A stretch of DNA of 64,000 bases, from NCBI GenBank assembly GCA_035084275.1, contig CM068756.1, positions 4,774,001 to 4,838,000 on the forward strand, read 5' to 3'. Below are positions 1-64,000 of this stretch, in pieces; position 1 is the first letter of the stretch; every line of letters starts with the position of its first letter. The notes beneath the pieces are model-generated. The model worked only from the letters and a program-made list of their open reading frames with translations, searched no databases and had not been told where the DNA came from. The position numbers were made by a program, and so were the translations under genes. This DNA is from Hydrolagus colliei (taxonomy: Eukaryota).

Positions 1-2523
1 CAGATATGCGAAGCCTTCATCTCCACTCTCTACATGTGACAGAATAGAGTTAAGTACCGTACTCTGTTAAGACTAAAAGTGTAAAGCCTTTCAAGTCAAT
101 AATCAAGAAAGATTAAACAGATGGTGAGATTTCAGTTTTTTTTAAATAAAAGTGCACCATTTGACCAAATGAAATAGAGCACCATCAGATTTTCAGCTCC
201 CCATAGAAAGCAAATTAAAGAGGGTATTTAATGTGAGTTCTTTATTAGAGAGAGAGCAAGGAACCGTGGCAGTATATCAAATAAATGTTAGCGAAGGGGA
301 ATGTTGTGGAAAACTTCCCTACTAAAACATCTCATATAGATAGTTTTTATATGTACTGTATATAATGTATATATGTTACTCTTCCTATACAATACTTTTG
401 AAAACAATTTCGACTGCTATTTTATGGTAATAACAGGATCCTTTTCTAACTATAAAGTGAAATTGGTGGACTTGTGCCAGCTATGGGGAGGCCCGTCTCT
501 GCATGTCCCATTTGCATACGTTCTTTGCAATGTTTGTTCGTGCAATGTCTCCTTTTGATATGCTGTGCTAAGTGATTTGGGCTATTTTTCTGTCTTCTTC
601 TCTCTTCAGCATTTCTAAATAACCTTTTACTTTCCGAGCTTTGATTTCACTCTCCGCAGATCAGATATGCTATCTTACAGCTCAGATCTCTCCCTTTGTT
701 GGCTCTGTCCTCCGAGTCTGGAGGTTTTGAGGCTGCCTCACCAAGGACCATCAGATGCTGTCCTGCCATTTGCAGCCAAACTTCCACTGCTGAGGTTACT
801 TTACAAAGACTCTTCATTTCAATCTCTGAAAAGCGATTCATTGCTATCAAAATCCAACAGAATACATTAGAAGCCATTGCAAAGTCTTCCTTAGTCGTTT
901 GAAACAATATAGACAACAAACAGCCTATACCAAGCAGGAAGCCAGTACTTTCTTGAATGCTTAATACCTTTCAGTTTATGCAAACGCTTGAGATATTGCC
1001 ACTGTGCGTGAAGAAGGGCGTATATAACTGCAAGTTATTGTTGTTGTATTGCTGACAAAACCAAATAGATATGTTTCTTGAGAATGAAGACGTAAGTTTT
1101 TTTTTCTCGCTGTTTGGTATTTTGAAAGAAATAACCCTCTTCACATTTTTAGCAACTTTGTCTGGAAGACTGTTATAAGCGTGATAAAATAAAGTATCAC
1201 ACTTTCACAAAAGCAGGAAGGTTTTGCCTTCCATCAAGTCTATTATTGTTACGATTCAACGTTTCAAAAATAGCAATTGAGATGGAATGCATGGCTACAA
1301 GCCTTTTTTCAACCTGGAGTTGAATGAGGTTCAGACTTCTGTGTAAGCATATATAACCTAGATTTGCCCTGAAGCCACAAAATGCAGACCCGATAGTGGA
1401 GGGACAAAAAATCCATCTTTATTTGAGAAATGTCGCCACAAGGTATTTGTGAGCAGCAGTAAGGATTAGAAAACAAAGACAATGCCACTTGTAAGGGTTT
1501 GAGAGGTCAGAGTATTTACTGCTAATCTCAGCACAAAGTAATCGCCATCATTCTCTAAAAAAAACGTTCTCTGACACTGCCGAGATGTGAAAAGCCTTAA
1601 TTTATACAACTAGCCTGCAGGTTAAATTAACCCACTGTTATTAAAACTCATCTTCCATCATTTACTATTAGGTGATGGTTTGCTGCACAATATTTTCCAC
1701 CTTTGTGTTCGAATACTAATACAGCTACTATATAGACCAGATAAAGGGAACCAGTCTCCTTTAAATCTGCATCACTAGTTTCCACTAATTTATTGGTGCT
1801 GCTGACCTGAAAGGACCAAATTGTCCACCTGCCATCCTTCAGTTGCCAATTCAATGAGCACTAACAAAGTTTGCTATTATACAAGATATTTTATGATTCG
1901 ATGGGGAAGGAACGCCATGGGTCAGGAGACAAATTTCAAGCTAACACAGTCTTAGCTGGTGTTCCCCTTATGTTACAGGAAGGATTTTGTACATTTTAGA
2001 GTCTCCGCTAAATAATGTACAGCTTATACTGTCTTGGGACCCCCATACAAACTAGCTGGGTACTGTTACATTGGACAAGTGCAGCACGAACACAATATAC
2101 TGTACATTGGAGCAACTGTGAACCAATACAAAAGTGGCAGTTGCTTGTCATAGAGTGAATTTGCTTAGGATCTTAGTCAAAGCTCTCTGGAAGGACATTA
2201 AGCACACTTCTCTTGCAGTGTTCCACCTCAACTGCTCCAAGAAAAGAGTTAACATTGCTTTCTCACCTACCTCGCAATGGTGCTTGCTCTTTGAAAGGAA
2301 GACACAGTCAGCCATCACTTTAACACCATCCAAGCAACTTACTGATCTGACAGAGGGTTAAAAAGCGATTTCAAAGACAAACATTATTGAAACTGGAGTG
2401 ACGGAAAGTCAGTCTATAATAGAAACACACACCGAATGTTTTTACATCTAGGGAAATCAGAAGATAAACAGATTCCAACCGATCGTCAATGCGTTCAATA
2501 AGTCAAGATACTGTTCAGAGCTG

Positions 2524-2645
2524 ATAATAATAATAATAGAATGAATAATAAATAATCCGTGCATTCGATATAGTGTCTTTCATGCCAGGAGGGTGTCTCA
2601 AATTGCTTTGCAGGATTTACTGTAGATTGTAGAAAGTGTGTATTG
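2524..2645 (-). mobile_element. 3' fragment of the tRNA-headed SINE family (ATT-repeat tail)
   Basis: (AAT)n followed by tgcattcgatatagtgtctttcat...gtctcaaattgcttt, similar to the tail of the full copy at 17111-17400. Confidence 0.7.
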
Positions 2646-2656
2646 TCATATCACCT

Positions 2657-2722
2657 CAGCCCCTTGGGACGTCCTCCAGACGTGAAAGGTGCTATGCAGG
2701 TGTAATTTTGTTGTTGATGTTG
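2657..2722 (+). mobile_element. L2 LINE terminal stem-loop and (GTT)n tail only
   Basis: ttgggacgtcctccagacgtgaaaggtgctat...ttttgttgttg matches the 3' end of the longer L2 copies at 8679 and 31265. Confidence 0.75.
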
Positions 2723-3662
2723 TAAAACTCACACTTTGCGTAAATCATATTAAACATATGGTCCCAACTGCTACGACGTATGTCAAGTTTATTTTAGGAA
2801 TAGCCTACGTAGAAGAGGATCTTACAAAATATAAAATGTGCAGAGTCAACCCTTTTTATTGCTAAAGTCAAAGTGGAGGTTCCCTCTGGGGTCTGCCTTC
2901 TCAAAGGCAAAAGGATTTTAGTCAGTAACATGCACCTATCATTGCTTTTGTCCAGAAAATTACTTTTACAGATTTCCACCACAAGAATGTTTGGAATATC
3001 TGTGGGAAAAACCTTAACCAGATGGTTTCGTAGAATAATTGTTGCAAACAGTTTTTTTTGCATCAGCTGAGGTAATGCGCTTGCACTGAAACCACTTAGT
3101 TTTTGCTGCAGATTTATGAATAATCACATCTGACAGTGTTGGGTCTCCGAGCATCAAATTGCAGCACCCTTCAGAAACCCCGAAGGCCCCTCCTTTCACA
3201 TCGTCCTGGCAAAGTAGATTTTCTTCAACTTTCTGGCAAATGTTCTATGGTAAGGAACGTGCAAGGAAATTACGGATTCTTTTAAATGCAAGATTGCGAG
3301 AATTAAACACGAAATGACAGGAGAAATGCGATTTTGTGGATCAAATATCTGGATACTGCTATGCGCTGTTTGTGAAATAATAGAAGTCCAAAGCAGTCTT
3401 ACCAGTTGAGGACATTCTGTGGTAAAATTCTTATTTTCGGTCTCCTGGGCCACAACATATTCTCTGGCTGAGCAGCAAGCCGGCGCACCGGCTGTTAGCC
3501 CTCTGTCAACAACACTCCTGATGTAGCCGCAAACCTATACAAGTTATTCTGACTTGCCCTGGTTTCCTTCTTGCCTTGAGCACAAGCTCAGAGCCTCCAT
3601 TTCCACCCATGCGGATAAATGCATCATCCTGCCATGAAGTGACGCAACCAATTTGCCAACCT

Positions 3663-4122
3663 TCCCAAATTACTGGTTTGGTTTGTATGGCTCAGTCTCA
3701 CACTAACCTGCAGGCAGCATACAAGGGATGGAAAAGTCCCACAACGATAAGACATGGCAAAAAGGGAATAACATTAATCCATCAAGGAAACTTGGAAGTG
3801 TCTTCCCAGTTTACATCTTTGGCACTTTGAGAATTAGTGGAGCATCGATAAGTAAAGGCACATATTCTAATCAGATCGGTCTCTTTGGTGGAAATGTTGA
3901 ATCAGGTCACCAACTATATATCAATGGGTCTTTGTGCATGTGACTCAAGCAACTGAGAAAATGCTTCCAGATTTCCTTGATGGTATAATGTTATTCACTT
4001 TTTTGTACGTCTTATCTTCACAGGACTTTTCAAGCCCTTGCACACTACCCCACCACCAATTGTTTATTCAATGAATCTCTTGGCCATGAGAAATTGAGCC
4101 ATGTGCAAACCAGGAATATGGT
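3663..4122. mobile_element. Palindromic MITE-like element with long inverted arms
   Basis: 3713-3811 aligns without gaps to the reverse complement of 3951-4049 (about 75/99 identical); outer arms 3663-3700 and 4087-4122 also match; no coding capacity. Confidence 0.75.
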
Positions 4123-4132
4123 TAGATAAAAT

Positions 4133-4198
4133 TACATAGACAATACAGCACGAAAACAGGCAATTCAACTCAACTAATCCATGCCGTTGTTTATACTG
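4133..4198 (-). mobile_element. CR1-type LINE 3' end fragment
   Basis: acatagacaatacagcacgaaaacaggcaattc... is the reverse complement of the CR1 3' end seen at 46660-46705. Confidence 0.55.
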
Positions 4199-4224
4199 AG
4201 CTTCAATGTCTGTGCTTAGTTAGC

Positions 4225-4510
4225 CCTTTGGCCTAAATACAATTGGCTTAAATACTCCTGAGCTAGAAGAGAAACAAATCAGCTGGGTTCCCCTCCAACC
4301 AGTCACTCGTTTGGGAAGCATAGCATCAGGCTTGGCTATGAATCTCTGCATAGTTTAACAGCTTCAAAAGCTCACTATTTAGGCTCACACGAAGAATGGC
4401 CATTTGAGTAAGGCGCACATGTGATTTTCGATGGAACGATATTACAGAGTTATAATTGCAGTTATTAATACCTAGCCCAGCACAAGTTGGCACGTAAAGG
4501 ATAGGAAGGA
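4225..4510 (+). mobile_element. LF-SINE-like ancient SINE relic
   Basis: ctcactatttaggctcacacgaagaatggccatttg resembles the LF-SINE core as recalled (CTCACTGTCTAGGCTCACACATGAAGAATGGCCACTTG) and cross-matches copies at 7086, 13437 and 20505. Confidence 0.7.
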
Positions 4511-6206
4511 AAAGAAGAATACGCCCATCCTTTTATTATTATACTTATTATCCTCCAACACAAAACAGATATTTCCAGTTTTGTATGCACTAATTACCAA
4601 CATGTGTCAACATAGGTTTGCACTGGGCATACACACCTTGAATGCAACCTCCACTTTTAGTACCTACATGTATCCTTACGATAGATATTTACACAAGTAC
4701 ATCTCAGTGGCAATACATCCGTATCCTGTATCACCCACCTCCCAATATAAACCTTTCTGCAGATTTGGAAAAAATGGAGCTGCCATATATATATATTTAT
4801 ATATATTTACTTAAGATTCAAATTCAATTTGCATCATACAAAGGGCTGATGTGGAGGAAAGCTGCTTTGAGATCCAAAGCCGAGCACATAATATAGAGGG
4901 AGCCACACAGCATGCCATGGGTCTACAAAGCTATTAAAAATAGCTCCAATGTTCCATTCCTGTCCGAGTCTGCCAATTTGGCTTTGGGACAATACAGCAG
5001 CCCAAGAGACCCACTGATCTTCATACAGTATACATTGCAGAGACCCTTCCCAAAATAAAGATACTTAGGGCTCCCATACATTTTAATAAGTCCTGCCTAA
5101 CACCTCTTTAAAACCATGAATGAAATCTACATGAAATGAAGCACAGAACCAACTGCGGGAATAAGCAGGACTCTGCCAAGTTTCGGAGAGTGGTATGCGG
5201 GCTTTTATATATTATATTTATTACAAACTGCAATTGTACCTCTATAATCACATTCCATTCAATATTCAGCATCACTGAATAAGTATATAGCTGCTAGTGT
5301 CATAGGTGAATACAGCACAGAACTGCAATGCAACATTTAAGCATATACTTGATATAAAAAAAAAGGGAAAATGCCAAATGAATCCAATTTCACCCATAAT
5401 ACATTTTGCTCCAGTGGTACATTTTGACAGTAGCTTTTCTCCATCTACTTTTGCAGCTGCTCATCTGCATTACATTGGTCCATCATGGAGGCCAGACACA
5501 GAATGCCCTATGAATTCCAAAGTAAAATGTCAACAACTCTCTGTTGGGACTGAGTAATCACAACAGGGACAGTCACGTAAGGCACTTTGCAGCAGTCCAG
5601 CCGGGCGCAACTCAACTCCCGTTGATTGTTGGGCTTGAGTTATCAGCACCTAGGGAGATTGAGTCCTGTAAACACTGAACTTACTTGAACTTCCAGAGTG
5701 TTTTCATTCTGGCATCTGTAAAATGGTATTTCCTTTTCAAATTTACATTGAAGACATTTGGCACTATTAGCAAATTGATTTGAACTTCAAAAGTTTTACA
5801 ATCCATTCACAACTCATGGTGAGTTCTTCAAGCAGATTGAGACATGTGGTTTTAGTCAGGCACACCTCGGTGTATTTGCAGGGCTACACAATGAATGGAA
5901 AAGTTCTGTATCAGCCAGATACTCTGTAATTTCCAAATGAAAGGAGATCGTGTATATTTTCTTGCATTCAATCCATAGGAAAGACAAAGTTGTTGCAAAC
6001 TTAATGAGTCCTTCAAGTAAAAGAATTTTGCTTTCCAAAGGCTAATGTTCCATGCTGGTGTGAACTGTTTTTCACAAAGCGAACACTGACAGGAATTCTA
6101 ATAGACATCCAAGATAATGCGATAGAAATTGCTTCAAAATCTATAAGATGTCTGCACCCTTGAATTCAGTCAATTTTGAAATTCAAGGATTACATGCGTT
6201 CAGAGT

Positions 6207-6330
6207 ATAACAATAATATCAATGATCCTTACATTTGATGCAGCGCATTATCATGCCGTCAAAACATCTCAAAGCGCTTCACAGGGTTTACAGTAAAGTA
6301 CAGTGTTTGTGTACTTTGTGAGTGAAATGC
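6207..6330 (-). mobile_element. SINE 3' tail fragment
   Basis: atccttacatttgatgcagcgcattatcatg...catctcaaagcgcttcacag matches the shared SINE tail. Confidence 0.65.
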
Positions 6331-6444
6331 AGTTCAGAGTGATGTTATTCTATGCAATCATTGATTGTTCGTTGACAACAAATAAATTAGCTCCAGAAAT
6401 ATGGCACAAATTTTGTTCATTGTGAGAAAAACACATTTACCAGA

Positions 6445-6650
6445 GGCCGGAGCCACCGCCAAAGCCAACCCTGTTCATTCTAGATATCCACCCACCCACA
6501 TCTAGCATGGGGGATATCATCAGGAATAGGAAGTCTGTTTGGTTTTTTCCCCCTCTAATCTCCTATTAGCTAATCAACTAACTCCTCCTGAATCAGGAAC
6601 CAATTGGTTTAGCTTGAGTGTTCAGCTCAATACCACATACTGCATTACCC
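6445..6650 (-). mobile_element. LF-SINE-like relic (5'/middle part)
   Basis: aaagccaaccctgttcattctagatatccac...atcaggaataggaagtctgtttggttttttcccctc resembles the recalled LF-SINE reverse strand and the copy at 20565-20690. Confidence 0.55.
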
Positions 6651-7039
6651 AAATAATGTGTGTTGTCCACCCAGTCATTAAAAGAAGTGGCAGTCGCATA
6701 CTCCTTCCAATCTCACTTCACCCTCATCCCCCATACTGTGCAGCGTGACAACCAGCTTTTACCTCTTATTCACTGGTTATTGATCTGGAAGCTGCAGCCC
6801 TCAGGAGCTCAAGGATGTGGCGCACTTTAGTTCAGCTACAAATGCGGATGTTTGTATAATGTACGCTAAAATGGTCAAGGAGGAATTGCAAAGAACAGAG
6901 AGACACTGCAAATAGGCTGAGATAGAACAGAAACAACAGAAACACTCGGACAGAACAAGGGAAGTGCATTTGTTCATCCAATGAAATTAGAAAGTTCAAT
7001 GTATTCAGCAGTTCTTTATGGGGCCACTAAAAAAAAACT

Positions 7040-7340
7040 CCTCTCATGAGTCTTGGCTGATGGTCTGCTCCCTCACTAAAACATCTATTCTTCATTTGTG
7101 AGACAAGCCAACGAGTATTGGCAAGTAATGTGACTGGAGGTTGGAAAGAAAGCAGGCCAACAACATAGCAATGTCCTAACAAGTGGCCACATGTGCTCAC
7201 ATCCAGGACGATTCACTAGATGTTAATCAAAACTGCTTATCCTTTGCCTAATCCAAAAGTGCTCATTCCTACTGATATCTTTGGTGTGATCAGCTAACGT
7301 GGTACATTCAAAGGATCGAGCCTGGTACAGTCCTGGTAAC
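7040..7340 (-). mobile_element. LF-SINE-like relic
   Basis: tattcttcatttgtgagacaagccaacgagtattggcaag core, with a decayed tRNA-like head near ggatcgagcctgg. Confidence 0.55.
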
Positions 7341-8678
7341 TTATACCTTGCTGTTCAATAGTTCTTCACTGGAGCAGGGATGGCAGCCGAGTAGTACTGA
7401 ATTAAACAGCATCTCTCTTATTACTGGAGCTAAACAGAAGTGGGGAAGGCGCTGCAGAACTTTTGTATGGTCTTACATGTGAGACCAGACAGATTTATTC
7501 TGGAAATAAACGTTGCAGAAGCTTGCACAAATGACATACAGCAATGATGGGTCATGGTAGGTCGCCTTTTCTTTCCAAACTGGCTATTTTCACATCAAAG
7601 TAAACTCATGTTGTCAATAGTCTGCAGCCTCCATTTAACGCATTAACTGTTCCTATCTTGTTCACTTTTCAGTAGTCAATAACAGCTTCTCTCTATCATC
7701 AGTGACACTGCACGATTTTGGATTGCATAACCCAGACAGGGCTTCAACTACACATTACTGTATGTCATGGGGTCTACTGTACAGAACAGGGCATGCACTG
7801 GATTATATCAAACCGCAATCCAGAGTGCTACATAAGTTCTCATTCCCACTCATAATTCATTTCTGCTTCTACAAGGTTGACAGAAAGTCACAAATTTGAT
7901 TCTACTCAGTTATGTATGTGTTTTTTAAAAAATATAGAACCATTTCAATTCGGAAATATAAATTCTCGTGTAAATTAAACATGCGAGAAGCGGTAATAAT
8001 CTGAGAATACAATATTACCATATTTCCTCAGTATCAGGCCATCAGATAAATCCAACCAGTACAGCCTTTTCAGGGTTCATAGGCACCACACAAGAGACAA
8101 CAATTCAGTCCATTGTGCCAGGGCTATACTTTCAGCTATGCATTGCTTTTGAAATGGCACCTTATCACATCTTCAATATGTCTCATATATAGGTGCTGTG
8201 TATTTTGTGGATGAAATAAGTTATTAATAGATAATAATCAAATCATAAATAATCTGTTTAGAGGTAATTTATTCTGCCATACTTTTGGTATATGTTCTGA
8301 ATCTGAATGTATGGTATATGTTTCCATACCTAGACACAAATCCTGAGTGTGTTTGAAACAAGGGTATTACATATGGTTGACTCACAGCTCAACTCATTTA
8401 CACATCTTGATACAAGTAAAGGACCTGGATTAGCAGGAGTTTGCATTCCAGGTTTTTATTGTAAGAGCCAGGAGTTTTCACAATGTTGCTAAGCAACAAC
8501 ACCTCTAAAATCAACAAAATAACATGCATCCTCTCTGGCACAATGGGTACCTGTTTATAAAACTAAAGCAGGTAACTCAAAGCCAACAAACAGAGTTATG
8601 TGAACTATCAGTTCTGCTGGGCCTGGGAGTTCAAATTCAGGCACTCTCGGAGGCAAAAGCAAACTTGCTGTCAGCCTT

Positions 8679-8995
8679 ACAACAACAACAAAATTGCAAT
8701 TATAAAGCACTTTTCACGTCGGGAGGACGTCCCAAAGCGCTGAATAGTCAGGTCGGGTCCCAAGCCGGGGGATGGAGGGTCAGGGTAGAGGGAAAGGGAA
8801 GGAGAGTGGGAGAGGGTGAAGGCTTAGTAGGGCAGCTGAAGGCACAGTCAAAGAGGAAGGTCTTGAGACCGGCCTTGAAGGAGGAAAGGGAGGAAGCAAG
8901 GCAGAGGGGCTGCGGGATGGAGTTCCACAGTGTGGGAGTAGAGAGGCTGAAAGCCCAGCCTCCGATGGTTGGGCGGTTAGGGCAGTTAGGGCAGT
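8679..8995 (-). mobile_element. L2 LINE 3' end (ORF2 C-terminus, 3' UTR, (GTT)n tail)
   Basis: Minus strand reads ...PTIGGWAFSLSTPTLWNSIPQPLCLASSLSSFKAGLKTFLF, the typical L2 ORF2 C-terminal motif, then the stem-loop GGGACGTCCTCCCGACGTGAAA and tail. Confidence 0.9.
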
Positions 8996-9004
8996 GAGAT
9001 CAGG

Positions 9005-9417
9005 TACTTATCTGATAGCTACTCTGGTGCATGAGTTAGAAGGTTTTGGGTTCAAGCTCCACTTCCAGCTGACATTCCCAAACTGTGCTTGGAATAAGAT
9101 GTCTTGTTGGAGATGTCAACCTTTTGATGGGATGCTAAACCAAGGTCCCACTTGCCTGTTCACGTGGATATTAAAGATCCTATAGCCCTACTTGAAAAAG
9201 AGAAACAAATTTCTCCCAGTGTCCGGGCAAACAACACCCAATGTAAAATTGGCCATCGATTCATTGCTGTTTGTGGGACATTGCTGTATGAAAATCGGCT
9301 ATTACATTCAACTCCCAAATACACAGTCACTACACTACACGGTAAATCCTGTGAAGTGCTTTCAGACAGCCCCTGACCTGAAAGGCACTACATCAAATCA
9401 AGGATTATTTATTATTA
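9005..9417 (+). mobile_element. DeuSINE (SacSINE1/AmnSINE-type Deu domain) with decayed tRNA-like head
   Basis: B-box-like gggttcaagctcc, Deu-like core taaaccaaggtcccacttgcctgttcacgtggatattaaagatcc...cattgctgtttgtgggacattgctgt, and an ATT tail. Confidence 0.75.
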
Positions 9418-10317
9418 AACAAATGTTTGTATTGGCCCAACAAGGTAAACATGAAAAGATTGAATGATCCTCAAAAAATGTCAGAGAAACTCAAATCATT
9501 TCACAATCCAGTCACCCTTCACTAAAGACCACCGTGAATGAAAGCAGTGGTTGTTTCTAAATTGAGATTAAGAACCACCTCATTAGCGCAAAACTTGTTA
9601 TTTCAGAGCAATATTAATGGGCAATCAGAACATTTTGGATCAGGCCCATGTCTTCTTTTGTTGTCCGAGAATTCTAGGAAAGTAAATCAAGAAACTGTAC
9701 AGAAATAAACAGGCGCATCATGCCACCAACTAGGCTAACAAACAAACCTGAAGTACTGTACATAGTTACTATCTGGGACATCACAACTGTGTCATCCTGA
9801 TTTACAGTATTTATTGCAGACCAACACGCTGGATGAGTCTTGCCAATCAGGAGTTTAATATTGGAAGTCAGTCTATCTTGGCCAGCACAAGGCAAAAGAA
9901 TAACATTAAAAGCTCTCTGCTGCATTGCCAGAAAACATCGACTCAGCTGAACAGAAATGACAGGAGTTGTATTAAAGTATGAATAAAACTTTCTGTGGCT
10001 CACATTTTCACTGAAAACTACCAGCAACTCTCCCGGTCTCACGCTGCAGGAAAGATGTAGCTGATACTAATAATTAAATCAAACCACAGAGACACCGTTA
10101 TATGGTATGACATCATAAATGTGAAAAACAGAAATATTTGAAGCCTTTTCCGTAAAGTGGTTTGCAATTTTTTTTCTCCAAAAAGCAAGAACTAAGAGCT
10201 CAACTGTACTAACAGCCAAATGTGAAAATCCATAAACCCAGCCACAACATTTTGAAGAGGTTTTGCTTTTCAGTACAATTAATCATTTAAAAAAAACTTA
10301 GAAAGCAATGCACTTAC

Positions 10318-10412
10318 CTCACAGCTATCCGGCTGGATGTGAGAGATGCATTTCTATGCTGGAAATGTTGTGAGCTAGCAGGACTCCTGCCCTCCACAGC
10401 CTTTCAAGCAGT
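10318..10412 (-). other. Candidate non-coding exon (95 nt)
   Basis: Acceptor cttcttttccacag| and donor GAG|gtaagt are near consensus; all three frames contain stops. Confidence 0.35.
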
Positions 10413-10994
10413 CTGTGGAAAAGAAGTCTACATAAGTGACTACAGCCAGAAGAATGAAGCTCACGCCCCCCAGTCTCTGCAGCCAGTAGCACAGGATTTT
10501 GTGTGGAAGTAGAAGCCAAGAAAGACAACTTGATTTATCTGCCTGAAGTCCTGCCCAGTTCTTGGCAACAAACTGACAAGAGAGTCACTCACTGCCCATT
10601 GTAAATGGACAGTCTTTGCCAAGCATCTAAATTACTTCTGTAATCAGCTCTCTGGGGAAGGTTTTTAATTAAAATACCATTATCAAATGTCAAATAATGC
10701 ATGATGTCTATGATTAGAAAAGTACAGTACTTGCAATGACAGGGTCCTACATTTCTGCTAGAAAGGGGAATGATATCAGTTTTGATAACTATCATTTCAA
10801 CATCAAACAACAATCAGCTTATATTTATTTTTTCCCTGTGGTTTGAGAATGTAGTGGGACAGCGCACTACTCGCAGCAACAAGAACCAAAAAATGAATGG
10901 ATGGATGAGGTTTTGCCTTAGACCAGTGTGGCAGTCGTCACATTCTAAATGTGATATCCCCATCGCTGAGGTGTCCGCTCCCAAAGCAATCTGC

Positions 10995-11310
10995 AAATAT
11001 AATAATCTTAATCTGTGCATCACATCATGAGATGTCTCAAAGTACTTCAAAGAAGTACAGCAGCCAACTGTGCACAGCAGTATCCCAAAACAGCCATGGA
11101 TTGGGTAACCAAATTCTTGGAGGGGAGGGATTATTACCCCCAAAAGGAGATCTACCAATTGACTAACAACTGTGTTCCTACTTACTTCTGCGTAAACAGA
11201 GGCGGTGTGGAATAAAAAAACTTGCCTAAGGTCTTGCCCCGCCTGGGAATCAAACCTGGGTCCTCTCGCTTGTGAAGCGAGTGCACTAACCACAATTCTA
11301 CAAGACTCCA
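10995..11310 (-). mobile_element. tRNA-headed SINE, longer variant with ~65-bp extra internal segment
   Basis: Head TGGAGTCTTGTAGAATTGTGGTTAGTGCACTCGCTTCACAAGCGAGAGGACCCAGGTTTGATTCCCAGG; body and tail like the 17111 copy, plus an insert at about 11140-11205. Confidence 0.85.
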
Positions 11311-12142
11311 TAATATGCCAAAGTGACACAGGTGAAATATCCATTTGTTCACAGTTCTTCTTTCTTGTGCTTCCTCTTTTGTGTAATCAATATAAATAGA
11401 TGTCCAAATAAAGATAAATACAGGGGCCTCCACAAATTCTACGATGTTTATTCACCACATTGTAAGGGATTAGAAAGCAGGTAGTTCCCAGGAGATGCAG
11501 CCAATCTCTGCCAAAGAACAAGAATCTGTTTAACCCGTAACAGAATTCCTAAAACAGCCGTGTCATTTATTATGTTCCGTCAGAGACTGTATATTGTTCA
11601 CAGTACTTGCCTCAGTCCTCACAATCAAAGAAAACTAAAAACAAACTCTAAACCTTCAGGCACAATGTCTAAATCCTATCCCTCTACCGAAACCAGAAAT
11701 AATTCTAACAGACTGCAAATTATTCCGTTCGTAAACACATACTAAAAACCCACAAAAAACAATTTTTGTTTTAAAAAAGAAAGCAAAAAATGATCTGCGT
11801 TTGCACCAGTCAAACACTTGAGAGGTAACCTTGTCTGGGAGTGAAAGTTGCCTGTACGGAATACAAGAGTCCCACTGGAAACACTTCCTACAGACTACTG
11901 AGGGCTTCTGCAGCCCGAATGGCCTCTGAATTACTGAGCTGTTCACTCAGGGAATCCTGGTAATGAAAGAAAAACGGAAGAGCTTGTGAGCAGAAGCCTG
12001 GGGTGTGGTAATTTAAGAAGTCAGGGTTAGGGGCAATGAATAAAGTCTTTCAGTCCAGTCCAGTGCAGGCGAAAGGACATGGGCCTGTGGAATTCAAGGT
12101 CTACCCATTGGAGCCAGCAGGAAGACAGATAAGACACATCTC

Positions 12143-12203
12143 TCCTTTGGGACGTCCTCCCGATGTAAAAGGCGCTATACAAATGTGATTTTGTTGTTGT
12201 TGT
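12143..12203 (+). mobile_element. L2 terminal stem-loop and (GTT)n tail only
   Basis: tttgggacgtcctcccgatgtaaaaggcgctatacaaatgtgattttgttgttgttg. Confidence 0.8.
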
Positions 12204-13057
12204 GAAAAGGACATTGACCGGACGTCTATATGTTACTACCTTTGAACTTAAGAACTTAAGACACTGATACAAATCTCTGCTTGAACATGGTAACATCACA
12301 TGTCTGAGCCCTTTATATTCAATATCTTTTTTAAATCAATATTTCAAAAGGGAATTCATTCCTTACTGAACTTGACAAAGATGTGACCATGAAACATGGG
12401 AGGAAAGCGCAAGTGCCCATATAGATTTTCTTTTCTTTGTTTCATTTACCCTGTAAAATTCAAACATTTTCTATCACCACAAACGTCAGAGATTGTAAAT
12501 TCTGGTGACTTTTCAGATGTATAAAATAACAACTTTGTTTCAATCAGATTTTCTCCTTCTCCCCCCCACCACACCCCAAAATCTCTGCTTATGTCAAGCA
12601 GCAAGTCGTGTACATTTTATTTCTCAAACTTTGAGAAAGAGAGCTTTAAACTTTGCTAGCAAAATCCCACACTGCCTCTGTATAACTAATGTCAATGGAG
12701 TTACTGTACACAGCACACCTACCTACCATCAACTTCTATTAATTGCCTTTAGAAACTCAAGAACCTATTTATAGACCAATTCAAGTTAAAACAAGCTCCC
12801 TTAAATTCTCTGTCTATTAATAGTCGGATTTCTCATGCAGAGAAAAAAAAGTAATGCACACCTCAAATTTATAAATAATGTGAGAGAGAAGACTTTGTCA
12901 ATTTTAGAAAAAGCATTTTCAGTGGCTAGAAACCCTGTACAGTGAAACCATTACTAACAGCCAGTGAAAACTAGAAAAATACGCAACAGAAATAAAGGAG
13001 TAATCTTAGCTCAGCAAGTAGGAGCAGCGCAAAGTATATTGTGACTTTTCCTGCTAT

Positions 13058-13205
13058 TCATAGAATCTTATAGCACAGAAGGAGGCCATTTGGACCATCA
13101 TGTCTGTGCTAGCTCTTTGAAAGATTTATCCAATTAGTCCCACTCACTCTTCTACTACCCCATAGCCTTGCAATTTTTTTCCTTTTCAAATTCCTATCCA
13201 TTCCT
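13058..13205 (-). mobile_element. CR1 LINE 3' end
   Basis: tcatagaatcttatagcacagaaggaggccatttggacc...ccccatagccttgcaa is the reverse complement of the CR1 end at 58770-58885. Confidence 0.8.
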
Positions 13206-13367
13206 TATTCCAACCATTTTATCACTCCTTTTTGGTAGTTGAATGAACACACTGAAATAATATCTATCAGAAGTTTAAAATTAATTCATCCACCTTGTTG
13301 ATAGTTGCTTACATGACAAATCTGATTTGTTTACTTGCCCTATTATTATTCTGACCAAATACCTCGC

Positions 13368-13490
13368 TCCTCTCCTGAGGACATTCCCTTTGTGGACTGG
13401 CATTACACGGGAAGTTGTTGGGTTATTTTCGGTCGAGTTGCCATTCTTCATGTGTGAACAGGTCAGTGACTAGTTGGCAGGTTTGACATT
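13368..13490 (-). mobile_element. LF-SINE-like 3' fragment
   Basis: cctctcctgagg...gccattcttcatgtgtgaacaggtcagtgactagttggcagg matches the reverse complement of 4371-4406. Confidence 0.65.
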
Positions 13491-14757
13491 ATACTTGATC
13501 TGCCACTGCAAGATCTCCTTCCTCTTTATTAATCCTGAATGAGTTAGACCAGGCAGCACATGAGGTATCCTGTGGTCCGTTAACATGCGGCGCATGCCAA
13601 TAAGATAGTGTCTCTCACACAAAAAATTCCTGACCTTGATCCTGCCACTGTGGAATGTACCAAGTCTACAGTAGAAACAAGCATTTTAAAACAGCCAGTA
13701 TAAGTGAAGGTCAGCCTGGTACTTCTCCCCACACCAAACATAATTCTGCAGAAAAGCTCTGGGTGCTTTTTTTAAATCTACTCTGCTGTTGTTTTATCAA
13801 GGAAGGAGCAGGCACCAGGTAACATGCTTATCCTTATTGGGTGTGCTGCGGAGCACTGGTTCAGAATGGTGTTGACATGGAAATTTCAGCCAGGCCATGC
13901 TAAACTCAATTACTTTTCCCACAAAAAGAGAAGGGAGAGCAAAACACTCCAAGATGTCTTCACACAGCTCTCCATGACTGGCTGAATCAGCCCAACCCTC
14001 TCAGCCAAGTGCACATGTGTAATATTCAGTGATCATAAGGAATATTCTGTGTGGAAATACAAGACTTAAGCACGAAGAAACATAACCCATAGGGGTCCTG
14101 AGGGTTTTTCAATTGAGTTCAATAATAATAAAATCTTCAGGTCTTGCCTGAAGACCACTTTGACTGTGCCTACAATCATCTCGCAATTCAACCTGATTTA
14201 GCGATGTACTCCGCCGCTGTCAATCTCTTTGGAGATAATCTACATGAACAGCGCTACACAAGTCATTATTGTTGTAATGCTCTGATAAACCATACAATGG
14301 TGGAACTTATATATTCAGGTTCCAAACGCAATTTGACTATTTCTCCCTGAGCTATTCCCTGGCTTCAATGTGCACCCATGTGCCATCCCCATCATTGGCT
14401 GCAATTGGACTTGCATCTAAATGAGACCACAAAAAAAAAAGTTTAAATTCTGTTAGCTATTATTCTCATGTTTGGCAAACCCAAATGAAAGATACCGCTT
14501 TTAAACATCCAGTGTTGGCAGTCACAATCTATCATTGTAATGAAACATTTTGAAACCCCACCAACTGCTATTGGTGAATTTTCTGGTTCACTGCAAACAC
14601 ACTTCAGTAATGGCACTTGCAAAACCGTAAACTTTCTAGAGAAAAATTTTGTGAACCCGGAATACAATCTAATGTAGCTCAGAACTTCATCTAAAGTCAG
14701 GGTTTGGTGATGTGCTCAACAGCCCTCCCCTACTTAGCTTGTAACACATGTTTGTAT

Positions 14758-14970
14758 TACACAATCAATTCTACCACAACCACTTTCTCAGCAGCAGTAT
14801 TTAAAATGCCATCTATCAATCCAATTGAATGAGAAATTCAAAACCACAAACAGCGTCTCCAAACACTTGAATGCAATTTCGTGGGAACAGTTTACAAAAT
14901 AATTTGTAGCGTTGCTCAGGAAGCGTGAAGAGTGGAGAGGCATTTTTGGTGAGTGACCTCCGTGTTTATA
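14758..14970 (+). repeat. Diverged ~210-bp direct repeat, copy 1 (copy 2 at 15826-16050)
   Basis: Colinear shared blocks accacaac.acttt, ccat.tatcaat, tgagaaatt, aaacacttg, aacagtt.acaa.ataa, tgctcaggaag.gtgaag, agtgac, gtgtttat. Confidence 0.75.
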
Positions 14971-15559
14971 GAATTAAACATTTTTCCTGAACATTTGTGC
15001 CTCCCTGACAATGGGAGACGTTTTTCCACAAGAGCAACAGAACATCATAAGGACAGGAACATATTATTGCCGAGTGCCTTGTGACTCGTGCTGGCAAATG
15101 ACGTGCCATTGTGCTTGAATCAACTCTGTCCATAGTCGACGAAACACAGCTAAAAACTGCAAAATTACACATTATAATTAAAGCCACTGCCTTGAATAAA
15201 CAGCACTCGTTAATTACATGTGCCAAATGACAACAATGACAGCTTTTTGTGCATACAGTTTGAAATACAGGGTATTTTCCTTTCGGCACTGGTCCAACAG
15301 GAAGCATAAAGTGGTGCAGTACAAAAAGTTTTCAATGTACTTACTGTATGTCAGAAAGCAAAAGGTTTTAGTAAATCAAAAATAGCTTGAGCAACATTCA
15401 CTGTTAATTTCTGCTGGAGCTTGTCAAATAGGATCTTTGTGCTACACAAGTGGTTTGAGAATGCCAGACCAGGAGCTCCGAGATGCTAACCTCCACGAGG
15501 GGCGCGATATGATTGCAAATTGTTTTAGTTGTTGTTACCTTCACTTGCTATATTCTATC

Positions 15560-15680
15560 CCCGTTTCGCCCACAAATATGCAGTCAATTCACTTAACAGT
15601 ATATTCTGTGAAGTGATTTGAGACGTCTAGAAGATGTTAAAAACGCTACATCAAATGCAAGGATTATTATTATGATTATT
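15560..15680 (+). mobile_element. SINE 3' fragment
   Basis: cgtttcgcccacaaatatgcagtcaattcac...gtgaagtgatttgagacgtctag...caaatgcaaggattattattat. Confidence 0.85.
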
Positions 15681-15825
15681 AACATTGATAGAACACCTGA
15701 ACCGTACAACCCAACATTATGACTGAACCCTTTGCACTCCCTGAGAAGCTTCTAAATGTGCAGCGCAAGAAAAAAAAACTTCACATCTGCAAAATGAATT
15801 TGTTGCCCATTTCATAATGCTATAT

Positions 15826-16050
15826 TTACATAAATCAATCGTGCAAGGACCACAACTACTTTCCTCTGCCACAGTATCTAACCTACCATATATCAATTCA
15901 ACTGGGTGAGAAATTTGAAAGCAAAAGGGCATCACAAAACACTTGGGATGCCATTTTGTGTAAACAGTTCACAACATAACGTGTGTTGATGCTCAGGAAG
16001 TGTGAAGCATGAAGAGACAATTTTCATGCAGTGACTCACTGTGTGTTTAT
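15826..16050 (+). repeat. Diverged ~210-bp direct repeat, copy 2
   Basis: Colinear with 14758-14970. Confidence 0.75.
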
Positions 16051-16322
16051 GAAAAGGAAGATTTGACAATTCTTTTTCACGAAGACATTTCAAACAGTGG
16101 TTTTGTTTAAAACGCTAAATCACTGCATTGGCCACAGAATGTAATAGCTCCTAAACTAAATCAATTGACTATTGGCTGACAAAATCTTAGAAACACAACT
16201 TAATAAGGCAATATAACATTTGCAAATTACCCAAGGTAGAGTATTAGTTGAATCCAATAAATGGTCACAGTGCAATGATTAATTGAAAGTCAACTGAATA
16301 TATGGTCTGGTTCCCTTATGAA

Positions 16323-16450
16323 GTAATAATAATAATTCTTGCATTTGATATAGCGTCTTATCACATCTTTGGAACTTCGTAAAGCACTTCACAGAATATC
16401 TTGCAGAGTGAATTGACTGTACATTTTATGGGCAAAACGCAGCAGTGTAT
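16323..16450 (-). mobile_element. SINE 3' fragment
   Basis: (AAT)n, ttgcatttgatatagcgtc...aagcacttcacagaatat...gggcaaaacgcagcag. Confidence 0.85.
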
Positions 16451-17110
16451 TGTGCCATTATCATATCCAACTCTTATCCAATCTTGTAGCAATTCACTCA
16501 GACATTCCAGGTATGGGTTCCTCCTGAGGAATTAATTTTGCCAATTCATTACAAGAGCATCCCCGAAAAGCTCTGCATCTTTAAAGCTTTCCCTCTCCAG
16601 GTTTAATATTACTCGCAAATGTTGTAAAAATACTGAATAAATTCTTAGTAGTTTAAGTTCCAGTAAACAAAATGTAAATTGTGTTGGTGCACATTTTTTA
16701 TTGCTTCATTGTTACAGAACAATCTTAAATGGTCAATAGTTTGCCCAATTATGTAGGTTGGTCATGTAGTCTAATTTATGTATGGTCTTCAGATTTCAAG
16801 AGTTGTCTCAGAAGATATTTTATATTGCTATAACATGCAAAATGGGATTGAGAATCTGAACACATAAAACTTTGTTATACCAAGACGGCAGGAAAGGAGA
16901 GCCCGAGTTCATGGTTGGAAAGTGATAGTTTAGGGCGGATACCAGGCAATTACCTGGAGTTGATTAACGGCTAGAACAGATAAAACAGAAAATGGCAAAC
17001 AAGCATCAGAAGGAAACCGGGATCAAGATCCTGGTGACCGATGAGCAAGGCTATAAACTTGGCCCTGGATGATAACCAGGATTTAACCAATGCAGAAGCA
17101 ATGAAAACTG

Positions 17111-17400
17111 ATAATAATAATATTATTGCATTTGATATAGTGCTTTTCATGTCCTCTAGATGTCTCGAAGCGCTTCACAGAATATACTGTAAAGTGAATT
17201 GACTGTGTATTTGTGGGTGAAACGCAGCAGCCAATTGTCCCGCAAACAGTCGTGGATTGAAATGACCAATTTTTTTTTGAGGGATTATTATCAGGCGTGT
17301 GGAGTAAGGAAACTTGCCCAAGGTTTCGCCCTGCCTGGAATTGAACCCAGGTCTCTCGCTTGTAACGCAAGTGCTCTAACCACTGAGCTATAGGACTCCA
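17111..17400 (-). mobile_element. Full-length tRNA-headed SINE (best copy in window)
   Basis: Head TGGAGTCCTATAGCTCAGTGGTTAGAGCACTTGCGTTACAAGCGAGAGACCTGGGTTCAATTCCAGGCAGGGC with Pol III A box (TAGCTCAGTGG) and B box (GGTTCAATTCC); Deu-3'-like body; stem-loop and (ATT)n tail. Confidence 0.92.
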
Positions 17401-17995
17401 AAACAAACCTGTGGCTGACTGACCATATAGAGTATGTGTTGACAAAAGTTACAAATCTCCACCACGCACTGGAGGGAACAGCTCCCGTTTGTCTCCCATG
17501 GGTTACATTGTGTCTTCAATCATTAATGTGACTGCCTTACTAACACTCTACTGCCTGTACATTTGGTGAAACCTTCTTCTGATATACAATGGAGGAAACA
17601 CAGTGACCAAACAACGCGCTGTGTTGGTCTCCAGCGATAATCTCCTCAGATGAACAATGAGAATGACTTTGAACAGTTCCTGATGTTTCCCCCATACAAT
17701 ACATAAATGTGTGCCTGCGGTGATTGAACGCACTGTGCTGGTGCTTTACTTTGAACTGTTAAATTCAATTTGCCTAATGCCAGCCACAGATTACTGGAAA
17801 CAGAAAAGGTAGGTATGCAAATATTTGCAAGGAATTAATGCCCATTGTGATAACATTTCCATTTTAACAAGTCCATTTTTCTCATTCAGAAGTACAGATC
17901 AACGTAATACGGCTTTTATAGATACTGAATACATACTGTACTTTGATGTTTCTACATTTTATTTTTCCACACAAGATGCAGCAGTGTATTGTTGA

Positions 17996-18284
17996 TAATT
18001 ATAATAATCCTTGCATTTGATATAGCGCTTTTCAAGTCTTCTAGACTTCTCGAAGTGCTTCACGGAATATACTGCAAAGGGAATTGACTGTACATATGTG
18101 GCCAATTGCACATAGCAGTGTCCCACAAACAGTCATGGGTTGAAATGACCAATTTACGATAGGTTATTTCTTTGAGGGATTATAATCAGGTGTGTGGAGT
18201 AAGAAAACTTCCCAAAGTTTCGCCCTGCCTGGAATTGTACCGAGGCCTCTCACTTTTATGGCGAGTGTTCTAACCACTGAACTA
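17996..18284 (-). mobile_element. Near full-length tRNA-headed SINE
   Basis: Colinear with 17111-17400 but lacking the first few head bases. Confidence 0.9.
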
Positions 18285-19485
18285 GATTTGTGCAATAACT
18301 GGATGCAAACTCTTAAGTCGAACTGTGGTTTTCGTTAGCTCATAGCAAACTTAAACAAGCCACAGTCGATTGCGTCCAGGGGGTAATTTCACACTGATTT
18401 ATCTTTTCATGGCCGCAGTAAAACTTTAGTCTAACTTCAACTGATGGAAAGCAAACATTTAAGCATTTAAAACAAAGTTTCAGTTCAGAGCGCATTCTGA
18501 TGCAGTGTGGTGGACTGTTAAGATTTTCGGTCTTTTTAGAAAATAGAACTGGCAGAACTACTAGCTGTTTAATAATGTTAAAAATGAACTGGCATTTGGC
18601 GTTGGTTTAGCAGATCTCAGTGTCGGTGCATTTTCAATGAGCGCCGGGAGATGTAGAATCAGATGTATAGCTGGAGCTGCCAGATTGCATCACTCTGTGA
18701 CAGGCGCCATGGTTGATTAGCAGGTATAATGTAAACTGAACCGTAAAATTTGGTACTTCATTCTATCTCAATTGGGTTTCTATTCAGTTCAAGGGATCAA
18801 TCAATTGCCTTTCCTTGGCATCCAAACTCGGTTTTAAAGGGCTAAACCTAAATAATCTTATTTAGAATTGCAAATGTATTTTCTTTTCAATAACAAAAGT
18901 TTTACGCAGTGAAGTCAGACCTAAGACAAACTAGTGCCTAGAGGATAATGGCAACATCTTCAATCCAAATTCTCAAAGTGAAGAGACTCATGACAGCAAT
19001 CAGTAAAAAAAAGCAGTGTCCAATTACTGGTTTAAAAAAAACATCTAGAGTTGACAGCATTTTGTTTTCATGGCACATTCTTAGTGAATCGAATATAAAC
19101 ACTTTTGTAAATGAATCCATGTCGCTGCTTTTTGGCTAAATCAGGTTTTCTCATCATTCTACAACTTGGCAGTCAATTTCTGTTTTTGTGCTTTAATTAG
19201 ACACCTATATTTTCCAATGTTTCTCCTCTCCGGAGCTGCTGTGTTTCAATTTGCCACAGATGAAGTGTATACTTTGATAAATGATGAAACGCTGGACAGG
19301 TTTGCAAATCCAACAACACTGAACCTGCCTCATGGGTCCAGTCAGGAGGTTATTTTGCAGCAAAATAATGGACAAATGCTGAAATTTGGCAAAGCTGTTG
19401 TATAACTGACAAACAAATGCAACAGGTAGGATGGAACAAAATACAAATAGAAAATTTGGGAAATAAACAGGAGTCACTTAAGCAT

Positions 19486-19519
19486 CTGAAAGAGAAACAG
19501 CTGAAAGAGAAACAGCTGA
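19486..19519 (+). repeat. Tandem 15-mer duplication (ctgaaagagaaacag)x2
   Basis: Directly visible. Confidence 0.85.
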
Positions 19520-20499
19520 TTAACTTTGTACCCAAATCCTTTCTTTGACACAAAACAAGTTCAGACAAAGGTTCACAATCAAAACTGCAACCTGTTTTTC
19601 CTTTCAGGCAAGTGATGATCAACAGTGCATTTTCAGACATTTCTTATCTTGCTAAAAAGTACAATAGCTTTGGCCGGACTTAAAACGTAAATAGACTTTT
19701 CCCAAACAGGAACACATCATTCCCTGTTGGATCCTGGCTTGAGTTATACATAAATTAATTGCAGCTAAAGTCCAAAGTCAGTTTCAGGTTCAAAGTAATT
19801 CATAGCAGGATTATTTTAAGAGCCTGCTTGGCTTCCTGGAAATCTGTTCAGCTGCTGTTAGTTCATTAAGACTCTCAGACTGTGGACTCTCCAGACAACA
19901 AATTATTCTATGCCTCTTCAAACAGATCAAATAAACATTCCTGCAGGTTGAGAGATGCTTGTGACATTTACCATATCTTGACAAACCCAATGGACATCAG
20001 AACTGGCTTCATATCAATCTAACCTATGCATTTAATCAACCAGCAACCTTTAAAATATCCCCCGTCCAAACAAAAAATCATGCTGTCTCCACTCAAAACT
20101 GCCTCTCCAAACATACTCTGTTGCATTGATGGCATCACAACTGCCCTTCTAGTTCTTTCTCTGATCTGATTTATTTCGCTGCTGATCTGCAGAACACACC
20201 CATCTTTGATGCCTTAACAGGTGATTCTTGATGCTTGACTTATACACTTTGTCTGTGAATACTTTAGAGAATCTTGTGGCAATTATTCTCTTTTCCTCTA
20301 TCCCAATTTCCCCTCGCCCAGTCTCATCTGCTTTCCAGAAGGTACCAGTGCATTCCAGGTATAAGCTCAGGCACCCAGCATTTCTAAGTATAATAAATAC
20401 GCATAATAAGTACAACACAATAACTTAGATTTATGTAGCATATTTCAAGTAGGGCTGTGTCTGGGAGCTCTGAACAATGGCGGAGTTTGCAGTGTTTCA

Positions 20500-20700
20500 G
20501 CACATGGATATTCTTCTTGTGTAACCACAGAGAGCCAATACCATCAATTTAGGATGTGGTTTTCGCAGCCAAGCTCAATCCTGCCCCCTTATCAAAAACT
20601 CAGCAAATTTTTATGGTTACTGATGTGAATCAGAGCAGATACCCTATCTGAATGTTTTGCCTCCCTCACCCAAGGGATGTAAGACAAAATATAGCATTGG
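20500..20700 (-). mobile_element. LF-SINE-like relic
   Basis: tggatattcttcttgtgt...cagccaagctcaatcctgcccc...atcagagcagataccctatctga...cctccctcacccaaggg. Confidence 0.55.
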
Positions 20701-20744
20701 ACATACCAATTGGCTAAGATCCATAGATTTGGCAGTGTCACCAA

Positions 20745-20820
20745 TTTACAACATATTCTGCGAAGCACTAGATGTCTTGATGATGTGATAAAGTGTTGCA
20801 TCAAATGCAAGGATTATTAT
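20745..20820 (+). mobile_element. SINE 3' tail fragment, tail-to-tail with the adjacent L2
   Basis: atattctgcgaagcactagatgtc...atcaaatgcaaggattattat. Confidence 0.75.
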
Positions 20821-20827
20821 CCTAGTG

Positions 20828-21128
20828 ACAACAACAAAAAAATTACATTTATAGAGAGCATTTTACATCGGGAGGATGTTCCAAGGCGCTGAGCTGTCAG
20901 GAGTCGGGATAGGGAGAGAGGTGGGAGGGCGGCAGAAGGCACGATCGAAAAGGAGGATCTTGAGACTGGCCTTGAAGGAAGCAAGGGAGGAATTTAGGCA
21001 AAAGGACTGCGGGATGGAGTTTCAGAGTGTGGGGGAAGAGAGGCTGAAATCCCGGCCACCGATGGTAGAGTGGGTCGGGTGGGAGACATGGAGCAGACCG
21101 GAGCCCACTGAACGGAGGGGGTAGACAG
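20828..21128 (-). mobile_element. L2 LINE 3' end
   Basis: Colinear with 8679-8995; minus strand encodes GGRDFSLSSPTLxNSIP...SFKASLKILLF. Confidence 0.9.
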
Positions 21129-22349
21129 GTTTGTAGGGGCAGTTTGGTAGTAACACACTAAGTGTGACCACATTACATTTATTCTAACTCCGTAATGTGT
21201 TAAAATGCATATTTTAAATGCTTTACAGAGATCTGATGTATTGAAATTATAAAAATGCCGGAAATATAGTAATTCGTTGGTGAAACACTCACAAATGAAC
21301 AAGTCATCATTCCAAGGAAGCAGCCATTGCTTCTGCAAAAAAGCTTCTCAAATTAAAGTGCAATTATCATACCCTGAGCAATTTGGATCTTATTTTGTAA
21401 AATAAAAATTTGAAAACCACTGTATACAATTCAACTTGCTTTGCCGTGTTTAAGCATTTGGTGTATTTTTTTACAAGAGCAAGTGAACAGAACTTAAATG
21501 ATTGCAGTTTAAACCTGTTAAGACAAATATTATGGTGTTTTCAGGGGAGGGAGGGAGAAATGTAGCCTTCTTGAGGTTTTTTTTAACGAGTTTTTTCTAA
21601 GATTAAATGTGACCGAAACCTTATTCAGTAGAATTTGACATTATTGACAAGAAATACTGTATGAGCAATGGTTACCAAATCTCCCTTGCTTCCCCAAATG
21701 CAACTAATTGACAGGAAAAGTTTATTGGACACCATTCAGACAGTAGAAGGAAGCATATGCAGGGATAGGAACATCAACAGAGAATTTGATTTTCAGGGAA
21801 AAAAATTAGATACAGTTTAGAGTAAAACATATTTGTGCTATTTTAAAATTTGTTTTCCACCAGCACTAATTTGGCAACGTACAAATCAAGTTAAAGCTAA
21901 CCATATGTTCAGGAGTACAGATACAAGCTGATATCTAATTAAGCAAACAGAAATAATTCAAAGCATTCAAATTACATAATCATTAAGTTTTAATTATGAC
22001 AATTATTGTATTCTAAAGTTAGCATGGCCCCATCCCTGACCAACACATTTCTACGGAAAACATGATAAAAATGTCAGACCAAGACATTAAGATTCCAACC
22101 TTTTCTCCACTTCCACTCCTTATATTCAATATGGGACAATATGAAAACCTGTCTGACCAAAAATTGGTAAACCTTTCTTCGGACGATGTTTTGTTTTCTC
22201 TCACATACTTCAAAGGGGTAAAGCTTTGGTTCACAAAAGTACGTGACCTGCATAACAGAAAGAAGAATTGTGGACAAGCAAAAGCTGTGTGATTGTTCAA
22301 ACCATCGTGTAAACTGTTCTTTACAGGTACATTCAATCCAGGGCAATAA

Positions 22350-22580
22350 TGACAACTTGCATTTCCGGGACAGGTGACTGTAAACCCAGTCGAAGAGAAA
22401 GATCTTCAGGTGTGATCTGAAAAGGGAGAAAGAGGGAGCAAGATGGAGAGATTGAGGGAGACAATTCCAAAGCATTGGAGCATATCAGCTGCTGGCAAGT
22501 CCTTTGATGGTGGAGCGGAGGGGACGAGGGACAAGCGGTGAGCCAGCCAATCAGAGGCGGTGGGTGGTGGAGTGGGAAGT
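22350..22580 (-). mobile_element. L2 LINE 3' fragment (related subfamily)
   Basis: ORF 22074..22475 begins LWNCLPQSLHLAPSFSLFRSHLKIFLFD, the L2 ORF2 C-terminal motif. Confidence 0.8.
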
Positions 22581-22802
22581 AAGCAGGTTAAGGTTCGATT
22601 TTAATGATAAAATGCCTCCAACAATATGAGTTAGAAACGATTTATCATCTGGTCCATTTACCTGAGTTCAATGTTGACCTTTGGCAAACTTGAGCATTGA
22701 GAACTCATGTGACCCTATGGAGTGGAGAGGATACTGAAAAGAGGAGCCATGGCATAACTGGAATTCTGGAGCAGAGAACTGCAATCTTTGCTTTTGAACA
22801 AA

Positions 22803-22870
22803 AACAAAATAACAACAAAATTACATTCATAGAGCGCCTATCACGTCGGGAGGACGTCCCAACAGTGCGC
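22803..22870 (-). mobile_element. L2 terminal stem-loop and tail only
   Basis: aacaacaaaattacattcatagagcgcctatcacgtcgggaggacgtccc. Confidence 0.8.
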
Positions 22871-25003
22871 ATGAGCACAGAATATAGCAGAGTCACTGCT
22901 ATTTAAGTTTAGAAATTAAAGAAACAATGTGCAGGTGCTTCTATTCAGGTTCAAAAGAATACTGTATGACACAGGATGCGCTTCAGAATCCTTTTATCTG
23001 CAGAGCAACAATTGTGCCTGTGTCTGAGAGTATTAATAATAACGAACCATCTGGTTTCCTTACTTTAAAACCAAGACTAAATAGTTGAATATATATGTGT
23101 GATTTATGCTTCTCTTATGGAATTGCATATGGCAAACAGATGGGGGCATTATACACCAAACCAACTAAAAAATGAAGTGTGTTTTTCTTATGTCACAACT
23201 GTGTATTTTCCAACTTTTGCTCACAGTTACAGAATTTGAAGTGAAAAAAGGCCATCTTCAAACAGATTACAAATGTGATGAGAGATAAATATATATTTTA
23301 AAATCCCCTGCGTACATTAATTATGGTTTCTCTTCCTTTTACTCCCCTAAGATTACCATAATTCTGGATAAATGTAATATTTAGAACCTAAGAATCGTTT
23401 GGGGCAGAACAAAAAACTTACATCCGAAGTCACCCCTGATTAGATTATCAGCCTCACTCTCCTGACTTCTCGTTGTACTTCTGAAGCCCTTTATCTCTTC
23501 AGAGAAGCACACACTTCCTCCTTCTTGAACTCATTTATTGGTCTTCCATGCCTTCCATGAGTCCATTAATTTCCTCACACGGAAGACAGTAAATGGACTT
23601 TTCCCAAACAGGAATACCTCACTCCCTGTAGTACAATAGCTAATCCAATTATTCCCAAAACGTTTGCAGGTTGTTTGAAACTTTGCTGAAGTCAACCTCC
23701 TGTTGCGGTGTGTTGGAAGTTTGCCTTTAAAATCAATTTTCTAGAAAAGATATTCAAATGGCATTCATATCACTGCAAGTGATGCTCACAGGGTATGATG
23801 AGGACCAGAATGTCAGATGCACAAAGGAGACCATAACTGGTGTAATAGACGAGCGAATTGGCAACAAATTGCAGAAGTCACTGTGCACCATTCAAATCAG
23901 TTCAAAAGCATCAGTGGATCACTCAAACCCACCTCTGAACACTATGTTTATTCACAGCTAATAATTTCTAAACATTATCAGTAAGATAGGGAAAATGCAT
24001 ATCCCAGTCCCCAAAACATTAAACGTTTCTTGTGACCATTCTCCTGCATCTTTGTCTATGACTCAGATGCAGTCAATTTTTTCAACTAATTTGAGCGTCC
24101 AAAGGCCTGAAGATCGCTGGTTATATAGATGGTATCAAAATAAACTAAGTGATCAAAAGTAAAGTGCAAAATCAATTCAGATTTGTCATGATATTAAAAA
24201 TGCAGGATTCAGAAAGGTAGTGTTTTCTTGTGCACCTTGTTGGAAAATGTATCTAGATCTTCTGTGTCAGAACATTTAATCCAGATGTCTATTTGGTTCT
24301 ACAAGCAAAAGGTTGCAGAATACTCATGCAGCAAAAAAACAAGGTATAATTTCCCGTCACTGGGAAAACCCCTCGATCTCAGTGAATATTTTCTAGAGAA
24401 CTATTTGACTCCAAAGAGTTACAAAGGGTTAAGGTTCTTTCCAACTGTGATTGCTCTTGGCATCATTCTCTCAGAATGCAGGATCGGTTCGGAAACTGAA
24501 ATAGAACCAGATCAGCTAATTAAAAAAGTGCTTGCCAGTTCTTGCTGAAATGGTTGGAATTTTAACCCTCACCGTTGCTGTCGGTGACTTCCTGACATTC
24601 CAGCCATTCTTGTGTGTGTGCAGCACTGTGCAAAGCCACCAGGAGGCATTTGTTATCTACTTCATAGAGAGCCAAACAGGGGCATTCTTCACCGTTCACG
24701 TTGCTCTTCCCCTATAGGGAGTACAGCACAGTCAATGAACTAAATTAAACCACGAATGTTGGGATGGGAATTTATTCTTGTGATCCTTCTACAATCTGAC
24801 TTGCTGACTGTACACATCCCACCACAGGGAGGCGAAGAGAAGAGGCAGGTATTGCATTTCAGCCAAAGAGAGTTATTCCAGACTGATTGGTCTTAAGAGT
24901 ATCATTAATACAAGCAAGTAGTCTCTCGGCTCCCTTGGCTATGATGTTTGGTGCAGCTAAACATGGAATCAGGTCTCTGTACTGTAGATATACTAACATT
25001 GTT

Positions 25004-25221
25004 ACAGAAACAGAAATCGTTGAGAACACTCAGCAGGTCAGGCACCATATATGGAAAAAGCAAAAGTTAGTCAATGTTTCGGGTCCACGACCCTTCGCCA
25101 GTTCTGGCAAAGGGTCATGGACCTGAAACGTTGACTCACTTTCTTTTCTCCATAGAGGCTAATGAGTGTTCCCAGCTAGTTCTGTTTTTTGTTTCAGACT
25201 TCCTGCATCTGCAGTATTTTT
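25004..25221. mobile_element. Palindromic Penelope-like element end (inverted pLTR-like fragments) with two degenerate minimal hammerhead motifs
   Basis: Arms centred on a 2-nt spacer (25102-25103) are reverse complements; each arm matches the 3' end of the PLE at 44794-44895. Confidence 0.85.
25100..25136 (+). ncRNA. Degenerate minimal type I hammerhead ribozyme motif
   Basis: AGTT-CTGGCAA-A-GGGTC atg GACCT-GAAA-CGTT-GACT: stem I AGUU/GACU, stem II GGGUC/GACCU, palindromic AACGUU stem III, NUH = GUU; core CUGANGA is mutated to CUGGCAA. Confidence 0.55.
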
Positions 25222-25464
25222 GTGTTTGGTTTATCTTAACATTGTTTTTGGTCCAGCTAATAAAAGATGCCACAATAAATGTCTTAATTTTCCTCACCTC
25301 CTATTCTTTCCTGGGCTACTGAAGGCAGCATTTTGCAAATGCTTCTTTACGTCAGCTTGGCTCAGTTGGTAGCAATTTTTGATGGGTTTCTCTCCTATAT
25401 CATGTCCTAGTTGGATTCAAGCTCAAAGTTCATGCAAACAATGGTCCAATACTGGATGATGTAT

Positions 25465-25695
25465 AACAACAATAATCCTTGCATTTAAAATACAATAAGA
25501 AGCATTTAAAGTGTCCTTAACATGGATCAGAGCGCTTACACGAGGCAGTCTGACAACAAGACGAGGGAGGGGGAGGTGACCGTAAGCATAAGGGATATAG
25601 CACCTTTAGGCGGGATATAGCACCTTATCACATTGTCGAGATATCTCAAATAGCTTCACAGAATATACTGTAAATGAATTGACTGTATATTTTGT
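25465..25695 (-). mobile_element. Composite of L2-type tail/UTR fragment and SINE tail fragment
   Basis: aataatccttgcattt...cagagcgcttacac...gggagggggaggtgac, then gatatagcaccttatcaca...gcttcacagaatatactgtaa; 15-bp direct repeat at the junction. Confidence 0.65.
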
Positions 25696-27762
25696 CAATT
25701 TGAGGAAGAACAAAAAAAACATGATTTCCTTTAAAGTTAGAAAATAGTTCAAGAATAGACAGGGACAAATAGAATAGATAAAACATCCAGCATACATTCT
25801 AAATCGTGAAAAAGACAGAGGGAATATGAATGAGTTTTTTTTAATTTAACACTGTATTTTTGGTATTTATTTTACTGGATTACAGTGAATATAGTTATTG
25901 AGTTATTGCGTGATATTTAAGTACCTTTATTACTGCAATATCAGATTCGTAGAGCATCTGCTGAAAATGCACAAAATGAGTCAGCCTGCAGAGAGGTAGG
26001 TATCTGGGGTCTGAAGTGTGAATAATTAGTATTTTTGATTACTTTTTAAACTCCTGCACTCCATTTTAATACCGATTGCAGTCATGCACCAGATGGTTTA
26101 TTTTGAGCCAGAATACTGCTTTATATCAACACGTGCCACCTCTTTAAAAATTAATGTATAATATGACCACAATCACCCTCAAGCACTCAAGCAGCCATTT
26201 CACCAACAGGGAGAAACAATTACACGCAACGCAAACCAGTTACCTTTCTCCTTTATTAATATAATTGCCAATGTTTTGCACAAACACGTGCATGCACATA
26301 CGTGGACCATATGCGATTTGGTGGCGTAATGCCAGCGAAAGCTGATTCAAAACCATTATTTGCATGGTGAAGGAAATAATGATGTAACAGACATTCACAC
26401 TGCTACTCCCAATAATATGCCCTCTCCCTCCCCAGTGCCCAACACTGCAGTGTTGATTTGTAAAAAATCAGGGCTATTACACAATTGTATCAGTAACCAG
26501 TGCAAACCAGTCAACCCCCCAAATTCTTAGAAAACGTCAAACACACGGTTGCAATATTTTGCTGTGCAGGATTAGTAACCAAAGCCTATCATTGGATTTT
26601 CATTCTAATCCAAAAAGTCTGAAGCAGTATGAATATTCATCTCCCCCGGGAACCGCTGCAGTGAGTGAAGTGAGGAGCAGTGCAGTGTGTCTCGATGCTA
26701 AATCTCTGACCGAGACCCTTGCAGAATGGGATTCAGGCGTTTAAGGATATCTGCAAGCGTCTTAAGTGAAAAGGGATTAAAATAAATAGGACCGCGATTT
26801 TTTATGGTTTTTTTTGCACACATTCTATTTCACTGCCTAGCGAGCATAAATCCAAGATGGAAATGGTATCAGACTGCAAATATTCAATTTGCCAGAAGCT
26901 TGAGTAAAGCTAGTAGGGGAATCCCGAGCTCAGTAACTATTCAACTACCCCTGGAGAAAAAAACAACATTCTCCTTCTGACTCACACTTAGAACTTTCAC
27001 CCTCAAGTACAAATGTATTTGAACAGTGGGTGGACAAAAACAGACCATCACAAAGCCATCTCGCAAACAAAATAGTCAATGACAACAATGTCACTACCTA
27101 ACAGAATCTGAAGTAGCACCATGTTAAGCATTGTTGCACAGAGAACAAAAAGACCCAGTTTTCTGTTTTATTTTGTAACCTTACAAAACCGTCCATGTTA
27201 AAAACAAATTCTGGCAGAGCAGCACTTGGAAAAAATGGCTATATATTACATACATAGAGAAAGAATCCAAACTGGCAGATATGATCCCAAAACAGACATA
27301 TGAGATCCCATTAAACATGTAAATTATTAGCCTTCATTTCTTTCTGTGCATTTAAAACAAGATGGGACATCACCTCATATGAGTAATCCTGGCTTCAGCT
27401 AACATCATGAAAAAGTTCCCCTGTGGAATGACTGCCTTTCTTACCATGCAGAATGCATCTGCTGCTCCACTCAATGGATCTAATTTGCTGGGATTTCAGT
27501 TTTAAGAATTACTCAACACACTTGAAGATGTCCCCAGTTTCCTGGAGGGCAGCATCAAGACAGAAAATGAGGAGAATTCTGACAGGCAATACCAAGAGCT
27601 GTCAACAAACTTCAGTGGCCAGAGAGCTGTGGTCAACTAACAAAGTACACAATGTACAGTTGAAAATAGCTGATTCTACAAAAGAATTTCTGCTTTCCTT
27701 TAAGGTATGCAATTAAACCAAGTTCCCTTCCAGCTCCACCAATAATGGTTGTAATTCCTTCC

Positions 27763-27945
27763 AATAATAATAATAAATTGGTCACTCAATCCACGACTAT
27801 TTGTGGGACACTTCTGTGCGCAATTGACTGCTGTATTTCGCCAAGAAAATATAGTCAAGTTACTTTACAGTATATTCTGTGAAGAGCTCTGAGACATCTC
27901 AAAGATATAAGATTCTATATCAAACGCAAGGATTATAATTCTTAT
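27763..27945 (+). mobile_element. SINE body and tail fragment
   Basis: caatccacgactatttgtgggacacttctgtgcgcaattg...atcaaacgcaaggattat. Confidence 0.85.
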
Positions 27946-28347
27946 TAAATTTCCTAATTGGAGAACATTTATCTTCAGATTTTTATTTGATTCCGCCTGT
28001 GTAACCTCTGATCAAAAATATGATATAGCCAGTGTGATGCAAGGACACATTTTCAGTAATAAGGAACATGTTACTGCATTGCCTTGTTGAGAGAAATTTA
28101 CTGCTCAGCTTGGAACTTCCTGAATTTCTACTTAAACTGTGCAACCGTCCACTTTAAATCTCCCCACTTTAAGTAGAGTTATTACTGGCTTGTAAATTTT
28201 CACTAGGCTCCTTCTACCTCTTCTTCCTGAAGCCTTCAACATTGTGTGTGTCGTTTCCCCCACCACCACTATTTATGTTGGTGCTTCTGAAGCATTGTAG
28301 TTGTGACACACCTCCTCCAGACATGAAAAGATCACAATGCAAACATT

Positions 28348-28400
28348 TACACACACATACACACGCACAGAGGCACACACACGCACACACTGACACACAA
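28348..28400 (+). repeat. Imperfect (CA)n microsatellite
   Basis: acacacacatacacacgcacagaggcacacacacgcacacac. Confidence 0.85.
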
Positions 28401-28550
28401 AAAGAAAAACACAGTTTTTGTATTATTGTAAGGTAGATGCTAAAACAACCTTGACTTAGATAAATGCCTCGAACAGCTGTGTCACACAAGGTTCCCGAAT
28501 TCCAGCATTCCACAGCAGAAACCCAAAGGATTTATTAACAAATCCCTCAC

Positions 28551-28680
28551 CTTATTCTTCCTTCCACTTCAAATGTGCTGCAGTCCTGACAGCCCCAGCC
28601 TATTGCTTGCAAGTCTTCCTGCCGCACAGCTTTTCACTTCTGGTACATTCATTAAAATCCAGTTATGCACCGGGGAGGAA
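28551..28680 (-). other. Candidate non-coding exon (130 nt)
   Basis: Acceptor gctttttctatag| and donor AAG|gtgagg; all three frames closed. Confidence 0.3.
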
Positions 28681-29589
28681 CTATAGAAAAAGCTGATCAG
28701 AGATTCCTATCGTTTTCTTTCATTAAAACACAGTGGAAGGTTGGGGAGACCTCGAAGAGTTTTTCAGTGAGTCAGAGCTAGGTTGACTGCAGGCAACACC
28801 TGCCAAGATGTTACTGGGGGTGCACAATATATTGTGTGAAGGAAGCATACAGAGGCTGTCTCTCGTCTGTAGATGACATCACCTCATTACTATCCCACTG
28901 ACAACACTGAATGCCTTTGACAGATTTTGTGGCTTTGCACAGAAAACAGCGACGGGTGATTTTTTTTCAATACAGTGTGTTTTTTTCTAAAGTGGCAATT
29001 CAGGACTATTAAAAACAAGGTTAGCTTGAAACAAGGCAACACTGAAAGGTTTGTACAAATAGTTTTCTTTGGATTAAAATAATTACATCCACAGTAAATC
29101 AGTCTCTTCAGATTGAATGCAGGAAAAGGATAACTGAGGAATTACCATAGTCGAAACCAGCAATTCTATTACTGCACCAACTAACTGCTGACATGGCTCA
29201 CCCAAACTATAATTTACAATTGTTTATCCTTTACAGATTTCTACAATTTGTTCCAAAACGCACAACGATCCTTTGAAGTTCTGTACAATCCCGGAGCAGG
29301 GTGTATCCCGGCAACTTTAGCGAGGAGAGTTTTGTTTACCCGTGTAAATGCCATTTGACTTGATTACAATTGATCGTAAGCAACACCTTATAAAAAGTGT
29401 GACTTTAACCGAAATAGGGACGGAATCTGTCAGTTAGAAATAGCTTCAGAAATGAGCACTAAAATTTTCATGAGTAAACACTCAGTCTGTACTCCTGATG
29501 CTCTTGTTAAGATGGTCAATGGCACAATCTTTAATGGTTGAGTGGTGAGTTGACCTGATTATACTTGAATGTTGAGTTTAGCATGTATC

Positions 29590-29695
29590 TATTTTTCACA
29601 CAAAGGGTAGTGGAAATCTGGAAGTCTCTCTCCCAAAAGGCTTTGCGATGCTGGATGAATTCAAATTTTCAAGACAGAGATAGATAGATTTGTTT
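29590..29695 (+). mobile_element. CR1 LINE fragment, 5' part, interrupted by L2
   Basis: tttttcacacaaagggtagtggaaatctggaagtctctc reads FFTQRVVEIWKSL, the CR1 ORF2 C-terminal motif, then ttcaagacagagatagatagattt. Confidence 0.85.
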
Positions 29696-29699
29696 CATT

Positions 29700-30240
29700 A
29701 ACAACAACTTGGATTTATATAGCGCCCTCCATGACAGATGGCATCTCAGAGCACTTCACAATAACGGATCCTGGGGCCGAGCCAGGGAGAGGAAGAAAAT
29801 GGTGACTAAAAGCGCAGTCGAAAAGTAAAGTCTTCAGGCGCAACCTGAAAATAGGAAAGGAGGGGGCAAAGCAAAGGAAGTGAGGAAGGGAGTTCCAGAG
29901 CCTCGGGGCTTAGTGGCTGAAGGCACGGCCACCAATGGTGGAACTGAGGATTCGGGGGACAAGGAAGAGACCAGACCCGGTGGAGCGAAGGCAATGGGTA
30001 CTGTTGTGAGGAAAGAGGAGGGCAGAGAGGCAAAGATGGCAGAATTTTGAATAACCTGGATATTATGAATGGTGGCGGAGGGGAGACCAGCGAGGAGGGC
30101 ATTGGAATAGTCAAGCCAAGAGGTGACAAAGGTATGGACCAGGGTTTCTGCAGCTTTTGGGGTGAGATATTGGCGGAGACAGGCAATGTCTCGGAGATGG
30201 AAGAAAGCGGTGCTGGTTAAGGACTGGATGTGGGGGAGGA
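29700..30240 (-). mobile_element. L2 LINE 3' ~540 bp with an internal deletion
   Basis: Minus strand reads PHIQSLTSTAFFHLRDIACLRQYLTPKAAETLVHTFVTSWLDYSNALLAGLP...IQVIQNSA, a classic L2 ORF2 segment; (GTT)n tail at 29700. Confidence 0.92.
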
Positions 30241-30266
30241 AAGATAATTGGGGGTAATAATTTTAT

Positions 30267-30320
30267 TAACAACAACAACTTTGATTTATATAGCGCCCTC
30301 CACGCCGGACGGCGTCTCAT
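30267..30320 (-). mobile_element. L2 tail-only fragment
   Basis: aacaacaacaactttgatttatatagcgccctccacgccggacggcgtctca repeats the tail at 29700-29750. Confidence 0.75.
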
Positions 30321-30329
30321 TTATGAAAT

Positions 30330-30455
30330 AAGTGTACCAAGCGACATGAGGCAAAGGTAGGTAATTGGAGATGAGGTACAGATCAACCATGATCCAATAG
30401 AATGGCAGAACAGGCTTGAGAAGCTAAATGGCCTGCTCCTGGTCCTACATTCCTA
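30330..30455 (+). mobile_element. CR1 LINE 3' end (continuation of 29590-29695)
   Basis: gaggtacagatcaaccatgatc...gaatggcagaacaggcttgag...aatggcctgctcctg..cctacattcctat. Confidence 0.8.
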
Positions 30456-30669
30456 TCTTCCAAAATTTCCCCTCCCACCACTACCAGCTTCTGTTGGGAG
30501 CGAGGAAATGGCACTGACACCCAGATAAAGATGATCTGTTACTGATTCCAAAAACTTGATCTCAATGTCCTTTACCTTTTGGAAGGCAGAGAAATAGTCC
30601 AAACAAGAGCTAATCTGATCCCCACTGTGATTAACATAAGGAAAGATTGTGACTATGTCAGGACCTCAC

Positions 30670-30707
30670 CTTGCTGCAAGATACATTTGTCCCTTTTTCC
30701 TTTGAAT
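30670..30707 (-). other. Candidate 38-nt exon
   Basis: Long polypyrimidine tract tttcattttgtttttgttgctttctacttcatttag| and donor AAG|gtgagg; all frames open (e.g. IQRKKGQMYLAA) but no peptide recognised. Confidence 0.35.
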
Positions 30708-31264
30708 CTAAATGAAGTAGAAAGCAACAAAAACAAAATGAAATTCATGTTTGAGCCTGCTAAATACCAGCAACATTATAGAAAAGTGTTCAACATGGAA
30801 TACTTGTCTAACAGTTATATGAGTCAGCTCAGTAGCATGCGAGGGAAGGGAAAGAGTGCACTGACTTCAGATGGAAAAAAAGATGGACCTGCCAGGTTTT
30901 TCCAAGCTTGTTTACCCTCTATTTGTAGTGCAAATCCGTTTAAGATGTGATAAGGTGTGATATCAAATGCAAGGATTATTATTATTATGAGTATAATCGT
31001 ATCTTGCCATAACAATAAAAGCATGGCTGGATCTTGAATAAAAAAGATCATTCAGTGCATCAAGCTTTTTCGTCTACATTCTATTTAAACCCTGTCCATC
31101 ATAGGCTTCATCCACCTAATTAATCTCCCAACACCAATAGATCCAGCAAAACAATTGAATACTAACTGGTCCCCTATACTGCATGGGTCAGGACGGGAAA
31201 CTAATAAGGCCTCGGTTACGAGGATTCTTTGAAATTTAATGTCACAATGTTCCATGGCAGTATT

Positions 31265-31645
31265 TCATTTAAAGTATTTATTTAAAGCCCTCCACAATCT
31301 CGCCCCACCCTACATCTGTAACCTCCTATCCCCTTACCTCCATTCAGCAGGCTCTGGCCTGCTCCATGTCCCTTGACCCACCCGTCCAATCATTGGCGGG
31401 CGAGCCTTCAGCCACTCTGCCCCCAACCTCTGGAACTCCATCCCAAAGTCCCTCTGTCTCGCCCCCTCCCTAGCCTCCTTCAAGTCTCGCCTCAAGACTC
31501 TCCTCTTCGATGGACCCATCAGCAACTCCTTCCCCCCCCCCCCCCCCCCCGTCCTCAGCTCGGGTCTGAATTAATAACTGTCCAGCACCATGGGACGTCC
31601 TCCTGACATGGAAGGCACTGTACAAATACAATTTTGTTGTTGTTC
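31265..31645 (+). mobile_element. L2 LINE 3' end with an 18-nt poly-C run in the 3' UTR
   Basis: FKALHNLAPPY...IGGRAFSHSAPNLWNSIPKSLCLAPSLASFKSRLKTLLF, then stem-loop and (GTT)n. Confidence 0.92.
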
Positions 31646-32569
31646 ATTGATTATTTGGCTGATATGGGTTGTTTGCTGCTGATTTCCCAGGTAAACTTTT
31701 CTTATTTTATTTTTTATCTTCTGCTGGAGGATTTGGGTCCATGGTATTCATTGTATCAACCTGAGATGACCTGAATGGAATCCAAACCTACTGAACCTAC
31801 CTAAGTCCAGGACCGATAGACTGAGCTATTCGGGAGGTCTGGTCAGTGGCTCATGTGCTGTAAATCACTAACCATAATAAGAAGCAGCCAAATATAGACC
31901 TGTGTCCAAATCTAATATTTTTTCTCCTGCATAAACAAACCACATTTTCATATGTATAAACATTTGATGGGATTCATTTGGAAACTTTACGTTTTGCTGT
32001 TGCATTTCCCAAAGAGATGGGGAACTCCCGCTGAAACTGTGTTTGCACCTCAGGACTGAACACTGCATTGCATTCAAGAAGTTTATTAATCGAGGCCATG
32101 GTGACCTTTCTATAGTGTTGCAGACATCATAAAAATACCCTCCTATGATTTCTGCCTTACACTCATACAATGGAATGTGGATCCCATTCTAGTGGCCCAC
32201 CTGTAATCAGCTCTGATCTTTTCCTGGGCAGAATCTTGTAATATTATGTTTACTTTGTGTGCATGAAATTATATGGAAAAAAACCTGAACACACTGAGGG
32301 AGCAATTTGCTAAGCAAAGTAGGGTCAGCCAGCTCTAATTAATCTCCCATTGAATTGAACTCAACAGAAAAATGTTCTTTAATTCAGGATAATTGGCACG
32401 AGTGTTACAAAGCCAGAAATTAAATATTATTAATTGTGTTGAACGGAAACACTGCATCAATACTGGGGTGGAGTGGGGATGCTGGAGGTAATAGTTCATT
32501 CCCAATCGTATGATATGGCACATGTTAAGTATTCTCACCAGTATTGCAATGCTGCCTCTGGCTTCTCCC

Positions 32570-32985
32570 TTCCAACACAGCTGGTTTTCACACTGTGACA
32601 TTCTCACCTCTTCATACCCCAGTACATCAAGTTCAAGATCTTTGTTCTCAGCAATAAATCCTTCCACGGCTTCGCTGCACCGTACTTCCTTTCAACTATG
32701 TCAACCTGGCCACTTCCTTCACTCAGCAAACACCATGTCCCCCTGCAAGTGGACAATAAACCATTCTGCCCCCGTTCTCTGGAACTCCAACCCAGAGTCC
32801 CTCTGACTCGCTACCTCTATTTCCTCCTTCAAGATATATTCTCAAAGCATACCTCCTCTACTGTGCTTTCGATCATCTTTCTCCTCCCGCCTCCCTTGAC
32901 TCCCACCTCCACTGTAAAAGTGTTTGGAGTGTACTCCTAACATGAAGGGTGCTACATCAATTTAAATTGTATTGTATTATTGTTA
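32570..32985 (+). mobile_element. Older L2 3' end
   Basis: HSAPVLWNSNP motif, catcaagttcaagatc...aaatccttccacggc, decayed tail tttggagtgtactcctaacatgaagggtgcta. Confidence 0.75.
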
Positions 32986-34028
32986 AATACAAAAAAAAAG
33001 CACCATCGATATAATGAACACCAGCCTGAAAACACAGAAGACTACCTTTAAATTATGATAATTTATTATTCATATATGTTTGGTGTAAAGTAAATGGAAA
33101 AAATGAAGTAAAAACAACAAATAATGGAAACAAAATACTATTCAATGAATTCCAATAAATCCTGCTGTTGAGCTTAGATTTTTGTGGCCAAAATGTTAGG
33201 GCTACTACTCTGATGGTCCTCAGAATGAAATGGGAGTTAGGTCATTTTTGTTAAGTAAGTGTATCAAGATATTTTGCCACAGTGCACTGAACATGAACAA
33301 CCAGTGTCCTGATGGTGGTGACTGAGTGAAGAGTGCGCCAATGCTTTGGACAAAAGAACAGGAGGAAAAACTAAGCAGGAAAAATAACTGGCTAGCCTTC
33401 TGGTCTGATGGAGATGGACGAATAGTCAGGAATGAGAGTGGAAAAATAGACATAATAGACTTTCCAACATTACAGAAGCTAGTGTAAATTTCTGAAGCCA
33501 AAAGCCAAAGTAGTTACAAAAAGAACTGTAGAGGAATTGATGTTAACACTCTCTGTGGTAATCTTTTCTCCGGTTACTTGAAGCTGATCCCGATCACAAT
33601 TTTATAAATCTAGTTTATAAAGACTAAAGTGCTATAGATCCATGAAGGAAGCACCCATAAAGTCTATGAAATTAGACTGCAGGTTAATGTGCTCAAACAA
33701 CTTTGTTGTCCATTTCACCCAGGGCAGAACACAGGTACAAACACATTGGCTTAGCTTTAACAGAACCATGGTTGAGCATTACACATTAAAATAAAAGTGT
33801 TTACCACTTATTTTGTATAAATATCCAAATCCATTATTGCAATCGTCAAATGTACAGCTCAGACTATGTTGACCACCAGCAAATTGGGTGTATTTACATC
33901 TCTGAGACATCGCTACTCCCTACTTTATCAAGGCTCTGTACAACATCAGCTGCCCAGGTGTGAAACGATTTTCAGCTCATGTAAGTCGCGTAACTTTCTT
34001 TGTTCAAGGAGCCAGTGTCAGATTCAAC

Positions 34029-34063
34029 ATTCGTCACATATCACCAATTATCCCTCATGCAAG
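34029..34063 (+). repeat. 35-bp perfect dispersed duplication, copy 1 (copy 2 at 35484-35518)
   Basis: attcgtcacatatcaccaattatccctcatgcaag is identical at both sites. Confidence 0.95.
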
Positions 34064-34538
34064 TTTAAAGTCTTTACATTCCTGTCTCATTCACCTAATC
34101 AGAAAAACACATCAGTGCTCATTGAAACAAGCAACACCTTCTGCAATTATCTTTGCCTGTTTCCCTTCTTGAAACTATGTGGTCACGAGTCTAATAAACT
34201 ATGGCTGAATAAACATATGTGGGAGCGAGGGAAGAGGGGGATTCTCCTACTCAAAGACTAGACCAGTTGGAGTAAATACAATGTTTATAATAAATAGCCG
34301 CAGAATACACAGTGAATTGAAATTTGATTATACAGTGAAGTGTGACATGAGGAACCACATTAAGTTGTTGTCATTGTGACCCAAACTGAGCTGAATGTTT
34401 AAACAAGGAATATCAATAGAAATCTTATGACTTCATAGCAATTAAAATCCAAGTTTGTAGTGGTGATGAGAAACATACAATACTTTTAAGTTTTTACATT
34501 TTCCTTTTCCACACTAGATGCAGCAGTGTATAGTTGAG

Positions 34539-34827
34539 AATAATAATCATTGCATTTGATGTAGCACTTTTCATGTCTTCCAGACAGAATATACTATAAA
34601 ATGAATTGATTGTATACTTGTGGGCGAAATGCGACAGCCAAATGCGTACAGCGGTGTCCCACAAACAGTCGTGGATTGAAATGGCCAATTTATTGTTGTT
34701 TTTTTCGAGGGATTATTATCAGGCCTGTGGAGTAAGGAAACTTGCCCAAGGTTTTGCCCTGCCTGAATCGAACCCAGGTCTCTCGCTTGCAAGGCGGGTG
34801 CTCTAACCACTGAGCTGCAGGACTCCA
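34539..34827 (-). mobile_element. Full-length tRNA-headed SINE
   Basis: Head TGGAGTCCTGCAGCTCAGTGGTTAGAGCACCCGCCTTGCAAGCGAGAGACCTGGGTTCGATTCAGG; colinear with the 17111 copy. Confidence 0.92.
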
Positions 34828-35483
34828 TAATGATAAATCCTCCACACGTGCAAATTGAGTACTGGTAATATCAACCCAGATAAAACAAATAATTATTAAT
34901 TTCATGGCATCTCGGCAATATGATACAGCACTGTATTAAATGAAAGAATTTTTACAAAATACACTTGTGTGACTAAAATGGGAAATTCAGATCTTATATT
35001 TAAATATTCATTAAAGCCGATATAATCTCACATTCTATCTTTTTGTATGTTGCTTTCAAACTCAATACTTCAATCCATCTTTCTTGCATCAATGGTACAG
35101 TTTCTATCAACTTTCAATGCTGCCACTGGCATTTGGTGAACAATTTCCCATGCGTGTATAATCTCCAATGCAATTGAAACCAAGTCCTTGCTGCATCCAA
35201 GACATTGGGTATTTCTGTCAAGCGTCTTGAATGACAACATTAATCGGTCGGCCAAAAACATTTATTTCATATTTTTTAAATAGAGATTATCTTAATTTTG
35301 AAACAAAAATGCTAATGAAGGTTCATGTAATTACAGTTGATTATGTTGCTTTAAAATGCTACATTGCTTACAACCACAGCAAAAACAAACCACATGGCAA
35401 CAGATTTCTGATTCCAAGCCAAAGGGCAACATCCATGCTGGAGGGCATGTAAAAAAGACTAAAAAAACATAAAAACATAAAAA

Positions 35484-35525
35484 ATTCGTCACATATCACC
35501 AATTATCCCTCATGCAAGGGATAAT
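35484..35525 (+). repeat. 35-bp duplication copy 2, ending in a 9-bp fold-back hairpin
   Basis: Identical to 34029-34063; attatccct (35502-35510) and agggataat (35517-35525) are inverted. Confidence 0.9.
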
Positions 35526-38476
35526 AAAAAAAAACTTCTCCCTCAAGTCATTGTTTCCAGCCACACCTGCTCACTTACTTCTCCTTGAGGCTTCTTCAGA
35601 TACCTGCTACAGCATGCACTCTATCAGCAACTCAAGACACGCAAAGCCAAGGGAAAAAAAGAACAGGCAATATAGTTAAGAAGTGACCTTACCCCATGTA
35701 CTGCCTCCAAGGCAATTTCAGGATCCAGTGTTTGCCAGATTTTGTTGAAGATATATTTTGTGTCCAAATTAATGAAATATTAATTTTCCATTCCACCTTA
35801 ACACACTGTATCCATTTGCCCGAGAGGATACTGGATTTTCAGAAGATACTGCACACTGCACCTAATTAAAGTCTTAATTATAGCTTAACTGCAAGCAAAT
35901 GAAGGATGTCGTTTTTTAAATAAACTCCAGCAGCTAAATGCTATACTGCAGGATTTATTCATAGGTTTGAGCAGAAATATATTGTAATCCATCTTTAACC
36001 CACTCCTTCCCTATGTTTGCTTGCTAGCACTCAAAATGTTTCAGGTCTGTCAGCTTTCAAAGCATTCTCAATTCTGTAAATATTTGATGATTAACATGAG
36101 GCAAAGCTGAATTACTGACTCACTGTAATTCACTGTTGTACTTGTATGTGATGTTTGAACTGATCTTTTTGGTTTGAGTACAAAAATGTATGTGTTGCAA
36201 AATTGTGAAAGACTAACCTTGTGTAAAATTCTAAAAGTTCTTTCGATTACACATTACCATAAATTCTCAATACCTGCAGACATATCAGATTTTATCTGAG
36301 AAATGTGAAAGAATTGATTTATCCCTGTGACCATAGTAGTTTTAAATTACATATCTATGTTAATTAGCCACAACAGTTACCTCTCTGTATCAGGTTTAAA
36401 ATTAAATGTTCAAATTGGTTTGGGAAGGTCTCAATCAACTAATGTATGCAGCCGAAGTAAAATATTACTGTAGCAAAACACCTATGTACATTAGTAGTAT
36501 TACCGCAAAAATGAAAGTTGCATTTTGTGTTGCATTTTATGGCATAACCATAGATATATGAAAAGAGAGAGGGGAGCCTGGAATAGGAAATAGAATATGT
36601 AAGGAGGGACCTCACAATGGATATCTATCCATTGGCCAGGTCATAATCTCTAAGCATCAATCAATTATCCCTTAAAAACATTTCACTTTTCCAAGAGGTT
36701 GCAACAAAAGTGCTAACTACCTAACAGTCAAGGAGCTGATGACCAGCTCTTTAATGATGGTCTTGAAGGATTTGGATCAAAAGTAGCCAGAACCACAAAT
36801 TAATGAATCAGAGCATTCATATCACAATATTCTGCAGGCTTTTTTTTCATTAGACAATCGAACTTGACATTTAGATATTCCTCGTCCTATGACAATCAAT
36901 GTGCTGAGAGGCACAGTTTGAATTGAAAGGAAAATGAGGCCCAAAATAATCAGTCAATAAATCTTCTGGGCAATTTTTACTGAGACATTGAATGAGGAGT
37001 CAATGTTGATTAAAATGATTCAATTCAACTCCCTCAGTGTCTGCTGTCTCTTCCATTTATGTAGCTGGATATCAAACCGGTGCTGGAGCAAAATGGTACA
37101 CAGTGGTTTCAGAGCAAGCAAGTTCACAATCTGTACATTCCATTATGGATCGTGAAACTTTCATTATCATAAAGGGGAGTTAAAAAAAATTACATTTGCA
37201 GAAGGAATTAATTTAATACCCTTATTCAAACTCCCTCTTTTGATGGAAAAATTGAACCTGTTTCTACTAGCCTTGTTCCCCTGCAATTGATGTTTCTCAA
37301 TATGCTTCAATAAATGCTTGATTCACTTTCACAAAAATCTCACTGTTTGAAAAATGTGCCGTGGTTGGCAGCTCCTCACTGAGATGCAAACAGAATTTGA
37401 TCTGTTGTTACAACAGTACTGGGCAAACAGCAAGCACAGACCCAAACCACATGTTGTTGAACTGATTGAATTACAGTCAGAGACTCATGCCACGGTACAC
37501 CCCAAAGGCAGAAGATCAGTGGGAATACAAATCAGTCAATATACTGTACCAGGCTGATCGGAATCGGACAATTCCTCTGGCAGTGGTATTTGGAGTGAAC
37601 TCTCTTGGTGGTTGGAAAGAAACAATAATTCTGGTCTTTTCCTGAGGAGAGGTAGGACTTGATAACGCACAGAAAGTCTGAGTAAAGGCACAACACTTCA
37701 CATTAAAATGTTGCTCAACAGACACAAAAAGGCAGCATCGACAATGACAACAGAACACATTTGTATATCACCTTTCGCATCGGGAGGAGGTTCTAAAACA
37801 TCACAGGGGAAATGCAAAGAAACTGATGAAATTGAGCCAAATCTGGAGTGAAACTGCTACCAGTGGAGGGGCTTCCGAACCTCTGATCATTTCCGTTTAA
37901 CTCAACAGGAATATATGCAAAAGATCCAGTTATGGGGCAATTTCCAAATGTAGGTGGACTGAATATGCAGAATTCTCAATCTAGTTTAGCTATTGTTAAG
38001 TGCGGTGATGGGTTTCGGCATGTGTCAGCCATCCGACTGACTAAACAAATTGTCTCAGTTGTCAGCATAGCTTGGTTGGTAGCTCCCTTGCATCGAAGTG
38101 TTAAGGTGTCAAATTAAATGCAAGTGTTCTTAGATCTACTGTTTTCCCTTCCTCTCCATGCTCAGTGGTGGCAGCAGCAGGCATGCCTCATTTACTGGGT
38201 AAAGTTCAACTCAGGACAATATGCAACATGCAATTCATTCTTCATCTGTATGACTATCATTTCTTAAAAGTGCTCAAAATCAAAAAGCCTCAAATCCCCA
38301 CTTACTATTTTCATCCAACATCGAGTAGAAAACATTCTCAAACCAGTTAACATAATCAGACTCTACTTGAGATCTAAATTTCTGTAGATTGGCTGGAAAT
38401 GACCAGTTGTTGAAAGTATTTGTGCTTCAGTTCATTGTTCGCTCAGAATGCAATGATGTTAAACACTAGTTTGAGT

Positions 38477-38665
38477 TATAATCCCTCAAGAAAGAAAAAC
38501 AATAATAAATTGTTCATTTCAATCCACGACTGTTTATGGGACACTGTTGTGCGCAATTGGCTGCTGCGTTTTGCCCACATATATACGGTCAATTTACTTT
38601 ATAGAATATTCTGTGAAGCGCTTTGAGACATTTAGACGTGTATATCAAATGCAAGGATTATTTTT
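38477..38665 (+). mobile_element. SINE body and tail (head missing)
   Basis: ataatccctcaag...ttcaatccacgactgtttatgggacactgttgtgcgcaattggctgctgcg...atcaaatgcaaggattatt. Confidence 0.88.
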
Positions 38666-40023
38666 ATAACTGTATATATCTTTCCTTATTCATTTTTCAA
38701 GGATATTTTCACTTCTATTGTTAGTTCCAGGTCTTTCTCCATTCCAGTTCTACAAACAACAACAACTTGCATTTATATCTCATTAAACCTGAGAGTTTAG
38801 AACAAGTCAGAGACTCTAGTGACTGCTCCTTGTAAAAGAACATTCCAAATCTTTGTTCTGTATTTTTTCATCCAATGTTAAAGGCAAGATCAAGAAGTAC
38901 TGTATCATGCTATGGAAAAGCACAGATGTGCATCTCCACTGTAGAACTGTATTGGACTTTTACGAATGAAGTGCCTGGATCAAAGGGAGAAGATTTAATA
39001 TGTTAGAATTGTATGTCTGGCTTAGGTATGCATGTATCAATGTACAGTTCTGCTGTATTGCAGTAAATTTTCTGGTTTATAGTCTCTTATTGAAAACATA
39101 CAGAAATGGTTCAGTAGAATACCAATACATTCTCTACCCCATGATGAAATTCCCATAATTTGCTGTTTGCCAATAGCCAAATGTAATTTGTTCGTAAAAA
39201 TTCTGTTGTGCCTGATGGGAATTTTGAACAGAATACTCTTGAGGTGTCCCCCTCCCCTCCCTTCCCCTCCACACTCACACTCACACTAAAACACACATGG
39301 TTCTGCAGCCCCAACAGTAAATCATGCCTTTCAGACTTGTTCAGGCAGAACGCTCTCTGCTTGCCAATTGTCAACCCGCAACTACTCCCAGTTTAACTCT
39401 TTCACATAGACAGTGACCAGAAATGTTGCGAGATCCCCTTAAATAGGGGGAAAGAAAGCACTAAAGGTGCAAAAGGTCAAACGTACTATTAATGTTGAAA
39501 ACATTGTGAAAGGTAAATAGCCAGGGGAGTTGCAGACATCAATTACCTGCCCACATAGCAGAGGAGACAAAAAAGCCCTTTTAACAATTATGTCTATGTC
39601 CTAATTTGACATTCCTGAAAAACATATTTGCAATGGAAAGGTGTGGGTTCAAGAACTGCAAGGTTGAGTAATGACCAACTGCTCAGTCAGGTGCAGAGAC
39701 ATCAAGAGTAGCGCTCACTGGCAGTAATAAAACCAATTCAACATTGGTTCCATTTTCATACTGCTAATTAAAAATAAAATCTCAACTCCTCAGGTGAAAT
39801 CCTGCTGTCCTGAACAGGGTAACTGAGAACAAATTGCCTTGTCAATTGTGTCCTGCCCTCCTCTTATTGCTTTTCTAGCCTAACGTTGCCAGCTTAGAAT
39901 TGGGTTACTTGAGTATTTCAGTTCAACAGTTCTAGCTGATAGTGAAAGGCAGATCAAGTGGTGGGAAGGCTCAAACTGCTGGGCTTTGCAATAAGTAACA
40001 TCAGTAAGTCTGAGCTCACTGTT

Positions 40024-40350
40024 AATAATCCTTGGATTTGATACAATGCCTCAAACATCTCAAAGCACCTTACAAAGTTTCTGTAAAGTGCAATGACTGT
40101 GTATTTATAGGGGAATCCAACAGCCAACATGCATACAACAATGTTCCACAACTAAGTTATGCAGCATTGACCAATTGTTTCTTGGGTATTGCTGGCCAGG
40201 ACGCCGGAAGAAACTCCTTTCTCTTTTTGAATAGCACCATAAAATCTTTAACACCCACATGAACAGGCAGACTCAAGCACTCAGTTTAATGATTCTTCTA
40301 AATACAACCTTCCTCCATTAACGCACTGGATTGTTAGCCTAAATGTGAGC
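40024..40350 (-). mobile_element. DeuSINE relic
   Basis: Reverse-complement match to 9130-9417 (ggccaggacgccggaagaaactcc...gaatagcaccataaaatctttaacacccacatgaacaggcagac). Confidence 0.75.
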
Positions 40351-41122
40351 TCTGAATATTCAGTTTACAAGTAAAGGCACTCTGCTGATCAAAATGTACA
40401 ATATTTGATGTGACTTTACTTCATGTTTGTCGCGAATTAATCTTTCAGCTTGGACATTACCTCACGTGGTTCATGAACAGAGATTTCCGATGTATATTTA
40501 AAACATCAATAAATTTATGATTAAGAGAAGGGCTTTTCCATGGTCGTGCAGGTGCTGTGTTATACAAATCACATACAAGATGAAGTCATCCAAGAATTTC
40601 AAATGGAATGCTTCTGAAGCATTTCACTGTCTTTAGTTAACCTGGGGCTAAGATCATTTCATTTGCTATAATTTGCTGAAAAGATGCAACAGGGAGAGTG
40701 TTCTGCATTCAGAATCATCTCCAATTTATACTAGAATGTTGGCGGGAAATACAAAGTCCTTTTTTTGGACAGTTGTTTGTTGTTTATATCTCCTTACACC
40801 ATCATAACAATAATTTACGCAACACCCATCCTGTAGGGAACACTGAATCCCTACAAATCACCTCATTAGTAGCATAAACGCATGTAATATCATCATATAT
40901 GCAACACTTTGGCAGAGAAAGTCTCTCAAGTATTGAACCATAATGCACCTCAGAGAATCGCAAACAGTTGTGTTCCATTTGGTTGCCTTGTTATGAAGCG
41001 ATGTATTGCTCGATTATTCTGAAAAGTTGCAGTGGTAAACTGAAGAGCGAGTAATTGATTAGACAGCAATTCTTGCTCATGTTGGCTAAGATGCTGTTGT
41101 CCCCTAATGATAGCAACATTTT

Positions 41123-41175
41123 AGCGCCTTGAGACGTCCTCCCAATTGAAAGGTACTCTACAATATATAATAATT
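41123..41175 (+). mobile_element. L2 terminal stem-loop only
   Basis: agcgccttgagacgtcctcccaattgaaaggtactcta. Confidence 0.65.
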
Positions 41176-41211
41176 AATATTATCATTATTTTCTCCCCAA
41201 TCATTGATTTG

Positions 41212-41342
41212 TGGAGTCCTATAGCTCAGTGCTCAGAGCACTCGCCCTACAAGCAAGAAACCCGGGTTCAATTCCCCGCAGGTCCGGGCGAAACCTTGGG
41301 CAAGTTTCCTCACTCCACACGTATGGTAATAATCCCTCAATA
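41212..41342 (+). mobile_element. tRNA-headed SINE, head and 5' body only (3' truncated)
   Basis: tggagtcctatagctcagtgctcagagcactcgccctacaagcaagaaacccgggttcaattcc...gaaaccttgggcaagtttcc. Confidence 0.9.
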
Positions 41343-41617
41343 ACAACAATCATTTTACACCCAATTTGGACAGTTTGTCTATCTGTGAACAACACATGGC
41401 ACTCAATGTCCAGAGTTGGAGTCGTGAGCAGCTCAACATTCACAGGTTTTTCAATCTACAGGAGATTGTTAGAGAATTAAATGCTCCAAATGAAACTCTT
41501 GAATCTCGCTGTAATGCTTCCCTTTGGTTAAGTCTGACCTACCCAGTTTCTACAGCAGCTATGTATCCACAGTGTGTGTTTCCCAATATAGGACATTGTC
41601 TGTCTGCCTGCGGTGTC

Positions 41618-41641
41618 ACCAGACCGCTCCTGCGGTCTGGT
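41618..41641. repeat. Perfect 10-bp inverted repeat with 4-nt loop
   Basis: accagaccgc-tcct-gcggtctggt. Confidence 0.85.
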
Positions 41642-44600
41642 CTCAGTGGCAATCTCATCTGTTGTGTCTATTTTCTTGGGAGGAGAGAGTATTTTTTCGG
41701 AGGCTAACTAGCTATCTGCGGTGTTTGTGGTTGAGCTCGGTTCGTTTCTGCCACAGTCCCTCAAAACTGCTCAAATTATCGTTTCAGGTTTAAAATGAAT
41801 TGAGTGGGGGGAGGTGTGGCTGTCCCTGTAGCATGTGGGAAGGAGGTTGGCACAAACGTGGAAGAGACACAATGCTGGAAATAGAAGGCAACACTATCAC
41901 TAAAGGCAATCATATTAACTTGGGCGACTTTCTCAGGTGAGCAGGCAGCAGACAAACAACTGAGAACTAACAGCACCCTGAATTCTTCTCATCAGGACAC
42001 ATTCCAAAACAAGTGCTGAATTTTATGGCTTTGGGTAAATTACCCATGAAGTCACTCAGCTTCCTACAGTGCAGATATAATAATCTTGGCTAAACTCTCC
42101 TTATTTTATTCTTCTGATATAACTGAATAATGAAGCACAGATTTGCAGAGAGCAGAGAAAGAACAGAGGGTGGGTGAGAGGAGGGAAGATGAAACTCCAG
42201 GCTGGATCTGTTGAAATTAGGCTTCCTTCAAAATCTATTTTCTATTTTGTTGTGGTTCCCTCTTGCTTTCTCTGCTATAAACAAGGCTCAGCACCAAATA
42301 AGGAACTGTGCAGTGTACAGCCAGCTGGCAGCTCACAACAAACGCACAGGACTTTTTCAGAAAAGATGTACATTAAAACACTTTTTTTTAATGTAAGCCC
42401 AAGTCCGAGACGTCATGAAGAGTTCTATATAAATGTAATTGTTAAAGTTGTTGTTGTTGCTGCACATGTGGAAACTACATGCAATCAGAACCCAAATGGA
42501 CATCATGCTCCAGTAGCCAAATGGAAAGCCTTTATCTGCACTTCTCTTGCGAAAAAACCTAGATGAAAGGAGAGAGAGTGTGCGCACCTCAACAACCAGT
42601 TCTGTATGTGATACTGAATCTACGTATATTCTTTCACATACTGGAAAATGTGAGCAATTGCTTTAGTCTGGAGGAGGTCAAGCATCCACAGAGTTCGGAG
42701 ATGATTACATTTCTACCTCTCACAGAGGAGACAACAATCTCGGTTTGTCCACGAGTAAAACAGAAATTTCATCACTATATTAAACAGGAAGACTGACAAG
42801 ATGGCACCATTATGACCACCACGAAAGTCTCTGGTACATGAGACTGAAGTAGCAACCAGACACAGGGAAATTTCCATGTGAGAGGTGAAACGTTCAATCT
42901 GGTTGGATGCTCTTAACCATGTTGATAGATTTCCACATACTTCAGATGCGAACTGGGCTGACAATTGTACAGGAAAGTTATCATAAGAAACTTCAACAAA
43001 ACAATTGGGATTCAAGTACAGTATAAGCAATGCACCATGATGACTTCTTCAAGCGATGATGACATGTTTGCTACCATTAAAAACTCTGCACTCACATAGT
43101 TCGAGGTTGTCATGAGCTGTAGTCCAATGAGATACCACTCAGACTAGCTCAACCAGATGGTTACTACTCATAACCATATGCGTGCTAGAAGATATAGCTG
43201 GGAGAAATGGTCAAGTAGGCAGACTCACTGCTGAGACGACAGACACATCAGGTCTCCTTCTGAGCCTTACTTAACTGGATCAACTGTACTGTGAGTCAAA
43301 TACTTTACCTAGGATTGTAAAGCTAAAATGCAGGTAACATGAGTGCAGCTAAGAGCACCACTGTGACCAAAATTCCTTTCAACATAGAGCCTGATGCTGT
43401 GCAGGACTGATAATTCCACTTCACCCTAAAGCATCAAGAAGAATCAATCACAAGAAAAATAATGAAAGCGCACACGCGCCTGAGAAAAAAATAACACAGT
43501 ATGTTTTTTCTTTGCGATGTTGATATAAAAAAAACTTTCATGCTGAATGCTTCTGTCATATGGTTTAAATAGAAAGATAGCAGAATGCTTTCAATTCAAG
43601 CATTTACTGAAAGGAGAGCACGCATTCAGACACATGCTGGATTATGCTTCATCTGCCCAGAAGATGTTTGAGGAATGACACGAATCTCTCTTAAAAAAAT
43701 ATTAAGCAAAGACTGTACGTGGATGCACAAAGAATAAAATTTACACCCCACTTGAATGTCACAAAGAGCAATTAAAACTAACAAATGTCTCCACTTAAGT
43801 GTAAGGTTAATCCCCAAATGGGCGCATTAAATGAGAAGCAAGTTTCTCAGCATTATGATGTATGTTTGTTAGTCAAACAGTCCTTGATATTTCTGGGCAG
43901 AACAGGGCACTCTGACTGCAAAATTCCTCTCCCATTTCTGCAAAAGCATCATCACCTGAAAAGAAGAGATATATTTATCTAACGTTGTAAATTTACCGCT
44001 TGCCTTTTCCTATCAAACTAGAAAAAAAGAGTTCTCTCAAAAAATATTGTATACATTCACAAGACAGCTAGTCCTCTGGTTCAAAGTGCCTGGAAGAGAT
44101 CATTCAGATAGAATTCTACAGCACTGCATCAAAAACCTGTAAAGTTAACCACATAAGTTATGATCTTTGTGTGTGACATGGATGACCAATGCCTTCAGAG
44201 ATACTGCTTTCCAACAGCAGAACCGGCTTTGACCCCGGTGAGATTTCATACATTTCAATAGCCGGGCGGCCATTGCTCTGAAGACCCTGGGGAAAGCAAT
44301 TTGTGGTATGAAAACATACACCTACTGTTGCTGCTGTTCTGATAGGGTTAGAAAAGCAAGCTTGCAATTGGATATGGTGGATTGGCTGATGTCTGCAACA
44401 TGACCTTAGGTTCCTCAGAATAAGTAATAGGAGTAACTTTATAGCACTAACACGGTTGGGGTAGCTGCAGAATGAGCCCTCTCAACGATCGAGGTCAAAG
44501 AAGACTTTACTCACAAGAATTTCCAGATCACATCAGATTATTAATTGGACTGATACACCAGTCAGCATCTCCTTAAGTGCCTCTGAATTGTCACTGTGTC

Positions 44601-44793
44601 AAGCAGTACTTCTGCATAAAGTCAACTTGAGATACATTTAAAGTATTTTATCAGGTGATTCAAGTGTTTTGAGAATTATGTGTTTGTATCAATCACCAAT
44701 CATATTAACAAGCATAGGCCTATCCTTGCATAAAAAAACATTCTGCTGAATCCATCAGGTAAGTTATTTATTTCTCTAGCATTAATCTGACAG

Positions 44794-46309
44794 ATCTGAA
44801 ACAAAAACAGAAGTAGCCGAGAACACTCGGGCAGCATCTATAGAGAAAGGAAAAGTGAGACAATGTTTCAGGTCCACGACCCTTTGTCAGAACTGGAGCA
44901 TGTTGGAAGAGAGAGGCTTTTAAGGATTAACAGAAAGTGGGAAGGCAAGGCAAGGAAGACAAAGGAAGTGAAATACCTGTGCTGGCATGGGAGGGTGCCG
45001 AGGGAAGGGAAGCGACTGTTAGTGTTGATGGAGGAGTGAACCAGTGAGTCACTGAGGGAACAGTCCCTTTGGAATGCGGGGAGGGGAGGGAAACATATGC
45101 TTTGTGGTGGGGTCAGGCTGGAGATGATGGAAATGGCAGAGAATTATCCTTTGGATATTGATGCTGGTTGGGTGGAAGGTGAGGACTAGGGATCCTATCA
45201 AAGTTCGGGAAGAGGGGGAAGAGGTGAGGGCAATGTAGCGGACACAGTCCAGAGCACCATCTACCACAGCAGATGGGAACCCTCGGTCGAGGAAAAAAGA
45301 AGACATTTGAGATGCTCTGACGTGAAAGTTGGCATCGTCAGAGCAGATGCGACGGAGGCACTGGGAAAAGGGAACGGCATCTTTACAAGAGGCAGGGTAG
45401 AAGACGGTGTAGTCCAAATAGCTATGGAAGTTGGTTGGCTTGTAAAATACATCTGTTATAATCCATGACTCGAGATGCAAATGGTGAAGTCGAGGAAGGG
45501 AAGGGAAGAGTCGGAGATGGTCTATGTGAATTTTATGGAGGGGTGGAAGGTGGAAGCGAAATTGATGAATTGTTCCAACTGACTGCGAGAGTGCGAGGCA
45601 GCCCCAACACAGTCATCAATGTACCTGAGGAACAGGTCAGGGAGCGAACCTGAAGAGGCCTGGAACAAAGAGGCTTGGACAACAAACAGGCAGGCATAAC
45701 TGGGATGCATGCAGGTTCCCATAGCGACACCTTTTATTTGGAGAAAATGGTTGGAGTTGAAGGTGAAGTTGTTCAATGTCAGAACAAGTTCAGTCAGGCG
45801 GAGGATGGTGGTGGATGGAGCCTGGCTGTGCTGCTGTTCTAGGTGGAACCGGAGAGCCTGCAGGCTGTCCTTGTCGGGGATGGAGGTGCGCAGAAACTGA
45901 ATGTCCATTAGGAATACGAGGCGTTAGGACCAGGGAACAGGAAGTTGTTGATGTGGCGGAGAGCGTCGGAAGAGTCACGGATATAGGTTGGTAGGGTTTG
46001 GACAAGAGGAGCAAGAATGGAGACCAGGTATGAGGAGATCAATTCTGTGGGGCAGGAACAGACTGAGACAATAGGTCTCCCAAGACATTCCTATTTGTTG
46101 ATCTTGGGGAGGAGGTACAGGCAGGCAGTGCGGGGCTGGGAGACTATGAGGCTGGAGGATTGGGAGGAAGCTCGCCAGAGGAGTTGAGGTTATTGACTTT
46201 TCTGGTGAAGATAGCTTGGTGTTGTGATGTGGGGTCATGGTCCTGGGGAAGGTAGGAGGAGGTGTCGGAGAGTTCAGCCTCTGCCAGGTAGAGGTCCTTA
46301 CGCCAAACG
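44794..46309 (-). mobile_element. Decayed Penelope-like retroelement (RT and thumb; 5' truncated; GIY-YIG absent)
   Basis: Frameshifted translation: VWRKDLYLAEAE..LSDTSSY, PKINK*..GRPIVS..CPTELISSYL..LVQTLPTYIRDS, LVLTLNNFTF...GVAMGT...PSYACLF, FLRYIDD, FYKPTNFHSYLDY, LRRICS, AFQRDCSLSDSLVHS, GTLPCQHR, all PLE RT hallmarks. Confidence 0.93.
44857..44894 (-). ncRNA. Degenerate minimal hammerhead ribozyme motif in the PLE 3' terminal region
   Basis: Minus strand AGTT-CTGACAA-A-GGGTC gtg GACCT-GAAA-CATT-GTCT; differs from CUGACGA...GAAACGUU by CpG-type changes; PLE termini are known to carry such motifs. Confidence 0.55.
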
Positions 46310-46333
46310 TCCTGGCGTTTGGCGTAAGGACCT
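46292..46333. repeat. Perfect 18-bp fold-back hairpin at the PLE 5' truncation point
   Basis: aggtccttacgccaaacg-tcctgg-cgtttggcgtaaggacct. Confidence 0.95.
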
Positions 46334-46335
46334 TT

Positions 46336-46408
46336 AGAATATATTCTGTAAAGTGCTTTGAGATGTCTGATAAAACACTATATCAAATGCAAGGATGATT
46401 ATTATTAT
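46336..46408 (+). mobile_element. SINE 3' tail fragment
   Basis: atatattctgtaaagtgctttgagatgtc...atcaaatgcaaggatgattattattatt. Confidence 0.8.
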
Positions 46409-46429
46409 TCAAATACCGCATCTAACATC

Positions 46430-46705
46430 CTAATAGTCACAAAAAAATCAAATAGGGAAGTTGGAAGAAAATTTTTACGCAGAGAGTAGTAGGAATGTGG
46501 AACTTGCTACCACAAAGGTATATTGAGGCAAATAGCATAAATGTATTTAAGGGGAAGCTAGATATGTGGAGTACATGGGGGAAAAAGGAAGGGAAGAAGG
46601 TAATGCTTGTAGACTTAGTTGAGGAGGGGTAGCAGGAGGCTCATGTGGAGCATAAATGCTGGCATAAACCAGTCGGACCAAATGGCCCGTTCCTGTGCTG
46701 TATAC
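46430..46705 (+). mobile_element. CR1 LINE 3' end
   Basis: tttacgcagagagtagtaggaatgtggaacttgctacca reads FTQRVVGMWNLLP; ends ccaaatggcccgttcctgtgctgta. Confidence 0.88.
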
Positions 46706-49700
46706 AGTATTCTAACATATCCTCAGTACAGTATTTGGATTTTGGAGTCCTATGTGAAATGTGTTAGGGCAGCGTTAATCTGATTTCCTGGTATTCCTAT
46801 ATTGTCCTTGATTTGGCAATCTCGCTCATATTCTTAGCAAATTATTTGCTCAACAAGTAAAGACACTAAAGGCACAAGTCGTGGCTAGCACGGTATCTTA
46901 CTGAGAAGACCTGCAAGAAGTAGGATAGAGGGTTATTTTTTCACAAAACTGGCACCACTAAAGCAACAGGATGGAAATGCATATTCCTTTGAGCGAAGCC
47001 AAAGTAACTTTCTAAAAGGGAAATTCAAGGAAACCAAAGTTTCCCTGAAACCAAAGAAAAGTCGGGAAGTAATTTTCTTTTCAGTATTGTTGGCAACACA
47101 TGCGCTTTAGATACTTTGAAAATACTGTACATTTCAAAGAGGACTGGGAGATGGTCATTTCACAAACTATATCAGGTAAAAGACATTTGCTTACATACAT
47201 TTTGAATTCATTTTACATATGTTTGTTCTTTTGTGGAATATTGCGGCAAATCGTCCCACATTTCTCTGCAGAGCAATAAATGAATGCTCATGTTCCTACA
47301 AACATACAGGTATTGTCACTCGAGACTGTGATAAAAGATTCTTCCTTTTATTCTCTGTTGCAGAATTCCTGAAAAGGAATGTGTTGCACATCCTGGGCAG
47401 AGCAGGATTGCCAATTGTTTTCAGAGAAATAAAGCTCAATAGATTTACTCTATTCAATCTACTTAATACGCAGTCACTATATACTACAGTAAATTGTATG
47501 GATTGCTCTGAGACTTTCAATGACATCAAATGCAAGTTCATTGTTATGTAGCATTTCAGAGCAGATTGGGAAAATTATTGAATTCAACTTTCCTTTGAAA
47601 CCAGTTTTCTGTTGTTCTTCAAAGCAATTAAAAAAAAGAAGCTTCAGAAATAAAAGCTGCGTTTATGAATTGCCTACAATTCTGGGTGCTCTGAAACGCA
47701 ACATAACAGTAAATCTAGACCTAGGTGAAATTTCTGTCCCACAGTTCCACTGAAAGTAACATAAACTAATACTGTACTGCCTTCATGAATGCCAAATATT
47801 CTAGGATGGAAAATTATTTTTAAGCATATGGTTATAATTGAAAAACATATTTTCAAAATACAGCTCAGTGGGATGTTGCCTGCAGACTTATGGACCATTG
47901 TGCAGAACTGTACAGTATATTAAAACAATACAATCCCAAAGGAAAAGTGCTTGTAAACTGGAGAGACTTGCTGGATATTGTTCTGTCACAATGGCATAAG
48001 AAAGCTTGGAAGAAGAAAAGTCATTCAGCCTACAAAGCCAATTCCTTCTGCAAACCCCAACCCATTATGTACTTCACACGGACCCCTGGGAGAAATCTCT
48101 GCACAGATGCTTCCTGAAGCACAAATGCTCCTAAATTCCCAATTGGAGATTTTCCCCTTGGAGTAAAAACTGCAACAGTCATCCATCTCCTTTCCACTGC
48201 AAATAAAATTTCTCTCCACCCTCTCTCACTTCCAAAAGTCATACGGAGTATCTCTTCACCTCAGACTGCACTTATCCCATTATTCTTTGCTCCACATAAT
48301 CATTAGCCCACAAGGCACAACGTCACTGCACTTAACAGAGCGCTTTGATCTGTCCTCTCAATGTGAAAGATGGTGAACCGGATTTAAAGTTTATTATTAT
48401 TAGTAATAAAGGAAAAAAATCGAGGAAGTATCTCAAATTAAATCTTAAATAGGAAACCTGTTCTAAGTCGGTCTGATTAAGAATGGTAGACTGATATTTC
48501 CAAATGGAGACTCTGGATTTAAGAATTTTTCAATCTCAAATCTTGTTACATTTTTCTCAAGGCTGAGACCAAATAAAACTTCGGGGATCTGAAGAGGCAA
48601 GAATTCAAACATTCAACGAAAGCTTGGTAAGACCTTAACATAAAAATTCTGTTAAGAGAGTTCAAATTAAATACTCCCAACAATTATATGTTATCAGTCT
48701 ATGGGATTATTCTGCACATGAGCACATGGAGCCTTTGCATTCTCTGCAGTATCTTCAGCCTCCTTCTCCTCACGAATTAAGACTCCCATTTACATTTGTT
48801 CAATTGGCAAATCCTACAAACATCTTTTGTTCAGCCTTATTTCCACCTCTTCCTCGGTGGGAACAGAACCAAGCCTCAGCCCGTCTCCCTGCGACCAAAC
48901 CACAGATAAGTGCATACAGGAGCTGTTGTGTTCCACTCATTCCCCAGACTTGGACTGCAACCTCTAATGGGAAGTGCCTGGGACAGTGTTGTTCTGGAGC
49001 AGACAAATCGCAGGCACAGCCAAGCAAAATCAAGCTCTCTGGTTTCTACTCCTCTCATTGGCAGCACAGCTAGCATAAGGAGTACTACCTGAATTTCCAG
49101 AGTTCTTTTCATGCCATTTACCATCACCAATGGTTTCCAAGATTGGAGGATAGAATGACTCTTAGCATTTAATGCATTGCCAGGCTGCAACTCTGAATTC
49201 TTGACATAGTATCTGTAGACAAATTCAAGCACTCTTGCATTCAGATGCTTGTATAGCACTCAGGTTTTAATCAGTTCTTACACTTCATTCCCAGAGGAGC
49301 CAATGTCTCCGGTGAAATTTTTCATTCACAGAATATATATGTAAGTAATCTGACAATGCATGAAATCAAACATAACTCAAGCCTTTTCTACAATCTGTCC
49401 AAGGAGCATTAACTACTCGTGCCAACATTGAGCAAAGCTTCTGTCTCTGTATATTCTTTCTATACTATTCAGTAACTTCATTCCATACCTAGAACTACAA
49501 ATATTTTAAATGACACTTAGCAGTCCATAAACACTCTGCTGAAATTCTAATCCCCAGTTAGTGTGCTGTATACCGAATATAGAAGGGAAGGCACAGGCAC
49601 AATGTCATTCATGTGAAACAGTAAAATAATTTAATGATTCAATTTAGACAGAACTATAATGGTACCTCCGACATTGAATAGTGGAAGTGCTACATTACCA

Positions 49701-51925
49701 TTCACATTAATCACCTGCAGAAAATTACAAATAAAATAGGAAAGGAAATAAAATTTTGAATAAACTTAAATATGGCATTTCTCCTCAATACGTGCAGTGG
49801 GAGGGGAACAGTGAGAAATGGTCCAATTAACCACTGGTGTGTTTGTGTTTATGACCATACATTACTTAGAATTACTTCTTAAATGATCTTGAGTCGTTCT
49901 TAAAATCAACTTTCGGTTGATAATTTAACTCCTTTATTGTTTTTTTTATAAAAAAGGACGGCATAAAATAATGCAGCATAGTGTAAAACAGCTCAGTTGA
50001 AAACAAGAAACTATACTCTAGACACTTCACCATTTCAACGGATGTGAGAAAATAACATGATTGAAGTTGCTCAGCATTTCTGTCAAGCAACTGGTGACCA
50101 ACCACATTTTAAGTGTTTCATTTACGCTTGATCTCTCGTTAGTTCACAACTAAACCTCTCTGCTGGTGCTGTAAAAGCAGAATAGCAAATGACTCTAAAG
50201 GCATCAATTCTACAATTCAAATGTTTCACATTGATGTAGAAGTTTAGGTAGATGTAGAACTTATCCGAATGCCTCTGTCCTGCTCTGTTGACTCAGATTT
50301 GGCACAGGTTAAAAAGGGAAAAGCCCAGCAAAAATAAAGTACAAAATTGGGGATAAGAAACAATGGAAAAGCAGCAATATATCAGCTTCACAAAGAAGAG
50401 CAATGACCCATCTCAGTCCTTTACAACATAATTACAGCCCATTTTAGGATATTAAATTAATGGCCAAGAATCTTTCTAAAAAGGTCTTATTAACACAAAC
50501 AGCCTTGTTGAAATTTCATGATAAACGTAATAATGCTAACTATGCTTTGGGTCATAATGCAAGCTATTACAATTAGCAGTGGTTCAGACAGTTGGAACCC
50601 TGTATTTTAGCAATAGAAAGTACAGCTGTTGACAATGTGGATGAAGTACTTCTGAAGTTCCATTTATATTAATACAGCCAAAGAGATCTCTTTCCTTGAG
50701 TAGTCATTATGTATTAACTGTCAATGATCAGAAATAACCAGATACTGTATACTGAGGTTTTATAAACTATCTACATGACATTATTTAACTTGAACAAATC
50801 AGAGTCAAATCAGAGTCTAACAGTAATAAGAATAATAATCCTTGTATTGATACATCTTTCAAAAAGAGAGGATATTTCAAATGCTTCACAGGATTCATTG
50901 TAAAATCTCATGATTTTGTAATTTGTTAGCAGGCAACTTGCACAAAAACAAACCACCATGAACTGAATTATAAATTTTGTGTCTTCACCTGTGTCTCCGA
51001 ATGTTTCTCGACAAACCTTTCAACATCAAAATTCCTACTTATAGGTGAACAACATTTGTGGACTGAGACCACATCATGCCATCTTTTGGATAAAACAAAT
51101 ATATGTTGTTACACATTTTCTAATGCAAAATCATGCACTTTTTAAAATAAAATGTAAAAATATAAAATAAACCTTATTGTATTAATATTTACATTTGGTC
51201 TACTTTCATGTTGTGAGGATGTTTGAAAGCTCTTCACAATATATACTGTAAAGTGCAGGGATTTAATAATGTAGTCTAGTGTTTTATGTGTGTGGGCAGA
51301 TATGTGTTTATTATGTCCCTCATAATAGGTACAAGGCAATGTTAACGCACAAGGTAATATTGATGGGCACCTAGGCAAAATAGGTTGACCTATCCTTGTA
51401 CTAACTCAGTCAGTGGAAATCCTTGCCAAGAGTAGAACACAAACTCCAGTTACTCAATTCAGCTTGTAGCTGACAAGTAGATGAAGCATTTATTTCAGAA
51501 CCAAAGAAAAAACCTGAGGGTATATGTCAAGGTGATAAAAATGATAAATTTGTATAGCAAGGTAAGCTTTTATAGCAGGCGAATACCAAAACTTAATTTC
51601 AGTCTGAGACAGATGCACCTGGATGTAGTTTGCGTTTGGTGTGACCGCTGGCTGACCTTGAAACGTGACAGCTGATTTGCCCAGATATTCAAATCTAAAC
51701 AAACTTAAACTTATTGCATTCGGGAGTGTTTTGCTTTTAGATTTCTGATGCATGTGTGTACTTCATTCTTGCTGTCCACAATTTAACAGTAGATCTGAAT
51801 TAATCATTATCATCATAATCCTTGCATTATAAGATCAAAAATAATTTCAGTTTGGGGTTTATCCCAATGTTAAAGGGTTGTTTTAAATGGGATTTGAGTC
51901 GTTTGTGCAGAGGGAGAAGAAGCTG

Positions 51926-51974
51926 GCACTAGCCTCGGTTTAATGAGCTAAAATGCTTTCTTCTGTGGATTCGC
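51926..51974 (+). repeat. 49-bp perfect direct repeat, copy 1
   Basis: gcactagcctcggtttaatgagctaaaatgctttcttctgtggattcgc is identical to 52530-52578. Confidence 0.95.
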
Positions 51975-52529
51975 TGAAATAACATTTTGCTTGGTTTGGA
52001 GTCGGTTTTAATTTGCTGATAAATAACGGAATGTGTAATTTTGACCAGAATTATCTCTGTTCTTGCTTCGCAAAAAGCTATCAAACTAATTATAAATGTA
52101 ATGCATAATTTGGATTCTGTTTGAACGCCACTTCTGAGTGATCACGAATCTTCCTTGAACAGTACATTATAGATATATGGCCTCACCAATGTGCGCACAA
52201 TCTAATATTCTACAATCTTGACATTGAAAAACAATCAAACAGCTTTGACGCAGTTTATTTTGTGTCTACAACAGCCGCAATCTCCAAGTCATGCAGGCGG
52301 ACGCTTGCCGTTTTTTTAAGTTTCTGTTTCATGATGATCTCACAGAAACATTCAAAAAGAACAGTTTCTCTTGAGGCAAACAAACTCAAAGATAAATTGG
52401 CCAGTTTCAGTTTACAGCTGTCAGTGGAATCTTACTGTGTTCAAAATGGCAGCAGTATTTGCCAACAAAGAAAATCTAATTTGACAGTTATTACTGTGAT
52501 AGCCTTTGAGATGGTTCAATATGTTAAAT

Positions 52530-52578
52530 GCACTAGCCTCGGTTTAATGAGCTAAAATGCTTTCTTCTGTGGATTCGC
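52530..52578 (+). repeat. 49-bp perfect direct repeat, copy 2
   Basis: Identical to 51926-51974, offset 604 bp. Confidence 0.95.
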
Positions 52579-53278
52579 CAACTTAAAACTATGTGTGAAC
52601 ATGGTTGAGGATTAGCTAAAATCAGGATGCGATTGAGAGGGAGAGACACATGAATAAATAGGATGCTCTCTTTACATCACTGAAAGTTTCTTTTCACAAA
52701 TGTTATTGCCTTTGTATTTTAATAATACCCAGAAACACAGAACAAATGAATGTGTTAGAAAGACAAGTGTTGTAAATTCAAACAAATTCCCAAGTAAAGA
52801 TTATTCCAATTTTAACACCTTGTAAATGAGCCCATAAAGTCAAAGATGGAGTGCTATATTTTACATTTCAGACATTAGAATAATTTACAAGTTTCCCATA
52901 CATTTGTCAATGTAGTTTTATCCTCCAACTGAAAACATGGTATTACAAGCTCCTATTCTAACAAGCAAAGGTTTTGTCAGTCAACAGAGGAAGTCAAATC
53001 TTATTGTAGTATTTTACCAAACTTACTTGTCAATCAGCAATTTTCTAATAATAATGTTCACCGATGTTATTTTACTTTTTGAAATGACAAATCTATAAAG
53101 GAACTGAGTAAGTAATTAACTAGATCTCAAACTGTTGCTGTACTACTAATAAACATCTACAAATTAAATGTGCTAATTGATATTAAATAAATATGCAAAT
53201 ATTTGGACTACAGGATTTACCTTCAGTTAGTCTTTACAAGAAAAACACTTCCATTCTACAAAAGAGCACCTGAAGTAC

Positions 53279-53323
53279 ATCCTATTGAAAATGGATCCTA
53301 TTGAAATCCTATTGAAAATGGAT
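53279..53323 (+). repeat. Short tandem triplication of atcctattgaaa
   Basis: atcctattgaaaatggatcctattgaaatcctattgaaaatggat. Confidence 0.85.
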
Positions 53324-53465
53324 TCAGCATCAATCTCACAAGGAGGTGTTCATCATCAGGTGACCTGAAAAATATCTGATCTTCACCTAAAACCCGGCCT
53401 TCAAATTCAATGTTTCTAATTGTTTGGTACAGTAATGCTTAGGGTACCTTCACCTTCGATATCTC

Positions 53466-53643
53466 CCAGTGCTTTGGACGTCCTCCCAATATGGAAGATA
53501 GTGAACAAACGTAACATATTGTTGTATCTAAGACTCTCAATATTCCCATAGTCGATTAGTTCTTGAAATGACTGTTCAGCGCATTGGAACATCCTCCCAA
53601 CGTTAAAGGCGCTCTATGAATGTAGTTTTGTTGTTGTTGTTGT
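53466..53643 (+). mobile_element. Two tandem L2 stem-loop/tail-only fragments
   Basis: cagtgctttggacgtcctcccaatatggaag (53468) and cagcgcattggaacatcctcccaacgttaaaggcgct...(gtt)n (53577). Confidence 0.7.
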
Positions 53644-56600
53644 AGTTATTTAATCCATGAATTTGCTTCATTTATATTTGAGTCCAAAGACCTGAGACAT
53701 CCATTTCCAAAGAACACTGAATAACTGGGTGCATTCCATCGTCCTAGTTTACTGGGCCACTTTGCAGCACGATACAATGGCATAAAGTTATATTTGTGAG
53801 TGAACACAAATGAATTGAGATTAATTTAATTAATTGAGAAACCACAGTAATTGAGATATGTCAGTCCATTGTTTCACTGCATCTAGAGTCTGGTATACTG
53901 TTTAGGTCCTCGGAAAATTGCTGGCATTCCGGATGAGTTCCTGTTGCAAAGCTTTGACAAGTAATGGAACAGCAAACAATATATCTTACAAGAATGGCAT
54001 GTTCTCTTTTGGATCAGAGCTTTTGGAGGTGGAGACCTTCAATATCTGCCTTGTGTTTATTCCCTCACTAAATGGGGAACCACAGTTAGACTGAAAGTAG
54101 CAATCAGATGCTATTTCCAGCTATTTTTCAAACACTTTCCATCCTGAATTTAAACTCTAAAATTAAAACTAATTTGATGTGGCTTTAACTCTGCCAATTT
54201 CAAATTGCCATGAAGGGTTCTTCAACAACCATGGGCTTTGGTCAAAATTCCACTCGTAAGAATGTTGTCATTTTGCATTCAATATAGCACGCTGTTATTT
54301 TCCTTTCAAAAGAACCTAGCTGGCCGCAGTTTTACGTTGACCTGTATCCCTCAGCTCAGGTTTTCTATTTCAAAAGACATACAGACTGTGTAGCTAAATA
54401 TTATTACACTATTCTTTGTCACCATTAAGCGCCAGTTGGCTATAGTCAAATAAATGTAAGAGTTTGTTTTACGATGACATTTCTCAAATATATGCTCTCT
54501 CTAGCTTTACTTTACAATTAAAAAGGTCACAATTTAATTCTGTGGTTGTGATTAAAGGTTCAGAAAATGTAGCTCTGAGATTTTAAAAGCATACAAACAT
54601 ATGTACAAAATAAACTATGTGATTTCTATCTTTTTCTCCACCAAACAAAATATTAAAGCTTTTCTAAAGTCAGATTGCAAAATTTAGACTGGTCCGTAAT
54701 GAAAATCTGCAATCTGTGAGCAATCTCATTTTAAGTCATTTTACGCCGCCCAATGAAGATGAAAACACCGCAGGTGGAACAAAATCTGCAGGAAGTAAAG
54801 TAAAGGGTAGAATATCAGGGTCATGCAAACTGACACTCCACTGTGTGATGCCAAACGGGAAATTTGTTTCCAATTATTGCAGAAGTACAAACTGACTAGT
54901 AGCTTGACCCAAGTACGCATGTTGTACAGAAATCCTTTTCTTTCCAGGTGGGTGTCATGAAGTTCAATGCAGCATGTAAATTGAAATGATACTGGGCCAC
55001 ATATCTGAAACAGCAACAAGATCGTATTTATTACACAGATCATGCAGGAAAGCCTCCTGCTTCCACTGTGCCCAGCAAACAATGTTTAGTGCAAAGAGGC
55101 ATCTCCCCATTTGAAAGGCAATAAATTGTATTGTGCCTACGGTCACTTCCCTATAACTCCCCCTTCCCACCATCCCACCCCCTCACCACGACCAGATTAT
55201 CTCTATGAAGCAGTTCAAGACATTAACCCATGTGAAGAATGCTCTATAAATCCAAGATGTTGTTTTCTCTTGTGAATATCAAAAGTACTGTAGAATCCAG
55301 AAAAGAAAGTTTATCAGTAGGGAGCCAGAATCAATTGAGAGATCTGCAGAACCCCAAAACAAATTGCTGCCTTCACCTATTTTCCAGGAACTATATAAAC
55401 AGAACATGCATTTCTATCAATCACACCTTCTGTCCTTATAACTTACTTTGAGTGAGTTTGCTAAATTAATGCCGAATTGTTTTGTGTCCACTGGGTATTG
55501 GATCAAGCTGAAACTGCTTAAATTAATTTCAGTGGAAACCTTTCAGCACTCTTTTAAGAGAAACTTATCTCAGTTCTATTTACCACACTGGAATGGATTG
55601 CATTTATGATCCAAGAAATGCAAGCTACATCCAAGCAATACATCCATAAACAAAACCTCTCTCTTTTTAAAAACAATACTGATTGGAGTAATTCATGTTG
55701 TGTTATAACATGTATGTTAAACTCTTATTCAAATCCATTTCTGTCTCATCCACAGAATGTTTTGAGTGTTTGGTTTAATTCATCCCAGCATGAAGTAACT
55801 ACGCCCAGAAGTGTACACTGTTGTGTACAACATGATCATCACTCAGTGGAAAATGCCAAAAAAAAATGCATCTGTATTCAATTGACATGTCTCATCATTA
55901 AATACTGCTTTGTTTTCAATGTGTTCTAACTGCGGCCATTTACAATATATCCAAATGAAATATTTTAAAAATTGGCTCGGTTATGATATAAATATTTTTT
56001 GGCCTGTGTAAATCAATATGCTGCACCCTTCACGGAGTGTAATCTACCACAGAAATCTGTTAACTCCGTCAGCGATTTAATTTGACCACACTTTACAGTC
56101 TGTATCAAAATACATGACAGAAATAATCCAGTTTCGTACAGGATTTTTCTTTGTAAATAAATGTTCACGCTTAATTGAAACCTTGCATCTTAAATATTAG
56201 CATTTGAATTTTGAAATGTTCTGCATCAATATACTTGAATGCTGAAACAAACGTCAAATCTTACTTTACACTCAAGGACCAAGAGACAAATGTAATTTTG
56301 TATTTGTCAACTAGGCATCTAAAAACATGAAGAAAATCATCAGCATCTTTAGCATATCGAAAGCAAACTGAAAGTGCTACATATGTTTGCCATTGTAAAT
56401 TCCCCATTTGTTCTCAGCAAAATTCGGTAAAGAGTTAATCACCCAATGTTCCTTCATCAATGCAGGCACATCAAAGTCAGCAATCCACAATAGTATCAAG
56501 TAACTCACATTTTTCTTGCCTTCAATCAGTTGTTGTCTGGTTTGGGAATCCTTAGTGTAGCAAATTACAAACCATCACCTTAACCAGGCTATTCCTTCGC

Positions 56601-57997
56601 TAATACAGTAGATCCAGATCAGCTGTAAAATTATTTCCTTAGAACACATTGGATCAACTTTCCTGTTCCAAACGTGAAGGTCTGAGCTTAGCCTGCGGAT
56701 TTTCTCTCTCAGGATCTTAAATTTCTTCTTCTTCTACACAGCTACAATCTCAATTTCTTTCAAAGTGAATTAAACTTGTGTTACAAAAACATGGAGTTAA
56801 AAGCTGACTGTCATAAATAACAGGACATTTGAACAGCCGTGTAACATAATGACTCAGCTAACAAAGCTTCATTATACCTTTCAGTTCTTTAAATGCTGAC
56901 TTTGCCAGTTAAAGCAGTAAAGAAAACAGTGGAGCACTGTTCTCAACACTGTGACAATAAGTGGGGCAAAGCACAGTCTTCAGTGTGTTAAAAGGTACAA
57001 AAATATCAAGCTTTAAAAAGACAAACTATAAGAAAGAACAATGGCTCATGTCCCACAACCGCACAGGTGCCAACCTCCCACAGTCAAAATAGATGTTAAT
57101 GTACAATGAGATTAGACTAAGTGATACTCAGGATTAACTGGCGTTACAAGAGAATATCATAGTTCTATTTTATATATACAGTATCTGGAATAAAATTCTG
57201 TGCACTATTATACAGGAATCCAAGAGTGCAGGAATCCAAGAGCCAACTGTTAGCAATGAAGTGGGAACAAAATCCTCACACTGTATAGGCTAAGAATAAC
57301 ATAAGAAATAAAAACAAACTGGAAAACAGTCCAATTTAGGTACGTTAAGAGTACAAACCTTCAGAACTTTCAAAACCTTTGGACAGGACCTCTACTTATA
57401 GCCAAAGGTCTTTACTTTGCTCTTTTAATTGATACTGCATTCACAGCCAAGCTTCAGATGGTACCTATCATTGCACCACAATGATTTCGGGAAAGCCTCA
57501 AGTCATTTACAGAAGAAGAAAATTTCAGACACTTTTGAGCCCATGAAATTTTGAGTCTTGTTTAATTGGATGAGACTGAGAAATGCTAATCTCAGTCACA
57601 TTACTGACCCAGACAAGTTATACCAGTCGGATAGTGGATTCTTCGCCTATCAAAGCAAAACAGCCACTTCAAGTGTTTTCTGACATCTGGACATGTTTTG
57701 TCTTGTACACACAGCGATTACTGATTAATTACTCATTAAAAGGACATTGAGTGAGTCACACTATCTTTTCTTGGTTTGAAACTTAATAATGGATTTATGA
57801 TTGACCCTGGTTAAAAAGTATATATTTTTAATGGTCAATTGGAAATCTCCCAACATTTTATTTTGTAGCATTCCTAACACAATCTGGAGAAAATTAGAGC
57901 TCCACAGAGGGTTTTTTTGCCAACTTTTGGTACTAAAATAAAGAAACAATGTAACAAATTCTCATCAGTTTGCTGGTCATTTTTATGTACATGTAAT

Positions 57998-58065
57998 AAC
58001 AACGAACAATAAAATTACAAATATAGAGCACCCTTCACGTCGGGAGGACGTCCCAAGGCGCTGAC
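57998..58065 (-). mobile_element. L2 stem-loop and tail only
   Basis: aacaacgaacaataaaattacaaatatagagcacccttcacgtcgggaggacgtcccaaggcgctga. Confidence 0.8.
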
Positions 58066-58106
58066 TACTAACTGTACATGAAGCAATAACTGCCCTCTCT
58101 CCCCTC

Positions 58107-58292
58107 AATAATAAACCATGCATTTGATATAGTGCCTTGTCACATCTTTGAGATGTCTCACAGCGCTTTATAGAATATACTGTCAAGTGAATTGATTGTA
58201 TATTTTGAAGGCAAAATGCGACTATCAATAGTGCACAACAGCATCTTATAAAAGTCTCCAAATCATTATTATTCATTTGAGGGATTATTACC
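58107..58292 (-). mobile_element. SINE body and tail fragment
   Basis: catttgatatagtgcc...gagatgtctcacagcgctttatagaatatactg...tttgagggattatta. Confidence 0.85.
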
Positions 58293-58617
58293 CTCTTCAA
58301 TCTGTGCTTACCAAAATAATGGCCACTATGGTTAGGCTTGAATGAATTTGGATCTATCAAAGAATTATAAATCAGATTTTTTAATGTGAATTCTGTGTGG
58401 AATGCAGACCTGTACATTTAACTTCAATTATCCTTACTATTTTCCAGTGCTTTGTGCAGCACTGTTTTGGCACATGTATAAGTAAGGATATTTGAGCCAT
58501 AGAACTGATCCACTTTTCCATGATAAAAAATAACTAATCACGAGAGTAGAACAAAAATGTGGACCACAATAGCTAGTTTTGTTATATGCTCAAAAACAAA
58601 AATCATGAAATTAATGG

Positions 58618-58886
58618 CGAGTGGGTCAGTAACCCGAAGACACCGATTTAAAATAACCATTAAAAGAAACAGAGGGGAGATGAGGAGAAATTTTTATCAT
58701 GCAACTGAAAGGGTGGTGGAAATCGATTTGATAACTTTTAAGAGTGAAGTAGACAGTTATTTGGAGAGGACACTTTGCAGGGCTATGGGGAGAGCGCGGG
58801 AGTGTGGTATTGATTTGGACAGCTCTTTTCAAAGAGGAGGCATAGACACAATAGGCTGAATGGCCTCCTTCTGTGCCGTACTGTAT
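58618..58886 (+). mobile_element. CR1 LINE 3' end
   Basis: ORF 58557..58859 contains SVTRRHRFKI...GEMRRNF...ERVVE...FKSEVD, the CR1 TRGH.FK-type motif; ends ggctgaatggcctccttctgtgccgta. Confidence 0.88.
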
Positions 58887-59078
58887 AATAATAATTATAT
58901 GATACCCACTTAAACCTGTGCTGTACCCTTCCTGTGCAAAGCTCTGGTGTACTTTTTATATTGGGCTGCTCAGAACCGCACACAACACTCTCAACTGTAG
59001 AATAATAAATGTCATATCACTTCCTAAAGCTTGCGTACCAAAATTCTACATCATTCACTGTCTCTACACTGCAGTGCT

Positions 59079-59345
59079 AATAATAATAATAATGCTTGCA
59101 TTTGATACATCTTCTAGAGGTCTCAAAGCTGTAAAGTGAATTGACTGTATATTTCTAGGTGAAACACGGCAGCTAGTTGCGCACAGCAGTGTCCCACAAA
59201 CAGTCGTGGTTTTTTTTTCTTGAAGGATTATTTTCAGGCGTGTGGAGTAAGAAAATTTGCCCATGATTTCACCCTGGCCCGGGAATTGAACCTAGATCAC
59301 TCACTTGAGAGGCGAATGCTCTAACCGCTGAGCTACAGGACTCCA
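59079..59345 (-). mobile_element. Full-length tRNA-headed SINE with small internal deletions
   Basis: Head TGGAGTCCTGTAGCTCAGCGGTTAGAGCATTCGCCTCTCAAGTGAGTGATCTAGGTTCAATTCCCGG; (ATT)n tail. Confidence 0.9.
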
Positions 59346-60529
59346 GGAATGAATACAGCATTCATTCCAGTTCCAATCCTTTTGAATATGAATCATCAAT
59401 ATTTCACTGAGCTAATTATAGGCAGTCAGATTGCCAAGATCGTACAATCAAATCATATGGGCACACTCAGCACATCAAAGCAGATAGCGGAGGTCGGGGA
59501 GGAAATGCATCTGTACAGGACTTGTATGTAAATGTAGTGGATAATATGCCAGGTCTGAAAGCCATGTCCAGCTGGATCATGTCTGTTGTTTTCTCTGAAA
59601 AGAACGGTCTTCCAAAAATATGTGAAGTTGAGCAAAACACACACATTTGCTGGGAAACAACCACAACACATTGTATTTATTTCGCTCCTTTCATGTTGGG
59701 ATGCTGGAGGCAAAGAGATAACGTTGGGTGACATCTGCATGCATGTGGAAGTTAATCAGATGACTGCAGATGACACCACCAGGTATGTAAATATTAATGA
59801 GGACAGAATCTTGATGAACGCCACATGTGACAGTGCAAGGGCTGGAGGAGAAGTCGTAAGTGAATGCCAAGTTGAGACGATGGATAAGTTAAGGACAAAC
59901 CAGGCAAGTTTAAACAAAACTTGTTCAAATAAAAAAGCATTAGGTTTGATTATTGTCAAGTCATTTAATCTATTTTGTAGTAATTTGATTAGAATCCGCA
60001 AGGTGTTGCCATCTTTTTTTTCTGCTCTCAATTGTTTAACGTTGGTGTACGCCACATTTTTCGGGAGTCGCTTAACCATTTGATTTCCTGGTCTATATAG
60101 ATTATTTCCATATTTCTGTGGGTATGAGGGTAACATCAAATGAAACAATTCAAGGAACAGGCTGTGAAAGTTGTTCAGCAGCTTCTTGACACTCACTTGT
60201 GACCTGGTGGATGATTCATTTTAAATATTATTGAACCTCTTCTTTCTATCTGCTTCTGCCAAACAGACTCCAATTAAACTCCTTTCCCAATTTACATCTG
60301 CTCCATTTCTTCCCAGGTAAACATGCAGCTCAACACCTTTCTCAGCAATGTGGTGAGTGTTTTGTTTCAAGTGGTTGGTTTTTATAATGTTGAAATGTTT
60401 TATGGCCAGCATGCAAAAATCAAGATTGTCATTTTTGTAACTTTGCCCTTTCAATTTCCTCAGGAACCTTTGCACACTACAGGCTTATTATGAATGCAAG
60501 TCGGCTGCTGCTTTGGCCTGCAAAATACC

Positions 60530-60617
60530 AAGTCACTTCACTTTACAGCATATACCATCAAGTGCTTTCAGACGTCCTCCCGATGTGAAAGAGGCATTTC
60601 AAATATAAGGATTAGTA
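60530..60617 (+). mobile_element. SINE/L2-type 3' tail fragment
   Basis: agtcacttcactttacagcatatacc...aagtgctttcagacgtcctcccgatgtgaaagag...aaggattagtatt. Confidence 0.65.
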
Positions 60618-62702
60618 TTCTTTTAAAAGACGAGCTTTATTTTGTTCCGGCTGATGTCAAAATCAATTAGCCAGCATTTGCACTGACTATACTCCTGATA
60701 GAATTGTATGATTTTTAAGTTTTAAAATAAAATTGGCTATCTGCCACAGGCACACAGCTCAAGAATTCTGAAAAGTCAACCCATATTAGAATAAGAGATA
60801 AAATATGGGAAACTAACTCAGACTTGTCCAATGTTTTGCCACAACTAAGCCCTGAGAGGACAGGTGTGATCTAATGATGCTGATGAATCGTGAAGGGTTG
60901 CTTTTAGTGCTTGGAAAATAGCTGTAAAAAGGCAATGGGTATATATAGATAGGAAAATAGGGGAATAAGAGAGAATTATTTTCCACTTGTATAAAATAAC
61001 CTCGGAACAACTGGCACATGTCTGCCCCATGTTTGCATGCATCGTCACACGAGAGCCAAATTTTTTGATTCGCTAGTAAACTTAAAACATTTAAAATGTG
61101 CAGACATGGCAGTTCACGGGTGCTTAACTTGCTGCTCAATGGTCTGACGCAACAGCCATTGTAAAAGCCCTAAAAATACACACAGTATTTACACATCGCT
61201 TGGTTCTGATTTATGCCAAAAGAAGTCATTGCAAATAATGGGCCTCCAGCTGATTGATTCTACAGTGGACACCGGAACATTGTTAAAATGACATTCCTGT
61301 CAAATTTTCTTATTGTTTACCCCATGTGAATCAGTGCAAATGGGATATTATTAAAATACCAAGTCATTTCCAAAGGCCAATTTCATTTAAGGTAGTCACT
61401 AAATCATTTTTCTAATGCTCTGCAACTTGAAAGTAGGCTTATTCAGCATTTCCCACCCCTAGATGTTGTGTACTGGTTATTTTGAAACCAACACAATTAC
61501 TCTTACTAAATGTAGTTTTCACACAAACATGAAATGCATATCTTATCAGATCAAATGGAAGGCTGTTATAGTTCCTTTGCTTATGCTCACACAAGTTGTC
61601 AATAGAACAGCAAAATAACATTTTGCAACTGTTGCTCATGTGTTATTTGTTCAATCCAATCATTGTGCACAGATAGGTAGAGAACCTCGTTATTTTTTTT
61701 CATAAATCATTGGATATACAGTAGACGTCACATAAGTCATATCAGTTGAGACTATATATTTAATATTACTTAGGCAACGTTATGTCAAACCTGCATAGAA
61801 TATAAAAACAGGACTTGGGCAGATGTTCGCCATAGACTATTACAGTATATGATTTACACAGATCAGACGTATGCAAGTTATCAGACTGATAACTACACTC
61901 AACTCTGTCTTGGGTGCAAATTAGAAATTTGTATTGCTCTTGTCCTGTTTATTCTGCCTGAAAGAAACAGAGCAAAGTTGACAAGAAAAGATTTAAACCT
62001 CATGTACTGTAAGTAAATAACATTACTGGAAATATTCCTAATGGTGACAATTTTACATTTTTTTTATGATACAAAAAAGCAAATTAATTCAGCGTTTGAT
62101 GAATGGTAAATATATTAACTATAAGAACAAATTTTCCATATTAGTTGCCAAGAGCAATGTGAGGTTTGGCATGCGATACTTTACAAATGTGTTTCTGGAA
62201 GTAGTTAACTGATAAGTACTGATTGTTTGGAGCTGTTACACTACATCAAGCCTGCAAGCCTGACCAGCTGAAGGGGATGAATTAAAATATAGCTGAAATG
62301 CAATAATCAAAGTACGTCAGGTTAATTTGTGTATCCAGTTAATGTACTGCACTTGGCTTCCTCACACTGAAGAAATGGGAAAGCAATTGTTCTTCAATGG
62401 TTACTGTATACGGTCCTATTCTTCCTCTATCTGGCATTTGTGATCAAGCTTCTTGTCTATCAGATTGGGAGTTCATTAGTAAAGATAACATCATGTTTGA
62501 TGATGTGCACTAGGTCACTAATTTCCTATTGACCCAGCAGAACAAAATGATTCCATATGTGTGATGGAGATGACCCAGTGATTACATCAGTCAAAATGCA
62601 CAGAAAGTAATCACATGTTATCGCCTTTTTTATTGTGGATAAGAGTGATGGAAACACATGTAGTGCATTAAATTTGCAGCGGTTCTCAAGCAGTGTGGTA
62701 TC

Positions 62703-62760
62703 TATGGGACGTCCTCCTGACATGAAAGGCGCTAAAATTACTCGTGTAATTTTGTTGTCT
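62703..62760 (+). mobile_element. L2 stem-loop and tail only
   Basis: tgggacgtcctcctgacatgaaaggcgcta...gtaattttgttgt. Confidence 0.8.
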
Positions 62761-63973
62761 GTTACAGACAATTGTTTGTAAGCAATTACAAATAGGTTCA
62801 ACTAAAAATACCACGACACAGTAGTACAAAATGCATAAAATACTGCTTCTGTATAAATGCAGCAAAGAGTATTTTGCAATATGATTACATACTACCGTAG
62901 TTATTAAGTTTCTAAACTGAGGAAGGGTTTATATCTCATAGCCATTAATCTTGGAACTAAGACACATGGAACATTTAAAATTAAAGCCAAGCACCACACT
63001 GCTTAACCAAGCCAAAAATAATAAGCAGATTTTTATTTATCTGGAAAAAATATGTGCCTGTACTTCTAAAGAAATAATATAAAGTTCATCCTTTTACAAT
63101 CCCCAAATATTCCTTCTTTTCCCAATCCACAAACATTCCTTCCCAGCCCAATTCACAAATATATCTTACCACAAAGTTACTCAGGCATCTTGAAGTCAAC
63201 AGCAGCAAAACCAGATTAAAACTCACTTGCTGACCCTATAAAATTCCAGAATTTGTTTTCTTCAATCTGATCAGTTTTCACAGCAGCAGCAAAGATGAAA
63301 GAAAACTAACAGCAACAGCAATAAAGCCAAGTAATACAAGGAGAGAACTTCAGTGCAAATTCTACCAATTCTCAAGAACCTCACAAGGTACCACTCAATA
63401 CTTCAAAATTGTACATTCAACAGTAGTCTCCAAACCCTCACAGACAACACCCCTCAAACACAGGAACCCCCTAACTTTTGCTTGCTGTGGAATTTTTTTG
63501 GGGGTCGGCCAGGTGTCTGACACATGCGGAAACCCATCACCATGATAAAGAGTATCCAAATTTCATTTATTGCTATATCTTCCAACACCATTCCAAGAGC
63601 AGATACTTCATTTACTTTTTAACTGAGTCACAACATTGAATGCTTTTGCTAAGTCTACTCCAGGTCAAATAGTCTAGTTCAGCAGTCTATGTCAAACAGC
63701 CTTCTTATATCCATATAATCTATTTTCATTTGGAAGAGTTGAATCATGCAAGTCTCTCTTCAAAACTGCAGCCAAGTCCCTGGCTCACGTTCTCTACGGT
63801 CTTCAACATATTTGTGAAAGTTAGTTGTCTAAAACTGTCCACAATTTATGAACTGACTCACTTGACAGCAAACTGCATTATAATACTGCTAATATGAAAG
63901 AACCACCAAATTATTTTCAAATTATTTGACTGAGCCAGGTCAGTGAAGAACTTATCTCTGTCCTAAAACACAT

Positions 63974-64000
63974 TAACAACAACAACTTGATTTATATAGC
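63974..64000 (-). mobile_element. L2 (GTT)n tail at the window edge
   Basis: aacaacaacaacttgatttatatagc, the same as 29700 and 30267. Confidence 0.7.

Follow-up and report, generated by a model that had tools for sequence, protein, structure and literature searches.

The 64,000-nt window analysed here, the whole stretch of Hydrolagus colliei DNA under study, contains at positions 25004–25232 one insertion, flanked by a target-site duplication (TSD), in which two short 3' ends from a Neptune-like Penelope element are joined head to head. The two arms are probably two cDNAs, each primed from one of the cut target strands by the RT-endonuclease of the element. The palindrome was likely built at insertion and probably did not spread as a palindromic unit. 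The locus as such is an old, decayed and ordinary insertion of a known retroelement kind, and its ribozyme motifs are dead. Element positions are numbered from the first base of helix I of the hammerhead motif (+1 = 25100). The features of the window which bear on this reading are as follows.

24994–25003, plus strand: left target-site duplication, exact over 10 nt
25004–25097, minus strand: short tail-less arm, element positions ~+9 to +102
25098–25107, no strand assigned: head-to-head junction, apex CCAG-TT-CTGG, in which CCAG is native element sequence at -1 to +2
25098–25232, plus strand: long arm, spanning -1 to about +137 of the element, with 117 of 133 positions as in the family profile
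25100–25136, plus strand: decayed minimal type I hammerhead, its sequence read against the min-HHR description given in PMC4209133; it fails the descriptor
25197–25232, plus strand: Penelope-like element (PLE) tail of ~35 nt, present in the long arm only and unpaired in the fold; family 3' ends cluster near +105 and +137
25237–25246, plus strand: right target-site duplication, exact over 10 nt
44794–46280, minus strand: decayed copy from the same PLE family, truncated at its 5' end and bearing an ORF; it ends near +108, is tail-less and has a mutated hammerhead

The first-pass annotation of this DNA described a fold-back with a 2-nt apex, and this was confirmed: about 95 bp are paired around the TT at 25102–25103, and the letters quoted there are present on both strands. 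The fold of 25004–25221 has a free energy of -99.4 kcal/mol (z -11.8), a value equalled by 0 of 200 shuffles. The insert had been taken to end at 25221, whereas its actual extent is 25004–25232, the last ~35 nt being the unpaired tail. The exact 10-nt TSD (24994–25003 = 25237–25246) can be extended to 12 matches in 14 positions (24990–25003 versus 25233–25246), and in a control of 5000 random pairs, 10 had a match of at least 10 nt. The palindrome itself is without an ORF, and a Pfam scan of 54 of the 87 window frames of at least 85 aa gave zero matches at cut-off.

Both arms correspond, as had been proposed, to the 3' end of the RT-coding element at about 44794–46280 on the minus strand (blastn identities of 84% and 75%; alignment identities of 87/101 and 71/86). 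This copy is a relative and not necessarily the source of the insert. The short arm (81/93 identical to the family profile) begins within the CUGANGA core of the hammerhead and has kept helix II and GAAA intact, while the palindrome of helix III is broken by a G>A change at 25075. In the long arm helix I is formed by 25100–25103 with 25133–25136, the core occupies 25104–25110 and bears two substitutions (25107 and 25109), a bulged A lies at 25111, helix II at 25112–25124 and GAAA at 25125–25128, and the predicted cut falls after 25132. Of the two back-to-back hammerheads claimed initially, therefore, the one on the plus arm is full but mutated, and the one on the minus arm is truncated, lacking the 5' strand of helix I. 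The view that the present copies have broken motifs stands, the min-HHR descriptor giving 0 matches on either strand of the window. Any transcript of the window would carry one sense motif only, predicted to be locked in the ~95-bp hairpin.

A CTGG core change, thought to be shared by the two arms, had been read as a sign that one arm was copied from the other. It is most simply not shared: the native CCAG of the element at 25098–25101 reads CTGG on the other strand. Since this CCAG starts the plus arm, the first base of the minus arm proper is 25097, which falls within the CUGANGA core, and no mutation is needed to explain its CTGG. An alternative reading of the junction combines a 3-nt CAG microhomology with an A>G change. 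The A>G change at 25107 is private to the plus arm of the window, the 12 other loci with the same apex reading CTGA.

Rfam returned no hammerhead match in the window (E<=1) or at the locus (E<=10), and it also missed two intact motifs at locus L298. The Rfam miRNA matches in the window are generic hairpin matches below the gathering score and were rejected. Locus L298 (1380–1640; G000:C1:6139821-6139901), the best natural specimen for an assay, is a young palindrome of nearly perfect symmetry in which both hammerhead cores are intact; it has a spacer of 11 nt and a single tail, and folds at -200.7 kcal/mol.

The identification of the family motif as a minimal type I hammerhead held good. It has an intact core, a helix I of 4–5 bp, a bulge before helix II and a palindromic helix III, and is located ~290 nt after the ORF stop and ~135 nt before the 3' end of the element. 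In the 1.4-Mb sample described below, 10 distinct family arms pass the min-HHR descriptor, 4 of them with the AACGTT palindrome, as against 1 match outside the family; a 35-nt pattern with an intact core has 800 exact matches genome-wide and its reversed control 0. Variants between subfamilies preserve the pairing of the hammerhead, U-G being replaced by C-G in helix I and C-G by U-G in helix II.

In long copies of the family a DKG motif is accompanied by motifs of RT and GIY-YIG type and by a linker of the form CxxxxCxxC. The frames of locus L320 show DKG, YxDD-type and YIGET...H motifs, and a zinc-finger-like linker, CQRRRCNTC, stands between RT and EN in L068, L319 and L322. Pfam matches to the family frames are below cut-off (GIY-YIG, E 5.8e-4; RVT_1, E 0.027). 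Among 17 homologues of the encoded protein the best are from rays, skates and sharks. The family thus has the attributes of an EN+ Penelope-like element, namely a DKG RT with a C-terminal GIY-YIG and a pLTR hammerhead near the 3' end, and the window locus has the layout of a PLE insertion (an inverted, 5'-truncated copy, a 30–40-bp tail at one end, and a TSD). A Cx2-5CxxC linker between RT and EN is described in PMC8557442 as defining Neptune and as shared with Nematis; by that definition the element may be placed as Neptune-like. Four 6-kb stretches around young endonuclease matches contained no full-length copy with a 5' pLTR, all copies there being 5'-truncated. Two PLE copies, L319 (G000:C6:80916494) and L068 (G000:C6:81395471), are 99% identical over the endonuclease and lie ~480 kb apart in opposite orientation; L319 is apparently intronic and adjoins an Ig-domain exon.

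How common such palindromes are was estimated from a systematic sample of 140 evenly spaced 10-kb stretches (1,399,400 called bases of the 1.0-Gb genome). It contained 47 loci, made up of 17 head-to-head pairs and 30 singles, which extrapolates to genome totals of ~34,000 loci and ~12,000 palindromic pairs (~12 per Mb). This abundance would favour the idea of the first-pass annotation, namely that the palindrome forms a discrete non-autonomous element centred on the ribozyme, whose own transcript the PLE RT inserts anew. The window apex does recur: there are 8 exact pattern matches to it, with 9 to a T-variant and 1107 to a single-arm pattern of equal length, and 5 of the 26 loci found with an apex-spanning query fall into one of 17 junction classes. 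Non-autonomous PLE derivatives also exist (PMC8557442, section 10; bioRxiv 10.64898/2026.07.22.740005). Variable apex positions among the copies had been named beforehand as an outcome that would refute this proposal, and the apices do vary. All junctions are distinct when compared within each set not picked by apex, 17/17 in the systematic sample and 13/13 and 27/27 in two sets obtained with single-arm queries, some automatic junction calls (e.g. L014, L018, L169, L246, L264) being mis-mapped. These 57 pairs (17 + 13 + 27) are the basis of the apex and nesting counts; the first 30 loci, which came from the apex-spanning query and are biased, were left out of them.

The window apex accounts for about 1–2% of arms. 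Of 13 loci which carry it, belonging to several subfamilies, 7 have their tail on the CCAG arm and 4 on the truncated arm, and 2 are unclear (polarity was read by eye in L017, L283 and L285). Copying of one master palindrome cannot flip polarity and so cannot produce an apex with the tail on either arm; the window apex therefore recurs by microhomology. Rare variants are common to both arms in 4 instances, against 2.4 expected and a maximum of 8, and occur in one arm only in 288; in view of this lack of excess, gene conversion between the arms was rejected. Apex and polarity are thus not fixed among copies, nor are private variants shared. Moreover, long copies that retain the native upstream sequence exist in each subfamily inspected by eye, and a fold-back transcript would bury both the hammerhead motif and the RT start region. 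The variable apex largely refutes a discrete palindromic element, which we regard as extremely unlikely.

We prefer a mechanism of twin priming. One cDNA would have started at the tail site and the other at the pre-tail site, both would have stopped near the 5' edge of the hammerhead, and the two would then have been joined head to head via CCAG/TCAG microhomology. The palindrome would be the short limit of an ordinary inverted-pLTR insertion, and the hammerhead, now broken in both arms, would have been carried along as part of the pLTR. The protein of an anole PLE has been described as cutting and extending both target strands, as a predicted dimer, and as having two start sites which bound the tail (PMC11167929). 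In the family studied here the 3' ends are bimodal, near +105 and +137, single copies included. Exactly one tail is present in 16 of the 17 sampled pairs, the 17th being cut by the sample edge, and in 79/84 of all pairs, of which 40 came from tail-containing queries that fix one tail but not the absence of a second; three cases called as having both tails were remapped to short-arm ends at +102 to +105. Long copies repeat this layout: L066 and L080, in which both arms are long, each have a single tail.

The main rival to twin priming is self-priming (snap-back), in which the mirror arm would be made by a single cDNA, or an antisense template, bending back at the small CCAG/TCAG hairpin and serving as its own template, with later apex deletions scrambling the junctions. 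It has been proposed for head-to-head PLE palindromes (PMC3846280), and the window locus, being nested, is compatible with it when taken alone. Nesting in the 57 pairs argues otherwise: in 28 the start of the short arm lies 5 nt or more upstream of that of the tail arm, so that neither contains the other; 16 pairs are nested, and in 13 the two starts are within 4 nt of each other. The same 28 pairs speak against the copying of one arm from the other, for which the evidence cited was the misread junction. Later apex deletions could, however, make nested arms look non-nested. Nor can self-priming produce an arm with a tail when the primary copy has none, as would be required at L320, where an inverted tailed arm (+11 to +137) is joined to a 2.3-kb RT-EN arm without tail, and at L300, where a tail-only inverted piece (+98 to +137) is joined to a tail-less arm (-9 to +99). 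It does not account for the flipped polarity in L282, L283, L285 and L288, and leaves the short-arm stop near +100 to +110 unexplained, a position at which single copies end too.

What counts against twin priming, and is predicted by self-copying, is that the arms of a locus nearly always share their subfamily variants. Position 55 is concordant in 65 of 76 cases against 35.8 expected by permutation, and position 78 in 59 of 73 against 34.1. Under twin priming both templates must then share a source. Clean pairs combining two subfamilies were not encountered; the arms of L176 are discordant, but a spacer of 35 nt separates them and they could represent two insertions. At 34 of the 57 junctions there are inserted letters in place of microhomology. 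A relaxed TSD (at least 9 nt, one mismatch) is present in 33 of the 57 pairs, a raw count without chance control. On balance we consider self-priming unlikely, and twin priming, for which the in vitro tests concern another clade, the probable origin of the window palindrome.

Local fold-backs of another type do occur. At the 5' truncation point of the long window copy, 46289–46336, there is a ~20-bp fold-back of RT-coding sequence, the source of a spurious Rfam match to mir-8186. This second type of 5' inversion resembles snap-back and in that respect favours self-priming. Loci L292 and L308 (1400–1500) have short inverted copies of -22 to +7 or -22 to +34 upstream of arms starting at -22 and -31; these too are local and distinct from the tail-arm pairs.

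The 5' ends of the arms pile up at the edge of the hammerhead, 33 of 64 falling at -10 to +9. The stop rate there is 0.46–0.48 per 10 nt, while no other bin between -80 and +79 exceeds 0.17; bins upstream of -80 hold at most 8 arms each and are limited by the length of the profile. Hammerhead cleavage as the origin of these ends was rejected, as only 1/64 lies at +31 to +37, near the predicted cut (+34). Among arms which do not continue upstream, 43 of 49 have kept 0–3 native letters before +3. No recurrent spliced first exon was seen at the junction by eye. A start site, a splice acceptor, or an RT stop at the paired hammerhead could each explain the pile-up.

If it marks a start site, a single hammerhead-plus-tail unit of ~105–137 nt might be a SINE-like RNA which begins at helix I, the palindromes being two such RNAs copied into one site. 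The concentration of 5' ends, the raised stop rate and the few native letters retained would all fit, as might CCAGTTC at that spot, which resembles an initiator consensus. No short-only subfamily was seen, however, nor was a full-length element with a 5' pLTR recovered, and in a set in which ORF-bearing loci are enriched, 26 of 75 arms continue past +1 into the upstream sequence native to the element. The same spot is, furthermore, a CAG after a pyrimidine tract, and the edge of helix I in Drosophila virilis Penelope is described as an intron end (PMC4209133), not as the start site, which lies 46 nt before that intron (PMC2377424). We therefore hold the SINE-like unit to be highly unlikely. 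Element positions ~-45 to +2 (e.g. L051 1435–1482) present a pyrimidine tract, CTAAC and a CAG before helix I which resemble a 3' splice site; these letters stand where the D. virilis intron ends, and they also fit an initiator.

The twin-priming reading may be taken one step further. A dimeric RT-endonuclease might prime two RNAs from both target strands with the hammerhead acting as a dimer signal, through its self-complementary helix III and an inter-copy helix I, so as to hold the templates and set the cDNA stop. We put this forward as a speculation that is rather unlikely to be correct. If true, the PLE hammerhead would serve to pair RNAs and not to cut them, and the thousands of stump palindromes would record how inverted ends are made.

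Elsewhere in the window, tRNA-like Rfam matches at 17326–17397, 18228–18284, 34755–34823, 41215–41286 and 59279–59335 fall within a dispersed repeat family, as would be expected of SINE heads derived from tRNA; in the fetched loci, many PLE stumps lie inside or next to these repeats. A 99-nt inverted repeat (3713–3811 / 3951–4049; 76%, 139-nt spacer) is outside the PLE family.

The value of the locus is as one of an extrapolated ~12,000 natural records of how PLE inverted ends are built and of what the weak hammerheads of PLEs do. Three features can serve to tell twin priming from the published self-priming, namely the rule of one tail per pair, the lack of nesting between arms and the stop at the 5' edge of the hammerhead, and the active PLE system of the anole makes the choice between them testable. 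A literature search at listing level, of limited coverage, returned no paper stating twin priming for PLEs or reporting PLE palindromes from sharks.

The layout itself is already published, as regards an inverted pLTR with a one-sided tail, palindromes at the junction, and pairs of hammerheads on opposite strands. An inverted, 5'-truncated copy with a one-sided 30–40-bp tail is described as typical of PLEs (PMC8557442), and palindromes at the inverted junction, with TSDs, are reported for Pen2a_Av (PMC3846280). The window resembles the complex insertions of EN+ PLEs in its head-to-head inverted end, the tail on one arm, a TSD of ~10–14 bp and the junction palindrome; it differs in that both arms are cut to ~100–135 nt and no ORF lies between them. 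Unlike the EN+ PLE insertions so described, the family studied here has its 5' ends piled at the 5' edge of the hammerhead.

Non-LTR retrozymes, which are ORF-less, carry a type I HHR, derive from PLE pLTRs and are reported from a chondrichthyan (bioRxiv 10.64898/2026.07.22.740005), are built of units arranged head to tail in tandem, every one of them with an intact HHR. The window, in contrast, is one head-to-head pair with dead motifs, and was for this reason not classed as a retrozyme.

For metazoan PLEs, PMC4209133 describes pairs of min-HHRs on opposite strands ~100–700 bp apart, most motifs being truncated singles. The family motif shares with metazoan PLE min-HHRs the 4-bp helix I, an extra base before helix II, a G-C closing pair, the palindromic helix III and the location in the pLTR, while helix II is 5 bp long here as against 7–8 bp in Schistosoma. 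In comparison with the published pairs the two motifs of the window abut and both are broken.

The closest parallel to the proposed mechanism is Poseidon PAc of Anolis. In the experiments described in PMC11167929 both target strands were extended and HHR cleavage was not needed for insertion. PAc belongs to a different clade and its ORF starts in the HHR, whereas no long ORF start was seen in the present family; its two 3' initiation sites, which bound the tail, match the +105 and +137 ends found here.
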